From Anaerolineae bacterium (GTDB lineage: Bacteria; Chloroflexota; Anaerolineae; B4-G1; SLSP01): 36,624 nt of DNA. A program made the translations under genes and the position numbers. The notes below the pieces were generated by a model. It made no database searches, was not told the origin of the DNA, and worked only from the letters and a program-made list of their open reading frames with translations. The DNA lies in NCBI GenBank assembly GCA_049975025.1, contig JBNGDU010000116.1, positions 1 to 36,624 of the forward strand. Direction: 5' to 3'. Positions 1-36,624 of this stretch are shown here, in pieces (the stretch's first letter is position 1; each line of letters starts with the position of its first letter).

Positions 1-552
1 GAGCAGCACCTTGTCCCCGGCGTCGCCGAATTCGCGGTCGACCATGATCTTGCGCAGAGCCGACTCGGCTTCCGCCTTGGTGTTGCAGACAAGCACTCCC
101 TTGCCGGCCGCGAGGCCGCTTGCCTTCACAACGAGCGGACCGCTGTGTTGCTCTAGCGCTGCGTGCGCTGCTTCGTAGTCCTCGAAGATCTCGGCCGGCG
201 CGGTGGGGATGTTTTCCTCGATCATGAATTGCTTCGCGAAGGCCTTGGATCCCTCCAACCGAGCGGCTGCGGCCTTGGGGCCGAAGGCGCGCAGGCCTGC
301 TGCCTCAAAGGCGTCGACGATGCCGTCGACGAGGGGCGCTTCGGGGCCGACCACCGTGAGATCAATCGCCTTGTCGCGGGCGAAGGTGACCAGTCGCTCG
401 ATGTCGCTGCTGTCAATGGGCACATTCTCCGCCAGGGCTGCCGTTCCGCCGTTACCCGGCGCGACGAAGATCCTGTCGACGCGCGGCGATTGGGCCAGCT
501 TCCAGGCCAGGGCGTGCTCGCGACCGCCGGAACCAATGACTAGAACTCGCAT
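1..552 (-). CDS. purD: Phosphoribosylamine--glycine ligase (GAR synthetase), 5' part only; the gene runs off the left edge
   Basis: Absent from the ORF track because there is no stop inside the window. Minus-strand translation from ATG 552-550 reads MRVLVIGSGGREHALAWKLAQSPRVDRIFVAPGNGGTA...GSKAFAKQFM...VVKASGLAAGKGV, a typical PurD N-terminus plus the start of the ATP-grasp domain. GAGAGGA lies 8 nt upstream (567-561). Confidence 0.9.
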   Translation of the reverse strand, partial: MRVLVIGSGGREHALAWKLAQSPRVDRIFVAPGNGGTAALAENVPIDSSDIERLVTFARDKAIDLTVVGPEAPLVDGIVDAFEAAGLRAFGPKAAAARLEGSKAFAKQFMIEENIPTAPAEIFEDYEAAHAALEQHSGPLVVKASGLAAGKGVLVCNTKAEAESALRKIMVDREFGDAGDKVLL

Positions 553-574
553 AAGTTCGATCCTCTCATTCTGG

Positions 575-698
575 CAAACGACAAATCATAAACCAACAAA
601 TCACAAATCACAAACCAACAAATCACAGATCACAAATCACAAACCGGCAAATGACAAATCAGAAATCGCGAATCACAAATCACAAATCGGCAAATCAC
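575..698. repeat. Degenerate tandem heptamer/octamer array, unit about (C)AAATCA(C) on the + strand
   Basis: Direct reading: caaacga caaatca taaacca ac aaatcac aaatcac aaaccaac aaatcac agatcac aaatcac aaaccggc aaatgac aaatcag aaatcgcg aatcac aaatcac aaatcggc aaatcac. It lies between the heparinase-like stop (722) and the purD start (552). Confidence 0.85.
585..613 (-). promoter_or_regulatory. Candidate sigma70-type promoter for purD, built from the heptamer repeats
   Basis: Minus strand: -35 TTGTGA (613-608), 17-nt spacer, -10 TATGAT (590-585), about 30 nt upstream of the purD ATG. Sequence match only. Confidence 0.3.
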
Positions 699-721
699 GG
701 GTCTCGGGAGCAGCAAGATGG

Positions 722-2497
722 CTATCCTGCGCAGCTCGTAGCCTCAAGGACCAGCGCCTTGTTCTTGTAGCTGAAGTCGTAGTGCTTGGCGTCGACCGTC
801 AGCCGCACGCCGGATCCGTCGATGGTGCAATCGACCTTGGGATCTCCGAAGGTGAGGAGTGCCACGTGGACGCTGTGGTCGCGGTCGTGCGCGTCCCGCC
901 ACGAGATGCGATGGATCGGCTGCCCTCGATTGCGCCGGTGTGTCCAATTGTCGGTGCGGTGAAAGCCGCTCTCGCTGAGCACGCGGACCTGCAGCGTGGC
1001 ATGCTCGCCTGCGATACGCCATCCGTCGCTGGTCGCCTCGGGCTGGAGTCGGGTCTGCAGATAGGCGCGCGTATAGTTGCGGAAAGCGGGGCGGCAGAGC
1101 ACGTCGTCGATGACCAGGACGTGAGCATCATCGATGAGCAGTAGATGCCGATTGTAGCGGGCCGTCGCCAGCGGGAAGGCCTCCTGGATGTCACAGCGGA
1201 GGTAGAAGCCGCCATCCAAGGGGGCGAGCTGCGTTATCCGAGCCGTCGCGTAGTCGGTCTGCTCGTAGTCGCGCACGGTGATGCAGTTGTGCTCGCTGGC
1301 GAGATTGACTCGATAGCCGGGATCACAGAGGAACCGCTCCTCGTCATAGCCCAGGACAAAGGTACCGAGATCGTCGTTGTCGTGGTTGCCGCCGTTGAAC
1401 CCCGACCGGAATCCCAGCCATGTGTGCTCACCGTGCCATGTGAGCCAATCGATGCCCTCGAAGTGACGGAGGGGGGCCAGCTGCGGGGGCTCGGTTGGTG
1501 CGAAGGACTCCCTGTACCAGAAGCTCTCGATATCGTGGAAGAGGCCGGGACGCCCGTGCTCTGCCGAGATCCGCCGGTCGTTGTCCCACGTCCAGTCGGG
1601 TCGATGCAGGTGGTGCGACCACCAGTAGAGATGGGGAAGCCCCAGCGGCCACGTGAACTCGCTGACGTCCGAGAAGTTGAGCACCCTGTCGTCGCCGCCC
1701 CACATGTAGAGCTTCCAGGTGATGGTATCTTGGATGTCGACGTTGTTCAACACGCCGAGATCCTCGCCCGTCAGCCGGTGGAGCGGCGCCACGAAGTCGG
1801 TTAGGTGGCCGATGGCGGTGTTGAAGTACATCACGCCCTCGATCCAGCCGCCATCAGGATAGAAGGCCTCGATCATATGCGGCAGGCCCGCCAGAACGTG
1901 ACCCAGCACTTTATCGGACAGCGCGCGGTCGATGGGCCGGACGATGAGGGCCGCCAGACCGGCGTTCGCATGGAGGGCAGAGTTCCAATTGAAGTCGCAG
2001 TCCACCCACCAGTCTTTGAGCTCAACACCCTGGAGGTAGGCGCGGAGCCCCTCGTCGATCAGGGTCCTCAGACACCGCTCTTTGAGGGAGACCGGCAGAT
2101 AAGCATAGAGGGCGTCGACGCCAAAAGCCACGTTGTAGAGCATCTCCCCCGTGGAGAGATCGGCAGCACGCAGCCCCTCGACGTAGTCGCCGCCGAACCA
2201 CCATAGCTCGGTGTGTTCGCAGCAGAGCTCCAGCGTCGAGAATGCAAGCTCGAGATAGCGCTCGTCCCCAGTGAGGTACCAGCCGACCACGGCGCGCTGC
2301 AGGCGGCTCTTGAGCGGACGCGATCCGATCCGGGGCACCTCCCTCAGCAGCGTCTCCAGCGCTGCGACGTTGTCCTGGTGTAACTGCGCGAAAAAGGGGT
2401 CATCGAGCTTGTCGGACAAGCTCTTCCAGCCTTCCTGATCCAAGAAGAGGCAGGGAAACGCCAAGTCGCCGAGATCGAGCTCTTCAGGTGTCATCAT
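722..2497 (-). CDS. Heparinase II/III-like polysaccharide lyase family protein (tentative family)
   Basis: 591-aa ORF running the same way as its neighbours. It has a Trp-rich N-terminal region (DWWVDCDFNWNSALHANAGLA), then a C-terminal region with GGNHDNDDLGTFVL. That resembles the His/Asp...G-(S/T)-F signature of heparinase II/III C-terminal domains. The family call is from memory, not from a search. Confidence 0.6.
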   Translation of the reverse strand: MMTPEELDLGDLAFPCLFLDQEGWKSLSDKLDDPFFAQLHQDNVAALETLLREVPRIGSRPLKSRLQRAVVGWYLTGDERYLELAFSTLELCCEHTELWWFGGDYVEGLRAADLSTGEMLYNVAFGVDALYAYLPVSLKERCLRTLIDEGLRAYLQGVELKDWWVDCDFNWNSALHANAGLAALIVRPIDRALSDKVLGHVLAGLPHMIEAFYPDGGWIEGVMYFNTAIGHLTDFVAPLHRLTGEDLGVLNNVDIQDTITWKLYMWGGDDRVLNFSDVSEFTWPLGLPHLYWWSHHLHRPDWTWDNDRRISAEHGRPGLFHDIESFWYRESFAPTEPPQLAPLRHFEGIDWLTWHGEHTWLGFRSGFNGGNHDNDDLGTFVLGYDEERFLCDPGYRVNLASEHNCITVRDYEQTDYATARITQLAPLDGGFYLRCDIQEAFPLATARYNRHLLLIDDAHVLVIDDVLCRPAFRNYTRAYLQTRLQPEATSDGWRIAGEHATLQVRVLSESGFHRTDNWTHRRNRGQPIHRISWRDAHDRDHSVHVALLTFGDPKVDCTIDGSGVRLTVDAKHYDFSYKNKALVLEATSCAG

Positions 2498-2552
2498 CGT
2501 ACCTTTCGCCTATCGACTCCACTACGAGAAAGACGATTTGCCGCGGAGATCC

Positions 2553-3965
2553 TCACACGGCGTGCTCAAAGATTTCCTTAGTCAGCGTCATCTCCACATC
2601 AACGGGATACTCTCCGCTGAAGCAGGCCTGGCAATGCCCACGTCCTCTGTGAGGCACTGCGCTGCGTAGGCCCGCCAGTGAGAGGTATCCCAGGCTGTCG
2701 ACTTTGATGTGTTCCGCGATCTCGTCGACTGAGAGACGAGCCGCGATCAGCTCCTGTCTTGATGCCATATCAACGCCCATGAAGCACGGGTGCTGAATCG
2801 GCGGCGATGCAACCCGCATGTGGATCTCCTTGGCTCCCGCCTGGCGCAGCAATGCGACGATCGGCCCACTGGTCGTGCCCCGCACGATCGAGTCGTCGAC
2901 CAGGACGATCCGCTTGCCGGTGAGGTCTGGGAGGGGATTGTACTTGAGTGCGACCTTGCGCTGGCGCAGCCGTTCGTCGGGTTGGATGAAGGTCCGTCCG
3001 ATGTAACGGTTCTTGATGAGTCCCTCGCCGTAGGGGATACCGGCTTCCTTGGCATATCCGATGGCGTGGGCGGTGGCGGAGTCGGGCACGCCGACGACCA
3101 TGTCGGCGTTGACCGGGCGCTCCTGGGCCAACCGAGCGCCCATCCGGCGCCGCACCCAGTGGACCGACTTGCCCTCCAGCACCGAATCGGGACGTGCGAA
3201 GTAGACGTACTCGAAGATGCACATCGCTGAACTGGGGGCGTGCGCCGTCTGCCAGGAGGTGACACCGTCCTGATCCAATCGCACGATTTCGCCGGGGTGG
3301 ATCTCGCGTTCGAAGGTAGCGTCGATGGTGCCGAGCGCGCAAGACTCCGATGCGATGACCCAGCCGCTGCCGTTGAGCTTGCCTAGGCAGAGGGGGCGGA
3401 AGCCCCAGGGGTCCCGTACCCCGTAGATCGCGTCCCTGGTCAGGATGGTGAGAGAGTAGGCACCCTCGGCGGTCTCCATAAAGTCGCGTATGCGTCTCTC
3501 CCAGGTCGAACCCTCAGCGCCCGCGAGCATTTGAGTGATCACCTCGCTGTCGGACGAGGAGCTGAGCCCCACGCCACGCTGGAGGAGATCCCGCCGCAGC
3601 TGCGGCGTGTTGGTGAGGTTGCCGTTGTGTGCGATCGCCAAAGGCCCCAGCGCCGTCTCGATCAAGTACGGCTGGGCGTTGGTGAGCCGCACGCTGCTTC
3701 CCGTCGTCGAATAGCGGTTGTGTCCGATGCTCATGTTGCCCCGTAGCACGGCCAGGTTGTCCTCGTTGAAGACCTGGGAGACCAGGCCGATCCCCTTGTG
3801 GATGTGCGCGACCCCCTGCTCCACCGTGCAGATACCGGCGCTCTCCTGGCCCCGGTGTTGGAGCGCGTAGAGTGCGAAGAAGGTCATCCTCGCCACGTCC
3901 ATGCCCGGCGCGTAGACGCCGCAGACCCCGCAGGCTTCCCGTGCTTTTTTCTTTGCTCTATACAT
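2553..3965 (-). CDS. purF: Amidophosphoribosyltransferase (glutamine PRPP amidotransferase), Fe-S/propeptide type
   Basis: The ORF track gives 2553-3977 (GTG start). ATG 3965 leaves an 11-residue propeptide before the catalytic Cys (MYRAKKKAREA-CGVCGV), as in Bacillus-type PurF. PRTase motif IVLVDDSIVRGTT is present. Cys residues in CIFEYVYFARPDS, CFMGV and CQACFSGEYP are typical of the 4Fe-4S form. Confidence 0.93.
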   Translation of the reverse strand: MYRAKKKAREACGVCGVYAPGMDVARMTFFALYALQHRGQESAGICTVEQGVAHIHKGIGLVSQVFNEDNLAVLRGNMSIGHNRYSTTGSSVRLTNAQPYLIETALGPLAIAHNGNLTNTPQLRRDLLQRGVGLSSSSDSEVITQMLAGAEGSTWERRIRDFMETAEGAYSLTILTRDAIYGVRDPWGFRPLCLGKLNGSGWVIASESCALGTIDATFEREIHPGEIVRLDQDGVTSWQTAHAPSSAMCIFEYVYFARPDSVLEGKSVHWVRRRMGARLAQERPVNADMVVGVPDSATAHAIGYAKEAGIPYGEGLIKNRYIGRTFIQPDERLRQRKVALKYNPLPDLTGKRIVLVDDSIVRGTTSGPIVALLRQAGAKEIHMRVASPPIQHPCFMGVDMASRQELIAARLSVDEIAEHIKVDSLGYLSLAGLRSAVPHRGRGHCQACFSGEYPVDVEMTLTKEIFEHAV

Positions 3966-4093
3966 TGCGATACTCACTCCCGGCTATCGTGATCGCGGAC
4001 CAAACTGCCCTGTGTGACTGTGCGCTTGGTGCAGAGCGTTTGCAGCGGGCGTTTTGATGGCGTGGTTTGTGTGAGAGGCGCGGCGCTGAAGCG

Positions 4094-4268
4094 CCTACTA
4101 CGAACCCCTTGAGCCGCTTCAGTAGCGTGGGTCACGCACCCTGATCCGCGTTGTACAGCCTCTCCCGCTGGATCTGCTGAGCCTACTACGAACCTCTTGC
4201 GCCGCTTCGGGAGTGTGGTCACGCGCCTTGGTCCGCGTTGTACAGCCTCTCCCGCTGGACCTGCTGAG
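4094..4268. repeat. Tandem duplication, two ~88-bp units; the second unit contains the purE stop and its last ~16 codons
   Basis: Unit 1 (4094-4181) and unit 2 (4182-4268) differ at about 10 positions plus 1 indel. Both start cctactacgaac and end ccgcgttgtacagcctctcccgctgga(t/c)ctgctgag. Confidence 0.9.
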
Positions 4269-4686
4269 CCTGCTGCACCGCGTGCTTCACATCGCCGTCG
4301 ACGAGCCCCAGCATCTTGGCGGCCAACAGCGCAGCGTTGCTCGGTTCAAGCACCACCGCGGGGGCCACGCCGGAGGGCGCGCGAAGGGAGGAGTAGATGT
4401 CCGCGCCGGCGAACTTTCTCGAGTAGGGCGGGCACGCGATGACCGGCGCTGTCACGGCAGCATCGACCATGCCGCTGAGGGCATTGCTCCGTCCGGCCAC
4501 GGTAATGTAGACTTTGGGCTCGTCCTCCGATTCGTATTCCGCCAGCATATTGAGCAGGTACTTCGGTGTCTTATGGGCCGAGGCCACGCGGGCCTCCCAC
4601 GTCAGCCCCAGTGCCTCCAGCGCCTCGGTGATCTGCTCGACGAACTCGCGGTCGCTGGGCGACCCCATTATCAAAATGACGTTCAT
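4219..4686 (-). CDS. purE: PurE-family protein with class II (AIR carboxylase-like) loop signatures
   Basis: The ORF is 4219-4743. I moved the start to ATG 4686 (MNVILIMGSPSD), which has GGAGA 7 nt upstream. Loops read SAHKTP and VAGRSNALSGMV...APVIACPP, close to the metazoan PAICS PurE domain (SAHKGP, AGRSNGLGP...PVISCPP). Class I PurE has SAHRTP and AGGAAHLPGM instead. Confidence 0.85.
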   Translation of the reverse strand: MNVILIMGSPSDREFVEQITEALEALGLTWEARVASAHKTPKYLLNMLAEYESEDEPKVYITVAGRSNALSGMVDAAVTAPVIACPPYSRKFAGADIYSSLRAPSGVAPAVVLEPSNAALLAAKMLGLVDGDVKHAVQQAQQVQRERLYNADQGA

Positions 4687-4746
4687 GGGTCCATCTCCTT
4701 CGAAGTTGGAACATCCGCCTGTTGAAACATTCCAACGTCTCACTCG

Positions 4747-6342
4747 TCAGTCATCTGTGGACAAACGTCGCTGTATCACAAGCACAACCGGGTCTCCCGT
4801 CTCCCCAAACGGATTCTCCACCATGGTAAGCCAGCCGGCGTCCTCGATCTCCACTTGGCGGCGCTCGCCGGTGAAGACGTCCATCCATTCGCCGGGGATA
4901 GGTGTTTCTGCTTTGAGGATCTGGCCGCGGTCGCCACGGGTGGCAGGCATTTCCGTGAGATCGACCAACACATCGCCGCCCTCAGGAAGATAGACGAGGT
5001 AAGCCTCGCCGGGCGCCGCGAGGCAGTAGCCCTGGTCCACCAGTGTGTTGAGCGACGTCATATGGTTGAAGGGCAGCTCGTCGAGCAGGTCCCTGAGATA
5101 GCGGTAGCGTTCCCACCCTGGCGGCTCTGGTTTGAAGCGGATGAGATCCCAGGAGGTGTTGGAGTAATAGTAGCAGGCGTAGGCCCCTGCCAGGTAGATG
5201 GCATAGGTCCAGAGCAGCACGTCCTGCCAGGGCGCTGTTGTGCGGCTCTGGTAGGTCCTGAGGGGCTCGACGCCCATCTCATAGCCGTACTCGATGTTGA
5301 TGTAGGGTTTTGGCCGAAGCTGTAGCTTTCGCCGCGCCTCGCGGTTGTAGCGGTCGATGTGGCTGAGGTGGATCTGGTCCGAGATGACGTCGCTGGCGGC
5401 GTCTGCCTCGGAGTAGCGACCTGAACTTCCTGCCTCGGCGTCGTGCACAGTCACCAGATGGCCATAGGCGTCGGTCTCGCGTATGAGCGCGATCCTACTG
5501 AGCGTGTAGTCGTGGCTGCCTGTCTCCCGCAGCAGATTGTAGCTCTCCTTGCCTATGTCCCAGATCACATTACCAAAGGCCTGGTAGCGAGCCACGACGT
5601 AGCGCCAGAAGGTCTCGTCCTCGAGAGAAAGCCGGTCGGGCCAGTTGACGTGTTTGTTCTGTACCTGGATCATGATGTGTGCCACGATGCCGCGCTCGGC
5701 CAACAGACACATCATGGCGTCGTAATCCTTGAAGAAGTCGACGTTGAGCCGGCTGTGGTCCGGGTCATCGTTAGTGCCCTCGAAGACGTACATATCGGGC
5801 GGCCCGTAGACGGTCCCCGGGATGATATCTCCTTCGAATCGGGATCCCGGCGTGGAGAAGCCGGTGTGAGCGTAGACGTTGGTCACGACGGCGTCGAAGC
5901 CGCGATCCGCGATCAGCCCGATGTGTTCCGCCGCCTTCTCCGGTTCGCGTTGATGGTACGCAAAGAGCCAGTCACACTCGAAACCCAGGTAGACCCAAGC
6001 TGTGCCGTCCTGCCAAGCGAAGCGCTGCGCGTTGGCGGGATCGATGCCCAGCGTGCCGTGCGCGTTCGGGTTCTCGGGCGGTGTGACCTCGATGGGCTCC
6101 AGCCAGACACCATCTAACCTCGGATCGTCCGACGAGGTCTGTCCCCGCCACCCGCCCTGCAGTGGGGGGCTGAAGCGGACGACGAATTCCTCGTCACCGT
6201 TGTAGAAGCCCGGTACTCGCTCGATCTTGACGCCTGATTTGTGCTCGAAGGTGGCCTCGAGCCGGAGGCGGAACGGATTGTCGTGCTCGGTGTCGCTCTG
6301 CAGCGTGAAGTCATAGATGCCATATTGGGGAATCTTGACCAT
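4747..6342 (-). CDS. Glycoside hydrolase-like protein (DUF5060-like N-terminal beta domain plus a region that may be a GH5/DUF4038-like TIM barrel); family tentative
   Basis: The ORF is 545 aa. I moved the start to ATG 6342 (MVKIPQYGIY), which has AAGGAG 8 nt upstream. Segments WDIGKESYN and INIEYGYE could hold the acid/base and nucleophile Glu of a clan GH-A enzyme. The domain calls are from memory. Confidence 0.6.
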   Translation of the reverse strand: MVKIPQYGIYDFTLQSDTEHDNPFRLRLEATFEHKSGVKIERVPGFYNGDEEFVVRFSPPLQGGWRGQTSSDDPRLDGVWLEPIEVTPPENPNAHGTLGIDPANAQRFAWQDGTAWVYLGFECDWLFAYHQREPEKAAEHIGLIADRGFDAVVTNVYAHTGFSTPGSRFEGDIIPGTVYGPPDMYVFEGTNDDPDHSRLNVDFFKDYDAMMCLLAERGIVAHIMIQVQNKHVNWPDRLSLEDETFWRYVVARYQAFGNVIWDIGKESYNLLRETGSHDYTLSRIALIRETDAYGHLVTVHDAEAGSSGRYSEADAASDVISDQIHLSHIDRYNREARRKLQLRPKPYINIEYGYEMGVEPLRTYQSRTTAPWQDVLLWTYAIYLAGAYACYYYSNTSWDLIRFKPEPPGWERYRYLRDLLDELPFNHMTSLNTLVDQGYCLAAPGEAYLVYLPEGGDVLVDLTEMPATRGDRGQILKAETPIPGEWMDVFTGERRQVEIEDAGWLTMVENPFGETGDPVVLVIQRRLSTDD

Positions 6343-6488
6343 GTCTTCATCTCCTTTCAGAATGCCCGATCTGGACGATCCCAACCTTGGCGGAAGCTAC
6401 GCGCGTCGCCCTGAGGGCGAGTCGATGGAGCCATCCAACAGCCCTGGGTTGAGAAAGCATCCCCGTGGCCTCCCGGAAGCTGATCCAT

Positions 6489-7445
6489 CTAGCCGAGATA
6501 CGATCGCAGGACGGCTTGGATCCGTGGGTCTGCGGGGTAGTCGCCCGGCTCAAAGGTCTGCCCGGACAGCCCCTCGTAGAGGCCAATGTAGCGGCGGGCA
6601 GCCTCCGCGATCACGTCGGCGGGCAGTTCCGGCGGCGTGCCGTCGCCGCGGTAGTTCTGCTCCGCGTACCAGAGGCGGACGTACTCCTTGTCCCACTGGT
6701 CCGGCTGAGGCTCGTCCATCGTGTCGGCCCGCCAGAAGCGGCTGGAGTCCGGCGTGTGCACCTCGTCAATCAACATCAAGGCGCCGTCGGTTCCTCGACC
6801 GAACTCGTACTTGGTGTCCACGAGGCAGAACCCTGCGGCCTGGGCGATCGTCTGGCCCCGTTCGAAGATGGCGAGGGCAGCGTCCTGGACCGTTTCCCAG
6901 GTCCTGGCCTCGAGAAAGCCGCGGGTGACCACCTCGTCGCAGGTGAGGCGCTCGTCGTGCTCACCGGGGCCGGCCTTGGTCGTCGGTGTGATAATGGGCT
7001 TCGGCAGTGGATCGTTCTTCTGAAGGCCGTCGGGGAAGGTGTGACCGTAAATCTCGCGGTGGCCCGACGCGTAGAGCGTCCAGAGCGACGTCTTGGTGGA
7101 GCCGGTGATGGAGCCCCGAACGATGACCTCCACCGGCAGCGGCTCGCACTCACGGACGAGGCTGACGCTGGGGTCGACCACCTCCAGCAGGTGGCTGGGC
7201 ACCACGTCCGCGGTCCGCTCGAACCAGAACGCGCTCAACTGGTTGAGCACCTGACCCTTATAGGGCAGGGCCGCGAGCACGACGTCGAAGGCGGAGAGAC
7301 GGTCCGTTGTCACAAGCAGCCGCCGATCGTCCGGCAGCATAAAGGACTCGCGGACTTTGCCGCTCTTGCGATCGTACGGCCAATCGAGATCGAGGCTTCG
7401 GAGAGCGTGGGGTATCATGGTTTTCAGCGTTTCGTGATCAAGCAT
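6489..7445 (-). CDS. purC: Phosphoribosylaminoimidazole-succinocarboxamide (SAICAR) synthase, long form
   Basis: The ORF is 6489-7478. I prefer ATG 7445 (MLDHETL) because AGGAGG lies 4 nt upstream. Motifs SGKVRES, TTDRLSAFD and LVDTKYEFG are present. Confidence 0.92.
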   Translation of the reverse strand: MLDHETLKTMIPHALRSLDLDWPYDRKSGKVRESFMLPDDRRLLVTTDRLSAFDVVLAALPYKGQVLNQLSAFWFERTADVVPSHLLEVVDPSVSLVRECEPLPVEVIVRGSITGSTKTSLWTLYASGHREIYGHTFPDGLQKNDPLPKPIITPTTKAGPGEHDERLTCDEVVTRGFLEARTWETVQDAALAIFERGQTIAQAAGFCLVDTKYEFGRGTDGALMLIDEVHTPDSSRFWRADTMDEPQPDQWDKEYVRLWYAEQNYRGDGTPPELPADVIAEAARRYIGLYEGLSGQTFEPGDYPADPRIQAVLRSYLG

Positions 7446-7628
7446 ATGACCTCCTACTCTTGTTAGGGTGCGCCCCACCTATCGTTGGTGGCGTGTGCCT
7501 GGACGTCAGACATGCCCCGCATACCAGGTTCAGCGCACTTGGTTTCAAGATCTCATCGCCAGCTTGGTTGCGAAACGTCAGACGACTTCCCCAGATGAGC
7601 CCTACCCGAGTGCGTCGCACCGATATCA
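7446..7628 (-). promoter_or_regulatory. Conserved intercistronic element, copy 1 (purQ-purC spacer); candidate structured RNA
   Basis: It shares ordered boxes with 8475-8670. These are GGTGCGACGCAC (7621-7610), GATGAGATCTTGAAACCAAGTGCGCTG (7557-7531), a CCTGG/CCAGG hairpin (7528-7498), CACACGCCACCA (7497-7486) and GGTGGGGCGCAC (7479-7468). AGGAGG follows (7455-7450). Confidence 0.45.
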
Positions 7629-8474
7629 CTACAGCTCGGCGGCGTACGCGACGCCGCGTTGGAGCAGACTGAGCCCTAAGTTCCCTCGCTGACCTCGGGT
7701 CCAGCGGGGATGCTGCTCCGGGTAGATATGATCCTCAGGGTGGGGCATCAGGCCGAAGACGGTGCCTTGCACATTGCAGATGCCGGCGATGTCCGCGGTG
7801 GAGCCGTTGGGGTTGTCGGGATACTCGGGCGCCCCGCCGCTAGCGGTAGTATAGGTGAGCGCGATCTGGTTGGCGTTGCGCAGCGATGCCAGCACGTCGT
7901 CGTTGCGAGGCACAAAACGGCCCTCGCCGTGGGCCACGGGACACGTGATGCGCTCCGAGAGGCCGCGGGTGAAGACGCACGGGCTCTCGCGGTTGGGCTC
8001 CAGCCAGACCCACCGGCACTCGAAGCGGTTCGAGACGTTCCGCGTGAGCGTGGCGCGCCCCTGTTCTCTGGAGGCGGCTGCCGCCATATCTGGAGACGTG
8101 TCTGCGGACGTGTCTGCGGACCCTGACGCTATCCCGGCTTCGGGTCCCGGAAGCCAGCCGCTTTTGACGAGCGCCTGAAAGCCGTTGCAGATGCCGAGGA
8201 CAGGTTTCCCCGTCTCGACGAAGCGGGCCAGGTGCTCTTGGAAGAGCCACCGCATATCGATTGCCAGCAACCTGCCGGCGCCCAAGGCATCGCCGTAGGA
8301 AAAGCCGCCGGGCAGTACCAACATCTGGAAGTCGTGCAGGCGGTCTGGGCTCTCGCGAAGCTCGTTGACGTGCAGGATCTCGGGAGCCCCGCCGGCAACG
8401 GTAATGGCCTCAGCGGCGTCGCCGTCCCGGTTGGTACCGGTGGCCTGCAGAATCAAGACGTTCGGTCGGGTCAA
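7629..8474 (-). CDS. purQ: Phosphoribosylformylglycinamidine synthase, glutaminase subunit
   Basis: GATase1 catalytic residues are in GICNGFQ (Cys) and MPHPE (His/Glu). The ORF-track start is GTG 8486. I prefer TTG 8474 because GGAGG (8484-8480) lies 5 nt upstream. Confidence 0.9.
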   Translation of the reverse strand: MTRPNVLILQATGTNRDGDAAEAITVAGGAPEILHVNELRESPDRLHDFQMLVLPGGFSYGDALGAGRLLAIDMRWLFQEHLARFVETGKPVLGICNGFQALVKSGWLPGPEAGIASGSADTSADTSPDMAAAASREQGRATLTRNVSNRFECRWVWLEPNRESPCVFTRGLSERITCPVAHGEGRFVPRNDDVLASLRNANQIALTYTTASGGAPEYPDNPNGSTADIAGICNVQGTVFGLMPHPEDHIYPEQHPRWTRGQRGNLGLSLLQRGVAYAAEL

Positions 8475-8670
8475 GAAAGCCTCCACGATCGCACCGTCGT
8501 GCGTCCCACCTGCGCAAGGCGTGGTCTGTAGTGCTGGTGGGGTGCACCTGCATCCGTGGGATGTCTCGCGATCAGGCGCAACGCACTCAGGTTCAAGACT
8601 TCATCACCGGGGCGATGGAGCGCCATAAACGTGTCTCTCGATTTAGTCCTCTCGCATGTGCGTCGCACCA
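8475..8670 (-). promoter_or_regulatory. Conserved intercistronic element, copy 2 (purL-purQ spacer); candidate structured RNA
   Basis: Boxes, in order: GGTGCGACGCAC (8669-8658), GGTGATGAAGTCTTGAACCTGAGTGCGTTGCGCC (8608-8575), hairpin GCGCCTG/CAGGTGC (8579-8544) with inner CATCC-cac-GGATG, GTGCACCCCACCA (8547-8535), GGTGGGACGCAC (8510-8499) and GGTGCGA (8495-8489). GGAGG follows (8484-8480). Confidence 0.45.
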
Positions 8671-11628
8671 CTACACAATCTCCGCGGACTGCCAAGCTTC
8701 GACGAGGTCATCGACGGCGGCCTCAATTGCCGCCTGACCGTCGAGCCCTTCCATTCTCAGCACGGGCGACTCGGTCACTACCCCGATGCGGGCGCAAGGT
8801 CGCCCCACCATCTGAGCCTCGAAGGCCTCGGCGTCCTCAGACGACACCTCGACCAGGAAGCGGCTGTTGCTCTCGGAGAAGAGCAGGGCCCGAGCGGTGT
8901 CAACCACACGGTCGGCATCCATCGCCGGATTGCGCATCATCTTGATCAGTTCTAACTGCAAACCCATCCGACCTGCGATCGCCATCTCCGCGGCGGCGAC
9001 CGCAAGGCCGCCCTCCGAGAGATCGTGGATCGCCCGCACGTATCCTGTACTGACGGCGCTGTGGAGGGCCCGGAAGGTCTGCGGTGCGTCAGCGACTGGA
9101 GTTGGGGGGGCGCCGCCCAAGGCGCCGTGAAGCCGGTGGTAGAGCGAACCGCCCAGCTCGGCGCGCGTCTCGCCGATCAAGTAGACGACATCGCCTGCCT
9201 GCTTCAGGTCCATCGTCACAGCTCGGGTCACGTCGGGCACAATGCCCAGCGATGAGATCAGCAGCGTCGGCGGGATTGTACGCTTGTCGCCGTGGGCGTC
9301 CACGAACTCGTTGTTGAGGCTGTCCTTGCCCGAGATGAAAGGCGTGCCATAGGCCAGGGCCGCATCATAGCAGCCCTGGGCCGCCCGCACCAGACTGCCT
9401 AGGCGATCCGGAAGGGCCGGGTTGCCCCAGCAGAAGTTGTCCAGCAGCGCGACCCTGTCGGGATCGGCCCCGACGCAGACCACGTTTCGTATGGCTTCAT
9501 CAATCGCGGCCCAGGCCATCGCGTAGGGATCGACCCTGCCGAGATGCGGATTGACGCCACAGCCGAGGGCGATACCTCGTTGCCCCTCCGCCATAAGGGG
9601 GCGCAGGACGGCAGCGTCCGAGGGACCGTCGTCGGCGACGCCAACCAAGGGTTTCACCATCGTGGCGCCTTGCACCTCGTGATCATACCGGCGGATGACG
9701 GCCTCTTTGCTGGCCACGTCGGGATGGGCTAGTGCTGCGAGGAGGATCGCGGTGAGCGACGCATCGTCCGGGATCTGAGGTGTCGGATGATCCGGCGCGG
9801 TCCAGACGGCCTCCAGCTCCGGGCGCGGCCATCCCTTGTGGACGAATGCCATCGGCATGTCGGCGACAAGCTGGTCGCCGTAGTGGACGCGGAGCTGACC
9901 GTCGCCGGTAAAGCGACCGATCACCGTCCATTCCACATTGTAGATCGCGCAGATCTCGCCTAACCGGGCCAGATTCGACTCAGGCACCGCCAAGACCATA
10001 CGCTCCTGGGCTTCGGAGAGCCAGATCTCCCATGGCCGCAGGCCCGGATACTTCAGCGGTACGTCCTGTAGTTCGACGTCGACGCCGACCTCGTGGCCCA
10101 TCTCGCCGACCGCGGAGGAGAAGCCGCCCGCGCCGCAGTCGGTGATAGCGCTGTAGAGCCCCTCGTCCCTGGCTTGCATCACGGCGTCGAGCACAGCTTT
10201 CTCCGTGATCGGATCGCCAATCTGCACCACGCTGCCGACGGTCTCACCGGTCTCGTGAGTGAGTTCAGCCGATGAGAAAGTGGCGCCGTGGAGCCCGTCG
10301 CGTCCCGTACGCCCGCCCAGCGCCACGACGAGGTCGTTGGGCTGGGGCTCCGTGCGGTGCACGCCCTTGGGCGCGATGCCCACGCAGCCACAGTAGACGA
10401 GCGGATTGGCGACGTAGTCCTCGTGGTAGAGGATCGCCCCGGAGACGGTTGGGATCCCCATTTTGTTGCCGTAGTCCTCGATCCCGGCGACGACGCCGCG
10501 CGCGATCCGCCGCGGGTGGAGCGTGCCCAGCGGGACCTCCGAGCCCCTCATATCGAGCGGGCCGAAGCACAGGACGTCGGAGTTGGCGATGGGGCGGGCG
10601 GAGACGCCGATGATATCGCGGATGACGCCACCCACGCCGGTATTTGCGCCACCGAAAGGCTCCAACGCCGATGGGTGGTTATGAGTTTCCACTTTGAATG
10701 AGATCTCGTACACGTCATCGAATTCGACGATCCCGGCGTTGTCGACAAAGGCCGAGCGAACCCACGGCCTCGCGAGGCTCTCAGTAGCCTCGCGAAGGTA
10801 GGAGCGGATTAGGCTCTCTATCGTCTCCCGGTCTCCTCGGGTCGCGGATGTGTTGCCCGCACCCTCCGCCTCCGGTCTCAAGCGCGGCATGCCGCCGCTG
10901 CAGCGGTAGTCGATCCGGGCCTTGAAGGTCTTGTGAAGGCAGTGCTCGGACCACGTCTGGGCAAGCGTCTCCAGCTCAACGTCGGTCGGTTCCCGCTCCA
11001 ACTTGCGAAACTCCCTCCGGATGGCGCGCATCTCGGGGAGCGAGAGGAAGAGGACGCGGTTGACGCTCAAGTCGACCAGTTGCGCGTCGTTGAGATCGAG
11101 CAGCGGGATTGTATCTACAGCGCTGCTGGGCGAGGCGTCCGGGACGAACTCCGGCGTCATAGGGCCCACGCTATAGGATTGGATGACCTCGTTGGCGAGG
11201 AGCTCGCCTGCGATCTGGTGGACCTCGATTGGGTCCAGTTCGCCCACGATTTCGTAGCGCTGACCCGTCGTCACGGCCTCCAGACCCTCGAGGTCGAGAA
11301 GCTTGGCCCGGCTCAGCAGATGGGTGGCGACCGGATCGGTGACCCCTGGATGGAATCCTACCTCGATCACGTGATATCCTTCTGGCGCCTGGTGAGTGGC
11401 GGGTACGGAGCTCCAACGGTACCCCTCGACAACGGGGTCAACGAGGAGCTCGGTCGCGAGGAGATCGATCTGGCCCGGGGTCAGTTTACCGCGAAGGAAG
11501 TAAAGGTTGCTGATAGCGGCGTGGTCGACTTGGTCCAGGCCCAAATGGGCGATCTGGTCCAAGAGATCGACGACGCGACCGTCGATACCTCCACGCCAGA
11601 ACACTTCAACGCGATAAGTATCTGTCAT
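8671..11628 (-). CDS. purL: Phosphoribosylformylglycinamidine synthase subunit PurL with two N-terminal PurS-like domains fused (PurS-PurS-PurL)
   Basis: 985-aa ORF. Residues ~1-75 (YRVEVFWRGG...LLVDPVVEGYRW) and ~85-160 (HVIEVGFHPGVTDP...ELLANEVIQSYSV) each look like a PurS protein. The rest is a small-type PurL: AQTWSEHCLHKTF, ETHNHPS, GGANTGVGGVIRD, and duplicated AIR-synthase-like domains. Confidence 0.9.
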   Translation of the reverse strand: MTDTYRVEVFWRGGIDGRVVDLLDQIAHLGLDQVDHAAISNLYFLRGKLTPGQIDLLATELLVDPVVEGYRWSSVPATHQAPEGYHVIEVGFHPGVTDPVATHLLSRAKLLDLEGLEAVTTGQRYEIVGELDPIEVHQIAGELLANEVIQSYSVGPMTPEFVPDASPSSAVDTIPLLDLNDAQLVDLSVNRVLFLSLPEMRAIRREFRKLEREPTDVELETLAQTWSEHCLHKTFKARIDYRCSGGMPRLRPEAEGAGNTSATRGDRETIESLIRSYLREATESLARPWVRSAFVDNAGIVEFDDVYEISFKVETHNHPSALEPFGGANTGVGGVIRDIIGVSARPIANSDVLCFGPLDMRGSEVPLGTLHPRRIARGVVAGIEDYGNKMGIPTVSGAILYHEDYVANPLVYCGCVGIAPKGVHRTEPQPNDLVVALGGRTGRDGLHGATFSSAELTHETGETVGSVVQIGDPITEKAVLDAVMQARDEGLYSAITDCGAGGFSSAVGEMGHEVGVDVELQDVPLKYPGLRPWEIWLSEAQERMVLAVPESNLARLGEICAIYNVEWTVIGRFTGDGQLRVHYGDQLVADMPMAFVHKGWPRPELEAVWTAPDHPTPQIPDDASLTAILLAALAHPDVASKEAVIRRYDHEVQGATMVKPLVGVADDGPSDAAVLRPLMAEGQRGIALGCGVNPHLGRVDPYAMAWAAIDEAIRNVVCVGADPDRVALLDNFCWGNPALPDRLGSLVRAAQGCYDAALAYGTPFISGKDSLNNEFVDAHGDKRTIPPTLLISSLGIVPDVTRAVTMDLKQAGDVVYLIGETRAELGGSLYHRLHGALGGAPPTPVADAPQTFRALHSAVSTGYVRAIHDLSEGGLAVAAAEMAIAGRMGLQLELIKMMRNPAMDADRVVDTARALLFSESNSRFLVEVSSEDAEAFEAQMVGRPCARIGVVTESPVLRMEGLDGQAAIEAAVDDLVEAWQSAEIV

Positions 11629-11751
11629 GGGCTGCGTGGGCGCCGATTTGGCGCCTCAAAGCCTCCTACCTACCAAATGTTGGGGGTAATCACTACCTTA
11701 CCCCTAGATGGAGTGGTCATTCCTTGGCTGAAACCGTAATCAAACATGAGC

Positions 11752-11779
11752 ATCATACTATAGGGAGTCGCGATGTCAA
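11752..11779 (-). promoter_or_regulatory. Candidate sigma70-type promoter of the purL operon
   Basis: Minus strand: TTGACA (11779-11774), 16-nt spacer, TATGAT (11757-11752). This predicts a 5' UTR of roughly 115 nt. Confidence 0.5.
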
Positions 11780-11792
11780 GGGGAGACGAGGA

Positions 11793-11827
11793 CGATTTAC
11801 GATTGACGATTTGCGATTTACGATTGA
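11793..11827. repeat. Five exact-period heptamers CGATTTA/CGATTGA/CGATTTG/CGATTTA/CGATTGA (minus strand: NAAATCG)
   Basis: Direct reading of cgattta cgattga cgatttg cgattta cgattga. The array starts 14 nt upstream of the purL -35 box. Its unit is related to the 575-698 array, in the opposite orientation. Confidence 0.85.
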
Positions 11828-12056
11828 TGGAAGCGCTAGACGTGGCGGCGCGCATTCTGAACGGGCGAGCCATTCCCGTAATCGATGGCGCATTCGAGAT
11901 CGGTCTCACAGGCTGCGCGGCATCGCAGAGCAGACGGCGTCAACGGAATACCTCGTCCTGGCTGTGGGTTTGATGTCGCTGCACATCTGTCATCCCAAAT
12001 ACCGGCGCGTGTCTCTTGGTCAGTTCGTCTACCGCTTCCATCAAGCGGCCCGTCCC

Positions 12057-13043
12057 TCAGTGCTCGCGGTCGCGCCCGACCGTCCCGGCGTCGGTCGTGC
12101 TCAAGAACTCCGCGACGAGAAGCTTGGCCTTGGTCACGTGATCGGGATCCGAGGCATCCAGCCAGTGGACATCCGGAGACGTGGGACGAAACCAAGTGTA
12201 CTGGCGCCGGATGAAATCGTGGGTATCGAGTTTAATACGCTCGATGACGTCCTCCAGGCTCGCCTCCCCTTCGAGGTAGGGACGGAATTGAATGTAGCCC
12301 AGGCCCGACATGGCTGGGATCTCCCAGCTATAGCCCCTTTCCAGAAGGCTTTTCACCTCTTCGACCAGACCTTGCGCCACCATTGCGTCAACACGGGCGT
12401 CCACGCGCGCGTACAGCGCATCCCGATCCATCGTCAGGCCGATCTTCAGCACGTGGTAGGGCGGCGGCACGCGTCGTCGCAGCTCAGAGAAGGGTACGCC
12501 GGACTTCAGCGTGACCTCCAGGGCGCGGATCACCCGCCGTAGGTTGTTGGGATGGATGAAGGCCTCGGCATCGGGGTCGAGCGCCATCAGGCGGTCCCAA
12601 AGGCCCTCAGGGTCGTTCTCGGCCGCGCGCTCCAGCTCCTCGCGTAGCTCAGGGTCCGGGGGGACATTGGGCACCTGCCAGCCTCGCAGCAATGCTCTGA
12701 AGTACTGCCCGGTACCTCCGACGAGGATCGGCAGCCGCTCCCGCGTCGCGATCTCCCGGATCGCGGCCCGGGCCAGCTGTAGGAACTGTGCCAGCCCCAC
12801 GGTCTCATCGGGATCTGCGAAGTCGACGAGGTGATGACGTGCAGCAGCCAGCTCCGCAGGCGTCGGCTTCGCCGTGCCGATATCCATATACCGGTAGAAC
12901 TGGCGTGAATCGACCGAGACGATCTCGCCGTCGTATGTCTGAGCGAGCTCCACACCAAGCGCCGTTTTGCCGACGCCTGTCGGTCCGATAACGGCGACAA
13001 GCGGGATGAGGTCGTTTGGATTGCCGAGGTGTTCGTCGTTCAT
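12057..13043 (-). CDS. miaA: tRNA dimethylallyltransferase
   Basis: 328-aa ORF with P-loop GPTGVGKTALGVELA, SVDSRQFYRYMDIGTAKP and the GGTGQYFRALL motif. Confidence 0.93.
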   Translation of the reverse strand: MNDEHLGNPNDLIPLVAVIGPTGVGKTALGVELAQTYDGEIVSVDSRQFYRYMDIGTAKPTPAELAAARHHLVDFADPDETVGLAQFLQLARAAIREIATRERLPILVGGTGQYFRALLRGWQVPNVPPDPELREELERAAENDPEGLWDRLMALDPDAEAFIHPNNLRRVIRALEVTLKSGVPFSELRRRVPPPYHVLKIGLTMDRDALYARVDARVDAMVAQGLVEEVKSLLERGYSWEIPAMSGLGYIQFRPYLEGEASLEDVIERIKLDTHDFIRRQYTWFRPTSPDVHWLDASDPDHVTKAKLLVAEFLSTTDAGTVGRDREH

Positions 13044-13051
13044 ATGGGGTG

Positions 13052-13080
13052 ATTCTACCGGACACGAAGCAGATGAACAA
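13052..13080 (-). promoter_or_regulatory. Candidate miaA promoter placed for a leaderless or near-leaderless transcript
   Basis: Minus strand: TTGTTC (13080-13075), 17-nt spacer, TAGAAT (13057-13052), then only 8 nt (caccccat) before ATG 13043. There is no Shine-Dalgarno. Confidence 0.4.
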
Positions 13081-13248
13081 GGCAGGAGGCGTGATGGGTG
13101 GTGACTGGTGGCGAAAGGCTGAAACGTGGGCGCATCATCTCAGAACATCCGACGGCGCGATGCGCACTTGCTCCCTCAAACACGTCCAGCACCGCAGGCC
13201 TAAGTATGAGTTTCCGACAAGCCGGCGTGTCGCCATCGGGCTGCGGAC

Positions 13249-13276
13249 TTGCATCTCCGCCGCGTTGGACTATGAT
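13249..13276 (+). promoter_or_regulatory. Candidate promoter for the C39-like peptidase gene
   Basis: TTGCAT (13249-13254), 16-nt spacer, TATGAT (13271-13276). The transcript would begin near 13283. AGGGGGG lies 9 nt upstream of ATG 13311. Confidence 0.35.
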
Positions 13277-13310
13277 CGATGCACCACAAATCTACAGGGG
13301 GGCGCACGGG

Positions 13311-13952
13311 ATGTCTTACACGATGTACTCGCAGCTTGACGACCGCTGGCAGCGTATCAAACTCGGCGAGAGTGGCTCAACGATCGGCAAATATGGGTGC
13401 TTGCTATGCGCGGTTGCCTCGGGTCTCACCGATATGGGCGTGCTTATCCACGAGCTGCCGCCCGATCCGCCCCGGTTGAACCGCTGGCTCGCGCGGAACA
13501 AGGGATTTACCGGCTCGTCAGGGCAGCGCAATCTGTTCGTCTTCGATTCGATGCGAGAGCTCGACGTGCGATTGGTTGACTACATCGACGCTCGCAGGCG
13601 AGCGGCTCCGTTCGAGCGCATCGAGCCGGCGCTGGCTCTGGACAATCGATTTGCCGTCATTCAGGTCGATTTCTCACCGGGCGGCTCCACGGCTGAGCAA
13701 CATTGGGTGCGCGCCATAACCTGGCACGACATCGACCTAAAGATCATGGATCCATGGATCGCCGGGCCAAGCCAAGAGGCCTACTTGATGACCCGTTACG
13801 CTTTGCCCTCTTGGGATGATATGTCGCGCTCGATCTACCGAATCGCGATCTACCAGTACGGAGAGGAAGAAGCTGAGTTCCCTGTGTCGACGCGCCCGCA
13901 CCTCTCGATTGTGCAGGAGGCGTTGTCGCCTTACCAGCCGTACGAGCTTTGA
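13311..13952 (+). CDS. Papain-fold (peptidase C39-like / CHAP-like) cysteine peptidase domain protein, function unknown
   Basis: The ORF is 13098-13952, with likely starts at ATG 13311 or ATG 13272. The N-terminal signature YSQLDDRW...GSTIGKYGCLLCAVA (Gln/Cys pair) is typical of C39-like peptidase domains. No signal peptide is evident. Confidence 0.55.
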   Translation: MSYTMYSQLDDRWQRIKLGESGSTIGKYGCLLCAVASGLTDMGVLIHELPPDPPRLNRWLARNKGFTGSSGQRNLFVFDSMRELDVRLVDYIDARRRAAPFERIEPALALDNRFAVIQVDFSPGGSTAEQHWVRAITWHDIDLKIMDPWIAGPSQEAYLMTRYALPSWDDMSRSIYRIAIYQYGEEEAEFPVSTRPHLSIVQEALSPYQPYEL

Positions 13953-13964
13953 GGCCGGCCCGGG

Positions 13965-14360
13965 CTATGGATTTCGAAGCAGATCCTCGGGCTCACCGTC
14001 GAGGTCAGGGTAGAGTGTGATGCGATGGAGGCGTCCCGCACGATCCAGCGCAACTGCGACAAAGGCGAGATGCCAGGAGACGATATCGGAATGTGCGTGG
14101 GTGCCCAGGTAGGTCCGCGCGACCGTCTCCATGCGGGCGAGTTTGCGGGACGTCAGACTCTCCTCAGGTGAGGGGCCCCCGGTCGTGCGACGCGTGCGCA
14201 CCTCGATGAAGTAGAGCTCGTGGTTTCGGCGCGCGACAAGATCGACCTCACCGTGCGGACAGTACCAGTTGCGTTCGATCACGGCATATCCATGTCGTCG
14301 CAGCGCCCGTACGGCTAGTGTCTCCCCCCGGCGTCCGAGACCTACCTTGCCCCGTGCCAT
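13965..14360 (-). CDS. yraN: YraN family (UPF0102) endonuclease-like protein
   Basis: The ORF is 13965-14492. I moved the start to ATG 14360 (MARGKVGLGRRGE). GETLAVRALRRHGYAVIERNW...GEVDLVA...FIEVRTR matches the YraN pattern. Confidence 0.8.
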   Translation of the reverse strand: MARGKVGLGRRGETLAVRALRRHGYAVIERNWYCPHGEVDLVARRNHELYFIEVRTRRTTGGPSPEESLTSRKLARMETVARTYLGTHAHSDIVSWHLAFVAVALDRAGRLHRITLYPDLDGEPEDLLRNP

Positions 14361-14494
14361 TATAACTGCATGGTACAGCCATCGGACGCCAGCGCAAGTC
14401 TCAGCTGTTTCTTGGTTTATTGAAGTTCTGAAGGAGCGTGGTAAGATGGGTCGAGTGCAATGGAATATCCTACGATTCACTGTCAGGCGCAAGG

Positions 14495-16060
14495 ATGATG
14501 GATCGACTCATCGAGCTCTGTAAGTGGCTGGTTTTCATCGGCATAGTTGCACTCGTCCTGGTGGGCGTCGTTGCCTGGGCTTCTGATTCCGCAAGCCAGG
14601 GCATCGTGGTTGTCACCCCAACACCCTTGCCGGCAACGCCGCTTCCGCCTACCGACACCCGTACGCCGACGGTAATGACGGAGCCACCGCCGACGTGGAC
14701 GGCGACGGTAGCTCCCACCAAGACACCGGTTCCCACGGGAAAGCCGACCTTGATCCCGACCGTTGCCGAGACCGCCACACCTACGGAGACACCCGAGCCG
14801 GGCCCGATCGTGTTGCCGGATGGTCGTACGCTTCCCGAGCTTGCAGGCACTCCCGTTCTGACATCATCGCTGCCTCAGCCTTCCCCGATGCCACAGGTAG
14901 AGCAACCCGACGGCACCATCAACGTTTTGCTCCTGGGCATGGATCGGACCAGCGGCGATAGCATTGCCCGGACCGACGTTTTAGCCATCGCCTCTGTTTT
15001 CCCGGACGGTCCCTCGGTCGGCATGCTGTCCATACCTCGCGACTACTATGCTTGGATTCCCGGCTGGGGACTGGACAAGATCAACACCGCGTACCTGCGG
15101 GCAGGCCGGATTGGTTATCCAGGTGGAGGGCCTGCTCTGGCTAAAGACACGATGATGTACAATTTTGGGGTGCCGATCCACTACTATGCGTTGGTCGACT
15201 TCTCCAGTTATCGACAGATTGTCGATGCCGTAGGGGGCGTTGACGTCGTCGTGGAGTGCCCTTTCCACGACACCTACCCCGATCCTGAGTCCCCGACCGG
15301 CCAGACCGACATCGATCTCGAGCCAGGCGTCCACCACCTTGACGGCAAGCACGCGCTCTGGTATGTTCGTTCGCGTTGGAACACCTCGGACTTCGATCGC
15401 CACCGGCGTCAGCAGCAAGTGCTTCGCGCTATTCTGCGCCAGGCCCTCAATGCCAACATGCTGGTCCGTGTACCGGAGCTCTGGGACGTCTACAAGGAGG
15501 CTGTGGAGACAGATATGGGGCTCAAGGAGGTTGTCTACCTGGCCTCCGTCGCGGGTCGTCTGGACGAGCGCGACATTCACAGCTACTTCATCCGTGGGAA
15601 CACGCTCCTCGAGTCCTGGACGGCGCCCAATGGTGGCTACGTGCTGGTGCCGCATTACGACGTCCTGCAGGAGTTCGTGCAACAGACGATGTACCCGCTA
15701 TCCACGAGCCGCGCGTCTCAGCGCGCATATCGCGTGGAGGTGGTGAACGGGTCGGGACGCACAGGTTGGGGGACCGTCGCCGCCTATAGGCTAGGGCTCG
15801 AGGGCTTGATTGTGACCGCAATCACAGAAGCCGAGCCGCAGCCTAGGACGTACGTCACCGATTTCACGACGACGTCCAAGGGGTCGCCCCTTTGGAAATT
15901 GCGGGATATCTACCGCCTTAGTCCGGGCGACGTGGCCTCGGAGCCCACCGAGGACGCTGAAGTCGACTTCCGGGTTACGCTGGGCTGGAACTACAACCCG
16001 TGCCAGGGGACCGATACGGCGTACTGGCGTCCGACGCCTACGCCCACGCCCATACCCTAA
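14495..16060 (+). CDS. LytR-CpsA-Psr (LCP) family protein with TM anchor, Pro/Thr-rich linker and LytR_C-like C-terminal domain
   Basis: Start ATG 14495 (MMDRLIELCKWLVFIGIVALVLVGVV is the TM helix). A PT-rich stretch follows. The LCP core reads INVLLLGMDRT...RTDVLAIASV...LSIPRDYY...INTAY. The C-terminal part reads YRVEVVNGSGRTGWG. Confidence 0.85.
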   Translation: MMDRLIELCKWLVFIGIVALVLVGVVAWASDSASQGIVVVTPTPLPATPLPPTDTRTPTVMTEPPPTWTATVAPTKTPVPTGKPTLIPTVAETATPTETPEPGPIVLPDGRTLPELAGTPVLTSSLPQPSPMPQVEQPDGTINVLLLGMDRTSGDSIARTDVLAIASVFPDGPSVGMLSIPRDYYAWIPGWGLDKINTAYLRAGRIGYPGGGPALAKDTMMYNFGVPIHYYALVDFSSYRQIVDAVGGVDVVVECPFHDTYPDPESPTGQTDIDLEPGVHHLDGKHALWYVRSRWNTSDFDRHRRQQQVLRAILRQALNANMLVRVPELWDVYKEAVETDMGLKEVVYLASVAGRLDERDIHSYFIRGNTLLESWTAPNGGYVLVPHYDVLQEFVQQTMYPLSTSRASQRAYRVEVVNGSGRTGWGTVAAYRLGLEGLIVTAITEAEPQPRTYVTDFTTTSKGSPLWKLRDIYRLSPGDVASEPTEDAEVDFRVTLGWNYNPCQGTDTAYWRPTPTPTPIP

Positions 16061-16243
16061 TGTCGGTCCGAAGATACTGCGTCAAAACGGAGAAGTCGAA
16101 AGCTAAGCGTCACGACTGAACAGTCACGGGGCAGCATCCGAACCGTTGTCCGTTAACGTACTCGATCCTGACGCCTTGGCTTTTGGCACGATATCGAAGA
16201 GCGCGTCCAGCCGCCAACTGCGCGGCGCCATTGCGCACCGCTG

Positions 16244-17329
16244 CTACGGAACGCCACCACAGCGGTTGAAGTTCGCTAGATGCTCTTCCTCAGTCCTCGA
16301 GAAGACGTGGCTCCCGTCATCCTTAGCGCACTCCACCATGAAGAAGTAATAGTCGGTCTCGGCAGGTTGTGCGGTGGCTTGAATAGCGCCGAGCCCAGGA
16401 TTACAGATAGGCGCGGGGGGGAGTCCTGCGTTACGGTAGGTGTTGTAAGGTGACGCGATCTCCAGGTCGTCAAAGGTGAGTTGCGATTTCCACCAACTGG
16501 CCTCATCGGGTCGATAGCCAAGTGCATACTGGACGGTTGGGCAAGCGCTGAGCGTCCAGCCGTCGCGGAGGCGATTATGGTAGACGCCTGCGATCAGTGA
16601 ACGCTCTTCTGCAAGAACTGCCTCGCGCTCCACAATCGAGGCCAGGGTGATGCCCTCGTGAAGGGCTAGCCCCTCCGCGGCAAATTTCTCCTGGATCTCA
16701 GGTGTGACCTGACGGGCGAAGTTGGCCAACATCCGGTCAACCAAATCGTAGGCCGTGGCGTCGGCCGGCAGCCGGTAGGTGTCGGGAAAGAGATAGCCCT
16801 CCAGCGTAGAGGTCATAGGGAGTTGAGCCAGGAAGCTGTAGGTATCCACAAGGCCCGTGGTATGCCATCCAGTCTGGGTCAGTTGCAGGAACTCGTCCGA
16901 GACGATGGTGGTCTCACTGCCGGCGAGCGCTGCGATCTCCTCCAGACGCTTGCCCTCCGGGATGGTGATCTGCTGCTCCGCCGTCTGCCCGCTCTGCAGG
17001 ATGCGGGCGATCTCGGGGATGGTCATGGTCTGTTGGAGCGTGTAAGTGCCGGCTTGAATGCCCGCGTCGAGATTCTTGGACTGGAGGTAACGACGGAAGA
17101 GCTCAGTGTCGGAGATCAGCCCCTTGGCTTTCAGATTCCCCGCGATCTCGGCCACACTCTGGCCCTGCTTGATCGTGAAGACCACCGGGGTCTCCTCCGT
17201 GCCTGCCGGTGCACGGAGCTCCTCGGATTTGCTCTCGAGATAGACGTCCAGATAGACCTGCTCCAGCGCGCAGCTCATCGCGAAAAGGGCCGCGAGGAAG
17301 CACAGTGCAATCTTAGTCCAACGGTTCAT
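16244..17329 (-). CDS. mltG: Endolytic murein transglycosylase MltG (YceG-like)
   Basis: 361 aa with an N-terminal TM helix. GTYTLQQTMTIPEIARIL (LysM-like), LASIVEREA, AGVYHNRL, PTVQYALG and SPYNTYRNAGLPPAPICNPG are present. Confidence 0.9.
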   Translation of the reverse strand: MNRWTKIALCFLAALFAMSCALEQVYLDVYLESKSEELRAPAGTEETPVVFTIKQGQSVAEIAGNLKAKGLISDTELFRRYLQSKNLDAGIQAGTYTLQQTMTIPEIARILQSGQTAEQQITIPEGKRLEEIAALAGSETTIVSDEFLQLTQTGWHTTGLVDTYSFLAQLPMTSTLEGYLFPDTYRLPADATAYDLVDRMLANFARQVTPEIQEKFAAEGLALHEGITLASIVEREAVLAEERSLIAGVYHNRLRDGWTLSACPTVQYALGYRPDEASWWKSQLTFDDLEIASPYNTYRNAGLPPAPICNPGLGAIQATAQPAETDYYFFMVECAKDDGSHVFSRTEEEHLANFNRCGGVP

Positions 17330-17377
17330 TGTGATCCTTTCTGGATGGCGCGCTTGCTGTGGGCGATCCCCTGCGCC

Positions 17378-17782
17378 CTATCCTTGGGCGTTTAGGTAAT
17401 TCTGCAGAATCACAGCCGCAGCGACGGCGTCGATCCATTCCGTGCTGGGCGGTTTTCCCTGTGCGCGCATGATATCCTTGGCCTCCTCAGTAGAGAGGCG
17501 TTCGTCCCACAGGATGACGGGCACGTCGATCTTGTCCGCGAGTTCTGCGGTGTAGTCCCGCACCCAAGCTGCCTGTGGCCCCTCGGTTCCGTCCATATTG
17601 ATCGGCAGACCGGCGACGATGGTGTCGACATCGTATTCCGCGACCAGCACACGTATATGCTCCTGATCTCCCTCACGGGAGCCACGAGCAAAGACCTCAA
17701 GGGGGCGGGCGATCATGCCGAGAGTATCGCTAATGGCGACGCCGATGCGGCGATCACCCAGGTCAAGGGCTAGATAGCGCAT
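17378..17782 (-). CDS. ruvX: YqgF/RuvX family putative pre-16S rRNA nuclease (Holliday junction resolvase-like)
   Basis: 134 aa. MRYLALDLGDRRIGVAISD, GLPINMDGTEGP and WDERLST are present. Confidence 0.9.
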   Translation of the reverse strand: MRYLALDLGDRRIGVAISDTLGMIARPLEVFARGSREGDQEHIRVLVAEYDVDTIVAGLPINMDGTEGPQAAWVRDYTAELADKIDVPVILWDERLSTEEAKDIMRAQGKPPSTEWIDAVAAAVILQNYLNAQG

Positions 17783-17811
17783 TGCGTTGAGCGCATCACA
17801 CGCTGGGGCGC

Positions 17812-19350
17812 CTAGGGGGAGCTAAGCGACAGATCACCCGGAACGACCTCCACATCAAGTTTGACGGGCGTGAAGGGGACGTAGGGAAACCATGGAGGGG
17901 AGACGTTGATCTCCGGGGAGCTAGATAAGGAGAGGGCCGCTTCGAGTGCATCCGCAGCCTCATTGATGGGCTGTCCCATCACAAGTTCCTCAACCTGGGC
18001 CGGATCGATCTTGCTGGAGGCATAGCCGTGCGCCGTGACAAAGAAGGTGAAGTCACCGGGTCCGATGTCCTCCTCGGCGGCCTCACCGTACTCGAAGCGA
18101 GCGTCGGTGAGTGTGTAACCTTCGGGAAGCTGTCGGACCAACTGCCGGTAAGCGATGGCCTGGACATCTCCGGCTCGCACGGCCTGGCCGGTGATCAGCA
18201 AGCGCAGTGAGAGACCAAGCTCGTCCGTGCGCTCCCCCACCAGGTGAGTATAGGCGGCCTTGGGGGCGGCCTGGATGACCATCGTCTGCTGGGGTAGGAA
18301 ACGTCCGGGCTCCTGCGAAGCGACTTCCTGTAGTCCATTGTAGGCCTTCGCCAGCACCTGCTCGGCCGCCAGGTCCCAGGCGCGCGCTCTATCGGCTTCT
18401 GAGACAACGCGTACCGCGCTGCTCTCGGCGCCGCTGATAGGTTCAGGATTGGTGACCCGGACGGCAAAGCCCACGACGCCCTCGATCAGGTTGATCTGAT
18501 AAGCCGCAGCGTTGCCACGGGGTCCTTCCACGAGCGCTTGCACCGGGGCTTCCATCTGTCCGAAAGCTGGCACCGTGACGTCGGCGGTGGTCTCATAGCG
18601 AACAGGATAAGAGCCGGCGGATGTGCGTACCACTGTGCCCTCTGGCACCCGGTAGTCCTGGCCTAGCAGGTTGGTGAAGAGCACACTGCCCGTGGCGGTG
18701 CCCGAGAAGGCGAGTCCCCTACCGCTGGTCACGACCTCAGCGTACCCCTCGAACTCCTCACCGACGCGCTCCGACGGGACCACGCTGCGCTGGAGATCGA
18801 CCTGCTCAAGGGTAGGATCCACCGAAATCGGTACGATGCGCGAGTAGGTTAAGCTGGACGGATGGAGCACGATCTCTGCAGATGGCACGGCCAGCAGGAA
18901 AGCAGCAGCCACGACCACCAGTACAACAAGGAGAACAACGCCCTCGATCGCAAGTAGCCAGGCCGGCGGACCCTCGCGCGGAGGCGCCTTAGGGCGCTTC
19001 GGCAAAGGCGCCCACCAGGGATGCTTGGGACGTTCGAGCTCAGGCTGCGACGTCTCCTTTGTGGGGTGCCCGTTGCCGAGTAGATGCCTCTCGGCGGCCT
19101 CCGCCGACCGGAAGACCCTGAGGCCTGTGTCGCGGGCGACCGCCCGGCGTGCTGGATCCTGGATCACCCACGCCGTCCGCAGGTCTCGCTGTTGCGCTAC
19201 ACGTCGCTGGACCTCGAAGTCCAGCGGCTCCATCCAGCCCTGGTTCACGCCCCAGGGCAGGAAGAGCAGGACGCGATCTGCCTCGACGCGACGCAGTATC
19301 TCGCGGACCGTGTAACGGTCGTCCGTTGCTTGAATGTTGATCGTCTCCAC
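17812..19350 (-). CDS. Membrane-anchored baseplate J-like domain protein, function unknown
   Basis: 512 aa with a GTG start at 19350. It has a cytoplasmic N-terminal ~125 aa and one TM helix (WLLAIEGVVLLVVLVVVAAAFLLAV). The exported part (...ALVEGPRGNAAAYQINLIEG...PEPISGAES) resembles Baseplate_J/gp47-like domains. Family call is from memory. Confidence 0.55.
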   Translation of the reverse strand: METINIQATDDRYTVREILRRVEADRVLLFLPWGVNQGWMEPLDFEVQRRVAQQRDLRTAWVIQDPARRAVARDTGLRVFRSAEAAERHLLGNGHPTKETSQPELERPKHPWWAPLPKRPKAPPREGPPAWLLAIEGVVLLVVLVVVAAAFLLAVPSAEIVLHPSSLTYSRIVPISVDPTLEQVDLQRSVVPSERVGEEFEGYAEVVTSGRGLAFSGTATGSVLFTNLLGQDYRVPEGTVVRTSAGSYPVRYETTADVTVPAFGQMEAPVQALVEGPRGNAAAYQINLIEGVVGFAVRVTNPEPISGAESSAVRVVSEADRARAWDLAAEQVLAKAYNGLQEVASQEPGRFLPQQTMVIQAAPKAAYTHLVGERTDELGLSLRLLITGQAVRAGDVQAIAYRQLVRQLPEGYTLTDARFEYGEAAEEDIGPGDFTFFVTAHGYASSKIDPAQVEELVMGQPINEAADALEAALSLSSSPEINVSPPWFPYVPFTPVKLDVEVVPGDLSLSSP

Positions 19351-19357
19351 GGCGCGC

Positions 19358-19385
19358 AGTATGCCACAACTCCGTGATTTGCCAA
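19358..19385 (-). promoter_or_regulatory. Candidate promoter giving a leaderless transcript for the baseplate J-like gene
   Basis: Minus strand: TTGGCA (19385-19380), 16-nt spacer, TGg-CATACT extended -10 (19363-19358). Then 7 nt (gcgcgcc) precede GTG 19350. Confidence 0.35.
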
Positions 19386-19578
19386 GACGGCAACGAGTAA
19401 CCAGTGCCGATTAACCGTCGTCCATCAGGACATCGTAGAACGCTAATACAGCCAAACCACAAGACATCGTGAGAGATGCTAACACGGATCCCATTCAGTT
19501 TGCGGATCTCCCTCGCACTCTACTGTATCGCCGCTTCTTCCCGACTTGGGATGCGTACACCCTGGTTGCTTCTCGCCG

Positions 19579-19606
19579 TTGACACCTTCCCGCCTTCGGG
19601 TACACT
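19579..19606 (+). promoter_or_regulatory. Candidate metE promoter
   Basis: TTGACA (19579-19584), 16-nt spacer, TACACT (19601-19606). The leader to ATG 19683 is ~70-75 nt. Confidence 0.5.
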
Positions 19607-19682
19607 AAATAGTGTTTTCTAGATGGATATCGTTGAATTCGCGCTGACGGGGGACGGAGTGCTCTACCTCGGGAGGGATGAT

Positions 19683-21926
19683 ATGGCAGACTCAGGCGAA
19701 ATCCAAACGCAGACATTAGGATATCCTCGCATCGGCAAGGACCGGGAGATCAAGCGGGCGCTGGAGGGATACTGGAAGGGCAGCGTCGATCTTGAGACGC
19801 TGACGCGGACTTTCTGGGAAGTTGCCGAGGCGAGCTGGCGCACGCAGCTGGCCCAGGGCATCGACCGCGTTGGCGTGGGTAGCGCGACGCTCTACGACCA
19901 GATGCTGGACTGGGCGGTGCGCTTCGGGCTCGTGGCCCAACGATTCCAGCCGCTCGAGGGGTTAGAGCGCTATTTTGCGATGGCCCGTGGCGTCCCTGAC
20001 GTTCCTGCCCTCGAGATGACGAAGTGGTTCGATACCAACTACCACTATCTTGTGCCTGAGATCGACGCGGCGCCCAAGTCCGAGACTGACGTCGCGGACT
20101 TCCTGGCGCTCGTCGAGCGCGCTCGGAAGATTCTCGGTGATCGAGCTGTGCCCATCGTTATTGGCCCCGTCACTCTGCTTGAGCTCTCACATCTTGAGGT
20201 ACCGGCAGATACTGCGCTGGACGTGATGTTGCCCCGCTATTTGGAGCTCCTCGATGCGCTGTCGTCGCTTGGCGTCAAGGAGGTTCAGCTTCACGAGCCG
20301 ATCCTGGTGACGAGCGAGGCGAATGAGCTTCAACGGTATTTTGAGGGTCTCTACAAGGCACTAGCGACCTCTGGTCTGACGCTCAATCTTGTGACCTATT
20401 TCGATGATCTCGGCGAGACCTATGAGTGGGTGACTGCGCTGCCCGTCGATGTCCTGTCGCTCGACTTTACCCGTGGCGATAACCTAGCTCTCATCGAGGC
20501 CCATGGGTGGCCGGAGGACAAGACGCTGGCAGCCGGGGTGGTGGACGGTCGTAGCGTCTGGCGGGTTCGGCCCGACGAGATGGGCTCGTTATTGGACAGG
20601 CTGAATGACGCCCTTCCAGAGCAGATTAGGAAGCGCCTGCGCATCGCCGCTTCGTCGTCGCTGCAGTTCATGCCCTACACGGCTGCGCGGGAGACGGAGC
20701 TTCCTGATGCCTTGCGGGGAGTTTTGGCTTTCGCTGAGGAGAAATTGGGTGAGCTGCGCAAGGTGGCTGACGGGAAGTTGGGTGCCATGGCGGCGCCCTG
20801 GTCGCAGTTCTACGAGTTCGCTCCCGCTGATGAGGAGGTGCAGGCGCGGGTGGATGGCCTGACGGATCGGGACTTCAGGCGGGATCTACCCTATGCCGAT
20901 CGCCGTCCGCTTCAGGTCTCGTTGCCCCGGCTCCCGATGACGACCATCGGTTCTTTTCCGCAGACCCGCGAGGTCCGCCGCCACCGGGCGAAGTTCCGTC
21001 GTGGTGAGATCGACCAGGCGGCGTACGAAGCAGGGATCGATGCCTTCATCGGCTATGCCGTCGGCGTCCAGGACGGCCTTGGGATGGACATGCTCGTTCA
21101 CGGTGAGTTCGAGCGCACCGATATGGTCGAGTACTTCGCGCAGAAGATGACGGGGTTTGCTTTCACCCGCCATGGGTGGGTGCAGAGCTTCGGTAGTCGT
21201 TACGTGCGCCCGCCGATTATCTATGGCGACGTTGCCCGTCCGGAGCCGATGACGGTCCGCGAGTTCGAGGTGGCTCAGTCCTACACCGAGAAGCCCGTTA
21301 AGGGCATGTTGACGGGCCCGGTGACGATCATCAACTGGTCCTATCCGCGGACCGATATCCCACGGCGGGAGATCGCCTACCAGCTTGCGCTGGCGTTGCG
21401 AGACGAGATTGCTGACCTGGAGGCGGCTGGAGCCCGGGCGGTGCAGGTGGACGAGCCCGCGCTGCGCGAGGGGCTGCCGCTGAAGCGGGCGCGTTGGGAT
21501 GAGTATCTGACTTGGGCCGTCAACGCATTCCGGCTGGCGACGGGGCGCGCCACGCCCGAGACACAGGTTCACACACACATGTGTTATTCTGAGTTCGGCG
21601 ACATCTTGGAGGCGATCGATCGGCTGGATGCCGACGTGATCTCTATTGAAAACGCCCGGAGTGATGACGCGACGCTGCGCGAGTTGGCCGAGTACGGCTA
21701 TCCCCGTGAGGTAGGGCCTGGCGTCTACGATATCCACAGTCCGGTAGTGCCGACGGTTGACTTCATCAAGCGCAAGCTGCGCACCTTTGTCCAGCATCTG
21801 GAGCCTCAGCAGATCTGGGTGAACCCCGACTGTGGCCTGAAAACCCGGGCGTGGGATGAGGTTATTCCCTCGCTGCAGCACATGGTCGAGGCCGTGTACG
21901 CGATACGCGAGGAACTTGAGGATTGA
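19683..21926 (+). CDS. metE: Cobalamin-independent methionine synthase (5-methyltetrahydropteroyltriglutamate--homocysteine S-methyltransferase)
   Basis: The ORF is 19623-21926. I prefer ATG 19683 (MADSGEIQTQTLGYPRIGKDREIK) because GGGAGGG lies 5 nt upstream. Both Meth_synt domains are present, with Zn-site motifs HMCYSEF and NPDCGLKTR. Confidence 0.95.
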   Translation: MADSGEIQTQTLGYPRIGKDREIKRALEGYWKGSVDLETLTRTFWEVAEASWRTQLAQGIDRVGVGSATLYDQMLDWAVRFGLVAQRFQPLEGLERYFAMARGVPDVPALEMTKWFDTNYHYLVPEIDAAPKSETDVADFLALVERARKILGDRAVPIVIGPVTLLELSHLEVPADTALDVMLPRYLELLDALSSLGVKEVQLHEPILVTSEANELQRYFEGLYKALATSGLTLNLVTYFDDLGETYEWVTALPVDVLSLDFTRGDNLALIEAHGWPEDKTLAAGVVDGRSVWRVRPDEMGSLLDRLNDALPEQIRKRLRIAASSSLQFMPYTAARETELPDALRGVLAFAEEKLGELRKVADGKLGAMAAPWSQFYEFAPADEEVQARVDGLTDRDFRRDLPYADRRPLQVSLPRLPMTTIGSFPQTREVRRHRAKFRRGEIDQAAYEAGIDAFIGYAVGVQDGLGMDMLVHGEFERTDMVEYFAQKMTGFAFTRHGWVQSFGSRYVRPPIIYGDVARPEPMTVREFEVAQSYTEKPVKGMLTGPVTIINWSYPRTDIPRREIAYQLALALRDEIADLEAAGARAVQVDEPALREGLPLKRARWDEYLTWAVNAFRLATGRATPETQVHTHMCYSEFGDILEAIDRLDADVISIENARSDDATLRELAEYGYPREVGPGVYDIHSPVVPTVDFIKRKLRTFVQHLEPQQIWVNPDCGLKTRAWDEVIPSLQHMVEAVYAIREELED

Positions 21927-21992
21927 CCGATCCATGTGCACGTCTATATCTGCAACTGTAGGACCACGGTCTAGCCAGGTTGAGGCTCCCTG

Positions 21993-23873
21993 ATGGAGAC
22001 CAAGGGATTCCTCAGTCTACTGGGCGATGCCGATGTGCCGGTCATCGCTGACGGCGCCATGGGCACGATGCTAAACGTCAAGGGTGTGGCTTTCAGCACC
22101 TGCTTTGACGCTTTGAACCTATCCCAGCCAGCGTTGGTTGCCGAGATCCACCGGGCCTATATCGACGCCGGGGCCCAGATCATTCTGACGAACACCTTTG
22201 GTGCCAACAGGTACAAACTGGATGAGCACGGACTGGGGGAGGCCGTAGCAGAGATCAACCAGGCTGGTGTGGATCTCGCCCGGCGCGTCGTGCTGGCGGC
22301 CTTCAGGAAGGTTTTGGTCGCGGGAGACGTGGGACCCTTGGGCGTGCGCATGGTCCCCTATGGGCGCGTGCAGAAGGCTCAGGCCCGAGCTGCCTTTGCC
22401 GAGCAGATCTCGGCGCTGGCGGAGGCCGGCGCCGACCTCATTGTCATCGAGACGCAGACAGATCTCGAGGAGGTATTGGCTGCCGTGCGCGCAGCCCGTG
22501 ATGTCTGCGACCTACCTCTCGTCGCTTCGATGACCTATACTCGCGATGACCGTACGCTCCTCGGCGACGACCCAGAGGCTGTGGCCCATCGTCTTGCCGA
22601 GGCGAGCGTTGATGTGATCGGCGCCAACTGCTCGAGCGGGCCTTGGCAGCTCCTGCGAATCCTCAAGCGGATGAAGTCGACCGTGCCCGAGGGCCGCTTT
22701 TGGGTCAAGCCCAACGCCGGTTGGCCAGAGCAAGTTGGGGGGCGCATTCGCTATCCGGCGTCGCCTGACTATTTCGCCGACTATACCTGGGCCTTCTACG
22801 GGGCCGGAGCGAGCGTCGTCGGCGGTTGCTGTGGCACCACGCCGGACCACGTCAGAGCCATGCGCGACGCCGTTGAGGCTGGACGGCCATCGTTCGTCCG
22901 GATACCTGAGCGACAGGGCCCGAGCCGCGCCGTAGGCATCGACATCGCGCCGGACCAACCGTCAGCGCTCTCGCAGAAGCTCGCGGGGGGCAGGTTTGTC
23001 TTCGCCGTGGAGGTCGATCCCCCTCGAGGCTTGGCCACCCATAAGCTGGTGGCGGGGGCTAATCTGCTCAAGGAGGCCGGGGCTGACGTCATCAACGTCG
23101 CCGACAGCCCGATGGCGCGGATGCGCATGAGTCCCTGGGCGGTCTGCGCGCTGATACAGGATCGGGTCGGGATCGAGACGACGCTCCACTTTCCCACACG
23201 GGGCCGCAACCTGCTGCGCGTCCAGGGAGATTTGCTGGCGGCCCATGCGCTGGGAGTTCGTAACGTCTTTGTTGTGATGGGCGATCCCACCTCCATCGGC
23301 GACTACCCGGAGGCGATGGACGACTACGACGTCGTGCCGTCCGGCTTGATCAAGCTGATCAAACAAGGCTTCAACGCCGGGGTGGATCAGGCCGGCACGA
23401 GCATTGGGCAGCCTACCTCCTTCTTCGTCGGGGGCGCCCTGAATCTCACGCCCAACGACCCCGACCGTGAGGTGAGGGTCATGCGGCGCAAGATCCGGGG
23501 AGGCGTCGATTTCTTCCTGACCCAGCCGGTCTACGACCCTCAGGCGGCCCAGGATCTGCTGCGGCACTACGTTGAGCGCTATGGCAGGCTGGATGTGCCC
23601 ATCCTCATCGGGGTGCTGCCACTCTACGGGGTGCGGCACGCGCGCTTCCTGGACAACGAGGTGCCGGGCATCACCATCGCGCCCGAGATCTTCGATCGCT
23701 TGGAGGCCGCCGGCGACGACGCGCCGCAGGAAGGCGTGCGCATCGCGGTCCGGCTGATCGACCGGTGCCGGGCTTTCGCGCAAGGCGTCTATCTTATGCC
23801 GGCGTTCAACCGCTATGACCTGGCAGCTGCGGTGGTCGAGACAGCTCGGAAGCCCCTTGCAGGCCGTAGGTGA
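21993..23873 (+). CDS. yitJ: Bifunctional homocysteine S-methyltransferase domain / 5,10-methylenetetrahydrofolate reductase (YitJ-like fusion)
   Basis: 626 aa. The N-terminal Hcy-binding domain has ADGAMGTML, ILTNTFGAN, GANCSSGP and GGCCGTTPDH. The C-terminal MTHFR domain has FAVEVDPPRG, INVADSPMARMRMS, HFPTRGRN and VFVVMGDP. Confidence 0.88.
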   Translation: METKGFLSLLGDADVPVIADGAMGTMLNVKGVAFSTCFDALNLSQPALVAEIHRAYIDAGAQIILTNTFGANRYKLDEHGLGEAVAEINQAGVDLARRVVLAAFRKVLVAGDVGPLGVRMVPYGRVQKAQARAAFAEQISALAEAGADLIVIETQTDLEEVLAAVRAARDVCDLPLVASMTYTRDDRTLLGDDPEAVAHRLAEASVDVIGANCSSGPWQLLRILKRMKSTVPEGRFWVKPNAGWPEQVGGRIRYPASPDYFADYTWAFYGAGASVVGGCCGTTPDHVRAMRDAVEAGRPSFVRIPERQGPSRAVGIDIAPDQPSALSQKLAGGRFVFAVEVDPPRGLATHKLVAGANLLKEAGADVINVADSPMARMRMSPWAVCALIQDRVGIETTLHFPTRGRNLLRVQGDLLAAHALGVRNVFVVMGDPTSIGDYPEAMDDYDVVPSGLIKLIKQGFNAGVDQAGTSIGQPTSFFVGGALNLTPNDPDREVRVMRRKIRGGVDFFLTQPVYDPQAAQDLLRHYVERYGRLDVPILIGVLPLYGVRHARFLDNEVPGITIAPEIFDRLEAAGDDAPQEGVRIAVRLIDRCRAFAQGVYLMPAFNRYDLAAAVVETARKPLAGRR

Positions 23874-23885
23874 CTTCAGGTTGCA

Positions 23886-23916
23886 GACCTGTCACGTCTC
23901 ACAAGCCTGACAGGTC
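23886..23916 (+). terminator. Stem-loop 13 nt after the yitJ-like stop (possible terminator, weak U tract)
   Basis: GACCTGTCA (23886-23894), 13-nt loop, TGACAGGTC (23908-23916), followed by gtatgtg. Confidence 0.35.
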
Positions 23917-24046
23917 GTATGTGCTCAGTCGCGACCGGGGCTTAACCAACGTAGAGCCTCGACCGTGGTGGTAGTAACCCGGATCTCATGACGCCGAGAT
24001 CCCGCGCATAGGCCGTCACGTTGGCTTGAGAGACTCAAGATCCTCC

Positions 24047-24095
24047 GACACGCAAAAACCTCCAGCCCATGGCGGGGTGGAGGTTTTTGCGTGTC
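24047..24095. terminator. Bidirectional rho-independent terminator between the convergent yitJ-like and alaS genes
   Basis: Perfect 18-bp inverted repeat: GACACGCAAAAACCTCCA (24047-24064) and TGGAGGTTTTTGCGTGTC (24078-24095), with a 13-nt loop. The A5/T5 runs inside the arms give a U tract in either orientation. Confidence 0.7.
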
Positions 24096-24104
24096 TTCCA
24101 AATA

Positions 24105-26831
24105 TCAGGCAATCATCTCGCGCAGCAGGTGCGGCACCTGACTGAGCGCGTGCGGCAGCTTGTCGGCGTCGCGACCGCCGGCATGCGCCATATCCGGTCG
24201 CCCGCCGCCACCGCCGCCCACCATCTGAGCGAGTTTTCGTACGAGATTCCCGGCGTGCACGTTGCGTGACTTCGCAAGCTCCTTGGTCGTGGCGGCGATC
24301 AAGAGCGGCTTGCCGTTGGACACAGTGCCCAAGACGATCACGCCGCCCTGCATCTTGTCGCGGAACCAATCGGCCATCTCGCGCAGGGTGTCGGCGTCGG
24401 GCGCGTCGACCTGCGCCGCGAGCACCGGAATCCCCTCGATCTCGGTCACGTCATCCAGCAGCGACCGGAAGTTGGTGCGGGCGAGTTTCCGGTTGAGGCT
24501 TTCGATCTCCCGCTCCGCGTCACGCAGCTCCTCCTGGAGCCGCAGCGCGCGCGCCGGTGCCTCGTCGACGCGTACGCCCAGGATAACTGCCGTTTCCTCC
24601 AGGCGTCCGCGCGTGGTTTGCATCGCCTGTAATGCGCCGCGACCGGTGACGGCCTCCACACGGCGGATGCCGGACCCGATGCCACCCTCGGTGAGCAGCA
24701 CGAAGGCCCCAATGTCGCCCGTCCGATTCACGTGGGTGCCGCCGCAGAGCTCCTGGCTGAAGGGCTCATCTTTCGGCCCTACGCGGAGCACCCGCACGAC
24801 GTCTCCGTACTTCTCCTCGAACAATGCGATCACGCCCTGTTCCAGCGCGTCACGGTACTTCTCCTGGCGTGCGTTCACCTCGTAGTTGGCCAAGATTGCC
24901 TCGGTGACGATGCGCTCGATCTTGGCACGTTGCTCCGCCGTCATCGGAGCGTTATGATTGTAGTCGAACCGCAGACGGTCTGGGGCGACCACGGAGCCGC
25001 CCTGCTGGACGTGGCTGCCCAGTACCTCGCGCAACGCCTTGTGAAGCAGGTGTGTGGCCGTATGGTTACGCATAATGTCCCACCGCCGTTCGGCGTCGAC
25101 CCCCGCGGTGGCGGCTTGTCCCACTTTCGGCGTGCCGCTTGCGACGGTGCCGATATGCACAACCATATCCTCGACCGGGCGTCGGGTGTCGGTGACGCGT
25201 ACTTCCCAATCCGGACCGACGATCCGGCCCGTGTCGGAGACCTGCCCCCCTGATTCCACGTAGAAACACGTGGTCTCCAGCACCATTTCCACGCCGTCGC
25301 CCTCGTGGGCTTCGGTGGCGATCTCATTATCTCGCAGGATCCCTACTACCTTGGTCTCGACCTGCATCTGGCCGTAGGGATCGTACGCCAGCTCCACGTC
25401 GGGTGATTGGGACGTCACCCAATCGTAGAGCACCGGGTAGAGCTGGGCGTGTTCGTCTGCCTCCATCTCAAACTCGCCGCCCGCGCGTCCCCGAGCCCGT
25501 TGCTCCTCACGCGCCTCGTGATAGCCAGCCTCGTCGACCCTGAGACCTGCCTCTTCCACGATATCTCGCGTGACCTCAAAGGGGAGGCCCAGTGTGTCAT
25601 GCAGGAAGAAGGCCTGCTCGCCGGGCAGCACCTGCTCGCCTGCGTCCTTGACCTCAGCTATCGTTTCCTCAAGGCGCGCGAGTCCCTGGTCGAGGGTGCG
25701 CAGGAAGCGCTCCTCCTCGCCAACGATCGTGGCCTTGATGAAGTCAACGCGTGTGGGCAGCTCCGGAAAGACGTGGCCCATCCGCTCAACCACAGTATCC
25801 GCCAGCTCTGCCATAAAGGGTTGTGCAAAGCCCAGGGTGCGTCCGAAGCGCACTGCGCGGCGCAGAATCATACGCAGGACGTATCCGCGACCGTCATTGG
25901 CGGGCATAACGCCGTCGCCGATGAGGAAGGTCACGGCGCGAGTGTGGTCGGCGATCACGCGGTAAGCAGCGATATTGGCCTCACGCTCTTCATCGGTGTG
26001 ACCTGCCATCCGCTGAACTTGCTTTATCAGGGGCCAGAAGAGGTCTGTGCGGTAATTGGAGCTTTTGCCCTCCAGAATGGAGACCAATCGCTCGAAGCCC
26101 AGACCTGTATCAATGTGGCGGGCAGGCAGGGCGTCCAGATCCCCCGTGCTCTGGCGATTGTACTGGATGAAGACGAGGTTCCAGATCTCCGTGAAGCGCG
26201 CACACTCCCCGTTCACCTCGCACACGTGTCCGGGTACGTCCTGCATATCACAGGCATCGGCACCTCGATCGTAATGGATCTCGCTGCACGGCCCGCAGGG
26301 GCCGGTGTCGCCCATCTCCCAGAAGTTGTCTTTCCGACCGAAGGGCAGAACGTGATCGGGCTCGATAGCGGTTTCACTGTGCCAGTGTTTGACGGCCTCC
26401 TCGTCAAGGCCGAGGTCCCCCTCATCGTCCTCAAAGACCGTGGCGTACAGACGCTCCGGCGCCAGGCCGTAGACCCGGGTCAGCAGATCCCAGGCCCAGG
26501 CGATGGCCTCTTTCTTGTAATAGTCACCGAAGGACCAGTTACCGAGCATTTCGAAGAAGGTGTGGTGCGTGGTGTCGCGACCCACGTCCTCGAGGTCATT
26601 GTGTTTGCCGGCGACCCGCATGATCTTCTGCGTATCCACGGCTCTGGTGTAGGGGCGCGTGCCCGTGCCCAGAAAGACATCCTTGAACTGATTCATGCCG
26701 GCGTTGGTGAAGAGCAGGGTGGGGTCGTCCTGAGGAACGAGGCTAGAGCTCGGCACGCGGGTGTGACCGCGTTCCTCAAAGTAGCTCATATATGTCTCTC
26801 GGATCTCGTCGCTGGTCCAACCTTTGCTCAT
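24105..26831 (-). CDS. alaS: Alanine--tRNA ligase
   Basis: The ORF is 24105-26849. I prefer ATG 26831 (MSKGWTSDEIRETYMSYFEERGH) because GAGGAG lies 6 nt upstream. FTNAGMNQFK, the editing-domain HTATHLLH motif and the C-terminal GGGGGGRPDMAHAGG are present. Confidence 0.95.
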   Translation of the reverse strand: MSKGWTSDEIRETYMSYFEERGHTRVPSSSLVPQDDPTLLFTNAGMNQFKDVFLGTGTRPYTRAVDTQKIMRVAGKHNDLEDVGRDTTHHTFFEMLGNWSFGDYYKKEAIAWAWDLLTRVYGLAPERLYATVFEDDEGDLGLDEEAVKHWHSETAIEPDHVLPFGRKDNFWEMGDTGPCGPCSEIHYDRGADACDMQDVPGHVCEVNGECARFTEIWNLVFIQYNRQSTGDLDALPARHIDTGLGFERLVSILEGKSSNYRTDLFWPLIKQVQRMAGHTDEEREANIAAYRVIADHTRAVTFLIGDGVMPANDGRGYVLRMILRRAVRFGRTLGFAQPFMAELADTVVERMGHVFPELPTRVDFIKATIVGEEERFLRTLDQGLARLEETIAEVKDAGEQVLPGEQAFFLHDTLGLPFEVTRDIVEEAGLRVDEAGYHEAREEQRARGRAGGEFEMEADEHAQLYPVLYDWVTSQSPDVELAYDPYGQMQVETKVVGILRDNEIATEAHEGDGVEMVLETTCFYVESGGQVSDTGRIVGPDWEVRVTDTRRPVEDMVVHIGTVASGTPKVGQAATAGVDAERRWDIMRNHTATHLLHKALREVLGSHVQQGGSVVAPDRLRFDYNHNAPMTAEQRAKIERIVTEAILANYEVNARQEKYRDALEQGVIALFEEKYGDVVRVLRVGPKDEPFSQELCGGTHVNRTGDIGAFVLLTEGGIGSGIRRVEAVTGRGALQAMQTTRGRLEETAVILGVRVDEAPARALRLQEELRDAEREIESLNRKLARTNFRSLLDDVTEIEGIPVLAAQVDAPDADTLREMADWFRDKMQGGVIVLGTVSNGKPLLIAATTKELAKSRNVHAGNLVRKLAQMVGGGGGGRPDMAHAGGRDADKLPHALSQVPHLLREMIA

Positions 26832-26909
26832 CGATTCTCCTCGCTCCATACTGAGTGTAACATCTGTGTTGTGCGCCCCGGGGCCAGGCGCGCACGTTGA
26901 GATGCTCGC

Positions 26910-26937
26910 ATTGTACCGAAGATAGGGCTTTAGTCAA
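26910..26937 (-). promoter_or_regulatory. Candidate alaS promoter
   Basis: Minus strand: TTGACT (26937-26932), 16-nt spacer, TACAAT (26915-26910). The ~70-nt leader contains the GC-rich hairpin GTGCGC...GCGCAC (26894-26870). Confidence 0.45.
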
Positions 26938-27009
26938 CGATGGTGGGGCGTGAAGGGCGATGAGCGGAGCGTGATGGCCGGTTCAGTCTTGTGTCGCGCT
27001 CGGTCCAAA

Positions 27010-27081
27010 GGTGACGAGTGACCCCTGACGATCGACGGGTGACGATACGACCCGGATCTCCCACGATGTTCACTCGTCACG
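27010..27081. promoter_or_regulatory. Cluster of GTGACGA-type repeats with an 11-bp perfect inverted repeat; candidate operator region
   Basis: GTGACGAGTGA (27011-27021) and its exact reverse complement TCACTCGTCAC (27070-27080). Further copies: CTGACGA (27025-27031) and GTGACGA (27039-27045). The right arm ends 2 nt before the -35 box of the cNMP-binding gene. Confidence 0.4.
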
Positions 27082-27082
27082 T

Positions 27083-27110
27083 TTGATACCTTGGTGGAAC
27101 GCATTATACT
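27083..27110 (+). promoter_or_regulatory. Candidate promoter of the cNMP-binding protein gene
   Basis: TTGATA (27083-27088), 16-nt spacer, TATACT (27105-27110). Confidence 0.45.
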
Positions 27111-27155
27111 TTTCGTTAGATGAATCGTTGGAATTGAGGCGGGAGAGTATAGAGT

Positions 27156-27728
27156 ATGCGCTCATATTTCGAAGACCAAGTCTCACGCTCTGATCGAGGC
27201 GAGTACGGCTCGTTGTCGCCACTGGTCGGCGTTTTGCGTCAGGTCGACCTCTTCCACAACATACCTCGGAGGAATCTAGTTCAGATCGCTGAGGCCTGTC
27301 GAGAGCAGGTCTACGAACTGGGTGAGATGATCATGGAGGAGAACACGGCGGGCCGTGACCTATTTGTGATCACAGACGGTGCGGTGGAGATCCTGATCGA
27401 TCCGCGCCTCCTGGGGCTCGATTCCTCACAGGCGCAGCCTGTGGTCATCGCTACGCTCTGGCCCGGTCAGACCTTTGGTGAGATTGGACTTGTGGATCAG
27501 GGTATGCGTTCGGCTTCGGCCCGGGCCGCCGCTGAGGAGACGCGGCTCCAAGCTTTGAACCGCGCCTATCTTCTCCAGCTTTGTGAGGAGGATCATCGAT
27601 TCGGCTATCGTCTGATGCGCAATATCGCTGGAGACCTGGCCTTCAAGATTCGCAACACCGATCTCATGTTACGCCAGAGGATTCTGTGGGAGTATCATCC
27701 TGACGAGGTGGAGAATCCCTTCGAATAA
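27156..27728 (+). CDS. Stand-alone cyclic nucleotide-binding (CAP effector-type) domain protein with no DNA-binding domain
   Basis: 190 aa. LFHNIPRRNLVQIAE..., GRDLFVITDGAVEI and GQTFGEIGLVDQGMRSASARA form the phosphate-binding-cassette-like motif. The protein is too short for, and lacks, a C-terminal HTH. Confidence 0.8.
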   Translation: MRSYFEDQVSRSDRGEYGSLSPLVGVLRQVDLFHNIPRRNLVQIAEACREQVYELGEMIMEENTAGRDLFVITDGAVEILIDPRLLGLDSSQAQPVVIATLWPGQTFGEIGLVDQGMRSASARAAAEETRLQALNRAYLLQLCEEDHRFGYRLMRNIAGDLAFKIRNTDLMLRQRILWEYHPDEVENPFE

Positions 27729-27807
27729 CGCGTTGGCAGACCGTCGGTTGGCACCGGTTGGTCGCATTGCCGGAATCACGACTGTTGAGCCGGATGCTGG
27801 CTCCGTT

Positions 27808-27832
27808 AACCCCACTGTGGTGGGGTTTTTGC
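27808..27832 (+). terminator. Rho-independent terminator
   Basis: aaCCCCAC-tgtg-GTGGGG followed by TTTTTG (stem 27810-27815 / 27820-27825, T run 27826-27830). Confidence 0.7.
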
Positions 27833-28004
27833 TTTCTCGAGCACTTCTTCAGATTCCTCCGCTTGAAAGCCGGATGCCTTCGCTGAACCCATCACGAACT
27901 GACCCGCGCCAGAGCGACCGAGTCCTCTTCGTGGACCACTCCACTCGCTGGATTGCGGGCTGTGCCGCCCTGCAACCAACCTCCTATTAACCTATCACCG
28001 ATCC

Positions 28005-28032
28005 TTGGATAGCTCGACGCCGGTGGTATAAT
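28005..28032 (+). promoter_or_regulatory. Candidate strong promoter with extended -10
   Basis: TTGGAT (28005-28010), 16-nt spacer, TGg-TATAAT (28024-28032). It lies 36 nt upstream of GTG 28069. Confidence 0.5.
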
Positions 28033-28068
28033 CTCAGTCGATTACGCATTGAAAGGAATAAAGTTAAA

Positions 28069-28743
28069 GTGGATTTGTTCGATGTCTATCCTGGACTATC
28101 TGGAAAGGAATCTCCGACCATCTCTGGGCGTTCGCTGCGTCTGATCGCGCTGGCTGGCTTTGTGTTCGATGGTAGGCACATGTACTTTGAGCTTGGCGCG
28201 GAGCGCTATTGGGGGCGGCTTCCCAACGGTCGTGTTGCCGTTGGCGTTGGTGCGCCCAGAGTTGAGCCGGATGGCACATTCCCGCCTCACCACGCGCTTG
28301 TGCGCTATCTCCGTTCAGCCTGGCGCTGCAGTGTGGATTTCCTCCCGGCAGGTTACAGTTATCTCCTTGACGAATCATGCCAAGTCGAGGTGCTCCAACA
28401 GGTGGATGCCCATTTTCCATATCTGTTCATCTTCACCCCGCCCCGCCTTGGTGGGGGGGATGAAGTGCCGGATGCGCTCGTTCAGGCCGCCTACCTACTT
28501 CCCGTTCAGGCTTTCCAGGTCGATCGCGCGAAGGTGAACTTGCTGAGGATATCCCGGGAGCACCTTGCGACTTTTTTGGCTAGTGAGGACTGGGAGATGG
28601 CGGAGCTTCTGGGCCATCCTTGGGCGAACGTGCTCTCCAACAACTCTCTGCCTGAGAATGCCCGGATGAGGCCGGTCCTGGCTTTGCGCGGATTACGGCA
28701 TCTGCTGAAGGCAGATGCGTTGCCGGAAGCTCTGAGCTCGTAG
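28069..28743 (+). CDS. Hypothetical protein (224 aa), no family recognised
   Basis: The ORF has a GTG start with AAAGGA 12 nt upstream. It has its own promoter and reads the same way as the downstream genes. I recognise no motif in MDLFDVYPGLSGKES...GRLPNGRVAVGVGAPRVEPDG.... Confidence 0.55.
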   Translation: MDLFDVYPGLSGKESPTISGRSLRLIALAGFVFDGRHMYFELGAERYWGRLPNGRVAVGVGAPRVEPDGTFPPHHALVRYLRSAWRCSVDFLPAGYSYLLDESCQVEVLQQVDAHFPYLFIFTPPRLGGGDEVPDALVQAAYLLPVQAFQVDRAKVNLLRISREHLATFLASEDWEMAELLGHPWANVLSNNSLPENARMRPVLALRGLRHLLKADALPEALSS

Positions 28744-28808
28744 GCAGATGCCACGAGCCGTGTTGTCTTAGGCCGTCTGAAACGAGTCCAGGCGAAAGGG
28801 TATGGACC

Positions 28809-29432
28809 ATGTTTGCTAACCTGATGACGTTGCTGCGCGTGCTTGTGTTGGGCGTCGCTGTCGTTTTTCTGTATCAAGAAGCTCCTATCCTTCACTATAT
28901 ATCGGCCGGGTTGGTCCTCTTTGCGATCTTCACAGACTTCTTGGACGGCCTCATCGCCAGACGGCTGGATCAGACGACTTTGCTTGGCAGTGTGCTGGAC
29001 ATCGCTGCGGATCGCTCGGTCGAGTTCGTGATGTGGGTTGTCTTCGCACATCTTGGCTTGATATCGGTCGTAGTCCCCCTGATCGTGTTGGTGCGTGGGG
29101 TATTTGTAGACGCCTTGAGGTCGATGGCTCCCGCTCAGGGGCTGAAGCCCTTTGACCTTATGAGGTCTGACCTGGGACGCTTCCTCGTGAAATCTCCCTG
29201 GCTTCGCACCCCTTACGCTTTGGTCAAGGCGGCTGCCTTTTTCTTCCTGGCTGTCGAGCGAGGATTGAGCACTGCAGGCCATTCGCTCGCCTCGACGGCT
29301 TCGATCGTGGCGCAGATCCTGACGTGGATTGCCGTGGGCTTCTGTTTGGTGCGGGGCGTACCTGTGTTGATCGAGGGTTCCCGCACCCTGGCAGAGCAGG
29401 ATCGGGAAGGCGAAAGCGTCTCGGAGGGTTAA
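28809..29432 (+). CDS. CDP-alcohol phosphatidyltransferase family protein (PgsA-like)
   Basis: 207 aa and multi-pass hydrophobic. It carries the signature D-x2-D-G-x2-A-R-x8-G-x3-D-x3-D as DFLDGLIARRLDQTTLLGSVLDIAADR. Confidence 0.85.
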   Translation: MFANLMTLLRVLVLGVAVVFLYQEAPILHYISAGLVLFAIFTDFLDGLIARRLDQTTLLGSVLDIAADRSVEFVMWVVFAHLGLISVVVPLIVLVRGVFVDALRSMAPAQGLKPFDLMRSDLGRFLVKSPWLRTPYALVKAAAFFFLAVERGLSTAGHSLASTASIVAQILTWIAVGFCLVRGVPVLIEGSRTLAEQDREGESVSEG

Positions 29433-32400
29433 TGCCGCGACTTAGGAAACTCGAACTCCAGGGATTCAAGTCGTTTGCCGATCCCTCGACCTTCCTCTTC
29501 CCAACGGGCGTCACCGCGGTCGTCGGTCCTAACGGGAGCGGCAAGAGCAACATCGCCGACGCCATTCGATGGGTGTTAGGGGAACAGCGGCTGACATCGA
29601 TCCGCGGCAAGACCGGCGAAGACATGATCTTCGCCGGGAGCAAACGCCGGGCGCGGGCGGGTATGGCCAGAGCCGCTATCACCTTTGACAACAGCGACAG
29701 CTGGTTGCCGGTCGAGTTCGCAGAGATCACGGTGGAGCGACGTACATATCGGGACGGCACGAGCGACTACATCCTCAACGGCAACAAAGTACGCTTGATG
29801 GATCTCCGCGACCTATTAAACAGGGGCGGCCTGGGACGGGATGCTTACCTGGTGATCGGCCAGGGGCTGGTCGATCAGGTGTTGTCACTCCGGCCCCAAG
29901 AGCGGTTGGCGCTCTTTGAGCAGGCGGCCGGGATCACACCGTACCGCAGTCGGCGTGAGGACGCGGTCGAGCGCCTGGAGGAGACCAAGCTAAACCTTCA
30001 GAGAATCTATGATATCGTCGGTGAGATCGAGCCGCGCTTGCGGAGGCTGCATCGACAGGCTGCGAAGGTCGAAGAGCACGACCGTCTACAGCAAGAGCTC
30101 AGCGGAACGTTGCGGATCTGGTACGGGTACCGGTGGGCCCGTAGTCTGGCGATGTTCGAGCAGGTCCGGCAGCGTGTCGCCTACCGGGAGGACAAGGCAC
30201 TAGCCCTGTTGGAGCAGGTTGAGGCTCTGACTGCGAAAGCCGTAGATCAAAGACATCAGATCAACCAAAGACGCGAGCGATTGGCGGAGTTGCACCGTCT
30301 GAGCAGTGCGCAGCACACCGAGGCGGGAAACCGACAGCGGGAACTGGCTGTCGCCCAGGAGCGGCGGCGCCAACTTCAGGATCGGATTGAGGAGAGCGAG
30401 GCCAACCTAGGTCCGCTTCGATCTGCTTTCGCTTCCGCCCAAGAGGAAATGGAAGCGCTGAAGCGGAGAATAGCGGACAACGCGGAGCGTCTGGCGAAGA
30501 CTCGGACGCATCTGGCGGAGGCCGAGTCGGCTCAAAAGGCCTTGGCACAACAACGCCATGAGGTGCTCCGACGCCAGACTGAGCGTGAGGGCCAAGCCTT
30601 GGAGCTACGCCACCGCCTCGCGGACCGACAGAGCCGCCTGGATCAGGCTCAGTCTCAGCTCGAAGAAGTCACCGATCAGATTCACCACCTAGAGGATGCC
30701 ATTGCGTCGAACACCGAGGTTCGCAGGCAGCAACAGCGTGAGGTTGAGTTCGCCCGAAGGCGGTTGGACGCGGTGCAGGAGAGGCTTCAGGCCGCTCAAC
30801 AGGAGGAAGAAGACGCGAATACAGCGCTGGAGGCTGCGCGCAGCGAGCTTGGCGAGCTAGAGCGGATGGTGGGGCGTAAGGAAGCGGATCACCAGCGCGT
30901 GTCCGCTCGCCTGGAAGCATTAGACCGCCTGCACGCTGAGGGTGCCGGCATGTATGCCGGTGTCCGCGCTGTGTTGCAGGCCGTCCAGGACGGTGAGCTT
31001 GAGGGGCTCCCCGGTCCGATCTCAACGCTGGTGCGGGTCCCAGAGCAGCTGGAGCGGGCTGTCGAGGCCGCGCTGGGGTCGCAGATACAGAACGTCGTGG
31101 CTGCGTCCTGGGAGGACGCCCAGGCAGCCATCCACTGGTTGAAGCGTAAGCGGGCCGGTCGTGCTACTTTCCTGCCACTTGACAGCCTCCGCCCACCCTC
31201 CCTGTTGAACCCGCCTTCGGTTCCCGGTATTGTCGGCGTGGCCTCCGAATTGATCAGTTATGACGATGTGTACCAACCTGCCGTACAGCTGCTCCTCGGG
31301 CGGACCGCCGTCGCCGAGAGTCTCGTCGCCGCTCGCCGGCTCTATGAGAAGCTCCACGGAGGCTTCCGGATCGTCACGCTTGAGGGTGAGATCGTGCGCT
31401 CGGGCGGATCTGTCACCGGGGGAGATGATCGAAACGGTCGGGGGGCGGGGCTTTTGGAGCGCGAACGCGAGCGGCGCGAACTTCGCCGTGAAGCCGGAGC
31501 GCTGCGTGAGGAAGTGCAGGCGTTCTCCCATCAGCGGTCTGAGCTCACGGCACGGGTGCAGTCGCTTGAGGTGCAACGCGTGGCGGCGCGGTCCCGACGA
31601 CAGGAGGTGGTCGTGAAGCACCAAGACGCGGAGCGTGAGGTGGAGCAAGCGGTCCGTGAGCTCGAGCGCACGCTCCAGGAAGGGGAATGGCAGCAGAGCC
31701 GGCTGGAGGCCGCCGGTGAATCACGCCGGGGTCTTGGGGAGCTAATCGATCGATTGCACGATGAGGCGGTTGCAGCTCAACAGCGATTAACGACTCTGTC
31801 ATCCCAGCTGTCTGAGCTGAAAACCGAACTGAACCGGCTAACGGATGATCAGAGCGCTCGTCTCGTCGCCGAACGGCGCACCGAGGTCGCGGTCTTGGCC
31901 CAGGAGCACGAAAGCCTCGAGGTGCTTCTTGAGAGTCAGCAGCGCGAGGCCACGCGGATCGAACGACAGGTCAAGGGACAGGAGCATCGCATCAGGTCGC
32001 TTACGGGCGAGCTCCGGGTGTTGGAGGAGGATCTCGAGGCGATGGCTAAGGCCTACGAGAAGGCTCAGGCTGAGGCCGAGGCGCTTTCGGGAGAAATACC
32101 GCCTCTGGAGGCTGAACTCGCGGAGATGGAGCAGAACCTGGATGATCTCGAGGCTCGAGAGCAAGAGGGACAGCGCGCGCTACGCGAGGCGGAGCAGCTT
32201 CTTTCACAGGCTGAGGTCGAGGCGGGGCGCCGCGAGGACCAGCTCCAGTCGCTGCGTCGCGAGATCGAGGAGACCCTGGGCATCGTCGTGGACAACATTC
32301 CCGACACGATATCGGTGCAGCAACCGCTGCCGCTGGAGGCGATCGTGGCTCCGTTGCCGACGGTGGTTGAGTTGCCTGAGGGCCTGGAGAGCCAGATCCG

Positions 32401-33040
32401 CGATCTGAGGACGCAGATTCGACGCCTTCAGCCCATCAATCCGGGTGCCAGGGAGGAATATGAGGAACTTGCCGAACGCCACGGGTTCCTGCGCGAGCAG
32501 ATGGAGGACCTGGAGCGCGCCTCAACTCATCTGAGACAGATCATCAACGAGCTTGACGAGATGATGGACACGATGTTCAGCACGACCTTTGACTCCATCG
32601 CAGCGGAGTTCTCGCGCGTGTTCGACATGCTCTTCAATGGGGGAGCGGCGAGCCTGAATCTGGTGGAGGAGGAGGGAGATCGAATCGGCGTGGAGATCAC
32701 GGCGCGGCCGCCGGGCAAACGCACGTCGGGACTGAGCATGTTGTCTGGTGGTGAGCGCAGTCTAACGGCAGTGGCGCTCCTCTTCGCGGTGATGCGGGTA
32801 AGTCCCACGCCATTCTGCGTGCTCGATGAGGTCGACGCCATGTTGGATGAGGCCAACGTCGGTCGCTTCCGTCGGATGCTCGTCGAGCTCTCACGCGAAA
32901 CCCAATTCGTCATCATCACCCACAACCGCGGCACGGTGGATGTCGCAGACACCATCTATGGCATTTCAATGGGAGATGACGGTGTGTCCCAGAAGCTCTC
33001 GCTGAGCTTGGAGGATCTGCCGGCATCTGAGGCCGTCTGA
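29432..33040 (+). CDS. smc: Chromosome segregation protein SMC
   Basis: The ORF is 29324-33040. True start is ATG 29432 (MPRLRKLELQGFKSFAD), overlapping the upstream TAA as TAATG, with GGAGGG 2 nt upstream. Walker A GPNGSGKSN, long coiled coils, a hinge, signature LSGGERS and Walker B CVLDEVDAMLD are present. Confidence 0.95.
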   Translation: MPRLRKLELQGFKSFADPSTFLFPTGVTAVVGPNGSGKSNIADAIRWVLGEQRLTSIRGKTGEDMIFAGSKRRARAGMARAAITFDNSDSWLPVEFAEITVERRTYRDGTSDYILNGNKVRLMDLRDLLNRGGLGRDAYLVIGQGLVDQVLSLRPQERLALFEQAAGITPYRSRREDAVERLEETKLNLQRIYDIVGEIEPRLRRLHRQAAKVEEHDRLQQELSGTLRIWYGYRWARSLAMFEQVRQRVAYREDKALALLEQVEALTAKAVDQRHQINQRRERLAELHRLSSAQHTEAGNRQRELAVAQERRRQLQDRIEESEANLGPLRSAFASAQEEMEALKRRIADNAERLAKTRTHLAEAESAQKALAQQRHEVLRRQTEREGQALELRHRLADRQSRLDQAQSQLEEVTDQIHHLEDAIASNTEVRRQQQREVEFARRRLDAVQERLQAAQQEEEDANTALEAARSELGELERMVGRKEADHQRVSARLEALDRLHAEGAGMYAGVRAVLQAVQDGELEGLPGPISTLVRVPEQLERAVEAALGSQIQNVVAASWEDAQAAIHWLKRKRAGRATFLPLDSLRPPSLLNPPSVPGIVGVASELISYDDVYQPAVQLLLGRTAVAESLVAARRLYEKLHGGFRIVTLEGEIVRSGGSVTGGDDRNGRGAGLLERERERRELRREAGALREEVQAFSHQRSELTARVQSLEVQRVAARSRRQEVVVKHQDAEREVEQAVRELERTLQEGEWQQSRLEAAGESRRGLGELIDRLHDEAVAAQQRLTTLSSQLSELKTELNRLTDDQSARLVAERRTEVAVLAQEHESLEVLLESQQREATRIERQVKGQEHRIRSLTGELRVLEEDLEAMAKAYEKAQAEAEALSGEIPPLEAELAEMEQNLDDLEAREQEGQRALREAEQLLSQAEVEAGRREDQLQSLRREIEETLGIVVDNIPDTISVQQPLPLEAIVAPLPTVVELPEGLESQIRDLRTQIRRLQPINPGAREEYEELAERHGFLREQMEDLERASTHLRQIINELDEMMDTMFSTTFDSIAAEFSRVFDMLFNGGAASLNLVEEEGDRIGVEITARPPGKRTSGLSMLSGGERSLTAVALLFAVMRVSPTPFCVLDEVDAMLDEANVGRFRRMLVELSRETQFVIITHNRGTVDVADTIYGISMGDDGVSQKLSLSLEDLPASEAV

Positions 33041-33120
33041 CCTTGGCAGCTCTTTCAAACTGGGAGCCCTGCCGCTGCTGTTCTGAGGTAGGTCTGCCGT
33101 GAGGCTCGAGAGACTGGGAT

Positions 33121-34296
33121 GTGGCTATGCTGATCATCGACCTGCAGTGGTTCGTCTTCGGTTTGTTGATCACGTTGTTGGTCGCCTTCGGGGTGATCTC
33201 CTGGGTAGTCGGTCGCCGCACACGGCGTGTGCACCCTGAGTGCGCGGTGGCGGAGGATGAGTCAGCGCTGGTTCGCGTGTTGGGACAAGCCCCGTTTGGG
33301 GTGTTGATCCTGGAGGGTGAGTCGGTCAGTTACGTCAATGACAAGGCCCGACATCTGCTCAAGCTTTCGGGCGATGCAGGGACCATGCCGCACACCGATT
33401 GGGCGCAGCTGTTGCGGGAGGACCTGACGACCGTCAGGCAGGAGGGGGACGATGCCGGTCGCTACCGAAATGTGACCTTTGTCTCCGGTCGGACTGCGCG
33501 CTGGTGGGTCAGCACACTGGGGAATCGAGATGTGGTCATCCTATTGGACGTCAGCGCCCAGCAGCAGACTCGGCGCGCAGGCCAGATGCTGCTCAGCGAT
33601 CTGGGTCATGAGCTGCGCACGCCGGTCGCCACATTGCTGACACACCTAGAGATTCTTGGTCTCGAGGACGTCGGCGAAGAGGTCCAGCAACAGTCGCTGC
33701 AGCTGGCGCGGCGGGAGGCTCAGCGGATGTCGCGCCTAATCAACGATATGCTGGAATTGGGGCGCCTGGAGATGACCGAGTCCCTTACCCGGCGCCCGGT
33801 CAATCTGCTGGCGCTGGTCGAGGACGTCACCATCCAGAGCGCGCCCCAGGCGGCCCGGCGTGGGATGACGATCGAGGTCGAGGCGTCCTCGGCGCTGCCC
33901 CTGGTGCCGATCAACGCCGACCGGATGCGCCAGGCCTTTCTTAACCTGGTTGACAATGCCCTTAAATACGGTGACGTCGGAACGCGCATCACGCTCTCAC
34001 TCGAACGCACCGAGAGCGAGATCTCCTGCGCTGTCTGTGACACAGGCCCCGGGATTCCCGAAGAGCACCTATCCTTCGTCAAGCGGCGGTTCTACCGTGC
34101 AGCTGCCGACGACGTGGCGGGAAGCGGACTGGGCCTGGCGGTGGTGGAGGAGATTCTCCGACACCACGGCAGCGAGCTCGAGATCATGAGCCCGGTCTAC
34201 GAGGGACGCGGCGTCTGCGCTCGATTCCGCCTGCCGCTGGAACCTGTGACCGAGGGTGGGCAGCGCGCGCGTCGCCCGGGCGATGTCGGTCGCTGA
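33121..34296 (+). CDS. Sensor histidine kinase (TM, PAS-like, HisKA, HATPase_c)
   Basis: 391 aa, starting at GTG 33121 or ATG 33127. It has a TM helix (LIIDLQWFVFGLLITLLVAFGVISWVV), H-box LSDLGHELRTPVATL, N-box VDNALKYG, and G-boxes CDTGPGI and GSGLGLAVV. Confidence 0.88.
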   Translation: MAMLIIDLQWFVFGLLITLLVAFGVISWVVGRRTRRVHPECAVAEDESALVRVLGQAPFGVLILEGESVSYVNDKARHLLKLSGDAGTMPHTDWAQLLREDLTTVRQEGDDAGRYRNVTFVSGRTARWWVSTLGNRDVVILLDVSAQQQTRRAGQMLLSDLGHELRTPVATLLTHLEILGLEDVGEEVQQQSLQLARREAQRMSRLINDMLELGRLEMTESLTRRPVNLLALVEDVTIQSAPQAARRGMTIEVEASSALPLVPINADRMRQAFLNLVDNALKYGDVGTRITLSLERTESEISCAVCDTGPGIPEEHLSFVKRRFYRAAADDVAGSGLGLAVVEEILRHHGSELEIMSPVYEGRGVCARFRLPLEPVTEGGQRARRPGDVGR

Positions 34297-34305
34297 ATCC
34301 GAAGG

Positions 34306-35805
34306 ATGTTGAGCCAAGTGCGAGATTTATTGTCTGTGAGCAAGCCGTGGTGGCTGATCGTGCTCGTGGTTCTCCTGGGAGGCTACTGGCTACTTCCCAT
34401 CTCCGGTACGGTCATGGTGATCCCTGGGGAGGATGATCGCCTCGCCTGGCCCCGCTATCAGCTTGATGGCATAGGCCAGCAACCAGGCACCGTGGCTACC
34501 GTTGAGGTCACGGACATTCAACCGTGGTCCTTCGTGGATCTCGTCGTGGATGGCGTGCCCGCAACTGCACAGGGGGAAGCCACGAAGCGCGCAGAGACGT
34601 GGACCTGGCACTGGACCTATCGCGTGCCCGACCAAGCGGGATATGAGCTCATCTTCTACCGGGATTGCCATACCGGATGTCGGGAGCGCGGTCGTGTTGT
34701 GGTGGGCGTTCCGCGCGATGATCGACCTACTCACCTGCCTACCAAGTTGGGCGTGGTGATGCCGCGGCTTGACCGAGATTGGCATGGACGGAGCGGGTGG
34801 GCCGTGGAGATCACTTACGCGCTACGTCCTGAAGAGACGTATTGGGGCGTCGACGACCTGGCGACTCGGGTCGCGACACATCAGAAGAAGGGCCTACGCG
34901 TGCTCGTGCGGGTCGATTACGAACAGGAGCAGAGCCTGCCACCCACGGGAGACTACGTGGCTTTGGCCGAGTATCTGACCTACGTTCGTCGTCTGGCGCG
35001 AGACGAGCGCCTTGAGCACGTCTACGGTTATATCATCGGCAGCGATTTCAACACCTCCGAGGCCTTGTCCGCGACCGACGATGCGATCACGCCGGCCTGG
35101 TACGCGCGGCTTTTCAATGGCTACGGTGAGGATCCGACTCACACCGATAACGCGGTTCAGGTCATACGGGGCGAGAATCCTAAAGCGCGTGTGATTGTCG
35201 GCCCTCTGCGACCTTGGACCGGCGATGACGCCGACTGGCAGACGTCGTGTTCTGAGCCGTATGCCATCGATGTGCCCTGGCTCAACTACATGGATTGCCT
35301 CGTCAGTCTGCTCGATGCGTCGGCTCTGGCGAAGTCCCGGGGAGGCGTCCCCTTGGGGGCGCCGGATGGGTTTGACATGCAGGCGCCCGGAAGTCCCGAC
35401 GTGCCGGAGATGGCGGGGGCGTTGCGCGCCGACGAGCCGAGGACTGATCTGTCACGCGAGGCGTGGGGAGGTGCACAGGCGGGTTTCCGCGTCTACGAAG
35501 ACTGGCTGGAGATCACTAACGCCTATCCGACCACCCGCGGCTTGCCCGTGTACATCGTATCGACCAACACCTACAATCGCGCCGCCGGCATACCACCGGC
35601 ACAAAACTACCCCGCCGGGTGGCTCACGACGGCCCTTGACGTGGTCAACGGGGAGCCGCAGATCAAGGCTCTCTGCTGGTTTCTGGACGATTTCCCTCAC
35701 AGCGATCAATGGGACTGGTTCAGCTTGACGGAGCATCCCGGACGCCTTGTTGACGCGGCGGAGGAGTTCGATGCGCTCCTGATGGAGGCGCGTGCCGGAC
35801 CATGA
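34306..35805 (+). CDS. Membrane-anchored hypothetical protein, possibly a TIM-barrel glycoside-hydrolase-like fold (weak)
   Basis: 499 aa with an N-terminal TM helix (WWLIVLVVLLGGYWLL). The exported region has beta/alpha-like periodicity (GLRVLVRVDYE..., VYGYIIGSDFN..., ARVIVGPLRPW..., LPVYIVSTNTY...). I could not place a catalytic Glu pair. Its stop overlaps the regulator start as ATGA. Confidence 0.45.
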   Translation: MLSQVRDLLSVSKPWWLIVLVVLLGGYWLLPISGTVMVIPGEDDRLAWPRYQLDGIGQQPGTVATVEVTDIQPWSFVDLVVDGVPATAQGEATKRAETWTWHWTYRVPDQAGYELIFYRDCHTGCRERGRVVVGVPRDDRPTHLPTKLGVVMPRLDRDWHGRSGWAVEITYALRPEETYWGVDDLATRVATHQKKGLRVLVRVDYEQEQSLPPTGDYVALAEYLTYVRRLARDERLEHVYGYIIGSDFNTSEALSATDDAITPAWYARLFNGYGEDPTHTDNAVQVIRGENPKARVIVGPLRPWTGDDADWQTSCSEPYAIDVPWLNYMDCLVSLLDASALAKSRGGVPLGAPDGFDMQAPGSPDVPEMAGALRADEPRTDLSREAWGGAQAGFRVYEDWLEITNAYPTTRGLPVYIVSTNTYNRAAGIPPAQNYPAGWLTTALDVVNGEPQIKALCWFLDDFPHSDQWDWFSLTEHPGRLVDAAEEFDALLMEARAGP

Positions 35806-36440
35806 ATGACGGCGCTATGATCAGGGTTTTTCTTGCCGACGACCATCCTGCGCTGCGTTTTGGACTGCGCGTGCTTCTCGATCGCGAGCAGGATATTGTG
35901 GTCGTCGGTGAGGCTGATGATGGAGAATCGGCCCTCAACGAGATCACAGTCCTCGCACCGGACGTGGCCGTCCTGGACTGCCAACTCCCCGGCATGGAGG
36001 GAGGTGCTGTGGCGTCTCAGGTGCAGCGCCGCTGTCCGGATACGTCCGTCCTGGCGCTCTCCGCCTACGATGACGATCACTATATCGCCAGCATGGTACG
36101 AGCCGGCGCTGTTGGCTATCTGCTCAAGAATGAAGCTCCTGGTCAGATCGTGAGGGCCGTACAGGCGATCGCGGACGGTGACACGCTATGGACCGCTGAC
36201 CAGTTGGCCCGCGCGGAGCGGTGGGAGGCCGAGGTGGCCCTCGTTCGAGATAGCCTGACGGATCGAGAGCTGGAGGTTTTGGCGCTCGTCGCCGAGGGCA
36301 TGAGCAACAAGGAGATCGCTCAACGGCTTGTGGTGACCGTCAGAACGGTCGACTTCCACGTGAGCAATGTTCTGCGTAAGCTGAACGTTATCTCCCGGGT
36401 CGAGGCAGCGGTCTGGGCGCAGGCTCATCTCGACCTCTGA
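35802..36440 (+). CDS. Response regulator, NarL/FixJ family (receiver domain plus LuxR-type HTH)
   Basis: 212 aa, starting at ATG 35802 or ATG 35817 (MIRVFLADDHP). The phospho-acceptor context is VAVLDCQLPGMEG. The HTH reads LTDRELEVLALVAEGMSNKEIAQRLVVTVRTVDFHVSNVLRKL. Confidence 0.9.
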   Translation: MNDGAMIRVFLADDHPALRFGLRVLLDREQDIVVVGEADDGESALNEITVLAPDVAVLDCQLPGMEGGAVASQVQRRCPDTSVLALSAYDDDHYIASMVRAGAVGYLLKNEAPGQIVRAVQAIADGDTLWTADQLARAERWEAEVALVRDSLTDRELEVLALVAEGMSNKEIAQRLVVTVRTVDFHVSNVLRKLNVISRVEAAVWAQAHLDL

Positions 36441-36624
36441 CGTAGACAGATGCTCGTTCGTATGATCTGTTCGAGCATACCCGAGACTGGTAATCTTCAC
36501 AGTAGCATTTATCTTATGAGACGCTTACACTGAGACTACGATCATCTGTTCAGCATGGGAGCGCTCTTTGGGTCTGTGCCCTATACCTAACACGGGGCCG
36601 TAGGTGCACGCCTGACCTTGGGCG

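Follow-up and report, generated by a model that had tools for sequence, protein, structure and literature searches.

The purL-purQ and purQ-purC spacers of a Chloroflexota contig are very probably filled by copies of a dispersed REP/REPIN-type palindrome

The two long spacers of the pur cluster described here, purL-purQ and purQ-purC, are in all likelihood each filled by copies of a dispersed REP/REPIN-type palindrome of Chloroflexota. The element does not sense purines, since the same palindromic repeat adjoins unrelated genes in other Chloroflexota. The initial annotation had proposed an undescribed pur-operon RNA, possibly a purine-pathway sensor; this proposal was abandoned, because the same boxes were found in 50 loci unrelated to pur genes, flank RAYT transposase genes and are absent from the pur junctions of relatives with 70-73% PurQ identity. 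The third alternative of that annotation, a lineage-specific intergenic repeat, was the one supported.

Gene Cluster and Spacers

The window studied was one whole contig of 36.6 kb, which is the sole view of this organism's genome. It carries a purS-purL fusion, purQ and purC (Table 1). The product of purSL matched NCBIfam TIGR01736 (617 bits) and contained in addition a PurS-like stretch at residues 88-154; those of purQ and purC matched TIGR01737 (188.7 bits) and NF009251 (369.5 bits), respectively. The boxes are found in the same order in both long spacers and nowhere else in the window.

Table 1. Genes and repeat units of the pur cluster, in order of transcription.
Feature	Positions	Strand	Details
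purSL (PurS-PurL fusion, 985 aa)	8671..11628	-	stop TAG 8673-8671
REPIN-like unit 1, purL-purQ spacer	8574..8670	-	begins 1 nt past purL stop; 5' arm tGGTGCGACGCACat 8670-8656; inner 67 nt 8655-8589; 3' arm gAGTGCGTTGCgCCT 8588-8574
Second, degenerate REP hairpin, purL-purQ spacer (probable)	8497..8549	-	AGGTGCACCCCACCA 8549-8535 pairs with AGGTGGGACGCACGA 8511-8497 via CCCACC/GGTGGG
purQ	7629..8474	-	TTG start 8474-8472; GGAGG 8484-8480; stop TAG 7631-7629
REPIN-like unit 1, purQ-purC spacer	7526..7622	-	begins 6 nt past purQ stop; 5' arm cGGTGCGACGCACTc 7622-7608; inner 67 nt 7607-7541; 3' arm AAGTGCGcTGaACCT 7540-7526
Second, degenerate REP hairpin, purQ-purC spacer (probable)	7466..7500	-	AGGCACACGCCACCA 7500-7486 pairs with AGGTGGGGCGCACCC 7480-7466 via CCACC/GGTGG, 7-nt loop
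purC	6489..7445	-	ATG 7445-7443; AGGAGG 7455-7450

The box geometry given in the initial annotation was largely reproduced. The 12-mer GGTGCGACGCAC lies in both spacers, at 8669-8658 and 7621-7610 (minus strand), 1 nt past the purL stop and 7 nt past the purQ stop, and a gap of exactly 71 nt separates it in both copies from GTGCG(T/C)TG, at 8586 and 7538. A GATGA box is present in each copy (GATGAAGTCTTGAA, 8605-8592; GATGAGATCTTGAA, 7557-7544), but it stands 5 nt before GTGCG(T/C)TG and not immediately before it, as had been stated. CCTG...CAGG, CAC-N-CCACCA and GGTGGG(A/G)CGCAC then follow in both spacers, the last of them at 8510-8499 and 7479-7468, 14 nt before the GGAGG of purQ and 12 nt before the AGGAGG of purC. 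The sequence between the boxes was likewise found not to be alignable, with scores barely above those of shuffled controls (z = 1.1 to 2.2). Elsewhere in the 36.6 kb, neither the exact 12-mer nor the GATGARRTCTTGAA box was found. Only two copies of the element are visible in the contig and both are inside the pur cluster, an observation that counts against the REPIN reading.

Repeat Family in Metagenomes

One metagenome scan for both arms yielded 50 loci with the repeat, in 48 distinct insertion contexts; about 4 loci had been estimated beforehand for a collection assumed to hold about 10^12 bases. In its consensus form the repeat reads AGGTGCGACGCACTT, 62-72 variable nt (mode 67-68) and AAGTGCGTTGCACCT; the two ends are inverted 15-nt arms, which pair as a stem of 15 bp containing one G.T wobble. 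The arms vary little or not at all, and the inner columns show no conservation. The 12-mer GGTGCGACGCAC and AGTGCGYTG..CCT correspond to the two inverted arms; the boxes first noticed in the spacers are arms of the repeat and the unalignable stretch between them is its fast-evolving inner segment. A short form also exists, a 34-nt hairpin with the same arms and a loop of 3-4 nt, found singly or in tandem arrays, which folds into a 15-bp stem (-25.2 kcal/mol, z = -7.6).

Genes for purSL, purQ, purC and purF were absent around the 50 loci (tblastn with PurSL, PurQ, PurC and PurF; 263 kb). The neighbours that could be named encode an M48 peptidase, a solute-binding protein, an ArsR regulator, a zinc peptidase, GtrA, a histidine kinase and an FAD oxidoreductase. 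Copies scattered whatever the gene context, which the initial annotation had regarded as the mark of a plain repeat, were nearly what was found, although they lie in contigs of other organisms and not in this genome. Several contigs carry multiple copies, either separate (L086, L133) or as tandem arrays (L126, L127). An identical inner sequence was present at 5-6 different sites, and the inner part was flipped once. Twelve of 42 elements abut the end of an ORF within 15 nt, a count that rests on crude ORF calls and is too noisy to indicate a preference for insertion beside stop codons.

The exact arm cores (11-mers GTGCGACGCAC and GTGCGTTGCAC, with their complements) were not found in 1.2 Mb of control loci. 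No GTAG or terminal CGTC tag adjoins the palindrome, positions upstream of the arm holding at most 0.1 bits of information, and the flanks of the repeat showed no consistent target-site duplication. No known Rfam family accounts for the element: nothing in the window reached a gathering score, and the matches in the region had E values of at least 3.8, which is chance level. Ten loci with canonical copies gave no Rfam match at E values up to 1.

Repeat Units in the Window

A covariance model, R1, was constructed from 31 metagenome elements, with the window copies left out. Its matches in the window were precisely 8574-8670 and 7526-7622 (minus strand), no other stretch being comparable. Both matches were full-length (22.1 bits, E = 0.013, and 21.2 bits, E = 0.021, respectively; 436 kb searched), their modest scores being due to decay of the window arms. 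R1 also matched L081 (45.4 bits) and L138 (27.7 bits), and in 18 control Chloroflexota loci it gave nothing better than E = 9.5. Position-weight matrices of the arms, derived from unrelated metagenome copies, assigned the four best scores in the window, 14-20 bits, to these four arms (14.3 and 16.7 bits for 8574-8670; 19.6 and 15.7 bits for 7526-7622), while shuffles yielded 0-7 matches at 8 bits or more. Both units have an inner segment of 67 nt, within the range of the family. Judged by sequence, the two units belong to the metagenome repeat family and their arms are partly decayed.

In the window and in L081 alike, the long forms fold with these same arms as the closing stem. In the minimum-energy fold of 8574-8670 the arms pair as a 12-bp closing stem (z = -2.5), and 7526-7622 closes through its arms with mismatches (z = -1.3). 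Folds of the whole spacers were no better than those of shuffles (z = -0.2); the individual units alone stand out.

The 3' boxes, CCACC and GGTGGGRCGCAC, resemble a second hairpin in degenerate form, its arms being of a variant type found intact in a relative. In the purL-purQ spacer, GGTGGGACGCAC has one mismatch against the canonical arm and equals the core of the intact variant arm AGGTGGGACGCACTT of L138; the stem is present in the fold and its pairing is kept in L081 as TTCACC/GGTGAG. In the purQ-purC spacer, the hairpin aligns with the matching part of the purL-purQ spacer and GGTGGGGCGCAC has two mismatches against the canonical arm. Since neither second hairpin reached the R1 threshold, that at 8497-8549 is listed as a probable REP hairpin, as is its counterpart at 7466-7500.

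Association with RAYT Genes

An ORF adjoining the L126 array matched Pfam Y1_Tnp (30.1 bits, cut-off 23) and the NCBIfam REP-associated tyrosine transposase (E = 1e-20); the score for NCBIfam REP_Tyr_transpos, 74 bits, was just below the cut-off of 80. RAYT genes with repeats on both sides were found in L126, L086, L132, L133 and L134, the downstream repeat of L133 being a half-site. The homologues are named 'REP element-mobilizing transposase RayT' in their sources, two of them labelled Chloroflexota bacterium, and two of these five loci come from MAGs labelled Chloroflexota. The RAYTs are only 54-65% identical, yet the arms are nearly invariant across them. No RAYT gene was found in the 36.6 kb of the window.

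The elements are non-autonomous and, by analogy with known systems, would most likely be copied as single-stranded DNA hairpins by RAYT (Y1/HUH tyrosine transposase). Near-identical elements are present at different sites, which may bear on such mobilisation of single-stranded DNA.

These data also bear on the possibility that the element is an ordinary MITE with terminal inverted repeats, mobilised by a DDE transposase, or that a DNA-binding protein uses it as a palindromic operator (GTGCG-N-CGCAC). The 15-bp terminal inverted repeats and the size of about 97 bp are indeed MITE-like, and each arm has a palindromic core. We nevertheless consider both readings very unlikely: consistent target-site duplications are lacking in the flanks, the repeat also occurs as a short hairpin and in tandem arrays, it lies directly beside the RAYT gene in 5/5 RAYT loci that carry it, and its sites follow stop codons or adjoin transposase genes and not promoters.

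Comparison with Known Repeats

REPINs, doublets of REP sequences that form hairpins, and their RAYT transposases were defined in Pseudomonas fluorescens SBW25 and E. coli (Bertels and Rainey 2011, PMC3116915; PMC3337134). Their ends are conserved; the spacer is less so, but its length and its capacity to form a hairpin matter, and in the Pseudomonas GI family the starts of the two conserved 16-mers lie 71 bp apart (PMC3116915). The present family shares with them the two conserved inverted ends, a spacer of constrained length (about 67-68 nt here), the hairpin fold, many extragenic copies in clusters and tandem arrays, a flanked RAYT gene and the persistence of copies at the same site in related lineages. 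It differs in the sequence of the arms, in a host that is a Chloroflexota (Anaerolineae-like) and not a member of the Proteobacteria, and in that its arms also form a minimal 34-nt hairpin and stay near-invariant across divergent RAYTs. Its mobility is here putative.

As in enterobacterial REP/BIME elements of operon spacers (e.g. malE-malF), imperfect palindromes would be transcribed within an operon; the elements are often clustered in alternating orientation and can start a few nucleotides past a stop codon. The 67-nt insert between the arms of the window copies and the lack of a GTAG tag set them apart from the enterobacterial elements. REPs have been reported in Chloroflexi, together with RAYT genes flanked by REPs or longer inverted repeats of moderately abundant families (Di Nocera et al. 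2013, PMC3733652). Unlike the GTAG- and CGTC-tagged superfamilies of that study, the present arms have no terminal GTAG and contain CGTC only internally, on the opposite strand. The missing GTAG tag does not exclude a REP, because the tag defines those superfamilies and not REPs in general. A full-text search for the 11-mer found no earlier description of the repeat and returned only unrelated, non-repeat matches.

REPINs have been studied mostly in Proteobacteria, and a REP/REPIN-RAYT family with near-invariant 15-nt arms is documented here in uncultured Chloroflexota. Its arms show that such repeats can mimic the pattern of a structured RNA, with conserved boxes and a variable interior. The consensus and the model can be used for masking these repeats in RNA-motif screens and for studying REPIN persistence in Chloroflexota.

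Pur Junctions of Relatives and Possible Effects of the Hairpins

In the nearest relative, L081 (83% PurQ identity), both of these junctions likewise carry elements that start at the stop codon. The 5' arm of its purL element begins 1 nt past the stop, as in the window, and a further palindrome family has since invaded its second spacer. The presence of the elements at the same junctions in L081 may reflect selection for their retention instead of neutral persistence. In relatives with 70-73% PurQ identity (L001 and L136 to L138) the element is absent from the pur junctions; L001, the best relative among GTDB representatives (71%), has short pur spacers without boxes, and in L136 to L138 genes occupy these junctions. 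An inverted-repeat scan of the long pur spacers of L003 and L004 gave nothing related. The absence of the boxes from orthologous pur spacers, mentioned in the initial annotation as evidence against a pur-specific RNA, was observed at 70-73% identity but not in L081. A gap of 204 nt follows purQ in P0003, an 83% relative.

No terminator-like site was found in either spacer, which fits hairpins that would be transcribed within the pur mRNA. By analogy with REP hairpins elsewhere, these would act as barriers to 3'-5' decay and, with a stem that starts only 1-7 nt past the stop codon, they may also hinder terminating ribosomes. The threshold distance between a REP and the stop codon for such stalling is reportedly about 15 nt. 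Either effect could shift the PurL:PurQ:PurC output. A secondary effect of this kind on mRNA stability or termination just past the purL and purQ stops is plausible, and would correspond to the second alternative of the initial annotation, a processing or stability element. mRNA stabilisation and ribosome stalling at termination are effects ascribed to enterobacterial REP/BIME elements (PMC12306157). Should the hairpins indeed act on termination or decay, they would offer a plain case in which mobile DNA alters the relative expression of genes in a biosynthetic operon.

A stronger reading is that of a domesticated REP, which arrived by transposition and whose hairpins behind the purL and purQ stops are now kept, tuning segment stability or termination and setting the ratio of FGAM synthase subunits and PurC. 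We regard this as unlikely, and give no greater chance to a closely related version in which co-opted REPIN hairpins serve as operon-internal valves (decay barrier or termination-coupled stalling), kept in two lineages and setting the PurSL:PurQ:PurC stoichiometry. Domestication is favoured by the occupation of the same two junctions in the window and L081 despite a protein divergence of about 13-17%, by the identical position of the 5' arm 1 nt past the purL stop in both, by arms that are conserved around a nearly random inner sequence, and by the read-through expected from spacers without a terminator-like site. It also agrees with the stalling of ribosomes by REPs near stop codons in E. coli, in so far as Liang et al. 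2015 is summarised in PMC12306157. On the other hand, the relatives whose PurQ is 70-73% identical do without the element at these junctions, the window arms are decaying, and the re-invaded second spacer of L081 looks like a neutral landing pad. REPINs are, moreover, known to be inherited vertically over long periods while serving no function in the host (bioRxiv 10.1101/2021.07.10.451892).

RNA and Protein-Coding Alternatives

A purine-pathway riboswitch or pur-specific structured RNA, with one copy ahead of purQ and another ahead of purC, is close to refuted and has, in our judgement, hardly any chance of being correct. Boxes conserved around a variable interior, a single compensatory change in the CCACC/GGTGG stem and the lack of a matching Rfam family would all suit it. 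Against these stand the absence of any pur association (0/50 loci), the transposase genes flanked by the repeat, the orthologous junctions of relatives that lack the element, and whole-spacer folds equal to shuffles. An expression platform is also missing: there is no terminator-like site, and the ribosome-binding site is unpaired or weakly paired in the folds. A false riboswitch candidate is in this way removed.

Equally improbable is a reading of the spacers as a pair of paralogous small genes (sense ORFs 8471-8695 and 7438-7629), even though open frames span both spacers, the first two boxes are read in the same frame (VRRT and GDE(V/I)L..SAL.L for the first and middle box) and some differences between the copies are synonymous or conservative. 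Neither ORF matches NCBIfam. This reading, attractive at first, was dropped: among 31 family members there is no frame preference, the frame being open in only 12, fewer than for two other frames; past CCTG the copies differ by a 1-nt indel that shifts the frame, and still the 3' boxes are conserved as nucleotides; and in the second spacer of L081 the same frame stops after 8 codons.

Shared Boxes of the Two pur Spacers

The spacers between purL and purQ (spacer 1) and between purQ and purC (spacer 2) aligned with 75% column identity, which was concentrated in boxes. When both spacers were re-read, all the boxes reported in the initial annotation were found in the order and at the coordinates described, except that GATGA..TCTTGAA (GATGARRTCTTGAA), said to stand immediately before the GTGCG box, lies 5 nt before it. 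This box and the 12-mer GGTGCGACGCAC were confined to the two spacers within the 36.6 kb window, and the shared boxes are real and beyond chance. The first and middle boxes are inverted complements, GGUGCGACGCAC pairing with GUGCGUUGCGCC in a 12-bp stem enclosing about 70 nt.

Coordinates of features in the window and in the compared loci
Feature	Source	Positions	Strand	Details
Heptamer array (ACAAATC)	window	575-698		~16 copies; higher-order periods 22, 29, 43 nt
87-nt tandem duplication	window	4093-4271	minus	2.0 copies, 89% matches
purE (AIR carboxylase)	window	4219-4743	minus	
Glycosidase-like gene	window	4747-6384	minus	545 aa; Apiosidase-like and DUF5060 domains
PurC	window	6489-7445	minus	
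Spacer 2	window	7446-7628		
Long-form element, spacer 2	window	7526-7622	minus	
PurQ	window	7629-8474	minus	TTG start
12-nt tandem repeat in purQ	window	8095-8121		
Spacer 1	window	8475-8670		
Long-form element, spacer 1	window	8574-8670	minus	
PurS-PurL fusion	window	8671-11628	minus	
Direct duplication, purL-purQ spacer	L081	1880-1950		
Second palindromic family, purQ-purC spacer	L081	2857-2937		
Short hairpins	L093	4870-4900, 5551-5581		
Y1 transposase gene	L093	5034-5507		
Element with inverted inner segment	L109	4915-5009		

Anatomy and Membership of the Repeat Family

Metagenome contigs were scanned with the pattern GTGCGACGCAC, 62-78 nt, AGTGCGYTGNNCC. This two-arm scan returned 50 loci, against approximately 4 chance matches expected from a rough prior estimate that assumed a collection of about 10^12 bases. 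Alignment of the loci gave a well-defined consensus, AGGTGCGACGCACTT followed by AAGTGCGTTGCACCT with a variable inner segment between them. A single G.T wobble interrupts the otherwise perfect pairing of the 15-nt arms, and there is almost no information at inner or flanking positions. The inner segment measures 62-72 nt (mode 67-68) and is 67 nt in both window units, which accounts for the spacing of exactly 71 nt between boxes previously remarked upon. The family also has a short form, a 34-nt hairpin (AGGTGCGACGCACTT-TCTG-AAGTGCGTTGCACCT; -25.2 kcal/mol, z = -7.6), present as tandem arrays in loci L126, L127 and L099.

A covariance model was built from 31 metagenome elements with the arms alone paired, leaving out the window and L081, the pur locus of the nearest relative. 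In a 436 kb search it matched both window units at full length (22.1 bits, E = 0.013 in spacer 1; 21.2 bits, E = 0.021 in spacer 2). The same model scored 45.4 bits on spacer 1 of L081 and 27.7 bits on an element that lies upstream of purF in L138, the locus of a relative with 70-73% PurQ identity, while 18 control Chloroflexota loci gave no match better than E = 9.5. The window copies belong to the family, and their arms are partly decayed (tGGTGCGACGCACat / gAGTGCGTTGCgCCT and cGGTGCGACGCACTc / AAGTGCGcTGaACCT).

Distribution and Association with RAYT Transposases

Rather than being a pur element, the spacer element is a dispersed repeat. The 50 metagenome loci represent 48 different insertion contexts, and no PurSL, PurQ, PurC or PurF gene was detected in the 263 kb around them (tblastn, window proteins as queries), contradicting the pur-operon RNA element that had been proposed. 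Scattering of copies whatever the gene context, named in the initial annotation as evidence against its own proposal, was observed across the contigs of other organisms, the scope covered. Nameable neighbouring genes encode an M48 peptidase, a solute-binding protein, an ArsR-type regulator, a zinc metallopeptidase, GtrA, a histidine kinase and an FAD oxidoreductase. Identical inner sequence was found at five or six different sites. Compared with L082, L087, L093 and L094, the 67-nt inner segment of the L109 element is reverse-complemented between arms of unchanged polarity, G.T wobble included; the inversion looks as if the inverted arms had recombined with each other. No exact arm core was present in control loci totalling 1.2 Mb, drawn from the surroundings of purQ in other organisms, 18 Chloroflexota among them.

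The repeat is linked to REP-associated tyrosine transposase (RAYT) genes. The L126 array adjoins a 195-aa ORF that matched Pfam Y1_Tnp above the cut-off and the NCBIfam model for these transposases just below its cut-off (E = 1e-20), with one repeat hairpin on either side of the gene. One long-form element lies on one side of the L086 RAYT gene (54% identical), and several are clustered on its opposite side. A database search gave 2395 relatives of the L126 protein, many source-named 'REP element-mobilizing transposase RayT' and two labelled Chloroflexota bacterium. Further RAYT loci were examined in L132 and L133, whose source MAGs carry the label Chloroflexota, and in L134; all three genes are bracketed by this family's short hairpins, the downstream one in L133 being a half-site only. 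A transposase gene flanked by repeats, as in L126, L086 and L132-L134, is the likeness to REP/REPIN-RAYT systems, of which it is the defining arrangement (PMC3116915, PMC3733652). By analogy with this known family, the repeat would be copied by the RAYT through single-stranded DNA hairpins. The RAYT association, together with the existence of a short hairpin form and the absence of target-site duplications, makes both a DDE-type MITE and an operator site unlikely.

Second Hairpin in Each Spacer

In folds of both spacers, the CAC-N-CCACCA box pairs with the GGTGGG(A/G)CGCAC box. Because these 3' boxes pair, and because GGTGGGACGCAC has 1 mismatch to the canonical arm and forms the core of a variant arm pair that is intact in L138 (AGGTGGGACGCACTT ... 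AAGTGCGTCCCACTG), the 3' half is probably another hairpin of this superfamily, more degenerate and with its arms in opposite order. We infer this from the sequence, since the covariance model falls short of the 3' half. Each spacer would thus contain a BIME-like cluster.

Comparison with Relatives

L081, the closest relative found (PurQ 83%, PurSL 86%, PurC 88%), has long spacers too. In spacer 1 the long-form unit persists with near-consensus arms and unchanged spacing, the second stem is compensated (TTCACC/GGTGAG), and a stretch of about 38 nt within the spacer is directly duplicated (GGCAGTATAGGTCACTGCTGCGGCAGGTG...), adding an arm-like unit much as in a small REP array. In spacer 2 the 5' arm is still perfect and overlaps the stop codon, and the spacer has been invaded by a second palindromic family, GACCCTAAGGGT ... 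ACCCTTAGGGTC, absent from the window; short hairpins of this family bracket a different Y1 transposase gene in metagenome locus L093. Among relatives with 70-73% PurQ identity, L001 has short pur spacers, and L136, L137 and L138 carry GNAT acetyltransferase genes between purSL and purQ and a fructosamine-kinase-like gene between purQ and purC, joined in L138 by a PhdYeFM/PIN toxin-antitoxin pair. No element was found at these two junctions in L136-L138, and the pur-cluster junctions of this clade are plastic. These comparisons therefore mark the junctions as plastic landing sites and the element as dispensable for the pur genes.

Small ORFs were considered, as both spacers are open in the frame that reads the boxes identically, and were rejected: a 1-nt indel shifts the frame, yet the 3' boxes stay conserved; in L081 spacer 2 that frame meets a stop after 8 codons; and just 12 of the 31 family members have it open. 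A pur-specific riboswitch fails, with no association with pur genes across the 50 metagenome loci, no expression platform found in either spacer and no conservation at these junctions in the relatives with 70-73% PurQ identity.

Possible Effects and Novelty of the Repeat

No terminator-like site was found in either pur spacer, which is consistent with transcription of the repeat hairpins within the pur mRNA. Stalling by REPs has a threshold distance of about 15 nt from the stop codon. The stems start 1 nt after the purL stop and 7 nt after the purQ stop. A passage of PMC12306157 describes REP hairpins as stabilising upstream mRNA segments and, summarising Liang et al. 2015, as stalling terminating ribosomes when near the stop codon. 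By analogy, the hairpins near the purL and purQ stops could alter PurL:PurQ:PurC output; that such an effect has been selected for is improbable.

REP/REPIN-RAYT systems are well known. REPs have already been reported in Chloroflexi (PMC3733652). A full-text literature search with the arm sequence returned just two papers, both unrelated, and the repeat had no match in Rfam. The main value of these results is the removal of a false riboswitch candidate; a consensus and a model for the repeat are provided.

Other Features of the Contig

Within purQ a 12-nt unit is perfectly repeated in tandem (GACGTGTCTGCG, 2.2 copies; sense strand tccgcagacacg tccgcagacacg tct), and many of the nearest PurQ homologues, at 258 aa against 281 in the window, are shorter by about 20 residues. 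The 87-nt duplication at the purE-purF junction, unrelated to the REP arms, overlaps the purE 3' end and fills much of the 241-nt spacer. The glycosidase-like gene lies between purC and purE in a cluster that is otherwise purine-biosynthetic, and the heptamer array is located near the contig start.
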